From NCBI GenBank assembly GCA_965228875.1, contig OZ245843.1, positions 1,532,616 to 1,596,615 on the forward strand: a stretch of DNA of 64,000 nucleotides, read 5' to 3'. Made by a program: the position numbers and the translations under genes. Below, in pieces: positions 1-64,000 of the stretch. A model generated the notes under the pieces. The model made no database searches. It had not been told where the DNA came from and worked only from the letters and a program-made list of their open reading frames with translations. Position 1 is the first letter of the stretch; each line of letters opens with the position of its first letter. This stretch comes from Thalassobaculaceae bacterium. Lineage in GTDB: Bacteria > Pseudomonadota > Alphaproteobacteria > Thalassobaculales > Thalassobaculaceae.

Positions 1-1
1 T

Positions 2-976
2 GGGGCGCCGAACGAGCCGAGCGTCCCACGGGTCCGGGTCCGCGATCTCTCCCCCTCGGATTTTGTGGCCTCGGTGATCTCCTCCGGCCAGACCGAGGCG
101 GCCAGGGTCGTGACGGTCCGGGCCGAAACCTCGGGCCGCATCGTGGCGACGCCGACCGGCAAGGGGGCGCGGGTCGACACCGACGCGGTGATCGTCGAGA
201 TCGACCGGGCCGACCGTCCGGCGGGCCTGGCCGAGGCCAAGGCCCGCATCGCCCAGCGGGAAATGGAGTACAACGCCGCCTCCAAGCTGGCGGCCAAGGG
301 CTTCCAGGCGGAGACCACACTCGCCGGCGCCCGGGCCGAGCTTGAAGCAGCCAAGGCCGAGCGGCGCCGGATCGAGGTCGACCTCGCACGCACCCGGATC
401 GCCGCGCCGCTGCGCGGCGTCCTTCACGACCGCAGCGTCGAGATCGGCGACTATGTCGGCATCGGCGACCCGGTGGCGATCGTCGTGGAACTCGATCCCC
501 TGCTCATCACCGCCCAGGTCGCCGAGCGGCAGGCGCCGCTGATCGCCGTCGGAATGCCGGCCGACGCCCGTCTGTCCAGCGGCGACAGGTTGACCGGCGT
601 GGTCCGCTACGTCGCGGCGGTCGCGGACGAGGACACGCGCACGTTCCGCGTCGAGATCGAGATCGACAATCCCGACTACCGCTACGGTCAGGGGCTGACC
701 TCCGAGATCCGGATCGACCTGCCGGCCGTCCGCGCCCATCCGGTGTCCCCGTCGATCTTCCGGTTGGACGAACGCGGCCGGATCGGCGTGATGACGGTAG
801 ACGCCGACAACCACGCCAGGTTCGCGCCGGTGGACATTGTCGGTGTCGACGATCGCGGGACCTGGGTGCGCGGCCTGCCGAGCGCGGCGCGGATCATCGT
901 CGTCGGCCAGGATCTCGTCGATGACGGCGAGACCGTCGATCCCGTTCCCACACAGACCGCGGGAGCGACGCAGTGA
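2..976 (+). CDS. RND efflux periplasmic adaptor (membrane fusion protein), 5'-truncated by the window edge
   Basis: Frame is open from base 2; lipoyl/hairpin MFP pattern (RTRIAAPLRG, VADEDTRTFRVEIEIDN); stop overlaps the permease start (GTGA). Confidence 0.9.
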   Translation, partial: GAPNEPSVPRVRVRDLSPSDFVASVISSGQTEAARVVTVRAETSGRIVATPTGKGARVDTDAVIVEIDRADRPAGLAEAKARIAQREMEYNAASKLAAKGFQAETTLAGARAELEAAKAERRRIEVDLARTRIAAPLRGVLHDRSVEIGDYVGIGDPVAIVVELDPLLITAQVAERQAPLIAVGMPADARLSSGDRLTGVVRYVAAVADEDTRTFRVEIEIDNPDYRYGQGLTSEIRIDLPAVRAHPVSPSIFRLDERGRIGVMTVDADNHARFAPVDIVGVDDRGTWVRGLPSAARIIVVGQDLVDDGETVDPVPTQTAGATQ

Positions 977-3900
977 AAGCCATCATCGCCGCGGCCCTGT
1001 CGCGCAGCCGGACCACGCTTTCGATCCTGGTGCTGATCCTGATCGCGGGCACGGTGTCCTATGTCGAGATCCCCAAGGAGGCGGATCCGGACATCAATAT
1101 CCCGATCATCTACGTTTCCATGTCCCACGAGGGCATCTCGCCGGAGGATGCCGAGCGTCTTCTGCTGCGGCCGATGGAGCAGGAACTCCGTTCGATCGAG
1201 GGCATCAAGGAGATGCGGTCGACCGCCTACGAGGGCGGTGCGAACGTCGTGCTGGAATTCGATGCCGGCTTCGATGCCGACAAGGCCCTCGACGACGTGC
1301 GCGAGAAGGTCGACATCGCCAAGCCGGACCTGCCGGAGGACGCCGACGAGCCGACGGTCAACGAGGTGAACTTCTCACTGTTCCCGGTTCTGGTGGTGAC
1401 CCTGTCGGGCGACGTGCCCGAGCAGGTACTGCTCCATACCGCGCGCCAACTTCGCGATGCGATCGAGGGCATTCCGTCGGTGCTGGAAGCGGCGCTGACC
1501 GGTGAGCGCGAGGAACTGGTCGAGGTGGTCATCGACCCGGTCCGCCTGGAGACGTACGGTCTGCAGGCGGGCGACGTCCTCGACATCGTCGCCCGCTCCA
1601 ACCGGCTGATCGCCGCCGGCGCGCTCGACACCGGCACCGGCCGGTTTCCGATCAAGGTGCCGGGCCTGTACGAGGACGTCACGGATATTCTCGATCAGCC
1701 GATCAAGACCAACGGCGATGCCGTCGTGCGGATCCGCGACATCGGCGTGGTGCAGCGCACCTTCAAGGATCGCGAGACCTATGCCCGACTGAGCGGACAG
1801 CCGGCGATCGCGCTGGAGGTATCCAAGCGCACCGGCGAGAACGTGATCGAGACGATCGAGCGGGTGCGGGCAACCGTCGCCGCCGCCTCCGACCTGATCC
1901 CGGACGGCATCACGGTTACCTTCAGCCAGGACAAGTCGGACAACATCAAGACGATGCTGACCGACCTCCAGAACAACGTCCTGAGCGCGATTCTCCTGGT
2001 GATGATCGTGATCGTCGGCGCCCTCGGAATCCGCACCGCCGGCCTGGTCGGGCTGGCGATTCCAGGATCGTTCCTTCTCGGCATCCTCGTGCTGTCGTCG
2101 CTCGGCCTGACGATCAACATCGTCGTGCTGTTCAGCCTGATCCTGGCGGTCGGCATGATGGTCGACGGCGCCATCGTCGTGACCGAGTTCGCCGACCGCA
2201 AGATGGCCGAGGGTCTGAGCAGGCTGGACGCCTACCGGGCGGCCGCCCAGCGCATGGCATGGCCGATCATCGCCTCGACGGCGACCACCCTGGCCGCGTT
2301 CTTCCCGCTCCTGTTCTGGCCGGGGGTGGTCGGCGAGTTCATGAAGTTCCTGCCCATCACCCTGCTCGCCACCCTGGCGGCGTCGCTGCTGATGGCACTG
2401 ATCTTCGTGCCGGCGCTCGGCGCACAGATCGGCAAGGCAAGCGCCTCCAACGATCAGGACCGCAGACAACTGGCCGCCGCCGAGAACGGCGACCTGGACG
2501 ACATCAAAGGGTTCACCGGGGTCTATCTGAAGGCCCTCGGTGCCGCCATCCGGGCACCTGGCCTCGTCCTGCTCGGCGCCCTCGCGACCCTGATCGGCGT
2601 GCAGTACTACTACGCGACCCACGGCAACGGGATCGAGTTCTTTCCCGAGGTCGAGCCGGAGATCGCCAAGGTCTACGTCCATGCCCGCGGCAACCTCTCG
2701 ATCGAGGAAAAACTCGAGCTGGTGCTGCCGGTCGAACAGGTCGTGATGGAGGTCGGCGGCTACAAATCGCTCTACACCTATGTCGGCAGTTCGCAGCAGG
2801 GCGGCGGGCAGGAAGTCGCCGACGACGTGATCGGCAGCATCCAGATCGAATTCGCGGACTGGCAGGAGCGTGCCCCCGCCGGGCAGATCCTCGAGGAGAT
2901 CGCCCGGCGCACCAGCGGGTTCGCCGGCATCACCGTGGAACCGCGCGAAGAGGAGAGCGGCCCACCCACCGGCAAGCCGGTCCAGGTCCAGCTCCGGTCG
3001 CGGGACCGGGAAGCGCTGAACGAGGCGGCCGACGTCACCATGGCGAAGTTCCGCTCCTTCTCCGACCTCAAGGACCTCGAGGACACCCGGGACGTTCCCG
3101 GCATCGAGTGGGAGATCTCCGTCAACCGGGCGCAGGCCGCCAAGTTCTCCGCCGACGTCTCGCTGGCCGGTCAGTACATCCAGCTGGTCACCAAGGGCCT
3201 GAAGATCACGGAGTACCGGCCCAACGACAGCGACGAGGAGATCGACATCGTCGTCCGCTACCCGGAAGCGTACCGGACACTCGAGCAGATCGACCGCATC
3301 CGCATCGAGACGCCGGACGGCCTGATCCCGATCACAAACTTCGTCGAGCGCAAGGCCGAGCCCAAGACCGGAAAGATCCGACGCGTGGACACGAGAGAGG
3401 CGATCACTGTCAAGGCCGACGTCCGGGACGGTGTCCTGCCGAGCGAGAAGGTCAAGGAACTGCGCGCCTGGCTCGACACCAATCCGCTCCCGGCCAACGT
3501 CGAGGCGACCTTCAAGGGCGAGGACGAGGAGCAGCAGAAGGCGCAGGCCTTCCTGGTCAAGGCGTTCGGTGTGGCGCTGTTCATCATGGCGATCATCCTG
3601 GTGACCCAGTTCAACCGGTTCTACTCCGCCTTCCTGATCCTCACCGCCGTTGTGATGTCGACCATCGGCGTCATGCTCGGCCTGCTCATCACGGGCGAGC
3701 CCTTCGGCATCGTGATGACCGGGATCGGCGTCATCGCGCTGGCCGGTATCGTGGTGAACAACAACATCGTCCTGATCGACACGTTCGACACCATCAGGCC
3801 GGCCTGCAAGGACACCCGCGAGGCGATTCTGCGCACCGGGGCCCAGCGCCTGCGGCCGGTGCTGCTGACGACGGCGACGACGATTCTCGGGCTGATTCCC

Positions 3901-4170
3901 ATGGTGCTGCAGCTCAACATCGATTTCACCACCCGCGAGGTGACGATGGGCGCGCCCTCGACCCAGTGGTGGGTGTCCCTGGCCACGGCGATCGTGTTCG
4001 GCCTTGCCTTCGCCACGGTGCTCACACTGGTGGTGACCCCGTCGGCGCTGATGTTCCGCGACAACGTGGCGGCCGGCTGGACCCGGCTGAAAGCCAGTAT
4101 TCGGCGGATGATCGGTCGCGGCCGAGGCCCCGACATCCCCGGCGACGCCGCCCCCCAGGCGGCCGAGTAG
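973..4170 (+). CDS. RND efflux permease, AcrB/AcrD/AcrF family
   Basis: 1065 aa, RND topology, motifs GMMVDGAIVV and QRLRPVLLTTATT. Confidence 0.95.
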   Translation: MKAIIAAALSRSRTTLSILVLILIAGTVSYVEIPKEADPDINIPIIYVSMSHEGISPEDAERLLLRPMEQELRSIEGIKEMRSTAYEGGANVVLEFDAGFDADKALDDVREKVDIAKPDLPEDADEPTVNEVNFSLFPVLVVTLSGDVPEQVLLHTARQLRDAIEGIPSVLEAALTGEREELVEVVIDPVRLETYGLQAGDVLDIVARSNRLIAAGALDTGTGRFPIKVPGLYEDVTDILDQPIKTNGDAVVRIRDIGVVQRTFKDRETYARLSGQPAIALEVSKRTGENVIETIERVRATVAAASDLIPDGITVTFSQDKSDNIKTMLTDLQNNVLSAILLVMIVIVGALGIRTAGLVGLAIPGSFLLGILVLSSLGLTINIVVLFSLILAVGMMVDGAIVVTEFADRKMAEGLSRLDAYRAAAQRMAWPIIASTATTLAAFFPLLFWPGVVGEFMKFLPITLLATLAASLLMALIFVPALGAQIGKASASNDQDRRQLAAAENGDLDDIKGFTGVYLKALGAAIRAPGLVLLGALATLIGVQYYYATHGNGIEFFPEVEPEIAKVYVHARGNLSIEEKLELVLPVEQVVMEVGGYKSLYTYVGSSQQGGGQEVADDVIGSIQIEFADWQERAPAGQILEEIARRTSGFAGITVEPREEESGPPTGKPVQVQLRSRDREALNEAADVTMAKFRSFSDLKDLEDTRDVPGIEWEISVNRAQAAKFSADVSLAGQYIQLVTKGLKITEYRPNDSDEEIDIVVRYPEAYRTLEQIDRIRIETPDGLIPITNFVERKAEPKTGKIRRVDTREAITVKADVRDGVLPSEKVKELRAWLDTNPLPANVEATFKGEDEEQQKAQAFLVKAFGVALFIMAIILVTQFNRFYSAFLILTAVVMSTIGVMLGLLITGEPFGIVMTGIGVIALAGIVVNNNIVLIDTFDTIRPACKDTREAILRTGAQRLRPVLLTTATTILGLIPMVLQLNIDFTTREVTMGAPSTQWWVSLATAIVFGLAFATVLTLVVTPSALMFRDNVAAGWTRLKASIRRMIGRGRGPDIPGDAAPQAAE

Positions 4171-4199
4171 CCGGTCGGGACATTTTCCGGCCGGGCCGG

Positions 4200-4805
4200 T
4201 CAGTCGCGGAATGCGGCGACGGCCTGGCCGATCCGGCTCGCGGTGGTGATCCAGCACAGGGCGCCGAACACGCCGGCGATCCACGGGAACGCGTGCGGGA
4301 ACACGCAGATCGCCGCAAGGCAGGCGATCGTCTCGGCACCTTCCGTCAGCCCGCCGAGATAGAAGATCGACTTCCGGCCCCGTGCCTCCGTGGTCATTCC
4401 CCGCTTGGCGGCGATGATGGCGTAGGCGAGGAAGGACGCGCCGGTGCCGATGAAGCTGAAGATCAGGAAGGCGGCGAACACCGCCTCCTCCGGCCGGCCG
4501 AGGGCCACGCCGAAGACCACGGCGCTGTAGAAGATGAAGTCGAGCACGATATCGAGGTAGCCGCCGAGATCGCTCGGCCCACTGGCGCGCGCCACCGCCC
4601 CGTCGAGCCCGTCGGCGAGCCGGTTGACGGCGATCAGTCCGAGCGCGAGCCCATAGGCTTCCGCCGCCAGGGCCGGGATTGTGCCGAGACCGACCACGAA
4701 GCCGGCGACCGTAACCGCATCGGCCGACACGCCCGCCCGGGCGAGCCCGCGTCCGGCGACGTTGAGCGGCGGGTCGATGATCCGTCGCAGCGCGGCGTCG
4801 AACAC
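4200..4805 (-). CDS. CDP-alcohol phosphatidyltransferase family protein (YnjF-like)
   Basis: Signature DGLDGAVAR...GGYLDIVLD; GTG start inferred just after the pssA stop. Confidence 0.85.
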   Translation of the reverse strand: MFDAALRRIIDPPLNVAGRGLARAGVSADAVTVAGFVVGLGTIPALAAEAYGLALGLIAVNRLADGLDGAVARASGPSDLGGYLDIVLDFIFYSAVVFGVALGRPEEAVFAAFLIFSFIGTGASFLAYAIIAAKRGMTTEARGRKSIFYLGGLTEGAETIACLAAICVFPHAFPWIAGVFGALCWITTASRIGQAVAAFRD

Positions 4806-4809
4806 CGCC

Positions 4810-5667
4810 TCACTCCGCCGCGCGGTTCTGCCTGCCGTCGTTCGAGGCGGATGCCGGTTCTTCCGGCTCCGTCGCCGTTTCGTCGTCCCCCCCGGTCGCC
4901 GCCATCGCCTCCGCCGCCTGCAGCAACCGGCGGTAGGTACCCAGCGACAGCGGGATTGTGCCCAGATACACCATGAGGACGATCGCGAGCGAGAACCACG
5001 GCGCGCTGATGACCCCGGCAACCACCAGGCCGGCGCCGATCAGGGTCGGCAGCACCCAGCGCTGAGGCACCTTCATCCGCTTGAACGAATAGGTCGGGAT
5101 CTGGCTGACCATCAGCAGGCCGACACCGGTCAGCCACAGCGCCACGAGGACCGGCGCCCCTTGCAGGTCGAGCTCGAACTGGAAGTCGAGGATCATTGGC
5201 AGCATCGCCAGCCCGGCCCCGGCCGGCGCCGGCACGCCGGTGAAGTAGTTGTAGGCGAAGGACGGTTTGTCGTCGTCCAGACGCACGTTGAAGCGGGCCA
5301 GGCGGAGGACGCAGCAGGTCGCGAAGAACAGGACCGCCATCCAGCCGAAGTTCTTGAGATCGACCATCGACCACAGGAACACGACAACCGCCGGCACCAC
5401 GCCGAAACACACGAAATCCGAGAGCGAGTCGAGCTCGGCGCCGAACTTGGACTGGGCGCGCAGCAGGCGGGCCATCCGCCCATCGAGCGCGTCGAACACC
5501 GCTGCCAGCAGGATCATGCCGACGGCGAACTCCCACCGCTCGGCGAGCGCGAACCGCAGCCCCGACAGGCCCGCGCACAGCGCCATCACGGTAATGATGT
5601 TCGGCAGCAGCTTGTTGAACGACAACCCCCGCAACCGCTGCCCGCGACGCCGGCGGAGAGGTCTCAT
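4810..5667 (-). CDS. pssA: CDP-diacylglycerol--serine O-phosphatidyltransferase
   Basis: [47 protein letters not shown] overlap with psd. Confidence 0.93.
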
Positions 5668-6350
5668 CGCACGGCCCCTTCCCGCGCCGCCTCGCCGCTC
5701 TCCAGGTCGGCGATCACCGTCTCTCCGGCGACGCAGCGCTGTCCGAGCGCCACCTGTGGCGCCACGTCCGGCGGCAGATAGACGTCGACCCGGCTGCCGA
5801 ACCGGATCATGCCCATGCGCTCGCCCGCCAGCAGGGTCTGACCTTCGCTGATCTTGCAGACGATGCGCCGGGCCACGAGGCCGGCGATCTGCACGAAGGC
5901 CAGCGGGCGCCCGTCCCGGGTCTCCATGGCGACGAGCTGGCGCTCGTTCTGCTCGCTCGCCTTGTCCAGCGACGCGTTCACGAACGCCCCCGGCACGTAG
6001 GCGAGCTTGACGACCCGCCCGTCCGTCGGCGTCCGGTTCACGTGCACGTCGAACACGTTCATGAAGATGCAGACTCGCTGGACCTGCTCCTCGCCCATGG
6101 CCAGTTCCTTGGGCCAGGGTGCGGGACCGACCGAGACGACCACGCCGTCGGCGGGGCTGATGACGAGGCCGGTACGCACCGGTGTCACCCGGTCGGGGTC
6201 GCGGAAGAAGTAGATGCACCAGGCGGTCAGGATCAGCCCCGGGACCAGCAGCCAGTCGGCGATCAGCGCCAGGACGAGGGTGGCCACGGCGAAGATCGCG
6301 ATGAAGGGGCGGCCTTCGCGGGCGATCGGCACGAGAATTGAGTTCAACAC
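5664..6350 (-). CDS. psd: Phosphatidylserine decarboxylase proenzyme
   Basis: [24 protein letters not shown] and the self-cleavage motif FGSRVD. Confidence 0.95.
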
Positions 6351-6365
6351 GGCGGTTTCCGTTGG

Positions 6366-8360
6366 TCAGTTCACCGTCGGCAGACCGAATACCTGCCCCG
6401 GGAAGATCAGGTCGGGGTTCTGGATCTGGTCGCGGTTGGCATCGTGGATCTGCACATAGCGCAAGCCCTCGCCATAGACCCTTGTGGCGATGAGCCAGAG
6501 ATTGTTGCCCGGCTGGATGACGACAAGGCGGTCGTTCGGCAGGCCCTTGAGCGGCGCCGCCCGCACGAACGGGAACGCCACCCGCGCCTTGACCCTCCCG
6601 CCCGGCGCCACCTTGTCGACCCGCAGGTTGTAGTTGCCCGGCGCCACGGGTTCTTTCGGGGTGAGCTGCCAGCGCCCTTCGGCATCGGCGGTGGCGTTTC
6701 CGGCGGGCCGGTTGTCGATGAACACCTCGACATCGGCGTTCGGTTCCGTACGGCCGCCGAACACCACCTCGCCCTTGTCGTCATACTCGATGACGTCGAC
6801 CGAGACGGCACCGTCCTGCGCGACCTCGGTCGGCGAAGGTGCATCGGCGGACGACGGGGCCGCAGCGGGCTGCGGGAAGGCCTGGACCACCGTAGAGGCG
6901 GCCGTCCGGTCGTCGCCCGCCGCCGAGGCCGGGGCGCCCGACGCGGTTGCGGCCGGTGCGGATGTATCCGTGACCGTCCCCGCGCCGGGTCGGGCGGCGA
7001 CCTGCGGGGCGGCAACGGCGGCTTCCGTGGACCGCGGAGCCCCTTCCGGTCGGGCTGTCGCCACGCCGGCGACCGACGCCGCCCCTGAGCCGGAGCTGGA
7101 GCCGGAGCCAGAGCTGGAGCCAGTCGCGGCAGGCGCCGGAGACGATGCGTCCGCGAGGGATTTCGACGGAGCCGGCGACCGCTCTTGCCCACTCGCGGCA
7201 GCGGCGCCGACGGTTTCGGCCGCCGCCGGTGCCTCGGCGACGGCGGCCGGCGTGCCATCGGCGGAACGCGGCACCGATCCGGCCGTGGAGGCCGCGTCCG
7301 TGGAAGCCGTGGCCGGGGAAGCCGTGGCCGGGGAAGCCGTGGCCGGGGAAGCCGTGGCCGGGGAAGCCGTGGCCGGGGAAGCCGTGGCCGGGGAAGCCGT
7401 GGCCGGGGACGCCCCATCCACGGCACCGGAGGACGCCGTCACGTCTGTCGTCGGATCGGCGGACTGCGCCGGCGCGGACGCGGCTGCGGAGCCAGACGCT
7501 GGCGCGGGCGTCGTGGCCGAAGGCGCGGCAGCGGACGCCGTGGCCGACGACGGAACATCACGCTCCGGCGTGCCGGCTGTCGGCGCCGCATCGGTGAGCG
7601 GCGCCGGTTCCGTCCCGCTCGGCGCGGGCGCGGCGGCCGTGACGGTCGTCCCGTCGTCCGGCTGTCCATCTTTCCGTTCGGACTTCCGCGCATCCAGCGT
7701 CGGCGCCTGCGGCATCGCCGGCGTCGCGACACCCGCGGCCGGCCCGGCCGACGGCGCCTGCAGGACACGGGCGCCGCGCCGTCCGGCTTCTTCGCGCGGC
7801 AGGACCATGGCCAGCGGCTGGCTCGGCTCCGACGTGGGTCGCCCGGCGATGTCCTTGCCCGGTTCCGGCACCACCAGGACGACCGCCTCCTCCGACTCGG
7901 CGGTCTCCGGCTCCCCTTCCTGCCTCAGGGTCAGGGCGAACTGACCGGGGCCGAGTTGGTGGTCGGGCAGGAACACCCACTCGCCCCGCTCGTCGCTGAC
8001 CACCGAGCCGATCTCGTTGTCGCCGTCGAGGATCGTGACCTCGGTATTGGGCCGGGCACGGCCGGCAATCACGGCGTTGCCGTCCGGGTCGACCCGGACG
8101 ATGTCGAAACTCGGCCGGCGCTCGGCCGGCTGCGATGCCGCCGACGCCGCCGACTTCGCGGCCTCCGCCGAACCTTGGACGGTGCCTTGGGCCGAGGGAT
8201 CGGTCGTCGAGGGCACGGCCGGTTGCCGAGGAACCGCCGGCGCCACGACGCGCTGAACCTCGTCCTCCTCGTCGCCGGGCACGATCCAGAAATTGAGCCC
8301 CAGCGCCGTAAGGATCGCCACGCCGCCTACTACGCCAACAATTGCCGGCTTGGAAACCAT
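6366..8360 (-). CDS. Membrane-anchored LysM peptidoglycan-binding protein with two Ig-like domains and a long Ala/Pro/Ser/Thr linker
   Basis: N-terminal TM segment; PSFDIVRVDPDGNAVIAGRA Ig-like domain; C-terminal LysM (IQPGNNLWLIA...IHDANRDQIQNPDLIFPGQ). Confidence 0.88.
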   Translation of the reverse strand: MVSKPAIVGVVGGVAILTALGLNFWIVPGDEEDEVQRVVAPAVPRQPAVPSTTDPSAQGTVQGSAEAAKSAASAASQPAERRPSFDIVRVDPDGNAVIAGRARPNTEVTILDGDNEIGSVVSDERGEWVFLPDHQLGPGQFALTLRQEGEPETAESEEAVVLVVPEPGKDIAGRPTSEPSQPLAMVLPREEAGRRGARVLQAPSAGPAAGVATPAMPQAPTLDARKSERKDGQPDDGTTVTAAAPAPSGTEPAPLTDAAPTAGTPERDVPSSATASAAAPSATTPAPASGSAAASAPAQSADPTTDVTASSGAVDGASPATASPATASPATASPATASPATASPATASPATASTDAASTAGSVPRSADGTPAAVAEAPAAAETVGAAAASGQERSPAPSKSLADASSPAPAATGSSSGSGSSSGSGAASVAGVATARPEGAPRSTEAAVAAPQVAARPGAGTVTDTSAPAATASGAPASAAGDDRTAASTVVQAFPQPAAAPSSADAPSPTEVAQDGAVSVDVIEYDDKGEVVFGGRTEPNADVEVFIDNRPAGNATADAEGRWQLTPKEPVAPGNYNLRVDKVAPGGRVKARVAFPFVRAAPLKGLPNDRLVVIQPGNNLWLIATRVYGEGLRYVQIHDANRDQIQNPDLIFPGQVFGLPTVN
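7306..7410. repeat. 15-bp tandem repeat x7 (GCCGTGGCCGGGGAA) encoding (ASPAT)7 in the LysM protein linker
   Basis: Six identical units plus one with a terminal mismatch, read directly. Confidence 0.97.
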
Positions 8361-8468
8361 CCGTTTGCCGCCCTTTTGGTTTCGATCACATTAAACCCAC
8401 AGGTCGTTCCGTACAATCGCGCTGCCCGGAGATTGACCTCGCCGTGCCGCGGTGCGAAAGACGGTCCC

Positions 8469-9059
8469 ATGAACACGTCATTCCCCCGATCCATATGCGT
8501 CTTCTGCGGCTCCTCGTCCCAGGTTGATGCGGTGCACAAGGAAGCGGCCAGCACATTCGGTCGCCTGATGGCCGAACACGGCTGCACTCTGATCTACGGC
8601 GGCGGCCGCGTCGGGCTCATGGGCCTGGTCGCCGACGCGACGATCGAGGGCGGCGGGTCGGTCGTCGGGATCATCCCGTCGTTCCTGCAGAAACACGAGG
8701 TCGGCCATACCGGCCTGGACGAGCTGGTGGTCACCTCCAGCATGCACGAGCGCAAGAACCTGATGTACGAGCGGGCCGACGCCTTCGTCGTGCTGCCGGG
8801 CGGGCTCGGGACCCTGGACGAAACGATGGAGGCGCTCACTTGGGCGCAGCTCAAGCTGTCGGACAAGCCGATCGTCATCGTCGACGTCGCCGGCTTCTGG
8901 CAGCCGCTGCTTCGCCTGATCGAACATACGATCGATAGCGGCTTCGCCCGTCCCGAGAACCGCGCGCTCTACCGGACCGTCGAGACGCCGGAGGCCGTCT
9001 TCGACGCGCTCAAGGATTGGAAACCGTCCGAAGGCGACGTGTCCTCGAAGTGGCTGTAG
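8469..9059 (+). CDS. LOG family nucleotide phosphoribohydrolase
   Basis: ICVFCGSS, LIYGGGRVGLMG, MHERK and the PGGLGTLDE motif. Confidence 0.93.
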   Translation: MNTSFPRSICVFCGSSSQVDAVHKEAASTFGRLMAEHGCTLIYGGGRVGLMGLVADATIEGGGSVVGIIPSFLQKHEVGHTGLDELVVTSSMHERKNLMYERADAFVVLPGGLGTLDETMEALTWAQLKLSDKPIVIVDVAGFWQPLLRLIEHTIDSGFARPENRALYRTVETPEAVFDALKDWKPSEGDVSSKWL

Positions 9060-9160
9060 GGTCCGCGCCGTAAGGCCCCCTTGAACGCCGGCGGGCCGGT
9101 GATATTGTGCCGCCGACCTTACCGCTGAGCCGCTCAGACCAACATCCTCAGGAGTACCCG

Positions 9161-10372
9161 ATGGCGAAGATCAAAGTAGCCAACCCGATCGTCGAACTCG
9201 ACGGCGACGAGATGACCCGGATCATCTGGCAGATGATCAAGGACAAACTGATCTTCCCCTACCTGGACATCGACCTGAAGTACTACGATCTCGGCGTCGA
9301 GGCCCGCGACAAGACCGACGATCAGATCACCATCGACAGCGCGAACGCCATCAAGGAACACGGCGTCGGCGTAAAGTGCGCGACCATCACCCCCGATGAG
9401 GCGCGCGTAGAGGAGTTCGGCCTGAAGAAGATGTGGCGGTCGCCGAACGGCACGATCCGCAACATCCTGGGCGGCACCGTGTTCCGCCAGCCGATCATCT
9501 GCAAGAACGTGCCCCGCCTGGTGCCGGGCTGGACCCAGCCGATCGTGATCGGCCGCCACGCCTTCGGCGACCAGTACCGGGCCACCGACTTCCTGGTCGA
9601 CGGCCCCGGCAAGCTGACCATCACCTTCCAGCCGGAGAACGGCGATCCGATCACCCGCGAGGTCTACGACTTCCCGGACAGCGGCGTCGCCATGGCCATG
9701 TACAACCTCGACGAGTCGATCCGCGGCTTCGCCCGGGCCTGCTTCAACTACGGCCTCGACCTCGGCTGGCCGGTGTACCTGTCGACGAAGAACACGATCC
9801 TCAAGGCCTATGACGGCCGCTTCAAGGACCTGTTCGAGGAGGTGTTCGAGGCCGAGTTCAAGGCGAAGTTCGACGCCAAAGGCATCGTCTACGAGCATCG
9901 CCTGATCGACGACATGGTCGCCTCGGCGCTGAAGTGGTCCGGCAACTTCGTGTGGGCGTGCAAGAACTACGACGGCGACGTGCAGTCCGACACGGTGGCC
10001 CAGGGCTTCGGTTCGCTCGGCCTGATGACCTCGGTGCTGATGACGCCCGATGGAAAGACCGTCGAGGCCGAGGCCGCCCACGGCACGGTGACCCGTCACT
10101 TCCGCCAGCACCAGCAGGGCAAGGAGACGTCGACCAACCCGATCGCGTCGATCTTCGCCTGGACCCGCGGCCTGACCTTCCGCGCCAAGTTCGACGACAC
10201 GCCGGACGTGGCGGCCTTCGCCCAGACCCTCGAGAAGGTCTGCATCGATACCGTCGAGAGCGGATCGATGACCAAGGACCTCGCCCTGCTCATCAGCCCG
10301 GACCAGCCTTGGTTGACCACGCAGCAGTTCCTCGCCAAGCTAGATGAGAATTTGCAGAAGGCCATGAGCTAA
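9161..10372 (+). CDS. icd: NADP-dependent isocitrate dehydrogenase
   Basis: [51 protein letters not shown]. Confidence 0.98.
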
Positions 10373-10381
10373 GGGACACAG

Positions 10382-10864
10382 ATGTCGTCACGGTCAATGG
10401 TTTCCGCCGCCGCGCTTGTCGCGGCGGCGCTCGCGTTCCTGACACCGTCGGCCCAGGCGGAATGCGTTCCCGGCGAGTTCAGGGACGGCTGGCTCCTCGA
10501 ACAGGAGACCAAGGGCGGGCACACCGTCGATCGCCATGTCGCCAAGAGCGACGCTTGGCTGATCGACCGCCTCGACCGCGAGCCGAGCATCTCGGCCGCC
10601 AGTTCCTTCCCCGACCGAACCACCGCCCGCAAGGTGATCAGCCTCGCGCTGTCACCGGACAAGTCGGACCTCGACGAGTGGGCGACCTCGGCCAATGACG
10701 GGGACGTGGCCGAGATCCGCATGGCTTTCGAACAGCCGATCGGGCGGATGGTGTCGCGTGGCACCGCCGCCGCAATCCCCGCGCACGGCCTCCGCCTGTT
10801 CGTCATGGCGGACGGCAGCGGCTCCTGCCACCTGCTGACGGCCTACCCGACCGACCACCACTGA
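10382..10864 (+). CDS. Secreted bacterial RNase A-like (CdiA-CT type) domain protein
   Basis: Sec-type signal peptide ending AQA; GGHTVDRHV...DRL...ASSF...LTAYP pattern of bacterial RNase A-like toxin domains. Confidence 0.75.
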   Translation: MSSRSMVSAAALVAAALAFLTPSAQAECVPGEFRDGWLLEQETKGGHTVDRHVAKSDAWLIDRLDREPSISAASSFPDRTTARKVISLALSPDKSDLDEWATSANDGDVAEIRMAFEQPIGRMVSRGTAAAIPAHGLRLFVMADGSGSCHLLTAYPTDHH

Positions 10865-10883
10865 CGACGGCCGGGTACCGAGC

Positions 10884-11633
10884 ATGTTGGATCTGGCGCC
10901 GCTCCTGGTCGCCGTGGTGGCCGGTGGCGCCCTGCTCGGCGGGTTGGCGAGCGGTCTCGCCGGCTTCGCCTTCGCCGCCACCACGCTGGGCATCTACACC
11001 CATGTCGTCCCGCCGGCGCTGATCTCGCCGCTGATCGTCGGGACGTCGCTCGCGGTCCAGCTTCAGGTGATGCCGATGCTGTGGCGTCGGCTGGACTGGC
11101 GCACCGCGCTCCCGTTCGTGCTCGGCGGGATCGTCGGCGTCCCAGTCGGCGTCTTGCTGTTGAGTCGGATGTCGCCCGACGCCTTCCGTCTGTTCGCCGG
11201 TATCGTCCTGATCGTGTACGCGACGACGACCCTGGTCGCCGGCCGCCTGCCGACGATGCGGGTCGACCATCGCGGGGTCGACGCCGTCATCGGCTGGACA
11301 GGCGGCGTCCTCGGTGGCTTCGCGGGACTGTCCGGGGTCGTGCCGACGATCTGGTGTTCCATGCGCCGGTGGTCGAAGGATCGCCAGCGCAGCGTGTTCC
11401 AGCTGTTCAACACCGCCATGCACATCTCCACCCTGATCGGGTACGCCAGCGCCGGTCGGCTGTCCGTCGAGGTCGGACAGCTCATCCTTGTCGCCCTGCC
11501 CGCCGCCTGGCTCGGTGGCTGGATCGGGTTCCGCATCTACCGGAAGATCGACGACCGGGCCTTCGCCCGTGTGCTGCTGGTGCTTCTCGGCCTGTCCGGG
11601 GTGACCATGGTGGCCCCTCACCTCGTCGGCTGA
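10884..11633 (+). CDS. TauE/SafE family sulfite exporter-like membrane protein
   Basis: GLASGLAGFAF N-terminus, multiple TM helices, GGIVGVPVG and GGWIG repeats. Confidence 0.85.
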   Translation: MLDLAPLLVAVVAGGALLGGLASGLAGFAFAATTLGIYTHVVPPALISPLIVGTSLAVQLQVMPMLWRRLDWRTALPFVLGGIVGVPVGVLLLSRMSPDAFRLFAGIVLIVYATTTLVAGRLPTMRVDHRGVDAVIGWTGGVLGGFAGLSGVVPTIWCSMRRWSKDRQRSVFQLFNTAMHISTLIGYASAGRLSVEVGQLILVALPAAWLGGWIGFRIYRKIDDRAFARVLLVLLGLSGVTMVAPHLVG

Positions 11634-11854
11634 CCGGCGCCATCCGTCAAACGGCCTGCGGACCGCGAGCAGCGCCGTAACCTCGCCGCCCGGTCAGGTC
11701 GCGCCCGTCAGAGGCTGCATACGACAATCCATCATTTTGATCAAATTTTAGACGCATAATGTGAATCTTATGAATTTGTTCCCTGCCGCCGCGTCCCGCT
11801 ATGGTCCAACCTGGGGCGTACAGGGGGGAATAACCTTATCCGCGGGGAAGCAGA

Positions 11855-12403
11855 ATGCCTTTTCCCTTCAGCGACGACAGCCGGATTTCCCGTTTCTACG
11901 ACTACTGGAACAGTCTGCGCGCCGGGGGCGCCGTGCCTGGCCAGCGCGTCTTCGATCCGGCCGAGATCGGTCCGCTTCTGCCGAACATTTGGATCGCCCG
12001 TTGGGATCAGGCGGAGCGCGACTTCGTCTACCGGCTCGCTGGGGAACAGGTTCTCACCTCGCTGAACCGGCCGCTCCGCCTCAGGACGCTGCGCGACGCG
12101 TATGGCGAGGACAGCGCCGCGGTCCTGCGGGAGCGTTATCAGCAGGTCTGTGCCAAGCCGGCCATCCTTCACGCCCACGGCAACATCTACGAGGATGTCG
12201 GCCGGCACGGCGTCGGCGAACGGCTGGTCCTGCCCATGCGGGACTGCGACGGCCGGCCGACGACGGTCATCGGATGCAGCTTCTTCACCACCGGTCCGTG
12301 GCCGCGCGAAAACGGCGCAGAACCGGCTTCGTCGCGTCCCGAGATCCGGAGTTTTCTCACCCTCGACGCGGAGCCGCTGCAGCGGCTCAGAGAAGCATGT
12401 TGA
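11855..12403 (+). CDS. Stand-alone PAS-fold protein (PAS_5-like)
   Basis: YWNSLR...P....FDP.EI..LLPNIWI...FVYRLAG...ERLVLPM pattern. Confidence 0.8.
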   Translation: MPFPFSDDSRISRFYDYWNSLRAGGAVPGQRVFDPAEIGPLLPNIWIARWDQAERDFVYRLAGEQVLTSLNRPLRLRTLRDAYGEDSAAVLRERYQQVCAKPAILHAHGNIYEDVGRHGVGERLVLPMRDCDGRPTTVIGCSFFTTGPWPRENGAEPASSRPEIRSFLTLDAEPLQRLREAC

Positions 12404-12647
12404 GGTAACTGCCCGGCGGCGCGTCGGGATCGATGTTGTCGTTGGCGATGAGTTGCATCAGACGCTGGATCTGACGTTCGATCTCGGCCTCTGTCGTCGC
12501 GGTCTTGAGGCGGTATCCACGGGTCGGCGCCCGTTTCTCCGTCGCCGGTGCCGCCGGAACCGTAGCGACCCTAGCCGGAACCTCCGTCCGCGGGCGCGGA
12601 CGCGCGGGAATGCGGGGATCACCGGGTCCGGTCGGGCGCAAAGCCAT
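12387..12647 (-). CDS. Small hypothetical protein (86 aa)
   Basis: AAGGAG RBS before the ATG; lies downstream of the aminotransferase; C-terminus DPDAPPGSYLNMLL. Confidence 0.6.
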   Translation of the reverse strand: MALRPTGPGDPRIPARPRPRTEVPARVATVPAAPATEKRAPTRGYRLKTATTEAEIERQIQRLMQLIANDNIDPDAPPGSYLNMLL

Positions 12648-12700
12648 GGCGGCTCCTTCTCAGGGTCGAAGTGCCATCATAACCGATTTCGCACCACCGG

Positions 12701-13909
12701 TCAGGCGCTGCGACGCTGGTCTCCGCCCTTGCCGAGCATCGGCTCCAACCGGTCGAGCCCCTTGACCAAGGTCTCCTCGCTGGCGGCGAAACACAGGCGC
12801 AGATAGCCCTCGCCCGCCGGGCCGAACGCGCTGCCCGGCGCCAGGCCGACATTGGCCTCGTCGATGATGCGCTTGGCCATGGCCAGGCTGTCGGTCATCC
12901 CCTCGAAGGCGAAGAAGGCGTAGAACGCCGCCTTGGGACGGGCCGCCCGCACCATCGGCCAGGCCTCCAGCCGGTCGAACGCGATGTCGCGGCCGGCCAA
13001 GCACTGGGCGCGCAGGTCGCGGATCACGGAATCCCCCTCCCGGAGCGCCGTGATCGCGCCGCGCTGCAGGAACTGGGGGACACCAGAGGTGGTGATCTGC
13101 ACCAGCTTGGCGACCACCGGGGCCAGCTCCGCCGGGTGGGTCAGCCAGCCGAGGCGCCAGCCGGTCATCATCCAGGACTTGGAGAACGAGTTCACGACGA
13201 TCAGACGATCGTCGGGGCGCGCGACCTGCAGGAAGGACGGCGCGACGTCGCGGTCGAAGACCAACTGGTGATAGACCTCGTCGGCGACGACCCACACGCC
13301 GCGCTCGCGGGCGAAGTCCATCACCGCCTTCTGCTGGTCCGCTTCCATGAGCCAGCCGGTCGGGTTGCCCGGCGAGTTGATGAAGATCGCCTTGGTCTTG
13401 TCGGTCACGGCGGCGAACAGGGCGTCCAGATCGAGCTGCCAGCCGTCGTCGGTCAGACGGATCGAGACGTCGCGCACGACGCCGCCATGAACCGTCACGG
13501 TCGAGTAGATGTTCGGCCAGACCGGGCCGACGACGACGATCTCGTCGCCCTGTTCGACCAGCATGTCCATGACGAGGTACAGGCCGGACATGCCAGCCGT
13601 GACCAGGCTGACCCGGTCGTCCCCGACATCGACGCCGAAGGTCCGCTTCGTGTAGGCGGCAAGTTCGTCGCGCAGTTCCCTGATGCCGCGCTGATCGGTG
13701 TAGAAGGTCTCGCCGCGCATCAGCGCGTCGGCCGCGGATCTCGCGATGAATTCCGGCGTCGACCTGTCGCCCTCACCGAACCAGAACGGGACGAGGTCTT
13801 CCCTGCCCCAGCCGTGGAGCGCCACCTCGACGATGTCGGTTTCCTTCAGCTCGGCAACGTCGTGACGCAGATCGTCAAGAAGCGGTCGCGCGGTCGGATC
13901 AATCGGCAT
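12701..13909 (-). CDS. PLP-dependent class I/II aminotransferase
   Basis: INSPGNPTG, ADEVY and the PLP-lysine motif NSFSKSWMMTGWRLGW; AGGAG RBS. Confidence 0.93.
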   Translation of the reverse strand: MPIDPTARPLLDDLRHDVAELKETDIVEVALHGWGREDLVPFWFGEGDRSTPEFIARSAADALMRGETFYTDQRGIRELRDELAAYTKRTFGVDVGDDRVSLVTAGMSGLYLVMDMLVEQGDEIVVVGPVWPNIYSTVTVHGGVVRDVSIRLTDDGWQLDLDALFAAVTDKTKAIFINSPGNPTGWLMEADQQKAVMDFARERGVWVVADEVYHQLVFDRDVAPSFLQVARPDDRLIVVNSFSKSWMMTGWRLGWLTHPAELAPVVAKLVQITTSGVPQFLQRGAITALREGDSVIRDLRAQCLAGRDIAFDRLEAWPMVRAARPKAAFYAFFAFEGMTDSLAMAKRIIDEANVGLAPGSAFGPAGEGYLRLCFAASEETLVKGLDRLEPMLGKGGDQRRSA

Positions 13910-14003
13910 GCTGGGCTCCTTGGTCTCAGGGCGCCCCCGATACCCCATCATGTGAGATGACGATAGGGCTTTTTCCAGAACCTCGGTTGGGCTAAGCGGG
14001 ACC

Positions 14004-14630
14004 ATGACCAGCACGATCTATCTGATCCGCCACGGCGAGACCGTGTGGAACCGCAGCGGACGTCTTCAGGGCCAGCTCGACGCGCCCCTGACCCATGCAG
14101 GCCTCGAGCAGGCCCACGCCATCGGCCGCGACCTGAAGCTTCGGCTCGGGGAGGCCGATCCGGCGATGGTGGCGAGCCCCCTCGGCCGCACGCGCCAGAC
14201 CGCCTCCGTGATCGCCGAGCATCTGGGGGTCGACTTCGACACGATCGCCATGGAACCCCGGCTCATGGAGATCACGCTGGGGGAGTTCGACGGCATGGCA
14301 AGCTGGGGGGCGCTGGAGCGGGACCGCCCGGACCTGGCCGAAGCGCGGCGGCTGGATCCGTGGAACTTCCAGTATCCGGGGGGCGAGTCCAGCCAGATGG
14401 TCCAGGACAGGGTCCGCCCCGTCCTGGAAACCCTCGCGGCGACGCCGGGGATTCACGTGGTGGTGGCCCACGGCGTGGTCAGCAAGATCGTGCGCGGCCT
14501 CTACCTGAACCTGACGCCGGAGGAGACCTTCGCCCTCGACCGCCCGCAGGATGCCTACTTCCGACTGGAAGCAGGCACCGAGGCGCGGATTGAGGTGGAC
14601 GTGACGGCGACAGTGTCGGCGGCGGTGTAG
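14004..14630 (+). CDS. Histidine phosphatase (phosphoglycerate mutase-like)
   Basis: LIRHGETVWN, SPLGRTRQT, VVAHG. Confidence 0.93.
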   Translation: MTSTIYLIRHGETVWNRSGRLQGQLDAPLTHAGLEQAHAIGRDLKLRLGEADPAMVASPLGRTRQTASVIAEHLGVDFDTIAMEPRLMEITLGEFDGMASWGALERDRPDLAEARRLDPWNFQYPGGESSQMVQDRVRPVLETLAATPGIHVVVAHGVVSKIVRGLYLNLTPEETFALDRPQDAYFRLEAGTEARIEVDVTATVSAAV

Positions 14631-14639
14631 CGCACCAAC

Positions 14640-16109
14640 CTATCCCTCGCACCACTCCCGCACCAGGCGGTCGAGGGCGCGGACGCCGAAGCCGCTGGCA
14701 CCCTTGGGCGTGGTCGCCCGGTCCTTGCGCGACCAGGTGACGCCGGCGATGTCCATGTGGACCCACGGCACCTTGTTCACGAAGCGCTCCAGGAAGCAGG
14801 CGGCCGTGATCGCCCCGCCCCAGCGCGCGCCGGCGTTCTTCATGTCGGCGACGTCGCTATCCATCATCTTGTTGTAGGCATCGCCGAGCGGCATGCGCCA
14901 AACCGCTTCGCCAACGCCGTCGGCCGCCTTCTGCAAGGCGTTCGCCAGTTTGTCGTCGTTGGCGAAGTAGCCGCAGGTCTCCTCGCCGAGCGCCACCATC
15001 ATGGCGCCGGTCAGGGTCGCCAGATCGACCATGAACTCGGGCTTGTACTTGTCCTGGGTGTACCAGAGCGCGTCGGCCAGCACGAGCCGTCCCTCGGCGT
15101 CGGTGTTGATGATCTCGATCGTCTGGCCGGACATCGAGGTCACGATGTCGCCCGGGCGCTGGGCGTTGCCGTCGGGCATGTTCTCGACCAGGCCGATCAC
15201 GCCGATCACGTTCGCCTTGGCCTTGCGCTTGGCCAGTCCGCACATCAGACCGGAGACGACACCGGCACCGCCCATGTCGAACTTCATGTCCTCCATGCCG
15301 CCGGCCGGCTTGAGCGAGATGCCGCCGGTGTCGAAGCACACGCCCTTGCCGATGAACGCCACCGGTTTCTGGTCCTTCGCCCCGCCTTCCCAGCGCATGA
15401 CCACCATGCGCGATTCGCGCTCGCTGCCCTGGCCGACACCGAGCAAAGCGCCCATGCCGAGCTTGGCCATCGCCTTCTCGTCGAGCACGTCGATCTTCAG
15501 GCCAAGTTCCTTCATCCTCGCGACCCGGTCGGCGAACTCCACCGGGAAGAGGATGTTCGGCGGCTCCGACACCAGATCGCGGGTGAAGGCGACGCCTTCG
15601 GCCACCGCGGCTTCGACGTCGTAGAGCTTCTTCGCGCCGGTATGCCCCTCGACGGCGACCGTGACCTTCGCGAGCGACGGCTTGTCGTCCTTCGTCAGCT
15701 TGGTCTTGTAGAGGTCGAAGCGGTAGGACCGCAGCGTCACGCCGAGCGCCAGATGAGCGGCGATCTCGGCGCGCCTGTCCTCGGCCGCCTCGATCATCAC
15801 GGTGGCCTCCTTCTCGCCGCTGCCGGCCAGCGCCGCATAGATCGTGCCGCCGGCCGTCTCGGCGAACTTGGCGTCGATCTTCGCCGGATCGCCGACGCCG
15901 AGCAGCACCACGCGGCCCGCGGGAGTGAACACGGTGAGCGTCTGATGCGCCTTGCCGGTGAACCGGGACCCGGCGATCGCGCTCGCGATCAGGCCGTCGG
16001 TCTCATGGTCGATCTCCCTCGCCGTGGGCGACAGCGCGCCGCCTTCCATCACGGCGCAGACCACGGCGCCCTTTTTCGGACGGCCGGGCTTGGAAAACGC
16101 GATCTTCAT
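14640..16109 (-). CDS. pepA: Leucyl aminopeptidase (M17)
   Basis: GKGVCFDTGG, MKFDMGGA, NTDAEGRL, HMDIAG. Confidence 0.97.
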   Translation of the reverse strand: MKIAFSKPGRPKKGAVVCAVMEGGALSPTAREIDHETDGLIASAIAGSRFTGKAHQTLTVFTPAGRVVLLGVGDPAKIDAKFAETAGGTIYAALAGSGEKEATVMIEAAEDRRAEIAAHLALGVTLRSYRFDLYKTKLTKDDKPSLAKVTVAVEGHTGAKKLYDVEAAVAEGVAFTRDLVSEPPNILFPVEFADRVARMKELGLKIDVLDEKAMAKLGMGALLGVGQGSERESRMVVMRWEGGAKDQKPVAFIGKGVCFDTGGISLKPAGGMEDMKFDMGGAGVVSGLMCGLAKRKAKANVIGVIGLVENMPDGNAQRPGDIVTSMSGQTIEIINTDAEGRLVLADALWYTQDKYKPEFMVDLATLTGAMMVALGEETCGYFANDDKLANALQKAADGVGEAVWRMPLGDAYNKMMDSDVADMKNAGARWGGAITAACFLERFVNKVPWVHMDIAGVTWSRKDRATTPKGASGFGVRALDRLVREWCEG

Positions 16110-16249
16110 TGACTGCTCCCATGGTTGCGGGCGGACCTACTTTGGGGTAGCCGTCGACCTTGTGCGGTGTCAACGCCGCCTTCGGCAGCTATCATGCGCC
16201 GGCAAAGGGAAATTGGCGATACGGGCAGGACGGGCGAGCCGACACGCGC

Positions 16250-17359
16250 ATGCGCTTGAACCTCTATCTTATTCAGCAGATCGTCACGGCGATGGTGTTC
16301 ATCGTCGTGTCGCTCACCTGCGTCATCTGGCTGTCCCAGTCGCTGCGGTTCGTCGACCTGATCGTCAACCGCGGCCTGCCCATCCACACGTTCATCTACC
16401 TGACCGTCATGCTGATGCCGACATGGCTTTCGATCGTGCTGCCGATCGCCAGCTTCGCCAGCGTGCTGTTCGTCTACAACAAGATGACCTCGGACCGGGA
16501 GTTGGTGGTGATGGCGGCCGCCGGTCTGAGCCCGCTGCGCCTGGCACAGCCGGCGATGATCACCGCCGTCGGAACCACGCTGCTGTGCTTTCTGATGACC
16601 ACCTACCTGATGCCGATGAGCTATCGCGGCTTCAAGGAGCTGCAGTGGCAGATCCGGCACAACTTCGAGAACCTGATCCTGCGTGAAGGCGAGTTCCGCA
16701 CCCTGGGCGACGACCTCACGGTCTACGTCCGCACCCGCGAGGACGAGGGGACGCTGCTCGGCATCGTCGTGCACGACCAGCGCAACCCGGCGAAGCCGAT
16801 CACCCTGGTCGCCGAGCGCGGCGCCCTGGTCAGCACACCGAAGGGGCCGCGGGTTGTGATGGCCAACGGCAGCCGCCAGGAACACGACGTCGAGTCCGGG
16901 CGGGTGAACATCCTGTACTTCGACCGCTATACCATCGACCTCGGCGGCGACCAGCAGCAGGCCGAGCGCGACTACCGCGACGCCAACGAGCTCTTCGTGC
17001 ACGAGCTGCTGAACCCTGGCGACCGCCAGACGACGGGCAGCAACGCCAACGAGCTGATCGCCGAGGGGCACCAGCGGCTGACCAGCCCCCTGCTCGCCCT
17101 GACCCTGACGGCGATCGGCCTCGCCGTGCTTCTGTCCGGCGAGTTCTCCCGGCGCGGGCAGGCGACGCGGATCATCGTCGCGGTGGTTCTCGCCGGCGGC
17201 GCCGAGGCGGCGGGGCTCGGCGTCAAGTATCTGGCGGCGAAGTCCCCACCTCTGGTCGCGGCCATGTGGCTCGCGGTCCTCCTCCCCCTGGCGTTCGCGC
17301 TGCTGTCGATGACGCGAACCCGGCTGCGGGTCGGCGACACGCCGGCGGCGGCCGGCTGA
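16250..17359 (+). CDS. lptF: LPS export ABC permease LptF
   Basis: WLSQSLRFVDLIVNRG, SDRELVVMAAAGLS; canonical position divergent from pepA. Confidence 0.92.
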   Translation: MRLNLYLIQQIVTAMVFIVVSLTCVIWLSQSLRFVDLIVNRGLPIHTFIYLTVMLMPTWLSIVLPIASFASVLFVYNKMTSDRELVVMAAAGLSPLRLAQPAMITAVGTTLLCFLMTTYLMPMSYRGFKELQWQIRHNFENLILREGEFRTLGDDLTVYVRTREDEGTLLGIVVHDQRNPAKPITLVAERGALVSTPKGPRVVMANGSRQEHDVESGRVNILYFDRYTIDLGGDQQQAERDYRDANELFVHELLNPGDRQTTGSNANELIAEGHQRLTSPLLALTLTAIGLAVLLSGEFSRRGQATRIIVAVVLAGGAEAAGLGVKYLAAKSPPLVAAMWLAVLLPLAFALLSMTRTRLRVGDTPAAAG

Positions 17360-17364
17360 ACGGG

Positions 17365-18462
17365 ATGCGGTTCTCCTGGACACTGTCCGGCTACATCGGA
17401 CGCCAGTTCGCCGTGTGGGTGCTCGGTTCATTCGCGGCGATCATGGCGATCGTGTTCCTGCTCGACTTCATCGAGCTGCTGCGCCGCGGCGCCGGCAAGG
17501 AGAATGCCTATTTCGCCGTGCTGCTGCAGATGGCGCTGCTGAAACTGCCGCACATGGCGCAGCAGATCCTGCCCTTCGCCGTGCTGTTCGGTTCGATGCT
17601 GGCCTTCACCCGGATGACGCGGACGAACGAGCTCGTGGTGGCCCGGGCGGCCGGTGTCTCCGTCTGGCAGTTCATGATGCCGGCGGTGCTGGTGGCGCTC
17701 GGTCTCGGCGCGATCAAGGTCGCGGTGCTCAATCCGGTCTCGTCGGTGATGATCGAGCGGTTCCACGCGCTCGAGGACACGGTGCTGCGCAACCGCGCCG
17801 ACAGTTTCCTGTCGGTCGGCAGCGGCGGCCTGTGGATCCGCGAGCGCAACGACGATCGCCAGATGGTCCTCAACGCCCGCAGCGCCCATGAGCAGGAGGC
17901 GCGGCTCGGGGACGTCATGGTGCTGATGTTCGACGACCTGGACAAGTTCCAGCGCCGCATCGACGCCCGGGAGGCCCTGCTGGCCGACGGGGAGTGGACG
18001 CTGCGCGACGTCGTCGTCACGACGGCGCAGAACCGGCCGGAGCGCCTCGACGAGGTGTCGCTTCCGACCAACCTGACGGTCGACAACATCCAGGACAGCT
18101 TCGCCTCGCCCGAGACGATGTCGTTCTGGGAACTGCCGGGCTTCATCGAGGTACTGGAGAACGCCGGATTCTCCGCGATCAAGCACCGGCTCTACTGGCA
18201 TGCCGAGCTCGCCTCGCCGCTGCTGATGACCGCGATGGTCCTGATCGCCGCCACCTTCTCGCTGCGCCTGACGAGGCGGGGCAACACGCTGACCTGGGCA
18301 TCGAGCGGCCTGTTCTTCGGATTCCTGCTGTATTTCCTCTCCGATATCGTCTTCGCCCTTGGCCTGTCGGCACGCATTCCCGAAGTTCTGGCGGCCTGGA
18401 CGCCGGCGACCGTTACCATGCTGCTCGGCATGACCAGCCTCTTACACCTCGAGGACGGATGA
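17365..18462 (+). CDS. lptG: LPS export ABC permease LptG
   Basis: ELVVARAAGVSVWQF, SPETMSFWELP, C-terminal LLHLEDG. Confidence 0.93.
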   Translation: MRFSWTLSGYIGRQFAVWVLGSFAAIMAIVFLLDFIELLRRGAGKENAYFAVLLQMALLKLPHMAQQILPFAVLFGSMLAFTRMTRTNELVVARAAGVSVWQFMMPAVLVALGLGAIKVAVLNPVSSVMIERFHALEDTVLRNRADSFLSVGSGGLWIRERNDDRQMVLNARSAHEQEARLGDVMVLMFDDLDKFQRRIDAREALLADGEWTLRDVVVTTAQNRPERLDEVSLPTNLTVDNIQDSFASPETMSFWELPGFIEVLENAGFSAIKHRLYWHAELASPLLMTAMVLIAATFSLRLTRRGNTLTWASSGLFFGFLLYFLSDIVFALGLSARIPEVLAAWTPATVTMLLGMTSLLHLEDG

Positions 18463-20615
18463 CCCGCGCCCTGCTCCTTGCCGCCCTGCTGGCGGTTACG
18501 CTCGCGCTTCCTTCGCCGGCCGCCGCCCAGGGCGCGGACATTGAGGAAACGCCGGTCCTGCTGGTCGCCGACGAGGTCGTCTATGACGAGGCGCTCGGGA
18601 TCGTCACGGCCCGTGGCAACGTGGAGCTCAACCAGGGCCCCCGGTTGCTGATGGCGGACACGGTGACCTACAACCGCAAGGCCGACACCGTGGTCGCCGC
18701 CGGCAACGTCTCGCTGATGGAACCGTCGGGCGAGGTGCTGTTCAGCGACTACGCGGAGCTGAACGACAAGCTGAAGACCGGCACGATCCGAAACTTCCGA
18801 GCCCTTCTGACCGACGGATCGCGGATCGCCGCGGTGCAGGGACAACGCTACGCCGACGACCGCAAGGACCTGCAGAAGGCGGTGTTCTCTCCCTGCGACC
18901 TGTGCAAAGAGGATCCGTCGAGCCCGCCGCTCTGGCAGATCAAGGCCGTCCGGGTGATCCATGACGAGGCGGCCAAGGACATCATCTACCGCGACGCCAC
19001 GCTCGAGTTCTACGGCTTCCCGGTGGCCTACTCGCCCTACCTGCGTCACCCGGATCCGACGGTGAACCGCCGTTCCGGACTGCTGGCGCCGACCATCGGG
19101 ATTTCGGAAGAACTCGGGGTGATCTTCGGCCAGCCCTACTATCACGTCATCGACGATTCCAGCGATCTGCTGCTCGAGCCGCGGATCCATACCAGTGCCG
19201 GCGGTATCCTCTTCTCCGAGTACCGCCGCCGCCTGTCGGCCGGCGAGTTTAACCTCAAGAACACCGTCGCCTATGTGGAGCAGTCGACCGACGAGAACGA
19301 CGACAACGACGACTACGGCATCGAGGGCCATGCGGACTGGGAGGGGCGGTTCAGCCTCAACAAGACATGGCGCGCGGGCTTCGATTTCGAACAGTCGAGC
19401 CAGCGCACCTACCTGGAGCGGTACAACATCGGCGGTCCGGACATCCTGACCAGCCGGCTGTATTCGGAAGGGTTCCGCGGCCGCAACTACACCTCGGTCG
19501 CGGCCTACAAGTTCCAGGACCTGAGGGCCAGCGGCAACCCGGACGACACCCCGATCATTCTTCCGCTCGCCAGGTACCATCATGTCGGCCAACCTGGCCG
19601 GTTCGGCGGACGCACCTCGGTGGACGCCAGCGTTCTCGCCCTGGCCCGGGAGGTGGGGAATGACAGCCGCCGGGTCTCCGCGGTCACCGGGTGGGAACTG
19701 CCCTACACGTCCGATGCCGGAGAGATCTACACCCTCAACGCCCGGCTGCAGACCGATGCCTACTACGCCACCGACGCCAGCGAGAATTCGACCGGCGAGT
19801 CGGTGACCACCGGGCGGGCGTTCCCCCAGCTCGGCCTCAAATGGCAGTATCCCCTCGCCCGCCGCGGCGACAATGTGACCCACGTCATCGAGCCGATCGC
19901 CGGCGTGGTGCTCGGCCCGCGCGGCAGCAACCCCGACGAGATCCCCAACGAAGACAGCCGGTCCTTCGAGTTCGACGAGACCAACCTGTTCCGCATGAAC
20001 CGCTACGAAGGCGTGGACCGGGTCACCAGCGGCAGCCACGTCAACTACGGCCTGCGCGCGGGGGTCTATGGCGACAGCGGCGGATCGACCGAGATCGTGG
20101 TCGGCCAGAGCTACCGCTTCTTCGGCACCGGGTCGTTCGACGAGGGATCGGGGCTGGAGGAGGACCTGTCGGACATCGTCGGCGCGCTGGCCGTGCGCCC
20201 GTCCGGCCCCCTCACCTTCACCTACCGCTTCCGCCTGACCCCGGACGACGCGACGATCAACCGTAACGAGGTCGGCTTCAACTACGCGGTCCCGCGGTTC
20301 TTCGTCGGCGGCAACTACGTGACCCTCGCGGAGGGCGCGAATGCCGACCTGACGGGCGACCGCGAACAGCTCGACCTCTACGGCAGCGTGGCCGTGACCG
20401 ATCACTGGCGCGTCGGCGGCAGCCTGACCCAGGACCTGTCCCAGGATCGCAGCCGGCTGCTGCGCGGCCGCTTCGGCCTCACCTATACGGACGAATGTCT
20501 GCTGTTCGGCATCGACTTCGAACGGTCCGACATCAGCGACGAAGATATCGAGCCCGATGACCGGGTCATGTTCCGTCTCGTCCTCACGCACCTCGGCGGA
20601 CTCGAGAGCCAGTGA
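18459..20615 (+). CDS. lptD: LPS assembly protein LptD
   Basis: Signal peptide; OstA-like N-domain; FSPCDLC..PPLWQIKA, PDPTVNRRSGLLAP, YTDEC; ATGA overlap with lptG. Confidence 0.95.
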   Translation: MTRALLLAALLAVTLALPSPAAAQGADIEETPVLLVADEVVYDEALGIVTARGNVELNQGPRLLMADTVTYNRKADTVVAAGNVSLMEPSGEVLFSDYAELNDKLKTGTIRNFRALLTDGSRIAAVQGQRYADDRKDLQKAVFSPCDLCKEDPSSPPLWQIKAVRVIHDEAAKDIIYRDATLEFYGFPVAYSPYLRHPDPTVNRRSGLLAPTIGISEELGVIFGQPYYHVIDDSSDLLLEPRIHTSAGGILFSEYRRRLSAGEFNLKNTVAYVEQSTDENDDNDDYGIEGHADWEGRFSLNKTWRAGFDFEQSSQRTYLERYNIGGPDILTSRLYSEGFRGRNYTSVAAYKFQDLRASGNPDDTPIILPLARYHHVGQPGRFGGRTSVDASVLALAREVGNDSRRVSAVTGWELPYTSDAGEIYTLNARLQTDAYYATDASENSTGESVTTGRAFPQLGLKWQYPLARRGDNVTHVIEPIAGVVLGPRGSNPDEIPNEDSRSFEFDETNLFRMNRYEGVDRVTSGSHVNYGLRAGVYGDSGGSTEIVVGQSYRFFGTGSFDEGSGLEEDLSDIVGALAVRPSGPLTFTYRFRLTPDDATINRNEVGFNYAVPRFFVGGNYVTLAEGANADLTGDREQLDLYGSVAVTDHWRVGGSLTQDLSQDRSRLLRGRFGLTYTDECLLFGIDFERSDISDEDIEPDDRVMFRLVLTHLGGLESQ

Positions 20616-20679
20616 GCCGAAGCGCGCCAAGCCATTGGTGAAGCCCGCGCAAGACTGGTAGTCTGCGCCACCCTGTCGC

Positions 20680-21978
20680 ATGCACGAGTATCCGATGCCG
20701 AGACGTCTCTCCCTGCTGTCCCTCGTCGCCTCGCTGGCCCTGGTCGCCGCCGTCATGAGTCCGGCCGGGTCCGCCGCGCAGGCCCAGGAGATGCAGCGGA
20801 TCGCCGCCGTCGTGAACGACGACATCGTCACTTTGCGCGACCTGCGCAACCGCATCGAGATGGTAATCGTCACCTCGCGGTTGCCGCGGAACAACGAGAC
20901 CGCCCGCCGTCTGGCGCCGCAGGTCCTGCGGACGCTGATTGACGAGCAGCTCCAGATCCAGGAGGCGGAGCGGCAGAACCTCACTCTGAACGACGCCGAA
21001 ATGGGACGGGCCCGAAGCGATCTGGAGGCGCGCAACGGTCTGCGTCCCGGTCAGTTCGACGAGTTCGTCGCCCGGCTGGGCGTCGACCCGGCGACCGTCG
21101 AGCGGCAGCTGCGGGCGAACCTGCTCTGGTCGAAGCTGGTGCAGCGGCGCTTCGCCGGTCAGGTGGAGATCAGCGAGGAGGAGGTGAACGAGACCCTCGC
21201 ACGTCTCTCCGAACAGGTCGGCAAGGAGCAGAAACGGGTCTCCGAGATCCTGCTGACGATCGACGATCCGGCCCGCGAGGACGAGGTCGTCCAGCTTGCC
21301 GACCGGCTGGTGTCGCAGCTGCGCGGCGGCGCCTCGTTCGCCTCTGTCGCCCGTCAGTTCTCTCAGGCGGCCAACGCCAATGTCGGCGGCGATATCGGCT
21401 GGGTGCTCGGCGATCAGCTGTCGCCGCAGATCGCCGATGCGGTCGAGGGCCTGGCGGACGGGCAGATCTCCGATCCGATCCGCACGGTCATCGGCTACCA
21501 CATCCTCCAGGTTGCCGAGACCCGGATCCTCGCCAAGCCCGATCCGCAGACCGCGACGCTGCGGCTGAGCCAGATTTTCCTGCCGGTGCGCCCCGGCGAC
21601 GACGCGATCCAGCGGGCGGCGCAGACCGAACTGGTCCGGAACGTGATCCGGGACGCCGAGAGCTGCGAGGACCTTGCGAAGCTCGGCAAACAGGCAGGCT
21701 CTCCGGTGTCCCCGGATCTCGGCGAGTCCCGCCTCGGCGAACTGCCGGCGAACCTGCGCGATCCGGTGGCCGCGCTTCGGGTGGGTGAGATGACGCAGCC
21801 CATCGACCTGCCCAACGGGGTCATGGCGGTGATGGTCTGCGACCGTCAGGAAGCCGCAGCGAACCTGCCCGATCCGGAGCAGATCCGCCGTCAGCTCGAG
21901 AACCAGCGCTTCGAGGTCCTGGCCCAGCGGTACCTGCGCGACCTGCGCCAGGCCGCGTTCGTCGAGACCCGTGTCTGA
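20680..21978 (+). CDS. surA: SurA-like peptidyl-prolyl isomerase chaperone
   Basis: RIAAVVNDDIVT and parvulin domain (FASVARQFS..GGDIGW); lptD-surA-pdxA-rsmA order. The start may be 20695. Confidence 0.9.
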   Translation: MHEYPMPRRLSLLSLVASLALVAAVMSPAGSAAQAQEMQRIAAVVNDDIVTLRDLRNRIEMVIVTSRLPRNNETARRLAPQVLRTLIDEQLQIQEAERQNLTLNDAEMGRARSDLEARNGLRPGQFDEFVARLGVDPATVERQLRANLLWSKLVQRRFAGQVEISEEEVNETLARLSEQVGKEQKRVSEILLTIDDPAREDEVVQLADRLVSQLRGGASFASVARQFSQAANANVGGDIGWVLGDQLSPQIADAVEGLADGQISDPIRTVIGYHILQVAETRILAKPDPQTATLRLSQIFLPVRPGDDAIQRAAQTELVRNVIRDAESCEDLAKLGKQAGSPVSPDLGESRLGELPANLRDPVAALRVGEMTQPIDLPNGVMAVMVCDRQEAAANLPDPEQIRRQLENQRFEVLAQRYLRDLRQAAFVETRV

Positions 21979-22975
21979 CCCCGCCCTCGCCGTCACTCCG
22001 GGAGAGCCCGCCGGTGTCGGCCTCGACCTGACGCTGGGACTCTGGGCCGGCCGCGACGCCACCACGCCGCCGTTTTTCCTGATCGACGACCCGGCGCGGG
22101 TGCGGCAGCGGGCCACACGCATCGGTGTCCCGGTGGAGATCGCCGAGCTCGCCGACCCGCGGTGCGCCGGCGATGCCTTCGCCGACGCCCTCCCGGTTCT
22201 GCCCCACGCCTTCCCGGCCGACAGCATTCCCGGCCGCCCGGACCCGACGAACGGGCCGGCGACGGTCGAGGCCATCGCCCGCGCGGTCGACCTGGTGCGA
22301 TCAGGCGCCGCCTCGGCCGTCGTGACCAATCCGATCCAGAAGGAGACTCTCTACCAGGCCGGATTCGACCATCCGGGGCACACCGAGTATCTCGCCGCCC
22401 TGTCGGGACCCGGAACCGTGCCGGTGATGCTGCTGGCCGCGCCGGCGCTGAAGGTCGTGCCGGTGACGATCCACATTCCGCTGAGCGAGGTGCCGCGGCA
22501 ACTCACCACGGAGACGATCCTGGTCACGGCCCGGGTCACCGCCGACGCCCTGCGCCGCGATTTCGGTATCGCGCGCCCCCGACTGGCCCTGGCCGGGCTG
22601 AACCCCCATGCCGGCGAAGGCGGCGCGCTCGGCCGCGAGGACGGCGACGTGATCGCGCCGGCCGTGGCCGTCCTGCGGTCTGAAGGGATCGACGCGCGTG
22701 GCCCGCTGCCGGCCGACACGCTGTTCCACGAGGAAGCACGGGCGACCTACGACGTGGCACTCGGCATGTACCACGACCAGGTCCTGGTGCCGCTGAAGAC
22801 CCTCGATTTCTGGGGCGGCGTGAACGTCACCCTGGGCCTGCCGTTCGTGCGGACATCGCCGGACCACGGAACCGCCCTCGAGTTGGCCGGCACCGGCCGC
22901 GCCCGGGTCGACAGCCTGAAGGCCGCACTGGAACTGGCCGACGCGATGGCCCGGCGGCGCGCGGCCGCCGGATGA
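21971..22975 (+). CDS. pdxA: 4-hydroxythreonine-4-phosphate dehydrogenase
   Basis: [37 protein letters not shown]. Confidence 0.97.
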
Positions 22976-23865
22976 CGCCCGAACGTCCGCAATCCGAGGT
23001 CGCTGCCCAGGTCGCTGCCCAGGTCTCTGCTCTGCCGCCTCTACGCGAGGCGATCGCGGCCGCCGGCATGTCGGCGCGCAAGTCCCTCGGTCAGAACTTC
23101 CTGCTCGACCTGAACCTCACCCGACGGATCGCCCGCGCCGCCGGCGACCTGTCCACCGGCACGACCATCGAGGTGGGACCCGGACCGGGAGGGCTGACGC
23201 GCGGCCTGTTGCTGGAGGGCGCGGCCCATGTGGTGGCGGTCGAGCGCGACCCCCGCGCCGCCGAGGTCCTCGCCCCGCTGATCGAGGCGGCCGGCGGGGC
23301 GCTGACCCTGATCGAGGGTGACGCGCTGAAGGTCGACCTCGCCGCCACCGGCACGGCTCCCAGACGGATCGTCGCCAATCTGCCCTATAACGTCGGTACC
23401 CGGCTGCTGCTCGCCTGGCTGCGCACCCCGCAGGCGTTCGAATCCCTGACCCTGATGTTTCAGCGCGAGGTCGCCGACCGGCTGACCGCCGCCCCCGGCA
23501 GCGACGCCTATGGTCGGCTCACCATCCTGGTCGCCTGGCTGTGCGATGCTCGCAAGGTGATGGACGTGCCGCCCACCGCCTTCACGCCACCGCCGAAGAT
23601 CTGGTCGAGCGTGGTCCGCCTGGTTCCCCGCGCCGCCCCGCTGGCGCCCGCCGACCGCACCGCACTTGAGGCGATTACCGAGGCCGCCTTCTCGCAGCGC
23701 CGCAAGATGCTGCGCCAGAGCCTCAAGCGGCTCGGCGGCGACACCCTGATCGAAGCCGCCGGCCTAGATCCGACGCTGCGCCCGGAGCGGCTCACGGTCG
23801 AGGAGTTCTGCCGACTGGCCAACGCGCTGACCGACAGAAAGCAGGGCGAGAAAGGACCCCAATGA
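22972..23865 (+). CDS. rsmA: 16S rRNA adenine dimethyltransferase
   Basis: [29 protein letters not shown]. Confidence 0.97.
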
Positions 23866-24362
23866 CGGGCAACGACATCCTGGCGCAGAGCCGCCACTAC
23901 GGCGACGGCGTGACGGTACGGCCGGCGGCGATGGACGACGTCAGGGCGATCATCGAACTGCTGGTCGACGATCCGCTGGGCAAGACGCGCGAACGGCTGG
24001 AGGACCCACTGCCGGTAAGCTACCTGCGCGCCTTCGACGCAATGGCGGCCCAGGGCGGCAACGCCTACCTGGTCGCCGAGCGCGGCGGCACGGTCATCGG
24101 GTGCCAGCAGCTTACCTTTATCGCCGGACTCAGCCGAGAGGGCATGACCCGCGCCAACGTCGAGGGGGTGCGCATCGCCGCCGCGGCGCGCGGCCTCGGT
24201 CTCGGCCGCATTCTGATGCGCGACGCCATCGACCGGGCCCGCGACGCCGGCTGCGGTCTGGTGCAGCTCACCACCGACGCGCGGCGCGAGGACGCCCGCC
24301 GGTTCTACGAGAGCCTCGGCTTCGTCCCCTCCCATGTGGGAATGAAGCTGGCCCTGGATTGA
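23862..24362 (+). CDS. GNAT family N-acetyltransferase
   Basis: RGLGLG acetyl-CoA loop, [14 protein letters not shown]. Confidence 0.9.
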
Positions 24363-24463
24363 TCGGCCACGGCCCCGCCCGGCCCGTCGCCCCGGCTCGG
24401 CCGGTGACCGTTATCGGGGCCGAAGCCGGGACTGATATCGGGACGGCGGTGGAACCGCCTGCC

Positions 24464-26164
24464 CTACGCGATCCACTCCGATACCGGTGCTGCGGCTTCG
24501 TGCAGCGGCTGGGAGATCACGTCGACCAGGGTCGGGCCGTCATGCTCCAGAGCCTGCTTCATGACCGACTTGAACTCCGCCGGATCCTCGACCCGCCATG
24601 ACTTCACGCCGAAGGCGCTGGCCACCGCCGCGTGGTCGGTGCGGTCGAAGTCGACGTTATAGTACCGCTTGCCGAACCCGGAATCCTGGCCGGCCTTGAT
24701 CCAGCCATAGACCGAGTTGGAGAACACGATCGACTTGATCGGCAGCTTGTTGCGCACGATGGTCTCGAACTCGCCGCAGCAGAAACCGAACGACCCGTCG
24801 CCCATCACCGACAGCACCTGGGAGTTCGGCCGTCCGACCTGCGCTCCCATGGCGGCCGCCAGCGAGAAACCGAGGGCACCGTGCGCCCGGTTGGTGATGA
24901 AGTGCCGGCCCGGCACGCGCCAGCGGTAATGAGCCGAGAAATACGGACACGGCGTGCCCGGATCGGCGACGATCACCGCGTCGTCGTCCAGGATGTCCAT
25001 CAGCCCCTGGATCACCACCTCCGGCTTGATCGGCCGGTCCTGGCTGGCCGCCAGAGGCCCGTAATCGTCCAGCTTGCCCTTCCAGGCGGCGGCGGCGCGC
25101 TCGGCCCCGTTCTGCTGGGCCAGGCCGGATCGGCCCTCCAGCTCGGCCACCAGGGCATCCAGCGCGAGGCGGGCGTCGGCGCAGATCGCCACCGCGGTCG
25201 GATAGTTGGCCCCGATCACCATCGGATCGCTGTCGATATGGATGATGGTCTTGTCGGTCGACGGCCAGCGCCAGCGCTCGGTCGTCACCGAACCGGCACG
25301 GCAGCCGACGAACAGCACCACGTCCGCCGCCTCCACGACGTCGCGCGTCGACTGTACGCCGCCATTCGTGCCGACCACGCCGACGGCGCGGGGATCGGTC
25401 TCGGCGATGGCGCCCTGGCCCGACACGGTCGTGGCGATGGGCAGGTCCAGCAGCGCGGCCAGGCGCGCCAGCGGCGCCTCGGCGCCGGCGATCACCGGAC
25501 CGCCGCCGCAGATGGCGATCGCCGACTTCGCCTTGCCCAGAATCTCGGCCGCCTCGCGGATCGCATCCGGATCGGGACCGCCGCGCTCGGCGGGGTAGGT
25601 CTGGTGGCGCGGATCGGCCCAAAGTTCCGCCGCGTCCACAGGGCCCTTCTGGGTGTCGAACGGCAGCGCCAGGTGCACGGCACCCGGACGGCCCGTGGTC
25701 ATCGCCCGGAACGCCGAGCGCATCATCGCCGGCAGCCGACTGGCATCGTCCAGGCTGGTGTTCCACTTGGTCAGCGGGCGCATCATCGAGACCTGGTCCA
25801 GCTCGGTCAGCGGGTAGCGGCCGCGCGCGGTCGTCGACACGTCGGTCGTGATGGCCAGGATCGGCACGGAACTCTCGTTCGCCTCCACCAGCCCCGGCAG
25901 GATATAGGTCGCGCCGCCGCCGGACGGCCCCTCGCACACGCCGGGCTTGCCGGTGACCCGGGCGTAGGCGTCGGCCATGTAGGCGGCGTGGCGCTCGTCA
26001 CGGGTCAGGATGTGGTGGATGTTGTGGTCGAGCCGGGCGAGCGCGTCGTAGAACGGCAGTGTGGTGTCGCCGCACAGGCCGAACATGTGCGTGACGCCAT
26101 GGGCCTCCAGCATCCGCACCATGGCCTCCGCCCCCGTCGGCCGATTGTCTCCGTCGCTCGCCAT
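24464..26164 (-). CDS. Thiamine pyrophosphate-binding enzyme (acetolactate synthase large subunit-like)
   Basis: RDERHAAYMADAYARVTG and the GDGSFG...N TPP motif; AGGAGGA RBS. Confidence 0.9.
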   Translation of the reverse strand: MASDGDNRPTGAEAMVRMLEAHGVTHMFGLCGDTTLPFYDALARLDHNIHHILTRDERHAAYMADAYARVTGKPGVCEGPSGGGATYILPGLVEANESSVPILAITTDVSTTARGRYPLTELDQVSMMRPLTKWNTSLDDASRLPAMMRSAFRAMTTGRPGAVHLALPFDTQKGPVDAAELWADPRHQTYPAERGGPDPDAIREAAEILGKAKSAIAICGGGPVIAGAEAPLARLAALLDLPIATTVSGQGAIAETDPRAVGVVGTNGGVQSTRDVVEAADVVLFVGCRAGSVTTERWRWPSTDKTIIHIDSDPMVIGANYPTAVAICADARLALDALVAELEGRSGLAQQNGAERAAAAWKGKLDDYGPLAASQDRPIKPEVVIQGLMDILDDDAVIVADPGTPCPYFSAHYRWRVPGRHFITNRAHGALGFSLAAAMGAQVGRPNSQVLSVMGDGSFGFCCGEFETIVRNKLPIKSIVFSNSVYGWIKAGQDSGFGKRYYNVDFDRTDHAAVASAFGVKSWRVEDPAEFKSVMKQALEHDGPTLVDVISQPLHEAAAPVSEWIA

Positions 26165-26378
26165 TCTCGATCGTCCTCCTGAAAGTGAGGCCGGGACCAT
26201 ACCCGAGGGCGGTATGGCAGGGCCAGCCGGACGGGACCGGAATCCGACGTCCCGACCCCGTCATCGAAGAATAGCATCCTTGCCGAAAAACGACAGCTCG
26301 GGACCATACCGCGATAGCGACGCGCGCCCTGCACAGGAGGGTTGTGCCATGGCGCGACGCCGCCGTCGGCCGAGGCCG

Positions 26379-26747
26379 TCAGGCGTCTCCGTCCTGTCGC
26401 ACGACGCCGGTCGCCCAGGCGACCCCGACGGTGAGTCCCTTCATGTAGGGCAGGGTCACGACGCACATCGCCAGCGTCAGCGGCAGCCAGACCGCCGCCA
26501 TGACCCAGATCGGCGGGTCCCACTCCCGCGACATCATGACGAGGAACGGCATCAGCAGGTGGCCGACCAGGAACAGGGTCAGGTACGGCGGCATGTCATC
26601 GCAGGGGTAGACGGTGTTGTCGGCGCCGCAGCACTCACACCTGTCCGAGACCTTGAGGAACTTGCGGAACAGGCGCCCCTCGCCGCATTGCGGGCAGCGG
26701 AGCCGCAGGCCCCGTCTCACACCCAGACCGATCGGCCGATCACCCAT
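26379..26747 (-). CDS. DUF983 family zinc-ribbon membrane protein
   Basis: RGLRLRCPQCGEGRLF..CECCG..DDMPPY followed by two TM segments; GGGAGG RBS. Confidence 0.85.
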   Translation of the reverse strand: MGDRPIGLGVRRGLRLRCPQCGEGRLFRKFLKVSDRCECCGADNTVYPCDDMPPYLTLFLVGHLLMPFLVMMSREWDPPIWVMAAVWLPLTLAMCVVTLPYMKGLTVGVAWATGVVRQDGDA

Positions 26748-26911
26748 TCTGTTCCTCCCGTGCTGCGCCGGTACGTGCCGGCGACGGCGAACAGACACCG
26801 ACGCCGGCTCCAACGCAATGCGGCCGACTGACGCCGGCCGCTTGCACGTTCGTATGTCCGGGGGACGAGCCCTCGCGGACGTCCAGGGGACAGGCCCCCG
26901 CCGCGGCGCGA

Positions 26912-28087
26912 TCAGGCGCTGCGGTACAGTTTGGTGAGCACGAACTCCACATGCCCCAGCGCCTCGGCCGCGGCGTGGCGACCGTTGGCGGTGCGCACGA
27001 TCATCTCGATCAGGCTGTCGCCGGCCTCGTCGATGGTCTGGGTCCCCTTCAGCACACCGGAGACGTCGACATCGACATGCTCGCTCATGGTGCGGACCGT
27101 GCGCGGGTTTCCGGTGATCTTGATCACCGGCACGATCGGGTTGCCGATCACGTTGCCCTGCCCGGTCGGGAAGGTGTGGATGACGTATCCCGCCGCCGCC
27201 ATCAGCGTCACGCATTCGGCCGCAGCACTCGACGTGTCCATGAAGTACAGGCCGTTGCCCTTCTCCGGCGCCTCCGCCGGCTCCAGAACGTCGATGTATT
27301 TCGAGGTGCGGCCGATCTTCTCCAGGTTGCCGAGCGCCTTTTCCTCGATCGTCGTCAGCCCGCCCAGGATGTTGCCCTTGGTCGGCTGGCTGTCGGACAG
27401 GTCGGAGGTCTTGTGCGCCTCGATCACCTCGTCCTGATAGGCCTGGAAGGTGCGCAGAAACTTGTCCCGCGCCTCGTTGTTGGCGGCACGGTCGGCACAG
27501 ATGTGCTCCGCCCCGGTGATCTCCGAGGTCTCGCCGAAGCAGCCGTACAGGCCGTGCGGCAGCAGCTTGTCGTACATGTTGCCCACCGTGGGGCAGCTCG
27601 ACAGGCCGGTCGTGGTGTCGCTCTCGCCGCACTTGGTGGAGACCCAGAGCTCGTTGAGCCCGCACTCCTCCTTCTGCAGCTCCGTCGCCCAGTGCACGAA
27701 CTCCTTGGCCTTCCAGCTGGCCTGGCGGATCGTCTCGAAGTCGCCCTTCTGCTCGATGGAGAAGCCCTCCACCGGCTTGCCGGTCTTGGCGATGCCGTCG
27801 ACGATCACCTTGGTCCATTCCGGCTCGATGCCGATCACCACCACGGCGGCGACGTTCGGGTTCGCACCCGTGCCGATGATGGTGCGGAAGTGCAGATCCA
27901 GATCCTCGCCGAACTGCAGGCGCCCGTAGGCGTGCGGGATCGCCATCGTGCCCTTGACGTTGTTGGCGACGGCCTCGCAGGCGGCGTTGGAGATATCGTC
28001 CACCGGCAGGATGACGACGTGGTTGCGGACGGCGACACGGCCGTTCTCGCGGCGCCAGGCCTGAACGGTCTGATTGGCGTAATCCAT
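26912..28087 (-). CDS. suyB: (2R)-sulfolactate sulfo-lyase beta subunit (UxaA family)
   Basis: [43 protein letters not shown] and C-terminal TKLYRSA, recognised as SuyB-type. Confidence 0.85.
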
Positions 28088-28101
28088 GGTCGTCGCTCCC
28101 C

Positions 28102-28392
28102 CTACCAGCGCTTGGTCTTCAGATTGTGCACGTGAACGTGCTTGCCCTTGGCGGCACCGCCGACCATGCGGCCGATATCCTCGCCGTACTTGATCGCCGT
28201 ATCGCCCTCCGACAGATCGCTCAGCGCCACCTTGTGGCCGATCGGCACGTCGTCGAGCACCTTCAGACGAAACGTCGAGTTGTCCTCGGTGATCCGGCAC
28301 AGCATGTCGGTTCCAGCGGCCAGTCCCTCGACCACCACCACGCCCACATTGTCCTTGCGGTCGTGAACCAGAAGATGCGGTTCCTCGCTCAT
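28102..28392 (-). CDS. suyA: (2R)-sulfolactate sulfo-lyase alpha subunit (SAF domain)
   Basis: [37 protein letters not shown]; immediately upstream of suyB. Confidence 0.85.
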
Positions 28393-28536
28393 GTGCTTCC
28401 TCTCTCAGAGCTGGTTCGTTCCGGGTCCGTTGTTCTAGAGCGGAGACACCCGCACGCGAAAGTGCCCGGTCGACCAGAGACTATCGCCTCGACGGACCAA
28501 CCGCCAAGAGACGCTGGCGAATTACCGCGACGGATC

Positions 28537-29787
28537 TCAGGAAGCGCGCTGCAGGCTGCTTGTCCGGTCCGGCGGAAACGTCACCACGGCGCGGGTGCCC
28601 CGTCCGATCTCGCTCTCCAGGGTCAGGCCGCCGCCCTGCAGTTTCATCAGGCTGATGCTGAGGGAAAGCCCAAGGCCGGTACCGTCCTTCGAGAGATGCG
28701 GATCGGACACCGCGCGCCCGAACGGTTTCTGGACAATCTCCAGATCCTGTCGGGAAATCCCGATACCGGTATCGGTGACGCGTACTTCCAGTCCGCCGTC
28801 GGCGTTGAGGGCGACCGACACGGCGACCGATCCGCCGGGATCGGTGAACTTGACCGCATTGGACAGCAGGTTCAGGAGAACCTGCATGGTTCGCGTCCGG
28901 TCCGCCTGGAGCGCCGGAAGGCCCGGCAAAACATCGACGGTAAGCGCGACGTCCCCTTTTTCGGCCTCCGCCGAGAGGATCGCGACGGCTTCGGTGACGG
29001 CGTCCGCGATGTCGAACTCGCTGTCGTGCAGGCTTTCCCGTCCGAGCGAGATCCGCGAGTGATCGAGGATGTTCCCGACAAGCCGGGAGAGATGCACGCC
29101 GGAGCGATGGATGTTCTCCGCGTACTCCACGTTCTTCGGGCTGCCGAGGGGCCCGAAGGTGCCGCTCGTCAGGACCTGGGAGAAACCGACGATCGCGTTG
29201 AGCGGCGTCCGCAGTTCGTGGCTGAGATGGGCCATGAAGGAGTCACGGATCCGACGGTTCTCGGCCTCTTCCGCCAGGGACGCCTCCAAGGCGGTCTGAT
29301 GCTCCACCTGCCGAATCATGCGGGCCAGAAAGAGCCCCGCCCAGACCGAGACCCACACCAAGATCGCGGCTGCCACCGCCAGAGGCACGATCATGTACCG
29401 GAAAAATGGGCCGGGCGTGGTGAGCGTGCTCACATAGACAAGCGCATGCCGCGTCTCGCCCGCCCCGGTGTCGCGATAGGTCCAGACATAGCGCCGGCTC
29501 GCCACATCGGCCCACCGCTCATGAACCGGCCGATCCTCGACGACCCTTAGAAGGATTTCCTTGGGCAGCGATCCGTCCAGCGCCCGCGCCTCGCGTCCGA
29601 CGATCTCGACCCCGATCAGGGTCTCCCCGGCCGCGACGTGCGCCGCCTTGCCGAACGCCTCAAGGAGATCGGTCTGTTTGACGATCGCCACGGACTGCGC
29701 ACCCTCATAGGAGACGTAAGCCAGGAAACCCAGCCCCGCCAACCCCAGGGTCCCTATGAGCGCGGCAAGCCGCGCCGCAAGGTGCAT
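28537..29787 (-). CDS. Membrane sensor histidine kinase (PleC/DivJ/PdhS-like DHp)
   Basis: Two TM segments; H-box SHELRTPLNAIVGFS; N box NLLSNAVKFT; G boxes DTGIG and GTGLGL; no adjacent response regulator. Confidence 0.9.
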   Translation of the reverse strand: MHLAARLAALIGTLGLAGLGFLAYVSYEGAQSVAIVKQTDLLEAFGKAAHVAAGETLIGVEIVGREARALDGSLPKEILLRVVEDRPVHERWADVASRRYVWTYRDTGAGETRHALVYVSTLTTPGPFFRYMIVPLAVAAAILVWVSVWAGLFLARMIRQVEHQTALEASLAEEAENRRIRDSFMAHLSHELRTPLNAIVGFSQVLTSGTFGPLGSPKNVEYAENIHRSGVHLSRLVGNILDHSRISLGRESLHDSEFDIADAVTEAVAILSAEAEKGDVALTVDVLPGLPALQADRTRTMQVLLNLLSNAVKFTDPGGSVAVSVALNADGGLEVRVTDTGIGISRQDLEIVQKPFGRAVSDPHLSKDGTGLGLSLSISLMKLQGGGLTLESEIGRGTRAVVTFPPDRTSSLQRAS

Positions 29788-30020
29788 TACAGCGGAGCCT
29801 TGTTTGTGCGGATACCGCCGAGACGGTACATCGGGCAGTGCGACAGCGCGGCGGAGATCAGGTTCACGGCGCCGAAGACTCCGACGAGGACGGAGACCAG
29901 CGCGTTCGGGATCAGCCCCCAATCATAGAAGCCGATATAGAGGCACACGGCGCCGAGAAGGAACCGCAACAGGCGGTCGATCAGATGCATGTTCGGGGCG
30001 GGCAAAGGGATGTTGCTCAT
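29787..30020 (-). CDS. DUF2892 (YgaP-like) small membrane protein
   Basis: NMxxxDRxxR, two TM segments, CPMY..GI.T; the stop overlaps the kinase start (TAATG). Confidence 0.8.
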   Translation of the reverse strand: MSNIPLPAPNMHLIDRLLRFLLGAVCLYIGFYDWGLIPNALVSVLVGVFGAVNLISAALSHCPMYRLGGIRTNKAPL

Positions 30021-30044
30021 GATGCATACCTACGTCATCAGACC

Positions 30045-30136
30045 TTTAGATTCTCTTAAGGTCGCTCGAAGTCCGCGCTGGGCACCCGCGGGCCATCAGA
30101 GGTATTTTGCAATAAAATTGCTTTAAAATGCCTTAA
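30045..30136 (-). promoter_or_regulatory. Two CtrA-box-like sites (TTAA-N7-TAAA on the minus strand)
   Basis: 30045-30059 TTTA-GATTCTC-TTAA and 30122-30136 TTTA-AAATGCC-TTAA; each is one mismatch from TTAA-N7-TTAA. Confidence 0.45.
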
Positions 30137-30221
30137 TGAATCCGGCACACCGACATCGAATCCTCGTCGCCGGTCGCGCACCCGCCATCCATCTCGGAAC
30201 GGTCTCTCAGATTTAGCGCCA

Positions 30222-30250
30222 GGGTCATCGCACGGTCACATCGTCGCCAC
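30222..30250 (+). promoter_or_regulatory. Pho-box-like direct repeats upstream of the TIM-barrel gene
   Basis: GGGTCAT-N4-CGGTCAC-N4-TCGCCAC with 11-bp period, then a -10-like TACGGT at 30262. Confidence 0.5.
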
Positions 30251-30323
30251 GTCGCCCTCGCTACGGTTCAGGCCGAACCACACATTCCGGCAGGTTCAGC
30301 CGGCTACCAGAGAGGATTACCAG

Positions 30324-31151
30324 ATGCAGGAAACTGCGCTCCCGCCCCTGCTCGGCGCGGCCATGCCGATCCGTGTTCTGCGCGATCTGCGCGACTGGAT
30401 CAGCGAACATGACCGAGACCTCGAACTGCAGGACTTCATCCGCGCCGACACCCTGAACGGCGACTGGAAACCCCTCGTCGCCGAAGCCAGGGACCTGCTC
30501 TCCGAGCATGAGGGTCGGGTCGGCATCCACGGGCCGTTCTGGGGCTTCTCGCTGGCCACCGAGGACCCGGACGTCCGTGAGATCGTCCGCAAACGCATGC
30601 AGCAGGGCTTGGACGTCTGCGAGGAACTGGGCGCCACGCAGATGGTCATCCACAGCCCGTTCACGACCTGGGGCCATAACAACTACGAGAACTATCCGAC
30701 CGGCCGGTCGGACCTGGTCGGTCGCGTACACACGGCACTGGAACACGCGGTCAGACGGGCCGAGGAGATCGACGTCGAACTGGTCATCGAGAACATCGAG
30801 GACAAGGATCCGACGGATCGGGTGAGACTGGTCGAGGGCTTCGCCAGCCGCGCGGTCCGGGTGTCGATCGACACCGGCCATGCCCATTACGCCCACGGCT
30901 CCACCGGCGCGCCGCCGGTCGACCGCTTTGTCACCGCGGCGGGTGATCTGCTGGCCCACATCCACCTGCAGGACGCCGACGGCTACGCCGACCGGCACTG
31001 GGCTCCCGGCGACGGCACGGTGCGATGGGCTTCGATCTTCAGGGCGGTCTCCACCCTGACCTCCAATCCGCGGCTGATCCTGGAGCTGCGCGATCACTCC
31101 GAGATCCTGAGAGGCGCCCAGCACCTGATCAATCTCGGTCTCGCGCGCTAA
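30324..31151 (+). CDS. Sugar phosphate isomerase/epimerase family (AP-endonuclease-2 TIM barrel) metalloenzyme
   Basis: IHGPF, MVIHS, VIENI, IDTGHA, HIHLQD..DRHW, ILE metal-ligand motifs. Confidence 0.85.
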   Translation: MQETALPPLLGAAMPIRVLRDLRDWISEHDRDLELQDFIRADTLNGDWKPLVAEARDLLSEHEGRVGIHGPFWGFSLATEDPDVREIVRKRMQQGLDVCEELGATQMVIHSPFTTWGHNNYENYPTGRSDLVGRVHTALEHAVRRAEEIDVELVIENIEDKDPTDRVRLVEGFASRAVRVSIDTGHAHYAHGSTGAPPVDRFVTAAGDLLAHIHLQDADGYADRHWAPGDGTVRWASIFRAVSTLTSNPRLILELRDHSEILRGAQHLINLGLAR

Positions 31152-31201
31152 AGCCCATTACGGCCGGGCGCCGATGACGCTCAGGACGGCGCCGCCGCCG
31201 A

Positions 31202-31219
31202 GTGTCATCGGGCCGTCAT
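31202..31219 (+). promoter_or_regulatory. Pho box upstream of ugpB
   Basis: GTGTCAT-CGGG-CCGTCAT, each half one mismatch from CTGTCAT-N4-CTGTCAT. Confidence 0.6.
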
Positions 31220-31352
31220 CGCTTTCGCGGAACGGTAAGCAAGACGTCACGGCACCGACGCTGCACCGCACTATGTAGTGTCTTGAACATCTCACGAAGC
31301 GGACACCCGTCCGCCCCTATCCTCGCCGCACCGCTAACCGAGGGAGGGTTCG

Positions 31353-32693
31353 ATGAACCGCTTCGTGACTGTTCTGGCCGCGGGCGTCGCGCTCGCCGCC
31401 ACGACTGCCGCCACCGCGCCGGCCGATGCCAAGGTCAAGATCGACTACTGGTACGGCCTCGGCGGCTACCTGGGCGAGCAGGTCCAGGCCACCTGCGATC
31501 GCTTCAACGCCGCGCAGAACCAGTACGAGATCGTCTGCACCGGACAGGGCGGCTACGCCAATGCCGTGCAGAACACCATCGCCGCCTTCCGCGCCGGCAA
31601 GCACCCGACGATCGTGCAGGCCTACGACGCCGGCACCGCCGACCTGATGATGTCCGGGGAGTTCTACCCGGCCCACAAGCTCATGGCCGACCACGGCATC
31701 GACATCGACTGGACCAACTTTTTCCCGGGCATCGCCAACTACTACGCGTCGAGCAAGGGCGAGATGTTCTCTTTCCCGTTCAACTCGTCGACGCCGATGC
31801 TGTACTTCAACAAGGACGCCTACAAGATGATCGGCCGCACCAAGCCGGTCGAGACGTGGGAGGAGTTCGCCGAGGTCAACCGTCAGCTCAAGGCGGCCGG
31901 CCACGCGTGCCCGTGGGGCTATTCCCTGTCGAGTTGGGTCGACCTGGAGCAGTTCTCCATGGCCCACGGCGTTCCGATCGCCTCGAACAACAATGGCTAT
32001 GACGGCCTGGACAGCGAGATGCTGTTCAACACGACCCTGCACGCCCAGCACATGAAGAACATCAAGGGTTGGCTCGACGAGGGTATCGCCGTCCTGAAGA
32101 CCCGCGCCGGCGGCATGACCAGCCGCGACGCCTTTGCCAACGGGATCTGCGCCCACTACTTCGGCTCGATCGCCAGTCATGCCGCGGTGCATGCCGGCGC
32201 CGTCGACGGCCTGAGCTGGGACGTCACGATGATCCCGATCTACGAGGGTCAGACCCGGCACAACACCGTCGTCGGCGGTGCGTCGCTCTGGGTGCTCTCC
32301 GGCAAGACCGAGGAGGAGTACCGCGGGGCGGCCGCCTACCTGAAGTTCCTGATCGAGCCGGAGTCGGAAGAGTTCTGGTCGACCGTGACCGGCTACATCC
32401 CGGTGACCAGGACCGGTTTCGACAGCCTGGTGGCCAAGGGCTTCTACGAGAACCCTCCATACCAGGGTCGGGAACTGGCGCTGAAGTCGCTGACCTACAC
32501 CGACCCGACCCCGCTCACCCGCGGCATCCGTCTCGGCGGCTTCATCCAGATCCGCAAGGAGTGGACCGAGGAGATGCAGGCGGCCCTGGCCGGCGACAAG
32601 AGCGTGCAGGCGGCACTCGACAGCGCCGCCGAGCGCAGCAACAAGGTGCTGGCCAAGTTCGCCCGCACCTATCGCGGCAAAGACCTGCCCTGA
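31353..32693 (+). CDS. ugpB: sn-glycerol-3-phosphate-type ABC substrate-binding protein
   Basis: Signal peptide; IAAFRAG..P.IVQ, PFNSSTP, GGASLW, TGYIPVT, RGIRLG. Confidence 0.85.
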   Translation: MNRFVTVLAAGVALAATTAATAPADAKVKIDYWYGLGGYLGEQVQATCDRFNAAQNQYEIVCTGQGGYANAVQNTIAAFRAGKHPTIVQAYDAGTADLMMSGEFYPAHKLMADHGIDIDWTNFFPGIANYYASSKGEMFSFPFNSSTPMLYFNKDAYKMIGRTKPVETWEEFAEVNRQLKAAGHACPWGYSLSSWVDLEQFSMAHGVPIASNNNGYDGLDSEMLFNTTLHAQHMKNIKGWLDEGIAVLKTRAGGMTSRDAFANGICAHYFGSIASHAAVHAGAVDGLSWDVTMIPIYEGQTRHNTVVGGASLWVLSGKTEEEYRGAAAYLKFLIEPESEEFWSTVTGYIPVTRTGFDSLVAKGFYENPPYQGRELALKSLTYTDPTPLTRGIRLGGFIQIRKEWTEEMQAALAGDKSVQAALDSAAERSNKVLAKFARTYRGKDLP

Positions 32694-32713
32694 CCCGCTG
32701 ATCCGACCGTCAC

Positions 32714-32741
32714 GCCCGGGGCCGCCGACACAGCCCCGGGC
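32714..32741 (+). terminator. Intra-operon stem-loop after ugpB (mRNA stabiliser or partial terminator)
   Basis: Perfect 9-bp inverted repeat GCCCGGGGC / GCCCCGGGC with a 10-nt loop. Confidence 0.55.
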
Positions 32742-32767
32742 TCTCTCCAGCGTCCGGCGGACCCGAC

Positions 32768-33652
32768 ATGAGCAAGCGCGCGTACTTCAAGAACAACACC
32801 GTCGCCTACTGGCTGGTGCTGCCGCAGATGGCGATCATCTTCACGTTCTTCTACTGGCCGACCGGCGAGGCGCTGTACTGGGCGTTCACGCTGGAGCCGC
32901 CGTTCGGCGGGAACAACGAGTGGGTCGGGTTCGAGAACTTCCAGGCGGTCTTCGAGGACGAGTACTACTGGTATTCCATCCAACAGTCGGTGGTGTTCGC
33001 CCTCGCCTCGACGGCGATCGCCATGGGTATGGCGCTGGTCCTCGCCGTGTTCGCCGACCGCCAGCTGCGCGGCTACTCGGTCTACCGGATCGCCATGATC
33101 TGGCCCTACGCCGTCGCCGCACCGGCCATCGGCCTCGCGTTCCGCTTCGTGTTCAGCCCCGACGCCGGCATCTTCGCCTATGTCAACTCCATCTCTCCGG
33201 GGTTCTGGGACCCCGTGCTCGACGGCAACCACGCGATGCTGATGATCGTGCTGTGCTCCGCATGGAAAGCGGTGTCGTACAACTTCATCTTCTTCCTGGC
33301 CGGTCTCCAGGCCATCCCGCGCAGCCTGATCGAGGCGAGCGCCATGGACGGCGCCGGACCGTTGCGCCGCATCGTCGACGTCCAGTTGCCACTGCTTACG
33401 CCGACCTTCTTCTTCCTGCTTGTGATCAACATCACCGACAGCTTCACCGACAGCTTCGGCATCGTCGACGTGATGACCCAGGGCGGCCCGGCGCGGGCGA
33501 CCAACCTCATGGTCTACAAGATCTACTTCGACGGATTTCGGGGGCTCGACTACTCCGGCGCCGCCGCGCAGTCGATCATCCTCATGGGCCTCGTCATCGC
33601 CCTCACCATCGTCCAGTTCCGCTATATCGAGCGGCGCGTCCACTACGGCTGA
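32768..33652 (+). CDS. ugpA: ABC permease UgpA-type
   Basis: FFYWP, IWPYAVA and EAA loop FLAGLQAIPRSLIEA..DGA. Confidence 0.85.
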   Translation: MSKRAYFKNNTVAYWLVLPQMAIIFTFFYWPTGEALYWAFTLEPPFGGNNEWVGFENFQAVFEDEYYWYSIQQSVVFALASTAIAMGMALVLAVFADRQLRGYSVYRIAMIWPYAVAAPAIGLAFRFVFSPDAGIFAYVNSISPGFWDPVLDGNHAMLMIVLCSAWKAVSYNFIFFLAGLQAIPRSLIEASAMDGAGPLRRIVDVQLPLLTPTFFFLLVINITDSFTDSFGIVDVMTQGGPARATNLMVYKIYFDGFRGLDYSGAAAQSIILMGLVIALTIVQFRYIERRVHYG

Positions 33653-33663
33653 GGGAGGATGCG

Positions 33664-34593
33664 ATGATCGAACGCTCGCCGATCCTGAACATCGTCACCC
33701 ACGTGATCCTGCTCAGCGGCCTGCTGATGCTCGCGATCCCGATCTGGCTTGCCTTCGTTGCCGCCAGCCACACGATCCAGGACGTCAACGCCATCCCGAT
33801 GAAAACCCTGCCGGGCGACCAGTTCCTCGTGAACATCGCCGAGGCCTGGGGGCGCGGGGATTTCGGCCAGAAGTTCCTGAACTCCTCGATCGTGGTCGTC
33901 GGGGTCGTTACCGGCAAAGTGCTGATCGCCGCGATCACCGCCTTCGCCATCGTGTTCTTCCGCTACCGGATCCGCATGCTGCTGTTCTGGCTGGTGTTCA
34001 TCACCCTGATGTTGCCGCTTGAGGTGCGCATCGTGCCGACCTACGCGGTCGCCGCCAACGCGCTGTCGCCGTATCAGACCATGCTCGACGGTCTCGGCGT
34101 GACCTGGCTGGTCGAGCGGTTGACCGGGATCGAGCTGGCGCTGCAATGGAACCTGCTCGACAGCTACACGGGGCTGATCCTGCCGCTGGTGGCGACGGCC
34201 ACCGGAACATTCCTGTACCGGCAGTTCTTCCTGACCATTCCCAACGAGTTGGTCGAGGCGGCGCGGATGGATGGCGCCGGCCCCCTGCGGTTCCTGATCG
34301 AGCATCTGCTTCCGCTGTCGAAGACCAACATCGCAGCCCTCGCCACGATCATGACGGTCTACGCCTGGAACCAGTATCTCTGGCCGTTGCTGGTGGTCAC
34401 CAACACGGACAGGTACGGGACCGTGGTCATGGAACTGCGCCGGCTGATCCCGACCGAGACCTCGACCGGGGCGGGCGTCCCGGAATGGAACCTGGCGATG
34501 GCCGGCACCCTTGTCGTGCTGGTTCCACCGCTGATCGTCGTCATCGCCATGCAGCGCTGGTTCGTGCGTGGCCTGATCAACACCGACAAGTAG
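33664..34593 (+). CDS. ugpE: ABC permease UgpE-type
   Basis: FITLMLPLEVRIVPT, EAARMDGAGP, WNQYLWPL, QRWFVRGL. Confidence 0.85.
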   Translation: MIERSPILNIVTHVILLSGLLMLAIPIWLAFVAASHTIQDVNAIPMKTLPGDQFLVNIAEAWGRGDFGQKFLNSSIVVVGVVTGKVLIAAITAFAIVFFRYRIRMLLFWLVFITLMLPLEVRIVPTYAVAANALSPYQTMLDGLGVTWLVERLTGIELALQWNLLDSYTGLILPLVATATGTFLYRQFFLTIPNELVEAARMDGAGPLRFLIEHLLPLSKTNIAALATIMTVYAWNQYLWPLLVVTNTDRYGTVVMELRRLIPTETSTGAGVPEWNLAMAGTLVVLVPPLIVVIAMQRWFVRGLINTDK

Positions 34594-34602
34594 GAGCACA
34601 CC

Positions 34603-35673
34603 ATGGCTCATGTCGCCTTCACCGGAGTCCGCAAGGCATTCGACCGGACCGAGGTCCTGCACGGAATCGACCTCGAGATCGCCGAGGGCGAGTTTCTCGT
34701 GATCCTTGGTCCGTCCGGTTGCGGCAAGTCGACCCTGTTGCGGCTGCTTGCCGGGCTCGAGGAACTGACAGCCGGCGACATCGCCATAGACGGCAAGGTG
34801 GTCAACAAGCTGGAGCCGCGGGAGCGCGGCTGCGCCATGGTCTTCCAGAACTACGCCCTCTATCCGCACATGAGCGTCGCCGACAACATCGGCTACTCGC
34901 TGAAGGTCGCCGGGATCGCCAAGCGTGCCCGGCGGGAGAAGATCGAGGCGGTGGCCGCGGTTCTCGGCCTTGGCGAGTTCCTGGATCGCAAGCCGGGCCA
35001 GCTCTCCGGCGGACAGCGCCAGCGGGTGGCCATGGGTCGCGCCATCATCCGCGAGCCCAAGGTCTTCCTGTTCGACGAGCCGCTCTCCAACCTCGACGCC
35101 AAACTCCGCGTGCAGATGCGCCTCGAGATCCGCCAGCTGCACCGCCGGCTGAAGACGACGTCGATGTTCGTCACCCACGATCAGGTCGAGGCGATGACGC
35201 TTGCCGACCGGCTGGTGGTCATGCGCGACGGAGTGATCGAGCAGGTCGGCACCCCTCAGGAGATCTACGACCGGCCGGCGACCCGCTTCGTCGGCGACTT
35301 CATCGGGGCGCCGCCGATGAATTTCCTGCCGGCGCGGTTGAACGGCAAGGGGCCGTGCGCTGAACTCACGGACGGTCAGACCGTCGAGCTGCCGGCTCCC
35401 ATCGCCGAGCGGCTGGTCGGCAGGGAGATCCTGATCGGCCTGCGGGCGGAGGACGTCACTCTGGACGGCGGCGCCAGCCACTCTCTCGTCTTCGCACCCG
35501 GCTTCCACGAGGAGCTCGGCGCCGGGCGCCTGCTGCACGGCCAGATCGCCGGGTCGCAGTTCATCGTGGCCACCGACAAGCACCAGGGCGCGGCGAACGA
35601 CGCCGGCACCGTGCGCTTCACCACCGACAAGCTGCACGTCTTCGATGCCGCGAGCGGGCTGCGGGTCGGATAG
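34603..35673 (+). CDS. ugpC: ABC ATP-binding protein UgpC-type
   Basis: [29 protein letters not shown]. Confidence 0.9.
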
Positions 35674-35732
35674 TGCGGATCACGATCAGCTGAAAACACC
35701 TGATCGTATGAATTCTCTCTGTCCTTAAAGGC

Positions 35733-36614
35733 TTAGAGCACAGGTTGGCAGGTCCTGCCGCCGCCGATGCGTGAAAGCTTGTCGGGGTTGCGGACGATGT
35801 AGATCGCGGCCACGCGGTCCCCCTCGATCGCCAGGACCGTGACCTGCGATGTCGTCCCCATCGCCGTGACCAGCGCCGGCTGCCCGTCGACCGTGACGGT
35901 CTCCAGCAGATGGAATTCGTCCCGGTACTTGCGGGCAAGACCGCCGAACAGGCGGACCGCCCGGTCGCGGCCGACGATGGTGTTTGGGAAGGCGATGACC
36001 TTGCCGCCGCCGTCCGACATCACCGCCACGTCCTCTGCCAGCAGCGCGGTGAGACCGGCGACGTCGCCCCGGCGGCTGGCCTCGAAAAACGCCGCCGCGA
36101 TCCGTTTCGCCGCGTCCGGGTCGACGCGGTAGCGCGGCCGCTCGGTCCGCACGTGACGGCGCGCGCGCACCGCCAGCTGGCGCACCGAGGCCGGCGCGCG
36201 GTCCAGGGTGGAAGCGATCTCGTCCAGCGGCGTCTCGAACACGTCGTGCAGCAGAAACGCCGCGCGCTCCAGCGGCGACAGCCGTTCCAGCGCCAGCATC
36301 AGCGTGTAGGTCAGATCGTCGGCGAGCAGTTCGGGATCGTCCGCGTCGACCACAGGCTCGGGCAGCCAGGTGCCGACATAGGTTTCGCGCCGGCGGCGGG
36401 CCGATTTGAGCTGGTCGAGGCAGAGTCGGGTCGTCGCCCGCCGCAGCCAGGCCGCCGGGTTCTCCACCGTCCCCGCCTCGACGCGCCGCCAGCGCAGCCA
36501 TGCGTCCTGCACCGCGTCCTCCGCCTCGGCCACGGAGCCGAGCATGCGATAGGCGAGACGCAGCAGCGTGGGCCGCTGCGCCTCGAACGGATCGGCCTCG
36601 TCTTCAGGCCGCAT
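35733..36614 (-). CDS. ECF41-type sigma factor (SigJ-like) with C-terminal SnoaL extension
   Basis: AYRMLGS..AEDAVQD plus the ECF41 signatures WLPEP, DGGG and NPDKL. Confidence 0.92.
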   Translation of the reverse strand: MRPEDEADPFEAQRPTLLRLAYRMLGSVAEAEDAVQDAWLRWRRVEAGTVENPAAWLRRATTRLCLDQLKSARRRRETYVGTWLPEPVVDADDPELLADDLTYTLMLALERLSPLERAAFLLHDVFETPLDEIASTLDRAPASVRQLAVRARRHVRTERPRYRVDPDAAKRIAAAFFEASRRGDVAGLTALLAEDVAVMSDGGGKVIAFPNTIVGRDRAVRLFGGLARKYRDEFHLLETVTVDGQPALVTAMGTTSQVTVLAIEGDRVAAIYIVRNPDKLSRIGGGRTCQPVL

Positions 36615-37065
36615 CGGCCGCGTCGAGCGGATGGGTGTAGCGGAAGCCGACGGCCACGCGGTTCCAGACGTTGATCGCACCGATCAGCAGCGACAGCCAG
36701 GTACGCTCGGTCTCGTCGAACTCGGTACAGACCAGATCCCAGTCCGCGTCGGGCGCCCCGGTGTCGGCGACCCGTGTCAGCGCCTCGGTCCAGGCGAGTG
36801 CCGCCCGTTCCTGATCGCTGAAGAGCGGCGACTCCCGCCAGGCGCTCGTCAGGTGAAGCCGCATCTCGCTCTCGCCGTCCCGTCGGGCCTCGGTCGTGTG
36901 CATGTGGATGCAGAACGCGCAGCCGTTGATCTGCGACGCGCGCAGTTTGACCAGGTGGATCAGGGATGCCTCGAGCGGGCTGTCGGCGATCGCCTTCTCA
37001 AGCGCGCGCATGGCGGCGAAGCCTTCCGGGGCGAGACCGTAGGGGTTCGGCAGTCGGGGTGTCAT
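36604..37065 (-). CDS. Carboxymuconolactone decarboxylase/AhpD family protein
   Basis: LVKLRASQINGCAFCIHMH (CxxC), INVWNR; GGAGA RBS. Confidence 0.92.
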   Translation of the reverse strand: MTPRLPNPYGLAPEGFAAMRALEKAIADSPLEASLIHLVKLRASQINGCAFCIHMHTTEARRDGESEMRLHLTSAWRESPLFSDQERAALAWTEALTRVADTGAPDADWDLVCTEFDETERTWLSLLIGAINVWNRVAVGFRYTHPLDAADAA

Positions 37066-37115
37066 CGGGATCTCCATGGTGACGGTTACGGTGTCGACCG
37101 CGTCGACACCCCCAT

Positions 37116-37142
37116 GACGACCGGGCGACCGGCAGTGTGACA
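37116..37142 (-). promoter_or_regulatory. ECF41 promoter (-35 TGTCACA, N16, -10 CGTC)
   Basis: The minus strand reads TGTCACA-ctgccggtcgcccggt-CGTC, about 50 nt upstream of the AhpD start. Confidence 0.88.
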
Positions 37143-37174
37143 CGGCACCATGAAAATTCTCGGGCGAAACGACA

Positions 37175-37199
37175 CGGGCGGCCCTCGAGGAGCCGCCCG
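37175..37199 (-). terminator. Stem-loop downstream of the MCP gene
   Basis: 8-bp inverted repeat CGGGCGGC / GCCGCCCG. Confidence 0.5.
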
Positions 37200-37224
37200 C
37201 CGGGATCCGAGACGACCGGGCGCG

Positions 37225-38907
37225 TCAGGTCGAGCGTACGTCCCGCAGGAAGGTCTCGACCCGCGTCTTGAGGCCTTCCGCCTGGCCGGAGAGACCGCGC
37301 GCCGTGACCAGCACCTCGTTGGACGACTCTCCGGTCTCCGCCGCGGCCTCGCGTACGCCGGAAATGTTCATGTTGACCTGGTTGGCGGCGTTCGCCACCT
37401 CCTCGACGTTGCGCGAGATCTCCTTGGTGGCGGAGTCCTGCTCCTCGACCGCCGCCGCAACGGCCGCGGCCACCTCCTGCACGTCGTGAACGCGGGTCAC
37501 GATCTGGGCGATGGCGTCGACCGCGGTCCGGGTCCGGTCCTGAACGGCCTGGATCTGCGAGGCGATCTCCTCGGTCGCCTTGCCGGTCTGGCCGGCCAGG
37601 TTCTTGACCTCCGAGGCGACCACCGCGAACCCCTTGCCCGCATCGCCGGCGCGGGCCGACTCGATGGTCGCGTTCAGGGCCAGAAGGTTGGTCTGCTCGG
37701 CGATCTCCTGGATCAGGGTGACCACGGTGCCGATCCGCTGCACCGCCTCGTCCAGCGCACGAACCTCGCCCTGGGTCGATTCCGCATCGGTCAGTGCCGA
37801 GGTGGCGAGGTGGTTGGCGTTCGACACCTGATGCGAGATCTCGCTGATCGACGAGGACAGCTCGGTGCTTGCCGTGGCGACCGTCTGGACGTTGGCCGAC
37901 GTCTCCTCGGAAGCGGTGGCCACCGCGGTCGCCCGCTGGGTCGACTGCTCGGCGATCGTGCTGAGAGACTGTGCCGTCCCCTCCAGCTCGGTCGCCGCCG
38001 CGGCGACCGCCTCGGTCATCGACTGGGCGTCGCTCTCGAAGGCCTGGGTGATCGCCCGCAGAGCCTGGGCCCGGTCGAGCTCGGCCTGCTGCTTGGCGGC
38101 CGCCTCGGCCTGAAGGCGCTCGTTCTCGACCATGTTCTGGCGGAAGACCTCCACCGCCGCCGCCATATGCCCGACCTCGTCGCCGCGACCCGCCCCGGGA
38201 ACCGTGACGCCGTGGCGGCCGGCCGCCATTTCGCCCATCACGCCGGTCATCTCCCGGATCGGCGTCGCGATCCCGCCCGTGAGCGTGAAATAGGCCAGCG
38301 CCGCGACGATGATTCCGAGGGCGGCCGAGGCGGCGGCGGAAATGTCCACGGTGAGAAACACCCGGTCCTGCGACGCGCGGGCATCGTCCATGATGGCCTG
38401 GCCCATCGCCGACAGTTCGTCGAAGATGGCCGTCATCGAAGCGACGTAGGTACGACCGGCGCCGTTGCTTTCCATGATGCGCGCCTCGTCGACGGTCAGC
38501 GGCTGGCGCATCAGGTTGATCTGCTTGGCCGCAGTGTCGCGCCACTCCTGATTCACCGCGACATAGCGCCGGACGAGCGGCAACGCCTCCGACCCCTCGC
38601 TCAGAGCGGACAGCAACGTCTGGGCCGACGCATCGAACGACTCTGCGCTGGCGTTGAACCGGTCGATCGCCGAGCGGTCGCCGCTCAACAGCAATTCCTT
38701 GATGCTCGCCGACTGGCCGACGGCTTCACCCTGCATCAGATCAAGCAGGGCCAACAGGCTGCCGACCCGGTCGACCTCTTTGGCCGCGTCGCTCGCACGG
38801 CTGAGTTGGTAGAAGGTCAGGCCGCCCGATACCACCATGATGGCGACGAGAAGACCGAAGGCCGCTGCGATCTTCCGGCCGATGGGAAGGTCGTTCATGA
38901 TCCCCAT
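37225..38907 (-). CDS. Methyl-accepting chemotaxis protein
   Basis: Two TM segments, HAMP, and the hairpin tip [34 protein letters not shown]. Confidence 0.95.
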
Positions 38908-38917
38908 GTCAGACTCC

Positions 38918-39571
38918 TCATGATGTCAGGCCGGCGAGCACGCGGCGCTCAAGCTCGGTCAGGTTGATTTCGACGGTGATAGCGCCCGCGGCGTTTCCGT
39001 CGCTGTCGTCGATCGTCATATTGAGCTGGGCGCGCCACGTGGCCGTGCCCTCATGGTATTCCGGCTCGTCGAGAAAAACGGCGCCGGTTCCGACCCCGTA
39101 GGTCTTCTGGAACTTTGCTTCGTCCCCCTGCCAGTAGTCGGTGGTGACCGAGCTCTGGCCGACGTTCAGGCCCTTGCTGTCCATCACGAAGACCTCGGTG
39201 AACAGTCCGACCGACCGGGCCTGGATGCGATAGAGATAGGTGGACAACGGATTGGCCAGAACCGAGGTGATCAAGGGTTGGTCGTTCGACTGGGTCTCGG
39301 CCCGCCATTGCTTGTCGAGGGTATCGATCTGGTTCTGCGCGAGTTGGTCGGAGGCTTTGTTCCGGCTCCGCAGCGCTTCCCGGATTACCGGAGCCGACGT
39401 CCACTCCCGGACTTCGGCGATCAGGTCGGCGCCAACGAGATCCGAAAGCGGCAGGGACAGTGGGGCCGGCTCCGCCCTGGCCTCATGAATGACGACGCCT
39501 GAATAAAGACAGCCGGCGGCGACGGAAAATAACCACAGACACCGGATGGATTCGACAATCGGCTTCTTCAT
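38918..39571 (-). CDS. Stand-alone extracytoplasmic PDC/Cache-like sensor protein
   Basis: N-terminal signal/TM segment; [50 protein letters not shown]. Confidence 0.75.
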
Positions 39572-39625
39572 GGCACCCTCCTCGTCAACGCAAAGAATTG
39601 ATGTGAGTATATTTTACTTAACGTC

Positions 39626-39640
39626 CTAAAGGTTGGTTAA
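39626..39640 (-). promoter_or_regulatory. CtrA-box-like site upstream of the sensor-MCP operon
   Basis: The minus strand reads TTAA-CCAACCT-TTAG within an AT-rich intergenic stretch. Confidence 0.45.
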
Positions 39641-39869
39641 ATTTTCAGAGTATTTATTAAGAACCATTCTCAATGCCTATCCCGCTCGGCACCCCTATTT
39701 GTGGAACACCTTAATGAACGCCGGCAACTGCAACGCGTTCATCGCGCAAGGGTCTCCCTGGAAGGGAGTTCCACTGCTTTCCTCCGCCGCACGCAGTCTT
39801 TGACGATCCCCCGCCAAGGCCTCCCGCCCGCCAACCAACCCGGCTCACGCGCAACCGGATTGCACAAAA

Positions 39870-39885
39870 TGTGCGATTCCACACA
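39870..39885. promoter_or_regulatory. CRP-like box upstream of the protease-hydrolase fusion
   Basis: aaaa-TGTGC-GATTCC-ACACA-t, 8/10 match to TGTGA-N6-TCACA. Confidence 0.55.
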
Positions 39886-39975
39886 TCAAGGCCGTGACCC
39901 CTGTGGTCGCATACGCCGGCGTGAGCGCGCAGGCTTCGGTCACCGGCGCTCGTCATCTTTGGGGGCAGACCAAGT

Positions 39976-41589
39976 ATGAGACGCAGCGTCCTGCCGGGTC
40001 GCCGCTGCTTACTCCCGACGGCGGCGGCCCGGCTTCCATCCGGTCGCAACGACGCCAACCCAGGGAGCGATACGCGGTCGGACAACGGTTTCGGAACCGG
40101 CGCCGGAATCTGCCACGTCGCCAGTCCCGGTGCATTGGATCCGGGCTTCGATCCGGTCATGTCCGCCTACCTGAGCCTCACGCGCGGCCCTGGCGCCCGG
40201 CCGGCCTGGGCGGTCGATCCTTCGGTCGTCGGCGTCGGAGTCGGCCTGCGCCGGACCGCCGGCAGCTACGGCACGCAGCGCTGTCTGAAGATCTTCGTGC
40301 GCGCGAAGCGGCCGCGACGGGACCTGCGGAATCCCGCGCCCGGGCATATCTGCCTTCCCGACGACGGAGACACCGTGGAGATCGACGTCGAGACCCTGCC
40401 GATGCTCCACCCCCGTGGCGTGGTGGGACCGGCCGTCCCCCGCGGCGGCCCGAACGCGGTCCGCGCCAGCCGTGACGGTGCCCCCTGGGGCTCCTACGGC
40501 TGCCTGCTCCGCAGTCGCAGCGAAGATCACGTGTATCTGCTCGGCTGCGGACACGTTCTCGCGGCGGGGAGCGGCGCGAAACGCGGTGACAGACTGCTGG
40601 TGCCGGACGACAACGCCGGGGTGCATGACGCCGCCCGTCTCACCGACTGGATCGTCCCGACGCCGAGCCCGTGGGGGTTTCCCAATTCCGTGGACGCCGC
40701 CATCGCCGAGATCGACCATCCGGACGCGATCGCCCGCCTCGCCGATCTGCTGCCGACCGGAATCAGCGACGACATCCGTTCGGGAATGTCGCTCCACTGT
40801 CTTGGCGCCGCGACGGGGCGGCAGTCGATCACCGTGGTCTGCGAACGGGCCAGCCTGGCCATAGCGACCAGGACGGCGGACGGACGGTTGCTCCGCCTCG
40901 GCTTTCGCGATCAGGTACTCTGCCGCGACGACACCAGCGCCGGCGACAGCGGCGCCTGCATCGTCGACGACCGAGGCCGCGCCGTCGGCATGCATGTCTT
41001 CGGCAGCGACGCCACCGCCGGCGCCAGACTCTCCAGAGACTTGGGCTCAAGCGATGGACCGGGCGCAGTCAGTGTGTTCACCCCGCTGCGTGCGGTGCTT
41101 GACGCGTTCGCCCCGGAGCGCGGCCTGCAGCTGGTCGACGACGCCACTCCAGCCGCGATCGCGGCCGAGCCACCGCCCGTCGACGATCCGACCGATGCCG
41201 TCGACGTCGTCGCGCGGACGATCTTCGGCGAGGCACGCAACGGCCCTGCCGAAATCCGACACGCCATCGCGGAGGTCATCTACAACAGAGCCGCCCAACG
41301 CTCGCCGCGCTTCGGCATGAGCGTCGAGGCCGTCTGCCGGATGCCCGGGCAGTTCAGCTGCTGGAATCCGGGCGATCCGCACCGTGCGCGTACCCTGACC
41401 ATCGCGCTGGACGATCCGGCGATCGGGGACTGTGTGGCCATTGCCCGCGACCTGCTCGCCGGCCGGGTCGGCACGCTGACCCGAGGCGCCGACCACTACC
41501 ACCACCACCGGGTCTACCCGACCTATTCCCGCGAACGCACGCCGTGCGCACGCATCGGCAACTACGTGTTCTTCAACGACATCCCCTAG
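39976..41589 (+). CDS. Trypsin-like (S1, Nal1-like) serine protease fused to a SleB/Hydrolase_2 cell-wall hydrolase
   Basis: Triad motifs CGHVL, VDAAIA, GDSGA; C-terminal ARTIFGEARN..EVIYNRA..GQFSCWN..GADHYH..IGNYVFF. The start is uncertain (alternative ATG at 40159). Confidence 0.85.
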   Translation: MRRSVLPGRRCLLPTAAARLPSGRNDANPGSDTRSDNGFGTGAGICHVASPGALDPGFDPVMSAYLSLTRGPGARPAWAVDPSVVGVGVGLRRTAGSYGTQRCLKIFVRAKRPRRDLRNPAPGHICLPDDGDTVEIDVETLPMLHPRGVVGPAVPRGGPNAVRASRDGAPWGSYGCLLRSRSEDHVYLLGCGHVLAAGSGAKRGDRLLVPDDNAGVHDAARLTDWIVPTPSPWGFPNSVDAAIAEIDHPDAIARLADLLPTGISDDIRSGMSLHCLGAATGRQSITVVCERASLAIATRTADGRLLRLGFRDQVLCRDDTSAGDSGACIVDDRGRAVGMHVFGSDATAGARLSRDLGSSDGPGAVSVFTPLRAVLDAFAPERGLQLVDDATPAAIAAEPPPVDDPTDAVDVVARTIFGEARNGPAEIRHAIAEVIYNRAAQRSPRFGMSVEAVCRMPGQFSCWNPGDPHRARTLTIALDDPAIGDCVAIARDLLAGRVGTLTRGADHYHHHRVYPTYSRERTPCARIGNYVFFNDIP

Positions 41590-41862
41590 AGAACGCCCCG
41601 AGTAGAGCAAGCCACGGTCAGATGGAAACATCCCGTCGTGTGAGGCCCTGGCCGACCCTCGATATTGCCTGTTCGGTAGAAATAATCCTCTCCTAATACT
41701 ATTGCCAGTCGATGTTCCCCGTCGAAGCGTCGCTTTAGATCTATGAAGCGAGGGCGGTCGCATCGGTATACGTCGGTTCATGAAATGATACAGTGAACCG
41801 GCAGCCAATCGACTGGTTGCATATCTATTGATGAATACGCCTTAAACTCGGGGGAATAGGCG

Positions 41863-44800
41863 TTGTCCGAGGCATTGCGGCGTCCGAGAAAGGAACGGCG
41901 CCACCTGACCGTCATGTTCGTCGACCTCGTCGGCTCCACGGGACTGGTGGATGCGCTCGATCCTGAAGATGCACAGGACGTGTTCGACGCCTTCTCCGGC
42001 CGCTGCGCCGAGATCGTCGGCGCGTTCGGCGGCTATGTCGCGCGCATCGAGGGCGACGGCGTGCTCGCGTATTTCGGATTCCCCACCGCCCGCGAGGACG
42101 CCAGCGAGCAGGCCGTACGCGCCGGGTTGGCGATCTCGTCGGCGATTTCCGAGATCCGCACGCCGATGGGCACTTCCCTGGCCTGCCGGACCGGCATCGC
42201 CTCGGGTTCGGTGCTGGTCGGCGAGGCGCATACCTCCAGCGGATCGGTGTTCTACGAGGTCGTCGGACGGGCGCCGCACGTCGCCCGCCGCCTGCAGGAA
42301 CAGGTCGATCCGGGCGAGGTGGCGGTGTCCGATGCGGTCTATCGCAAGGCCGGCGGGTTCTTCGTCTGCGCGCCGCACCCGCCGATTCGCCTCAAGGGTT
42401 TCCGAAATCCGGAGATGTTCTGGCGGGTTCGCGGCCAGCGCGAGTTGCCGCTTCGCTTTCTTGCGCGGGACGCCCTGCAGCGATGCGCCTTCGTGGGCCG
42501 CACCGAGGAACTGACCATCCTCCACCGCCTGTGGGACGAGACGATGAGCGGCGCCGGAGCGGCCGTCGGAATCGTCGGCCCGGCCGGCATCGGCAAGTCG
42601 CGCGTCGCCTACGAGTTCGTCCATTCGATCTCCGAGGACGCCCCGCACCTCGTCCTGATGCAGGCCAACGCCCATCAGCGAAACAGCGCCTGGCAGCCGC
42701 TGCGCGACGAACTCAACCGCCACCTGGACGCGGTTGCCGTGGGGTCCGAATCACGGCTCGAGACCCTGTCGCGGGAGCTTGCGCCCGGCGACGCGGGGCG
42801 GAAAGACGCCCGCGCCATCCTTCGGATCCTGGAAGACGGACACGGCGGCGCAACCCCGGCCCGGCCGACGGAAGAGCGCGCACGGCTCGTCTCCGCCCTG
42901 GTGCGCCGACTGGAAGGGATAGCCGCCGCGACGCCGGTGGTCGTGGTCGTCGAGGATGTCCAGTGGCTGGACGAGTCGTCGATCGAGTGGCTCGAGGCGT
43001 TGGTCGCCGGGGTGGCGCAGCACCGGATTCTGGTCCTGCTGACCAGCCGGGAGAGCCTGTCTACCCGCTCCGGCCTGGACGTGACCGAGATTCCGCTGAC
43101 CGGCCTCCGACAGGACGATGCGCGCGCGATGGTCGACCTGCTGATCGCGGAGAAGCCGTTCGCCCATCTGGATGCCCAGGCCGTTCTGACCAAGGTCGGC
43201 GGTATTCCGCTGTTCATCGAGGAATACGTCACCCATCAGATCGACCGCGTCGCGGCGCGGAAAGGCAACGGCGGCGGCGAGCCGAACGTCGATCCGGACG
43301 ACGCCCCGACGACGCTGATGGATCTGCTTGGCGAGCGCATCGACGAGTTGGGCCCCGGCAAGGCCTTCATCCAGGCCTGCGCCGTCTGCGGCGATGTCTT
43401 CGACCTGAGATTGGTCGCGGGAGTCGTCGGCGTCGACATCGAGCGGGCGATCGCGATCATCTCGGATCTGGAATCCCGCGGGATCCTCACCGGCAGCGCC
43501 GTCGTGGGCGACGAATTCCGTTTCCGCCACGCGCTTCTGCGCGACGCCGGATACTCCAGCCTGCTCAAGGCCGACCGGATCGCCCTCCACGCCAGGATCG
43601 CCGGGGTGATGGAGAGCCACGCCGGGCAGGACGGCGTCGCGGTCGCTCCGGAGGTCCTGGCCTGGCACTTCGCCGAAGCCCAGGACGTCGACAAGTGCCT
43701 CACCTACCGGTTGGTCGCCGCCGACAAGTTCAAGGGGCAGTTCGCCGCGACGGAATCCATCCGCCAGCTCGAGCTTGCGGTCGCCGATGCCGAATCCCTG
43801 GACGACGCCCGGTCCCGCCGCGAATGGCTGGTCCGGATCTACAACCTGCTCGGCGCCACCCGCAGCATCTTCTTCGGCTGGGGCGATCAGGCCGGACAGG
43901 AGTTCTTCGAGAAGGCTCTCTCACTCACGGTCACCAGCGACGAAAGCCGGGCGACGTTCGACTCCGTGCGCGGGCTGTGGAACGCCAACATGATCCAGGG
44001 AAACTTCCCCCTGGTCGCCGTTCTCACCCGCCAGCTCAGCGCGATCGCCGCCCAGTCGAACGACCCGATTATGAAAGTGGACGCCGCCAACGCCAACGGC
44101 GCCTATCGCCTCTGGTCGGGAGACTTTCGAGCCGCGCGCGAACACTTCGACGAAGCGATCCGGTTGTACGAGCTGTTGGGCGGGCACTGGCCGATCGGTG
44201 CGCCGGGCACGGACCCCGGCCTCGTCGCTCTGAGTCTCGGTGCCTGGAATGCATGGTTCCTCGGCGACCGCGAGACCGCCCTGCGCACCATCGACGTCGC
44301 CAAGGAACGGGCCGGGGAACTCGGACACGCGTTCGGCCTCGCCTATGCGTTCAGCATGTCGGCCTCGATCTGGCAGACGGAGCGCGATCCGGACAGGGCC
44401 ATGGCCGAGGCCGAGCGGGCGGTCGAAATCGCCAGCGAGCACCGCTCCCGCATGCGCTACTGGATCGATCGCAGTGGCATCGTGATCGGCTGGGCCACCT
44501 CGCTGACCGGCGACACCGCAGCCGGGATCGCCCGCATCCAGGAGGCCATCGCCTCCTACCAGAACGGCGGCGGCGGCCTCCACCTCCCCTATGCCCGTAC
44601 CCTGCTGGGAGAGTGTCTGCTGCTGAGCGGTGCCGTGGAGGAGGCCGAGGCGGAACTCCTGCGTGCCGCGGAGGTTCTCAGCGCGCAGCATCCCTACTAC
44701 TACAACTCCGAACGCCTGCGCCTGCTGGGCGAAGCGCGGACGCTCCGGGGATATTGGTCGGAAGGCGCGAATGCCTTCACCTCCGCCCTCGACCTCGCCG

Positions 44801-44874
44801 ACGATTTCCGGTCGCCGCCGCTGCGCGAAGCGGTCCTTCGCTCCCGAGCGCGGCTTCAGCCGGTCAGTTCCTGA
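41863..44874 (+). CDS. Class III adenylate/guanylate cyclase - STAND AAA ATPase - TPR protein
   Basis: RRHLTVMFVDLVGST, EGDGVLAYFG; Walker A GPAGIGKS; Walker B VVVVEDVQW; GGIPLFIEE; FRHALLRD; helical repeats at the C-terminus. Confidence 0.92.
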   Translation: MSEALRRPRKERRHLTVMFVDLVGSTGLVDALDPEDAQDVFDAFSGRCAEIVGAFGGYVARIEGDGVLAYFGFPTAREDASEQAVRAGLAISSAISEIRTPMGTSLACRTGIASGSVLVGEAHTSSGSVFYEVVGRAPHVARRLQEQVDPGEVAVSDAVYRKAGGFFVCAPHPPIRLKGFRNPEMFWRVRGQRELPLRFLARDALQRCAFVGRTEELTILHRLWDETMSGAGAAVGIVGPAGIGKSRVAYEFVHSISEDAPHLVLMQANAHQRNSAWQPLRDELNRHLDAVAVGSESRLETLSRELAPGDAGRKDARAILRILEDGHGGATPARPTEERARLVSALVRRLEGIAAATPVVVVVEDVQWLDESSIEWLEALVAGVAQHRILVLLTSRESLSTRSGLDVTEIPLTGLRQDDARAMVDLLIAEKPFAHLDAQAVLTKVGGIPLFIEEYVTHQIDRVAARKGNGGGEPNVDPDDAPTTLMDLLGERIDELGPGKAFIQACAVCGDVFDLRLVAGVVGVDIERAIAIISDLESRGILTGSAVVGDEFRFRHALLRDAGYSSLLKADRIALHARIAGVMESHAGQDGVAVAPEVLAWHFAEAQDVDKCLTYRLVAADKFKGQFAATESIRQLELAVADAESLDDARSRREWLVRIYNLLGATRSIFFGWGDQAGQEFFEKALSLTVTSDESRATFDSVRGLWNANMIQGNFPLVAVLTRQLSAIAAQSNDPIMKVDAANANGAYRLWSGDFRAAREHFDEAIRLYELLGGHWPIGAPGTDPGLVALSLGAWNAWFLGDRETALRTIDVAKERAGELGHAFGLAYAFSMSASIWQTERDPDRAMAEAERAVEIASEHRSRMRYWIDRSGIVIGWATSLTGDTAAGIARIQEAIASYQNGGGGLHLPYARTLLGECLLLSGAVEEAEAELLRAAEVLSAQHPYYYNSERLRLLGEARTLRGYWSEGANAFTSALDLADDFRSPPLREAVLRSRARLQPVSS

Positions 44875-44908
44875 CATCCCTTAGCCGGATGGTCTGACCG
44901 TCCACCGT

Positions 44909-45661
44909 TCAGGGTCGCGCGTCGGCCCAGGTCGTGAAGGCATCCCAGGCAAGCGTTCCATTGAACTCGTAGCGCACCTGCTTCGGGCTCTCGAACGCGT
45001 CGCCACTGGCGGCCAGCCGTTGGAGTAGCAGCGTCGCATCCTCGGCCTTCACGTCGACCGGCCGTTCGACGAAGTATTCCCGCAGAACCGCGAGGTCCGA
45101 CTCGCACACTCCGAAGGACCAGGCCCGATCGACGATGTTGGCTACCGTGCGGTCGCGGTATCCGAGCGACTTTGCCGCGTTGCGGAACAGCCGCATGCTC
45201 TCCAGGCTGGCGAGCCGATCGACGCAGACGGTCTCGAGGGTCGCGCGGATGCTGACCATGGCCAGGCTCAGCGGCCGGTAACCCAGGTCCGCGGGACCAT
45301 GGATCACCGCGACCTCGTCGTCATCCTCGATCCGGCCGGTCCGGTAGGCATCGTAGACCGTGCCGATCCCTTCCATCCCGAAGCTGTCGAGTTCGGCCGC
45401 CCGCAGTGCGCCGATGCTGGACGCGCCCAGGACGTGCACGCCCTGCGCCATCGCCCACAGGATCTCCTTGTGCCAGACCGAGGGGACGGTGTCGAAGTAG
45501 CCGTCGATGATGGCGATGACCTTCGGTGCGTGACGTAGGGCCAGATACACGTCGCCCTGGCGTGCCGGCCCCTTGAAGATCACGTCGCCGAAACCGTTGT
45601 CGCCGAAACCGTCCCGGGCGGCGGGCGGAAGCGACGGACCGGCAAAGACAACGGCCGTCAT
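44909..45661 (-). CDS. tfuA: TfuA-like protein
   Basis: VFAGPSL, GPARQGD, IIDGYF..VPSVWHKEI, GASSIGALRAAEL..FGMEGIG, DDDEVAV.H, DVKAEDA. Confidence 0.93.
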   Translation of the reverse strand: MTAVVFAGPSLPPAARDGFGDNGFGDVIFKGPARQGDVYLALRHAPKVIAIIDGYFDTVPSVWHKEILWAMAQGVHVLGASSIGALRAAELDSFGMEGIGTVYDAYRTGRIEDDDEVAVIHGPADLGYRPLSLAMVSIRATLETVCVDRLASLESMRLFRNAAKSLGYRDRTVANIVDRAWSFGVCESDLAVLREYFVERPVDVKAEDATLLLQRLAASGDAFESPKQVRYEFNGTLAWDAFTTWADARP

Positions 45662-46884
45662 GGCTCCAGCCCCGCAGCCGCCAGGGCGCGCCGTCCCGGC
45701 CGGTAGCGCCGCGCCTTCGGATTGCCCTCAAGCCCCGGCACGATGACCCGCACCACCGGGATGTCGAACTCCGGTCGGCTCAGGTCGACCACCACCGCCT
45801 GGGTCAGGCCGACGGCGGCCAGCCGGTCGAGCATCCGTTCGACGAGCACCCGTGCGCTCCGGCCGTTCAGGGTCGGCACGTCGTCGAACCGGACCGGCGG
45901 CGTGGTCGGCGGCGCGGCGGCGATAGCGGGTCTCGGCATGTAAGGCCGTTCCTCGTAGACCGCCGGGTCGATGTCGTCGCGCACACCGGCGATCATCGTC
46001 AGCCGTCCCTGGGCAGCCTCGGAGAGCGCGCGCGACAGCGCGATGTTGGAAAACGGGTGGCAACCGTGGCCTTCGAAACCGGAAACCGAAAGCCGTATCC
46101 CCTCTGTGTGGGGTCCGGTCCAGACATGGAACGCCGGAACGCCGACATCCGACGTCATGTTCCAGGCGCGAACCGGCACGCCCGCCGCGGCGAACCGGTC
46201 GAGCAGCCAGCGGCAATGGGGATCGGACACGCTCTCCAGATCGAGCTCCGTTCGGTCGCGGTCCGCGCTCCGGCGTGTCCGCCACAGCGCGAGGCAGTCG
46301 CGTTCGATCACCTCGCTCAGGCCGTGACAGACCGCCTCGTCGACATGATTGCCAGACGCGAGGCCGTTGGAGGTGCACAGGAAGTATCCGCCGCCCTCCG
46401 GCATCGGCGTGCGGAAGTCCGTGTGCACCGCCTCGTACGGCACCCAGACCGGATGACCGGCAGCCATGTCGGTGCCTCGGATCCACAGCAGCCGGCTCGA
46501 TGCCGTCAGCCTGCGACGGGCCGACAGCGCCATCGCGGTGACATCGGCGACCGTCTCGCGGAACCGGATCTCGTTGTACGAACCGAGCAGCAACGGCGAC
46601 AGGATATGCTCGCCATGATAGATTTCGATGGCCTCCATCAGGCCCGAGGCCTTTGCCGCATCGAGAGTCGCGCCCTTGCCCTGCGCGACCGATACCGACC
46701 GCGCGTTCGGCCGCGTCACCATGACGACGGGGATGCCGACCGAGTCGAGACCGGTGACGTTGGCGACCCGCGTGATGCCGAACACGGGCAGCAGCGGGGT
46801 CACGCGGTCGACGGTCTCGCGCGGTGGGCATACCCGGGTCGTCCCGGGTATGTCAGCGAATGTAACCAGACCAGCGTCGTTCAC
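45658..46884 (-). CDS. ycaO: YcaO-family protein (TfuA-associated, thioamide-forming type)
   Basis: GITRVANVTGLD, SVAQGKG..SGLMEAIE, TSNGLASGN..HGLSEVIERD, RALSEAAQGR, RVIVPGLE; stop overlaps the tfuA start (ATGA); GTG at 46884 has a GGGAGG RBS. Confidence 0.93.
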   Translation of the reverse strand: MNDAGLVTFADIPGTTRVCPPRETVDRVTPLLPVFGITRVANVTGLDSVGIPVVMVTRPNARSVSVAQGKGATLDAAKASGLMEAIEIYHGEHILSPLLLGSYNEIRFRETVADVTAMALSARRRLTASSRLLWIRGTDMAAGHPVWVPYEAVHTDFRTPMPEGGGYFLCTSNGLASGNHVDEAVCHGLSEVIERDCLALWRTRRSADRDRTELDLESVSDPHCRWLLDRFAAAGVPVRAWNMTSDVGVPAFHVWTGPHTEGIRLSVSGFEGHGCHPFSNIALSRALSEAAQGRLTMIAGVRDDIDPAVYEERPYMPRPAIAAAPPTTPPVRFDDVPTLNGRSARVLVERMLDRLAAVGLTQAVVVDLSRPEFDIPVVRVIVPGLEGNPKARRYRPGRRALAAAGLEP

Positions 46885-46933
46885 CGGACCCTCCCACGGG
46901 CCAGAGGCGAAACCGGGCGGCGGCGGATCGGCG

Positions 46934-47164
46934 TCAGCTGCCGTCGATGCCGTCCATGTAGCTGAAACCGTCATCGGCGCTGGCCGTCCCGTCGCTGCGC
47001 AGCGCGAAAGCCTTGTTCGGGTGCTGGGCGCCCGCGCGCGTCAACACTTTCTCGAACACCGGATCGTTGTCCAGGCGGTCGAGCAACCGGGTCTTCTTGA
47101 TCTCGTACCAGTCTCCGTTATCGGCCTGATAGAAGATCCCAACAGTCCAGACGTCATCGGCCAT
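46934..47164 (-). CDS. 76-aa small protein, candidate RiPP precursor / YcaO-TfuA substrate
   Basis: Strong GGAGGAG RBS; first gene of the ycaO-tfuA unit; Asp/Gly-rich tail SDGTASADDGFSYMDGIDGS. Confidence 0.7.
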   Translation of the reverse strand: MADDVWTVGIFYQADNGDWYEIKKTRLLDRLDNDPVFEKVLTRAGAQHPNKAFALRSDGTASADDGFSYMDGIDGS

Positions 47165-47243
47165 GGTCCCTACTCCTCCACAATGGCGCGCAGATTGCGG
47201 CGGGAGCGTAACACTCTTGTCGGCCCCGGCTTCACCCTTAAGC

Positions 47244-47259
47244 TGTGTGAGAATTCACA
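47244..47259. promoter_or_regulatory. CRP-like box in the divergent promoter between the peptide-ycaO-tfuA unit and the metalloprotease
   Basis: TGTGT-GAGAAT-TCACA, 9/10 match to TGTGA-N6-TCACA. Confidence 0.65.
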
Positions 47260-47326
47260 CTGACGGTGGGGGCGCGGGGACCAACGCTAGCGTCGGGGTT
47301 CAGTGTTCTTGGTGGGGGTAGGAATC

Positions 47327-49501
47327 GTGGACATCGCCTCGATCGTCGCGCCGGAATCGGCGCCCTTCCAACCGCCCACCGGGGACGCGCCGCAGCTGTC
47401 GGGACCGTGCCCCTGGCCCCATGATCCGGCGGCGATAACGCCCCTGTCACCCGAGGCCGTTGTCGGTTGCTGGTACGTGGTCGCCATGGACGGCGAAACA
47501 CCGGTCTATCAGGGGGTGCTTCGGGGATCGGACGACGGCGGCGCCCTCGCGGTTTCCGGCGACCTCTATCGTCTGAGCGCCGGCGCGGCGGTGAGCAGCC
47601 TGCCCCGGTCCCACGAGATGCTTCGTACCGACGACGGGTGGTACGCCCAGCCAGGCCGCAGCGACTACGCGCTGCACCTGCGCTCCATGGGTGGCGCCGT
47701 GTCGACGACCGGGCTCGCCGTGAACGCCAGAGCCTATGTCTGGGAACCGACGCGGGACGGCAAGGCCAGCAACCGGGTCGGCGACTTCACCCGCTACGGC
47801 GACACCGTGCTCGCGCTGACCCCGCGCGGCTCCGCCACACCGGTCGGCGGCCTGCCCTCGGCGGCCGTGCTTGCTGGCGGGGTCATGGTCGACGGCCACG
47901 TCCTCGAGCTCTGGGCGGTGAAGTCGGCCGCCACGCCGCGCGCCCTGCGTCTTGTGGTGCACGAGATGGAGGGGCGCCCCTGGCCCGCCGACACCCCCTA
48001 CAACACCGACATGCTCGCTCGGATCTTCCGGGACGCGGGCGTCAGCATGCAGATCCTCAGAAACGCCGACGCGATACCGAGTGACGACAGCCTGATCCGC
48101 AGCGAACTCGACACGATGCTCGCCGATCAGGTGGTGCGCTACTACGCCGGGCCGCTGTGGGTGCAGCACCTGTTCCTGGTGTCGTCGCTGAACTGGTCCG
48201 GTCTCGATACCGCGGGCCGGTTCGGACACATCGTGGGCATGATGTTCGACAATACCGACCGGCACCGTCAGGGCGTCGCCGTGTTCCTCGACACCACGAT
48301 CGAGAGCTCGGTCGAGGAACTGACCGACCGCATCGACACGACCGTGCTCGGCCGGCCGGTCGCCAGGACTCCGCAGGTTCTACTCCGCACCGCCGCCCAC
48401 GAGATCGGCCACGGTCTCGGCCTGCGCCACACGCCAACCGAGGCGGCGGGGGACCGCGGCATCATGAACCAGATCCAGGAACTGCTGCGCCAGGTGGATC
48501 CCGCCACCGGGCCGCTGTTCCCGGAGAACGCGCAGATGTCCTTCGACCGGGTCGCCAGCCGCAACCTGAGCCATCGCCCCGACCCGGAGGTGTGCCCCGG
48601 TTGGGGAAACTGGAGCGCGCCGCCGAAGGGAGTCGCCCTTGGCCTGCAGGCCTACCCCGAGCGCGCCCGCTCCCTCGGCCAAGACCCGGTCCTGCTCCTG
48701 GGCTTCTCCTCGAAGCCGGCGAACGAACTGGCCACGTCCGCGGCCCGGCCGGTCATCATGCGGACCTTCGATCTCGGCGAGCCGGTGTTCCTCGAACTCA
48801 CCATCCGCAACCTCACCGACGAGCCTGTCACCGTTCCGTCCTCCGTCACCCTGTCGGACGGCCTGTCCGAGGCGGCGGTCCGCGATCCCGGCGCCACCCG
48901 TCGACGGCTGGTGGGCACCGCCCAGACCGTGTGCGAGGGCACCGGCATGGTACGGCTCGCACCGGGGGCCGAGCACCGACACACCCTTCAGCTCCACAGC
49001 AGCGGCGAGGAACCGGTGTTCTCCCGACCCGGCGAGCATCGGGTCGAGATCGCGATCAAGACCCGGGAGTACGGCTGGATCGAGGCGCCGGGAATCACCG
49101 TCGCGATCCGCCCGGACGTGCCCGGAACCCGCAGCGCCCTGGCCGTCACCGGGCGCCACCCCTTCTGCGAGGCCATGGCGCTCGGCTACATCGCCACCTA
49201 TCGCGGCGTGTCGGACACCGACAGGCTGTTGCGCCATGGCGCCTATCCTCTCGGCGCCCGGATCGCCGCGGGCGTCCTGCAGGTCGCCACCTTCGCCGAA
49301 CCGCCGGCCGGCATCGCCAAGGACCGCATGTCGCCGATGCGGCCGAACCCGGGACGGGTTCAACGGGCCATCGGCCACCTCAAGGAAACCGGCGTGAGGC
49401 GGGACGTGGTCATCGCCGTGGCCCAGGCGATCGATCCGCTGACCGAGAGCAGTTCGGCGGTGGCCGAGGCGCTGGCCGCCGGTTGGGACGCCGCCGGCTG
49501 A
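47327..49501 (+). CDS. Metzincin-type zinc metalloprotease with a C-terminal Ig-like domain
   Basis: AHEIGHGLGLRH (HExxHxxGxxH) plus Met-turn GIMNQ; FDLGEPVFLELTIRN..PGEHRVEI beta-sandwich; GTG start after AGGA (ORF track start 47303). Confidence 0.82.
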   Translation: MDIASIVAPESAPFQPPTGDAPQLSGPCPWPHDPAAITPLSPEAVVGCWYVVAMDGETPVYQGVLRGSDDGGALAVSGDLYRLSAGAAVSSLPRSHEMLRTDDGWYAQPGRSDYALHLRSMGGAVSTTGLAVNARAYVWEPTRDGKASNRVGDFTRYGDTVLALTPRGSATPVGGLPSAAVLAGGVMVDGHVLELWAVKSAATPRALRLVVHEMEGRPWPADTPYNTDMLARIFRDAGVSMQILRNADAIPSDDSLIRSELDTMLADQVVRYYAGPLWVQHLFLVSSLNWSGLDTAGRFGHIVGMMFDNTDRHRQGVAVFLDTTIESSVEELTDRIDTTVLGRPVARTPQVLLRTAAHEIGHGLGLRHTPTEAAGDRGIMNQIQELLRQVDPATGPLFPENAQMSFDRVASRNLSHRPDPEVCPGWGNWSAPPKGVALGLQAYPERARSLGQDPVLLLGFSSKPANELATSAARPVIMRTFDLGEPVFLELTIRNLTDEPVTVPSSVTLSDGLSEAAVRDPGATRRRLVGTAQTVCEGTGMVRLAPGAEHRHTLQLHSSGEEPVFSRPGEHRVEIAIKTREYGWIEAPGITVAIRPDVPGTRSALAVTGRHPFCEAMALGYIATYRGVSDTDRLLRHGAYPLGARIAAGVLQVATFAEPPAGIAKDRMSPMRPNPGRVQRAIGHLKETGVRRDVVIAVAQAIDPLTESSSAVAEALAAGWDAAG

Positions 49502-49527
49502 GCCCCGGTTGAGCTCCGGCGCCGGGA

Positions 49528-50217
49528 TCAGATGTTCGAGATCATCGCCCGCAACCGATCGATATCGAGAACCTCGAGCACCTGGCGGGACTTGCGGATG
49601 ATCCCCTCGCCCTCCAGGTAGGCCAGTTCCCGCGACACCGCTTCGCGGTGGGTGCTGATCCGGTTGGCGATCTCGAGATGGGTCGGCGGACTCTTGATGC
49701 GGCAGGTGCCGTCCTTTTCCACCGGGACGTCGCCGGCCATGCGCACCAGCTCGGCATGGATCCGGTTGTTCACGGCGAGGGTGCTGAATTCGAAGACCCG
49801 CTCGCTCAGACTGCGGACCTGCTGCACCAGTTCGGCGATGAACTTCATCGCAACGGCCGGATGCTCCTGGATCAGCGTCAGGAACTCCGCCTGACCGAGC
49901 ACCGCCGTCTCGCAGTCGGTGAGCGCCACCACCGTGGCCGAGCGCGGGCGGGCGTCGATCGCGGAATACTCACCGAAAATCGCCCCCTCCTCCAGGTCGC
50001 GGTAGGAGACCTCCTTGCCGCCGGTGGAGAACCGCTTCGCGCGCACGCGGCCGCCGGTGAGGATGTAGACCACGTTGGTCAGGTCCTGCTCCCCGACGAT
50101 CTGGCGCCCCCTCTGGTACTTGCGCCAGTCGCAGAGATCGCCGACGCGGTCGAGCACCGCATCGTCGAGATCGGCGAACAGATAGGCCTTCTTTAGCTTG
50201 GAAGCGCGTGCGTTCAT
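49528..50217 (-). CDS. Crp/Fnr family cyclic-nucleotide-binding transcriptional regulator
   Basis: cNMP cassette FGEYSAIDARPRSATV; HTH PTHLEIANRISTHREAVSRE; no Fnr cysteine cluster. Confidence 0.93.
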   Translation of the reverse strand: MNARASKLKKAYLFADLDDAVLDRVGDLCDWRKYQRGRQIVGEQDLTNVVYILTGGRVRAKRFSTGGKEVSYRDLEEGAIFGEYSAIDARPRSATVVALTDCETAVLGQAEFLTLIQEHPAVAMKFIAELVQQVRSLSERVFEFSTLAVNNRIHAELVRMAGDVPVEKDGTCRIKSPPTHLEIANRISTHREAVSRELAYLEGEGIIRKSRQVLEVLDIDRLRAMISNI

Positions 50218-50489
50218 GGCCCCGGTCCGTCTCCCCCTGACGTCAGCCTCCATCCCGCCGTCCGGCATCGGACAGACAAGCGGCTCGAAACGCATACGAT
50301 GTTAGTTGCTCCATCGGCATCCGACCACCGTTTGGCCGTTCGAGGCAACCGCCGCGCTATCAGCCATCGGCGCACAACTCGACGAGGACGACCGGCTTCC
50401 GAGCTAACCACGCACCTCTCGTAACACTTTAGAACAACGATATAAAATATTAATAATAATAAATTTTGTTTGATTTCACATACAAACGA

Positions 50490-50516
50490 CGCCCTGCCCG
50501 CATCGCGGACAGGGCG
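50490..50516 (-). terminator. Probable intrinsic terminator of the BMP ABC operon
   Basis: Minus-strand stem CGCCCTGTCCGC / GCGGGCAGGGCG followed by TCGTTTGT. Confidence 0.6.
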
Positions 50517-50546
50517 CCGGACCGGATCGAACGGTCGCCGCCGCGA

Positions 50547-51608
50547 TTACTGCGGCAGCGTGTCGTCGACGCCCTTCACGTACCAGTTCATGCCCAGCAG
50601 CGTGCCGTCGTCCAGGACCTCGCCCTCGCCGACGGCAAGCGTGCCGTCCTGCTTGTAGATCGGCCCGGTGAAGGGATGGAACTCACCGGAGGTGATCTTC
50701 GTCTCGGTTTCCATCGCCATCGCCTTCACGTCGTCCGGCATGTTGAGGTAGTCGGCCATCACGACCATCTTGGCGTCCATTCCGCCCCAGGTGTCGGTCG
50801 ACTCCCAGGTGCCGTCCAGCACCGCCTCGGTGCGGGCGACGTAGTAGGCCGACCAGTCGTCGATAATCGCCGTCAGTTGTGCCTTCGGAGCGAACTTGAC
50901 CATGTCGGACGCCTGGCCGAAGCCGACGACCCCCTGCTCTTCGGCGATCTGCAGCGGCGCGGTGGAGTCGGTGTGCTGGGTGATGATGTCGGCCCCCTGA
51001 CCGATCAGCACCTTCGCGGCATCCGCTTCCCGGCCCGGATCGAACCACGAGTTCACCCACACGACCTTCAGCTTGAAGTCCGGATTGACCGACTGCGCAC
51101 CGAGAAGGAAGGCGTTGATGCCGCGCACCACTTCCGGGATCGGGAACGACGCGACATAGCCGGCCACGCCGGACTTCGACATCTTTGCGGCGATCTGCCC
51201 GATGATGTAGCGGCCCTCGTAGAACCGCGCCGAGTAGGTCGAGACGTTGTCGGCGCGCTTGTAGCCGGTGGCGTGCTCGAACTTCACGTCCGGGAACTTC
51301 TTGGCAACCGCCAGCGTCTGCTCCATGAAGCCGAACGAAGTGGTGAAGATCAGGCCCGCGCCCTGGCGCGCCAGGCGCGTGATCGCGCGCTCGGCATCCG
51401 GCCCCTCGGCCACCTTCTCCACATAGACGGTTTCGACCTTGTCGCCCAGCGCCTGCTCGATGGCGAGGCGCCCCTGGTCGTGCTGGTAGGACCAGCCGTG
51501 GTCGCCGATCGGACCGACATAGATGAATCCGACCTTCAGCGGATCCGCGGCGGCGGTTCCGGCGGTCATCGCCAGCATCGCCAACGCGAGCACGAGAAAC
51601 TTCTTCAT
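50547..51608 (-). CDS. BMP family (purine/nucleoside) ABC substrate-binding protein
   Basis: KVGFIYVGPIGDHGWSYQH, FTTSFGF, WFDP, QHTDS. Confidence 0.92.
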   Translation of the reverse strand: MKKFLVLALAMLAMTAGTAAADPLKVGFIYVGPIGDHGWSYQHDQGRLAIEQALGDKVETVYVEKVAEGPDAERAITRLARQGAGLIFTTSFGFMEQTLAVAKKFPDVKFEHATGYKRADNVSTYSARFYEGRYIIGQIAAKMSKSGVAGYVASFPIPEVVRGINAFLLGAQSVNPDFKLKVVWVNSWFDPGREADAAKVLIGQGADIITQHTDSTAPLQIAEEQGVVGFGQASDMVKFAPKAQLTAIIDDWSAYYVARTEAVLDGTWESTDTWGGMDAKMVVMADYLNMPDDVKAMAMETETKITSGEFHPFTGPIYKQDGTLAVGEGEVLDDGTLLGMNWYVKGVDDTLPQ

Positions 51609-51682
51609 AGACCCCTACTCCTGTCCTGTTTCTTTCGGAAACCGATTGCCGGGCCGCGAGCGCGCGGCCCCTTCTCCCTCGC

Positions 51683-52603
51683 TCACCGGTCCGGCACGAA
51701 CGTCTGTCCGATGCAGGCCGGCGTGTTTGTCTTGGTCAGCGTCCTGTTTCGCGAGATCAGGACCAGGACCAGAATGGTTATCAGATACGGGAAGGACGAC
51801 AAGACCTGGGACGGGATACCGATCCCCAGCCCCTGGACGTACAGCCCCATGATCCAGACCGCGCCGAACAGATAGGCGCCGACCAGCACCCGGCGGGCGA
51901 CCCAGGTCGCGAACACGACGAGGGCGAGCGCGATCCAGCCGCGTCCGGCGGTCATGTTCTCGATCCACTGCGGCGTATAGGCGAGCGACAGGTAGGCGCC
52001 GGCCAGGCCGGCGCAGGCGCCGCCGAACAGGATGCATCCGTAGCGCACGGCAACCACGTTGTAGCCGAGGGCGTGCGCCGAGTGGTGGTTGTCGCCGACC
52101 GCCCGTATCGTCAACCCGAGGCGGGTGCCGGACATCACGTAGCTGACGGCGAACACCAGGGCGAAGGACGCGTAGACCAGCACGTCCTGGCCGAAGAGGA
52201 TCGGGCCGACGAACGGAATACCGGACAGCACCGGGATGTCGATCGCCTGGAGCTTGACCCCGGGCAGGCCGGTGAAGCTCTCCCCGATCAGGCCCGAGAG
52301 GCCGAGGCCGAGGAGGGTCAGCGCCAGGCCCGACGCCACCTGGTTGGTTGCCAGCGTCTGCGTCAGGAAGCCGAACAGCAACGCCATCGCCATGCCGGCC
52401 AGCACCGCGGCGACGACGCCGAGCCCGGGCGATCCTGTGGCGTAGGCGGCGGCGAACCCGCAGACCGCGCCCACCACCATCATGCCCTCGACCCCGAGGT
52501 TCAGCACGCCGGAGCGTTCGACGACCAGTTCGCCGATCGCCGCAAGCAGCAGCGGTGTGGACGCGGTGATGATCGTCAGGATGACCGCTTCCAGCCCCGT
52601 CAC
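51683..52603 (-). CDS. Nucleoside ABC permease
   Basis: ERSGVLNLGVEGMM, GRGWIALALV, PYLITI. Confidence 0.9.
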   Translation of the reverse strand: MTGLEAVILTIITASTPLLLAAIGELVVERSGVLNLGVEGMMVVGAVCGFAAAYATGSPGLGVVAAVLAGMAMALLFGFLTQTLATNQVASGLALTLLGLGLSGLIGESFTGLPGVKLQAIDIPVLSGIPFVGPILFGQDVLVYASFALVFAVSYVMSGTRLGLTIRAVGDNHHSAHALGYNVVAVRYGCILFGGACAGLAGAYLSLAYTPQWIENMTAGRGWIALALVVFATWVARRVLVGAYLFGAVWIMGLYVQGLGIGIPSQVLSSFPYLITILVLVLISRNRTLTKTNTPACIGQTFVPDR

Positions 52604-52607
52604 GGCG

Positions 52608-53677
52608 CTAGCCTCCCGCCGTCTGCGGCCGGACCAGTCGGATCCGGTAGAGGATCAGCGTGTCGCAGGCCAGAATGAAGAACAGCAGGATGCCCTGGAA
52701 CACCTGGGCGGTCTTGTCGGAGATGCCGAGGTCGATCTGCGCCGCCTCGCCGCCGAGATAGCTGATGCCGAGCATGATCCCGGCGATCAGTACGCCGATC
52801 GGGTTGAGCCGGCCGAGGAAGGCGACGATGATCGCGGTGAAACCGTAGCCGGGGGAGATCGCCGGCTGCAGGTGGCCGCTCGGCCCCGCCACCTCGCAGA
52901 TCCCGGCAAGCCCGGCGAGGCCGCCCGACAGCAGCAGGCAGAACCACACCATCCGCGTCGACGAGAACCCGGCGAAGGTGCCGGCGCGCGGCGCGGTTCC
53001 GACCACCCGCACCTCGAACCCCTTCAAGGTGCGCGACAGCACGACATAGAGCACCGCCACCGCCAGCACGGCCAGCGCCGCCCCCAGGTGCATCCGCCCG
53101 TCGCCCACCGTCGGCAGCAGTTGCCAACCCTCGAACTGGACCGACTTCGGAAAATTGAAGCCTTGGGGATCGCGCCAAGGCCCGCGGATGAACCAGTCGG
53201 CGATCAGTTGGGCGACATAGACCAGCATCAGACTGGTCAGGATCTCGTTGGTCCCGAACCGGGTCCGCAGGAAGGCGGGGATCGCGGCGTAGAGCGCGCC
53301 GCCAAACGCCCCAAGCAGGAGCATCAGCACCAGGACGGGGAAGCTCTGGAACTCGTGCCAGAGGATCGGCAGGGCCGACCCGAACAGCGCCCCCATGGTG
53401 AGCTGACCCTCGGCGCCGATGTTCCAGACATTGGCCCGGAAGCAGACCGCGAGCCCGACCCCGATCAGCACGAGCGGCGCCGCCTTGACCACGAGCTCCT
53501 CGAGCGACCACCACCACAGGACCGGCTCGAGGAAATAGACGTAGAGCGCGCGCAGCGGATCGAGCCCCATCAGCGAGAAGATCACCGCGCCCGCGATCAG
53601 GGTGAGCGCGACCGCCAGGACCGGCGACAGCCAGCCCATCAGCCGCGAACGCTCGGCCCGACGCTCCAGGACCAGCT

Positions 53678-53681
<4 letters not shown>
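52608..53681 (-). CDS. Nucleoside ABC permease
   Basis: WNIGAEGQ, NEILTSLML, GYGFTAIIVAFLGRLNP. Confidence 0.9.
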
Positions 53682-55222
<1,541 letters not shown>

Positions 55223-55421
55223 TCGCCCTCGCCCTCACCCGATATGACCGCATGCGATCCGTTCTGGGTAGAGGCTGGCGGCGGCAATGTCGAGGTTCTT
55301 GTTGCGGCGCACGCACGACGATTGGGGCTGCACGGACCTGCCCCGCTCGCCTAGACTTGCCGGCCCACGCCTGCGCCAGACGGGCGGACCAGTGAATTCG
55401 GGTAGATTTGGGGGAAACGGT

Positions 55422-56201
55422 ATGGCGGCCGGTAGGGAACGGCTCACGGGAAAGATCGCGCTTGTCACGGGCGGAGCGTCGGGAATCGGCCGGTCGATCG
55501 CCGGCACCTTCCTCGAGCAGGGCGCGACCGTCGTGATTGCCGACGTCGACGCCGAACGCGGCCGCGAAGCCGCCGCCGCCCTGCCCGCCACCTTCGAGCC
55601 GCTGGACGTGCGGGACGAGGACGCCTGGAAGCGGGTCACGGCCGCCATCGTCGATATCCACGGGCGTCTCGACATACTCGTGAACAACGCGGGTACCGGT
55701 GGCTCCGGCGGGTCGATCGAGGACGCCGGCGTCGAGGACTGGGACCGGGTGATGGACATCAACGCCAAGGGCGTGTTCCTCGGCTGCAAGTATGGTGTGG
55801 CGGCGATGAAGGCCAACACCGAGCCGACCGGCGGCTCGATCATCAACATGTCGAGTATTGCGGGCCTGGTCGGCGCCCCGGCGATTCCCGTCTATTCCGC
55901 ATCCAAGGGTGCGGTTCGGCTGCTGACCAAGTCGGTGGCCCTGCATTGCGCACGCAAAGGATACGGAGTCCGCTGCAATTCGGTCCATCCGTCCTATACC
56001 GACACGCCGATGGTCGACCGGATGATCGACGGCCACCACGACCCCGACCGCCTGCGCCGGTCGATCGAGGCGGCCGCCCCGCTCGGCCGCATGGGCATGC
56101 CGGCGGATGTGGCCGGCGCGGCGCTCTATCTGGCCAGCGACGACAGCGCTTTCGTGACCGGAACCGAGCTTACGGTCGACGGCGGCATCGTCGCGATGTA
56201 G
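55422..56201 (+). CDS. SDR family oxidoreductase
   Basis: TGGASGIG, NNAG, YSASKG. Confidence 0.92.
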   Translation: MAAGRERLTGKIALVTGGASGIGRSIAGTFLEQGATVVIADVDAERGREAAAALPATFEPLDVRDEDAWKRVTAAIVDIHGRLDILVNNAGTGGSGGSIEDAGVEDWDRVMDINAKGVFLGCKYGVAAMKANTEPTGGSIINMSSIAGLVGAPAIPVYSASKGAVRLLTKSVALHCARKGYGVRCNSVHPSYTDTPMVDRMIDGHHDPDRLRRSIEAAAPLGRMGMPADVAGAALYLASDDSAFVTGTELTVDGGIVAM

Positions 56202-56236
56202 GGCGCCACCAACGAGGAAACGAAGGAGTAGGACGC

Positions 56237-57001
56237 ATGTTCGAGCTGACCGGCAAGGTGGCGCTGATCACCGGGTCGTCCCGCGGCATCGGCAAATCCA
56301 TCGCCGAATGCATGGCGAAACAGGGCGCCAAGGTAGTGATCTCGTCGCGCAAGGCCGACGCCTGTACCGCCGTCGCCGAAGAAATCAGGGCCGCCGGCGG
56401 CGAGGCCGTGGCGATCCCCTGCAACATCGGCCGCAAGGAGGAGCTTCAGGCTCTGGTCGACGGCGCCCGCGACGCCTTCGGCCGGATCGACGTGCTGGTC
56501 TGCAACGCCGCAACCAACCCGGTGTTCGGGCCGATGTCGGACGTTTCCGACGAGGCCTACGACAAGATCATGGACACCAACGTCAAGAGCGCGTTCTGGC
56601 TGTGCAACATGGCGCTTCCGGAGATGGCGGAACGCGGCGACGGCGTGGCGATCCTGATCTCCTCCATCGCCTCGATGTACGGCAACCGCAAGCTCGGCAT
56701 CTACGGCATCTCGAAGGCGGCCGAGCAGCAGCTCGTGCGCAACCTGGCCGTCGAGTGGGGACCGAAGGGTATCCGCGTCAACGCCATCGCCCCGGGCCTG
56801 ATCCGTACCGACTTCGCCCGCGCGCTGTGGGAGGATGACGACCGGCGGAAGATGATGGAGACCGTCACGCCGCTGCAGCGTATCGGCGAGCCGGAGGACA
56901 TCGGATGGCTCGCGACCTATCTCGCCTCCGACGGCGCCCGTTTCGTGACCGGCCAGACCATCGTCGCCGATGGCGGCCGGACCATCGGCGACCCTTCCTG
57001 A
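56237..57001 (+). CDS. SDR family oxidoreductase (DHRS4-like)
   Basis: [40 protein letters not shown]. Confidence 0.92.
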
Positions 57002-57011
57002 AGGACCGGTC

Positions 57012-58070
57012 ATGGCACATCTCGGCCCGGTCACCGACGCCCATCGCTTCGACGAGGCGGGTCTCGCCCGCTACCTCGCGGACCATGGTCTCGACGGCTT
57101 TTCAAACGGCATCACCGTCCGCCAGTTCCAGGGCGGCCAGTCCAACCCGACCTTCCGCATCGAGACGGCGGACGGGAACGAAGCCTATGTCCTGCGCAAG
57201 AAACCGCCGGGAGAGCTCCTGCCCTCGGCGCATCAGGTCGACCGCGAATACCGGGTCATGGCGGCACTCGCCGCGACCGAGGTGCCGGTCCCGGTCATGC
57301 GCCTGCTGTGCCAGGACGAGGACGTCATCGGCACCGCGTTCTACGTGATGGATTTCCTGGACGGCCGCATTCCGGACGAGCCGTCCCTCGACACCGGCTT
57401 TACGCCGGAGGAGCGATCGGCGATCTGGGACAGCGCCAACGACGCGCTGGCGAAACTGCACAGCGTCGACCCGGCGGCGGTCGGTCTCGGCGATTTCGGC
57501 CGGCCCGCGAACTACTGCGGACGGCAGATCGCGCGCTGGACGAAACAATTCGCGGCCTCGAAGACCGACGAGATGCCGGATATGGACAGGCTGACCGAAT
57601 GGCTGAACGGTCATCCGGGCGTCCCCGACGAGGTGTCGATCGTGCACGGCGACTACCGCCTGCCGAACATGATGCTGCACCCGACCGAGCCGAAGGTGAT
57701 CGCCATCCTCGACTGGGAGTTGGCCACCCTCGGCCATCCGCTGGCCGACGTCGCCTATACCTGCATGCCCTACCGCATGCCGTATGACGAGAAGACACTG
57801 AAGGGCATGGTCGGCCTCGACCTCGCAGCCCTCGGCATTCCTGACGAAGGCGAGTATCTGGAGATGTATCGCCGACGCACCGGCCGTGCCGCCCTGCCCG
57901 ACATGCGGTATTTTCGGGCCCTTTCCTTCTTCCGCCTGGCCGCGATCTGCCAGGGCGTCTACTTCCGCGGCCTTCAGGGCAACGCCAGCTCCGAGGACGC
58001 GCTGGAGGTCGGCGCCAAGGCCCCCCGCCTCGCCGAGATCGGCTGGGCGATCGCCAGCGGACGGGAATGA
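57012..58070 (+). CDS. APH-family phosphotransferase (ACAD10/11 kinase-domain-like)
   Basis: [42 protein letters not shown]. Confidence 0.92.
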
Positions 58071-58074
58071 CGCC

Positions 58075-58464
58075 ATGGCCCAGATCAAGATCCACGCCCG
58101 ACGCGCCTTCATCGACCGCCACCGCCAGGCGCTGTCGGACGCCATTCACGGCGTGATGATGGACAGCCTCGGCCTGCCGGAGGACAAGCGCTTCCACCGG
58201 TTCATCGCCCTCGACGACGACGATTTCGTCCATCCGGCGGACCGCGGCGACGGCTACACGGTGATCGAGATCCTGATGTTCGAGGGTCGCAGCGACGATG
58301 CCAAGCGGGCCTGCCTGCGCGGGCTGATGCGGGCCATTCCGGAGGCCACCGGCGTGGCGGTGGAGGCGGTGGAGATCACCCTCATCGAAACGCCGATGGC
58401 GAACTGGGGCATCCGCGGCAGGATCGGCGACGAGTTGGCGCTCACCTACAAGGTCGAGACTTGA
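58075..58464 (+). CDS. Tautomerase family protein
   Basis: LSDAIH..L.LP.DKRFHRF, IEI.MFEGRS, NWGIRG..GDE. Confidence 0.85.
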   Translation: MAQIKIHARRAFIDRHRQALSDAIHGVMMDSLGLPEDKRFHRFIALDDDDFVHPADRGDGYTVIEILMFEGRSDDAKRACLRGLMRAIPEATGVAVEAVEITLIETPMANWGIRGRIGDELALTYKVET

Positions 58465-58485
58465 CGGAACGGGCCGGCCGTCCGG

Positions 58486-59256
58486 TCAGTTCGCACAATA
58501 GGTTTCCAGCGCCCGGCCGTCGCCGACGACCTCGAACACGGCCCCTTTGGTGATCAGATACTCGCTCGCCCCGAATTTCGGCGTGGCCGGGTTCCAGTCG
58601 TAGGTGTAGCCGAGCCGCGTCCACGGCGCCCCACCCTCCACATAGGAGCCCTGATACGTCGCATTGAACCAGTCGAGATAGCTGGTCAGCCCCTTGACCG
58701 GGGGATCGACCGGCTGGCCACCCACCATCGCAAAGCTGAGGTCGCAGGAGGTGTCCGCGGTGTCCGGGTCGGGACAGGGGCGGAACAGGTCGGAGCGGTC
58801 GACCCAGAACTCGACGACGACGGCGTAGTGCCGCTCGGGACTGAGGCCGAGATACTGCGTCACGCGCTCGGCAAGCAGGCTGCCAGTAAGCCCGGTCGAC
58901 CGGCAGAAATCCTGAAGCTGAGGGACAAGCGTCACCCAGCTGTAAGCGCCACTGGTCGTCCCACCGCTTACGCCCTTGTAGTAGCGGTCATAGCTGCTCC
59001 GGCTCATCAGGGACGCGACCTTGATGAACCGTTTCGAGGCGGGATCCTTCCAGACGAGCTTCGGATTTCCGTCCGTGATCGCCAGCAGGCGGTCATAGAC
59101 GTTCGCGGAAGACTGGGTCCGAGCGTCCTGATTGGCGGACTGAAAGGCGACCTCGGCGAGGCTGGGCGGCCTTGTCGGCTCCGTCGTAGCGGTGGCGCAG
59201 CCGGCTAGTGATGCCGCGATCATCGCCACGAGAGCGAACGCCCCAAGTCTCCGCAT
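58486..59256 (-). CDS. Lipoprotein of unknown function
   Basis: Lipobox LAGC; AAGGAGG RBS; motif-rich core WVT..LFRPCPDP..PWTRLGYTYDW..GASEY. Confidence 0.75.
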   Translation of the reverse strand: MRRLGAFALVAMIAASLAGCATATTEPTRPPSLAEVAFQSANQDARTQSSANVYDRLLAITDGNPKLVWKDPASKRFIKVASLMSRSSYDRYYKGVSGGTTSGAYSWVTLVPQLQDFCRSTGLTGSLLAERVTQYLGLSPERHYAVVVEFWVDRSDLFRPCPDPDTADTSCDLSFAMVGGQPVDPPVKGLTSYLDWFNATYQGSYVEGGAPWTRLGYTYDWNPATPKFGASEYLITKGAVFEVVGDGRALETYCAN

Positions 59257-59335
59257 CACCGCCCTCCTTAGGCTTCATCCGTGAAATCCAGGGCCAATGC
59301 CCCATCATTTACCGAACAATATGACAGATATTTCC

Positions 59336-60772
59336 CTATCTGATTGCAATAAGCCGTGCGTACAGCTCGACGTACCGCTCCGCCGGACCGTCCCAACCGA
59401 CAGGATGCTTCATGGCGTTGCGCTGCATGCGACGCCAGACGGTGCGTTCCCCGAAGACGGCGAAGACCTTGGCGATGGCGTTGGCGAACGCCTCGCGCGA
59501 GCCCGGATCGAACTGGAACCCGGTGGCCACGCCGGCGCTCAGGGCGGCGGCGTTGGCGTCGATGATCGTGTCGGCCAGCCCGCCCGTCCGCGCCACCACC
59601 GGCAGGGCGCCGTAGCGCATGGCGTAGAGCTGTGTCAGACCGCAAGGCTCGAAACGGGATGGAACCACGACGGCGTCGGCGCCGGCGTAGATCCGGTGCG
59701 CCAAGGCCTCGTCGTAGCCGATCCGGACCCCGACCGCCCCCGCATGATCGCGCGCGGCCGACGCGAACGCCTCCTCCAGCCTCCTGTCACCGGCTCCCAG
59801 AAGAACCAGAGAGCCGCCGGCCCTGAGCATCTCCGGCAGGACGCCGAGCAGCAGGTCGAGCCCCTTCTGGTCGGTCAGCCGGCTGACCACGCCGAACAGC
59901 GGGCCCGGACGCCGGGGGTCCAGGGAGAACACCTCCTGCAGCGCGGCATGCGAGGCGCGGCGTCCGCCCATGGCCCGCGCCGAGAACGGCGTGACGGCCG
60001 GATCGGCCTCCGGATTCCAGACCCCGGTGTCGATACCGTTGAGGATACCCATGGCGCGCTCCGGTCGGGCGGCGAGCACCCCTTCCAGCCCCCAGCCGAA
60101 CTCGGCGCTTTCCAGTTCCCGGGCATAGGTCGGGCTGACGGTCGTGACGACATCTGCATGGATCAGCCCGGCCTTGAGGACATTGATACGGCCGTAGAAC
60201 TCGTAACCCTGGGCGGTGAAGCCGGCCTCCGGCAGCCTGAGGTCCGCCCGCAGCGCCGCGTCGCACACGCCCTGGAACGACATGTTGTGGATCGTGAGGA
60301 CGGTCGGCACCCGGCCACGCCAATCCTCGAGATAGAGCGGCGTCAGCGCGGCCTGCCAGTCATGGACGTGGACCACGTCGGGTCGCCAGCCGTCGTCGAG
60401 GCCGTCGCGGGCGGTCTCAGCGGCCGCCCAGGAGAGTGCCGCGAAGCGGACAGGGTTGTCCGGCCAATCCTTGCCATCGGCGGTCACATAGAGCCCGTCG
60501 CGCCCATAGAATTCCGGACACTCCAACGCCAGGACGTCCAGTCCGTCGACATCGGCCCTGCGCATGCCGGCCCGCTTTCCGAACAGGTCGTCGGACCGCC
60601 ACACCCTCTCGCCACCGCCGACCCGCTGCATGACCCTGTCATATCCGGGCAGCAGAACGCGGACGTCCACCCCTTTGGCGGCCAGCGCCTTGGGGAGCGC
60701 GCCAACCACGTCGGCGAGGCCCCCGGTCTTCACCAGGGGCACGCATTCGGAGGCGACGAAGAGAACTCTCAT
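59336..60772 (-). CDS. glgA: Glycogen synthase
   Basis: [37 protein letters not shown]. Confidence 0.97.
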
Positions 60773-62040
60773 CGGGCGGCCTTCCAGCGTTCGATCATCG
60801 GTCGCGTGATGAGGCAGGTACCGGCTTCGGTGCGCCGGAACCAGCGTGCATCCTCCTCCGGATCCTCGCCCACGACCATTCCTTCGGGGATCTGTACCGC
60901 GCGGTCGATGACCACGTTGCGCAGGCGGGCGTGGCGGCCGACCGTCACGCTCGGCAGCGCCACCACGCCGTAGAGCTCGGAATACGAGCGGGCGTGGCAG
61001 CGGGTGAACAGCAGCGACCGCTCGATGTTCGACCCGGAGACGATACAGCCGCCGGACACCATCGAACTCACCGCGCTGCCCCGCCGGTTCTCCTCGTTGT
61101 GGACGAACTTCGCCGGCGGCACCACCTCGCTGTAGGTCCAGATCGGCCAGTCCTCGTGGAACAGGTCGAGCCCCGGAATGAAATCGGTCAGGTCGATGTT
61201 GGCCTCCCAGAACGCATCCAGGGTGCCGACGTCGCGCCAGTAGGGCTCCGGCTCCTCTCCGCTCATCACGCAGGAATCGGAGAAGAAATGCGCGAAGGCG
61301 CGGCCGTTTCGGACGATCGAGGGAATGATGTCCTTGCCGAAATCGTGGCTCGAACCGGTATCCTCGCCATCGGCCCGAAGCAGCTCACGCAGCACCGACC
61401 AGTCGAAGACATAGATCCCCATGCTGGCCAGCGCCTTGTCCGGGTCGTTCGGCAGCGCCGGCGGATCGGCCGGCTTTTCGACGAAATCGACGATCCGCGC
61501 GCTCTCGTCCACCGCCATCACGCCGAAGGCTGACGCCTCGCTGCGCGCCAGGGTCAGGCATCCGACCGTCACGTCCGCCTTGGTCTCCACGTGCTGACGC
61601 AGCATCAGCTCGTAGTCCATCTTGTAGATGTGGTCGCCGGCCAGGATGACGATGTACTCCGGCGCGTAGCTGTCGATCACGTCGATGTTCTGGGCCACCG
61701 CGTCGGCGGTGCCGAGGTACCAGTTCTCGCCGCTGGTCTGTTGCGACGCCGGCAGGATGTCGAGAAACTCGTTGCGCTCGGCCCGGAAGAAGCTCCACCC
61801 GCGCTGCAGGTGACGGATCAGGCTATGGGCGCGGTACTGGGTGGCGACGGCGATCCGCCTGATGCCGGAATTGACCGCGTTCGACAGGGCGAAGTCGATG
61901 ATGCGGCTCTTGCCGCCGAAGTAGACTGCCGGCTTCGCCCGTCGGTCGGTGAGTTCCATCAGTCGGCTGCCGCGACCGCCCGCCAGCACGAATGCCATCG
62001 ACTGCTGGGCAAGCCGGGTCGGCGCTGTTCCGCGAACCAT
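60769..62040 (-). CDS. glgC: Glucose-1-phosphate adenylyltransferase
   Basis: [45 protein letters not shown]. Confidence 0.97.
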
Positions 62041-62184
62041 CACTCCCTCCCCGTGTAGTGACGGGGCTTTCCTTGGCCCCCTGTCCACGAGTGTGGGCGC
62101 GAACGGCCCGCGGCGCACCCATGCTTTGGAGAAATTTCGCCGTCATCCGTCGGACGGCGCGTCCCGACATGTGGGGATCGCGGC

Positions 62185-62910
62185 TCACGCCTGCGCCAGG
62201 GCGGTCTCCACTTCGCGTTCCAGACGCCGGCGCAGGTCGTCGGGCAGGCGCAACGCATCGCCCAGCCGCTCCTTGTACCGGGCGTCGCCCGGAACGCCGG
62301 GATCGAGAACCACGAGCGACGCGAGATAGACCTCGGTGGCCTGCGGTTCGTCGACGCACAGCGATGCGATCGCGATCGGGTCGGCCGGGCGGTCGAGCTG
62401 ATGCGAAATGAAGTGCCATTCGTCCTCGGCCAGATCGGTGGCCGCGACCTGCCGGTCGATCATCGCCTGCTCGCCGACGTCGACATGACCATCGGCTAGC
62501 GCTGCGCTGATCATCGCCCGGATCAGGGTGAGACGGAAATCATCGCCGCGGCTGTCCCGTAGACGCGCCGGATCGAACCCGCTGTCCGGTGGCGCGGCGG
62601 CGGGCGGCGGCGCGGCGGGTGGCGGCGCGGCCGGTGCCGTCGCGGCCGGTGCCTGCGGACGGCTGGCGCGATGGTCGCTCCAGGCCTTGTAGGCAAGGCC
62701 GCCTAACACCGCCAGACCGCCGTAGGTCAGTGCCTTCGAGCCGAACTTCCGCGCTTTCTTGGAGCCCAGCAGCACCGCGACAAGGCCGCCGGCCGCCGCA
62801 CCTCCCATCAGTCCACCCGGCAGGTTGCCGACGCCCCCGCCGGTCGCGTTGTCCGCCCCGGCTCCCTCGCCGCTGCCAAGGAAACTGTCAACCAGCCTTC
62901 GAACATCCAT
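62185..62910 (-). CDS. DUF533 / TerB-like (YebE-like) membrane protein
   Basis: GGLAVLGGLAYKAW, LIRAMISAALADGHVD, EVYLASL. Confidence 0.85.
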   Translation of the reverse strand: MDVRRLVDSFLGSGEGAGADNATGGGVGNLPGGLMGGAAAGGLVAVLLGSKKARKFGSKALTYGGLAVLGGLAYKAWSDHRASRPQAPAATAPAAPPPAAPPPAAAPPDSGFDPARLRDSRGDDFRLTLIRAMISAALADGHVDVGEQAMIDRQVAATDLAEDEWHFISHQLDRPADPIAIASLCVDEPQATEVYLASLVVLDPGVPGDARYKERLGDALRLPDDLRRRLEREVETALAQA

Positions 62911-62996
62911 CGATCGTCATCTCGCCAGTGATATCGCTACTGGCGAGAATGGGAGTCAGCCGCCCGTTTTCAATAGTGTCCGACGTCCCGATCGGG

Positions 62997-64000
62997 TCAG
63001 TCGTTGCGGCGCAGCTCCGCCTTGGCGATCGCCTCCAGATGGACCTCGTCCGGGCCGTCGGCGAGACGCAGGGCGCGGCTGTGACCGTAGGCGTGGGCCA
63101 GGTGGAAGTCCTGGCTGACGCCGCCGCCGCCATGCACCTGGATCGCCTTGTCGATCACGTCGCAGGCCATGCGCGGGGCGATCACCTTGATCATCGCGAT
63201 CTCCTGGCGCGCGGCCTTGTTGCCGACCGTGTCCATCTTGTGCGCCGCGTAGAGCACCATCAGGCGGGCCTGGTCGATGGCGATCCGGCTCTCGGCGATG
63301 GTGTGGCGCAGCGCCCCCTGCTCCGACAGCGCCTTGCCGAAGGCGACGCGCGAGCGCGCCCGCGCCTTCATCGCCTCCAGCGCGCGCTCGGCCTGGCCGA
63401 TCAGGCGCATGCAGTGATGGATGCGCCCCGGTCCGAGGCGCCCCTGGGCGATCTCGAAGCCGCGACCCTCGCCCAGCAGGATGTTGGACGCCGGCACGCG
63501 CACATTGTCGAACGTCACCTCGGCGTGGCCGTGCGGCGCATGGTCGTAGCCGAACACGGTCAGCGCCCGCTTCACCGTCACGCCGGCAGTGTCCAGCGGC
63601 ACCAGGATCATCGACTGCTGGCGGTACTTCTCGGCGTCCGGATCGGTCTTGCCCATGAAGATCATGATCTTGCAGCGCTCGTCCAGCGCGCCCGACGTCC
63701 ACCACTTGCGGGCGTTGATCACGTAGTCGTCGCCGTCGCGGGTGATCTGCGCTTCGATATTGGTGGCGTCGGAGGACGCGACCGCCGGCTCGGTCATGGC
63801 GAAGGCTGAGCGGATCTCGCCGTTCATCAGCGGGGTCAGCCACCGCGCCTTCTGCTCCTCGGTGCCGTAACGCACGAGGACTTCCATGTTTCCGGTGTCC
63901 GGCGCCGAGCAGTTGAAGCACTCGGCACCGATCGACGACCGCCCCATGATCTCGCAGATCGCGGCGTAGTCGCGATTGGACAGGCCGGCACCGAGTTCGC
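62997..64000 (-). CDS. Acyl-CoA dehydrogenase (ACAD10/11-like), 5' end beyond the window
   Basis: [59 protein letters not shown]. Confidence 0.93.

Follow-up and report, generated by a model that had tools for sequence, protein, structure and literature searches.

Few substrates of paired YcaO and TfuA proteins have been characterised, among them McrA, the thioamitides and the thiovarsolins, and thiopeptides such as thiopeptin are also modified by pairs of this kind. The ycaO-tfuA pair considered here lies in a GC-rich stretch of 64,000 nucleotides from the genome of a Thalassobaculaceae bacterium (the window), and it raises the question of which molecule the two enzymes act upon. A small open reading frame of 76 codons plus a TGA stop (46934..47164, minus strand; product P0001) precedes the pair, and an earlier note, made from the DNA letters, had put it forward as the gene of a precursor peptide and possibly of a new thioamitide family. 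Whether this frame is a gene at all, whether its product is the substrate of the enzymes or their partner, and to which known class of system it belongs are the questions addressed here.

The earlier note had credited the frame with a GGAGGAG ribosome-binding site and an end about 50 nt before the likely start of ycaO, and both features were confirmed. The Shine-Dalgarno sequence GGAGGAG (47173-47179, minus strand) stands 8 nt before the ATG, and the stop codon (46934-46936, minus strand) is separated by 49 nt from a conserved GTG of ycaO at 46884. The longest possible ycaO frame, which opens at an ATG at 46974, would share 41 nt with the 3' end of the small ORF. In relatives, however, homology begins at residues 28-29 of this long frame in all tblastn alignments, and the conserved GTG carries a GGAGGG-type site upstream, so that GTG 46884 is the true start of ycaO.

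Comparative evidence bears directly on the reality of the small gene. GC-rich genomes yield many long spurious ORFs, of which a 211-aa plus-strand frame overlapping the small gene (46628..47263) is an example, and a reader might suspect an unexpressed chance frame here as well. Such an explanation is hardly credible in view of the conservation observed: a full-length frame is open in all nine genomes that carry it (seven encode 76 aa and the other two 94 aa), the AGGAG core of its Shine-Dalgarno sequence is unchanged in 9/9 upstream alignments, and codons 1-59 give dN/dS values of 0.02-0.40 at dS of up to ~2 (Nei-Gojobori, all 36 pairs). Base composition at the three codon positions (GC1/GC2/GC3 of 0.59/0.41/0.86) places GC3 far above GC2, and GC3 among the orthologues ranges from 0.70 to 0.91. 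Contigs of near-identical environmental strains show two single-base variants, at 47009 and 47044, neither of which alters the encoded residue. The small protein is also among the predictions of public gene callers, and its homologues in MAG records are labelled 'hypothetical protein'. Contigs from a sequencing run (X19) that we guess to be RNA cover parts of the operon, including 46874-47115, at a depth that cannot rank the genes, and were given no weight as evidence. On these sequence comparisons, 46934..47164 is a genuine gene, and the chance-ORF explanation can for practical purposes be dropped.

The distribution of the gene follows that of the enzymes. A six-frame search recovered the small ORF in 9 of 41 related genomes, its own included; it occurs in 8 of the 10 other genomes of the same genus-level group and in none of the 30 genomes of other genera. 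Searched for in the same 41 genomes, TfuA appeared in the identical nine and, as an unrelated TfuA with 41% identity, in a genome of another family (G037). Homologous small ORFs beside related ycaO-tfuA genes, which the earlier note had proposed to look for, are therefore a reality: ycaO lies directly downstream of the small ORF on the same strand in 9/9 genomes, and the order small ORF, ycaO, tfuA is seen in all six loci having 6-kb flanks. This co-occurrence and synteny are less independent than the count suggests, because the nine genomes are kin. Two genomes of the same genus-level group that are reduced to 1.5 Mb (G002 and G010) gave no match to either the small-gene or the TfuA query, a pattern that fits removal of the entire operon as these genomes shrank. 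At one locus (L007, near position 645, from the 80%-complete genome G001) the ycaO match falls into two overlapping pieces in different frames, which represents either a frameshift or an assembly error.

Beyond this clade the small protein is scarce. A profile search gave no homologue of it in 400 other genomes sampled from across the Alphaproteobacteria, yet YcaO homologues (E<=1e-10) are present in 32 of these genomes, 16 of them at 44-51% identity; the small protein thus belongs only to the form that the operon takes in this clade. Among 1.84 billion representatives, an exhaustive HMMER profile search returned eight proteins at E<=0.001. Beyond the family proper, the same search gave one distant relative of 116 aa (P0010, E 1.7e-07), which is known from a single 576-nt contig. 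Five other candidates (P0009 and P0011-P0014) were judged spurious, being long, highly repetitive proteins whose scores were summed over 3-11 stretches. Metagenome scans with the family alignment A3 and then with P0010 added no confirmed relative. The protein matched no family at E<=1 in Pfam or NCBIfam, which we take to hold models of the NHLP and Nif11 leaders, and no leader family of, for example, those two types was matched at that threshold. In the ESM Atlas, recognition stayed below the useful mark and reached unnamed viral clusters only. As far as these sequence searches extend, the family comprises one genus-level clade and a handful of proteins from metagenomes, the 76-aa P0004, P0006 and P0007 among them.

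The next-nearest alphaproteobacterial ycaO genes (47-50% identity) are themselves preceded by small ORFs, which belong to a different family (L029, 1098-1328; L030, 1088-1324; L036, 1185-1361; ycaO on the plus strand). These share an N-terminal motif R-G-A-D-G-R-L-Y and probably constitute another uncharacterised precursor family. Their 'ADGRLY' likeness to the present proteins is one of a short motif only, since a leader HMM, searched against all six reading frames of 29 loci that surround ycaO genes of other Alphaproteobacteria, found nothing below E 0.76.

The anatomy of the small protein is informative with regard to its role. An alignment of 13 family sequences (A1) contains 22 invariant columns, 18 of which fall within residues 1-61, and residues 62-68 vary freely before a C-terminal end of the form [MIG]-[DE]-G-[IVT]-[DE]-G-x, in which G72 and G75 are invariant. 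The protein accordingly divides into a leader-like domain of residues 1-59 (46988-47164, minus strand) and a part of residues 60-76 (46937-46987, minus strand) composed of a variable linker and a terminal [DE]-G-[IVT]-[DE]-G motif. When the seven orthologues of 76 aa are taken together, summed pN/pS reaches 0.61 in residues 60-66 and 0.40 in residues 67-76 but stays at 0.18 in residues 1-59, which indicates strong purifying selection on the last-named segment. The earlier description of a leader-like N-terminal part followed by a distinct tail is borne out by this contrast between a conserved segment and a variable tail.

The composition of the tail had been described as rich in Asp-Gly and devoid of Cys. 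For the sequence of this strain the description is accurate, with SDG, DDG, MDG and IDG and no Cys among the last 20 residues. As an account of the family it holds in part. Three of the four dipeptides are conserved, D58-G59 being invariant in A1 and two further ones being kept as [DE]-G, but the DDG is private to this strain; and the lack of Cys is a peculiarity of the strain, as position 69, here Tyr, is Cys in 9/13 family members. At least four DG dipeptides occurred in the last 20 residues in a fraction of 4e-05 of 100,000 whole-protein shuffles and 0.0011 of tail-only shuffles. This enrichment alone is unremarkable at genome scale, and it is the conservation of the dipeptides that constitutes real evidence.

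Variation in the number of tail units provides a further indication. In L008 and L009, the pair of 94-aa orthologues that diverge furthest (51-55% identity), the C-terminal end consists of three tandem 9-residue units with G-[DE]-G-T-[DE]-G, and the distant relative P0010 combines a recognisable N-terminal motif with three 21-residue cassettes, each having C-M-E-G-[IV]. Judged from sequence, the triplication of the tail unit in orthologues is the strongest sign that the tail is a RiPP core. An AF2 model built on a shallow alignment (mean pLDDT 64) predicts a beta-beta-alpha-alpha-beta arrangement followed by an unstructured tail, with pLDDT <50 for residues 68-76; it gave no Foldseek match in the PDB at E<=0.001 and a best VIA-align Z of 3.7. 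A conserved N-terminal part with a variable, disordered tail of changing unit copy number is the layout of a leader-plus-core or multi-core RiPP precursor. The two repeat-core loci also hold a strong 14-16 bp hairpin between the small gene and ycaO (L008:1780-1900 and L009:1780-1900, z -2.7 and -3.3), which is confined to them, the corresponding z of the window being +1.08 and no better than shuffles; this hairpin could set the ratio of precursor to enzyme transcript.

The two enzymes encoded downstream are recognisable members of their families. The ycaO gene (45658..46884, minus strand) encodes 408 aa from the conserved GTG and matches Pfam YcaO (PF02624) at 9.8e-80, and tfuA (44909..45661, minus strand), which overlaps the ycaO stop by 4 nt, matches Pfam TfuA (PF07812) at 8.4e-44. 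For both, the best NCBIfam model is an equivalog for thioamidation of the McrA glycine: TIGR03266 gives YcaO 220.9 bits against a cut-off of 365, and NF033432 gives TfuA 184.2 bits against a cut-off of 235.2. From these sub-threshold scores, the two proteins are relatives and not members of those equivalogs. The nearest relatives of solved structure are, for YcaO, the thioamide-forming MJ1094 (PDB 6pe3, E 3.1e-29) and, for TfuA, a TfuA-domain protein (PDB 6xp8, E 2.7e-29). The genome holds this one YcaO only and, elsewhere, one gene of the ThiS/MoaD family (PF02597, 69.6 bits). When YcaO (alignment A4) and the small protein (A1) were modelled as a complex, ipSAE values of 0.00 and 0.02 were obtained in runs made without controls, and these speak neither for nor against binding.

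The conserved block extends somewhat beyond the three genes and comprises a crp-like gene, the small gene, ycaO, tfuA and a convergent cyclase-STAND gene. The crp-like gene (49528..50295, minus strand) encodes a Crp/Fnr-family regulator with a cNMP-binding domain and HTH_Crp_2; it is syntenic in 6/6 loci with 6-kb flanks and lies directly upstream of the small gene in L008 and L009. The convergent gene (41863..44874, plus strand) encodes an adenylate/guanylate cyclase-AAA_16-TPR protein of STAND type and is likewise syntenic in 6/6 loci with 6-kb flanks; this synteny is what suggests a link between it and the operon. Upstream of the small gene, ~93 nt from its ATG, is a CRP/FNR-type inverted repeat GTGTGA-N4-TCACAC (47245..47260), which can also be written xGTGx-N6-TCACA. 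Across nine loci (alignment A2) its right half-site TCTCACA is invariant and the GTG core of its left half is kept. This box, together with the flanking crp-like and cyclase genes, suggests that the operon may be under cyclic-nucleotide control. Between the box and the gene, an extended -10-like element TGnTAnnnT (47205..47213, minus strand) has T124, G125, T127, A128 and T132 invariant in 9/9 loci and might, as a weak inference from this conservation, serve as a promoter element. A scan for consensus promoters and terminators gave no terminator, and no sigma-70 promoter at the expected place.

A divergent gene (47303..49501, plus strand) encodes a 732-aa metzincin-like protein with an HExxHxxGxxH motif and with Reprolysin and Matrixin matches below the cut-offs; a GTG near 47326 is its likely true start. 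In 7/9 genomes it separates the crp-like gene from the small gene, and it is absent from both genomes with triplicated cores, which leaves the minimal block with no conserved peptidase. At a guess, its product could be the peptidase that cleaves off the leader. The conserved block contains no exporter, immunity gene, dehydratase, flavoprotein decarboxylase, methyltransferase or E1-like adenylating enzyme. Beyond the crp-like gene lies an unrelated ABC uptake operon of Bmp/PnrA type, where a 469-aa Arg-rich ORF (50466-51875, plus strand) is a shadow frame and the real gene on the opposite strand (50547-51608, minus strand) encodes the Bmp/PnrA-type ABC substrate-binding protein.

Taking the conserved linkage and the leader/core layout together, we consider it likely that the 76-aa product is the substrate, a ribosomal precursor, of backbone thioamidation by YcaO-TfuA. 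What the earlier note had proposed as a precursor for this pair thus stands in its genetic part, as a conserved linked gene with a leader and a core, and the thioamidation itself follows from the nature of the enzymes as a probable consequence. In the mechanism that we infer, which extends to binding, thioamide site and number, cleavage, export, regulation and biological activity, a minimal three-gene operon of the small gene, ycaO and tfuA would supply the precursor and both enzymes. Its transcription would probably be under the adjacent Crp-family regulator, acting through the conserved CRP-type box, with the cyclase as a possible source of the signal. Residues 1 to ~59 would be the leader, a recognition domain through which the peptide docks on YcaO, and the enzyme would then, at the expense of ATP, activate the oxygen of one or more backbone amides in the disordered tail. 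The likeliest site of thioamidation would be the conserved [DE]-G-[IVT]-[DE]-G unit and specifically its central G72, which is the best candidate because of the kinship of the enzymes with a thioglycine-forming pair. TfuA would deliver sulfide, probably by hydrolysing a thiocarboxylated carrier of ThiS/MoaD type encoded elsewhere in the genome; according to the available text of PMC13063428, thioamide-forming YcaOs outside sulfide-rich habitats tend toward this combination of a thiocarboxylated ThiS homologue and a TfuA hydrolase. The outcome would be one or more thioamides on the tail and, from the triplicated unit of L008 and L009, several copies of a short modified peptide. Release of the core would be optional, and might be carried out by the metzincin-like protein where it is present or by housekeeping peptidases, as has been proposed for the thiovarsolins.

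Adjacency does not prove a substrate relation, because thioamide-forming YcaOs can modify full proteins encoded elsewhere. The small protein could accordingly be a folded accessory, scaffold or regulatory partner of YcaO-TfuA, with the true substrate being a larger protein encoded at another place, as McrA or uL16 is. At 59 residues, the apparently folded N-terminal part would make a long leader, and this counts against the precursor; the strong conservation of that part as a predicted small beta-beta-alpha-alpha-beta domain, and a minimal block that has neither an exporter nor a conserved protease, would be at home in an accessory protein, and thioamidation of protein substrates is established for other YcaOs in the sections of PMC13063428 available. 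What makes this explanation unlikely, though worth keeping in view, is that a variable disordered tail with unit triplication in orthologues would be unexpected of an accessory protein. The enzymes speak against it as well. With NF040716, the model of uL16/S12-associated YcaO, the present YcaO scores 36.5 bits where the cut-off is 700, so that it does not belong to the type that modifies uL16; TfuA is never encoded near uL16-type YcaOs according to the same text (PMC13063428), and both proteins score below the cut-offs of the McrA equivalogs. Several of the same observations are compatible with a variant in which the small protein is the substrate but its modified product is something other than a released and exported peptide of antibiotic type: the block has no exporter, immunity gene or conserved peptidase, the folded N-terminal domain is unusually long, and a conserved CRP-type box is present. 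The whole protein, or its acidic Asp/Glu-Gly cassettes, would then bear thioglycine-type thioamides and serve to bind metal or to signal, within the cell or in the periplasm, and cyclic-nucleotide signalling via the Crp-type regulator and the cyclase would switch this factor on. We hold this variant to be distinctly improbable; if true, it would represent a bacterial 'dedicated thioamide protein' between the RiPP and protein-cofactor paradigms.

A role of the small protein in sulfur delivery was also weighed, in which it would be a ThiS/MoaD-like carrier whose C-terminal thiocarboxylate is hydrolysed by TfuA to feed sulfide to YcaO. Its 76 aa are a ubiquitin-like length, it starts with a beta-hairpin, 3/13 family members end in Gly-Gly, and TfuA is reported to act with thiocarboxylated ThiS homologues (PMC13063428, available text). 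Yet PF02597, which readily finds the genome's own ThiS/MoaD gene, gives no match to the small protein at E<=1, and no beta-grasp match stood out in structure searches, for which the model was poor. The C-terminus is unconserved across the family (Ser, Ala or Gly) and is extended by repeats in two orthologues, and the block has no E1-like adenylating enzyme. A sulfur carrier is on this evidence very improbable, and the precursor reading is the one retained in the comparisons that follow.

The closest functional analogue of the small-gene operon is the thiovarsolin pathway of Streptomyces varsoviensis (VarA/VarY/VarT), as it is described in the portion of PMC6511847 available. There, VarA beside YcaO-TfuA is an experimentally proven precedent for a multi-core precursor, the number of core repeats in the family ranges from none to five, and release by host peptidases is proposed in the place of a dedicated protease. 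Both systems have a YcaO-TfuA pair beside a precursor with a repeatable core unit. They differ in that the small protein has no sequence similarity to VarA, its core is the acidic, Gly-rich [DE]-G-[IVT]-[DE]-G whereas that of VarA is APR, and the present system, which is without heme-oxygenase-like, ATP-grasp and amidinotransferase genes, belongs to an alphaproteobacterium and is known from genes alone. That the host is a marine alphaproteobacterium and not an actinomycete matters in any comparison with the mostly actinobacterial literature on thioamides.

Thioamitides are defined by Ser/Thr dehydration, by tailoring genes for AviCys/AviMeCys formation and by a C-terminal Cys in the core. With those of the thioviridamide and thiostreptamide S4 type the present system has the YcaO-TfuA pair in common, which implies backbone thioamidation of a ribosomal peptide in both. 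The other defining genes, however, are absent, as the conserved block lacks genes for dehydration, AviCys formation and methyl transfer, the C-terminal Cys from which an AviCys/AviMeCys ring could be made is missing, and the core is not rich in Ala and Val. Without those genes and that Cys the system is not a thioamitide, and the suggestion of a new thioamitide family has to be withdrawn. The fitting label is 'YcaO-TfuA thioamidated RiPP candidate'.

The archaeal system that forms thioglycine on McrA (MJ1094, 6pe3; TfuA, 6xp8) supplies the best models and structures for both enzymes, but here a small peptide made for the purpose would be modified, where the archaeal substrate is a large subunit of an enzyme. 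An invariant Gly in the candidate core would fit thioamidation of a glycine as occurs on McrA. The E. coli-type YcaO offers another example of thioamide formation in Pseudomonadota, as proposed here, although in the available description (PMC13063428) EcYcaO is of a different subfamily, has no TfuA partner and acts on the folded protein uL16.

Genome mining has also drawn attention to small ORFs of this kind. The mycobacterial 'Network 1' (PMC6511847, RiPPER, Suppl. Fig. S8, Dataset 4) consists of short unannotated ORFs that adjoin YcaO-TfuA and were proposed as precursors solely through genome mining; as far as the available parts of that source describe them, these peptides of ~24 aa lie near a type III PKS and a sulfotransferase and are unrelated to the present family. 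Four five-residue motifs from the leader and tail of the present family are absent from the supplement text of PMC6511847 that was available. A global survey found 797 putative precursor families adjoining TfuA, proteobacterial ones included, according to the available text of PMC8120280. The supplement text available for that survey contains no mention of Thalassobaculum and none of three family motifs, and its Supplementary Table 5, which covers the precursor families, may list the present family. In a literature search, no paper combining Thalassobaculum and YcaO was found.

What the small gene adds is therefore a new precursor family within an already known kind of system, and not a new principle. 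An experiment is feasible, because a public culture collection has a type strain, Thalassobaculum litoreum DSM 18839, whose genome carries the orthologous cluster (locus L013). The system has several useful traits, including a compact set of three genes, an acidic, Gly-centred core unlike those of the characterised substrates compared here, and a unit copy number that varies from one to three. Thioamidation of this peptide would widen the substrate range of the thioamide-forming YcaOs and would provide a simple model for leader recognition and site selection by these enzymes.
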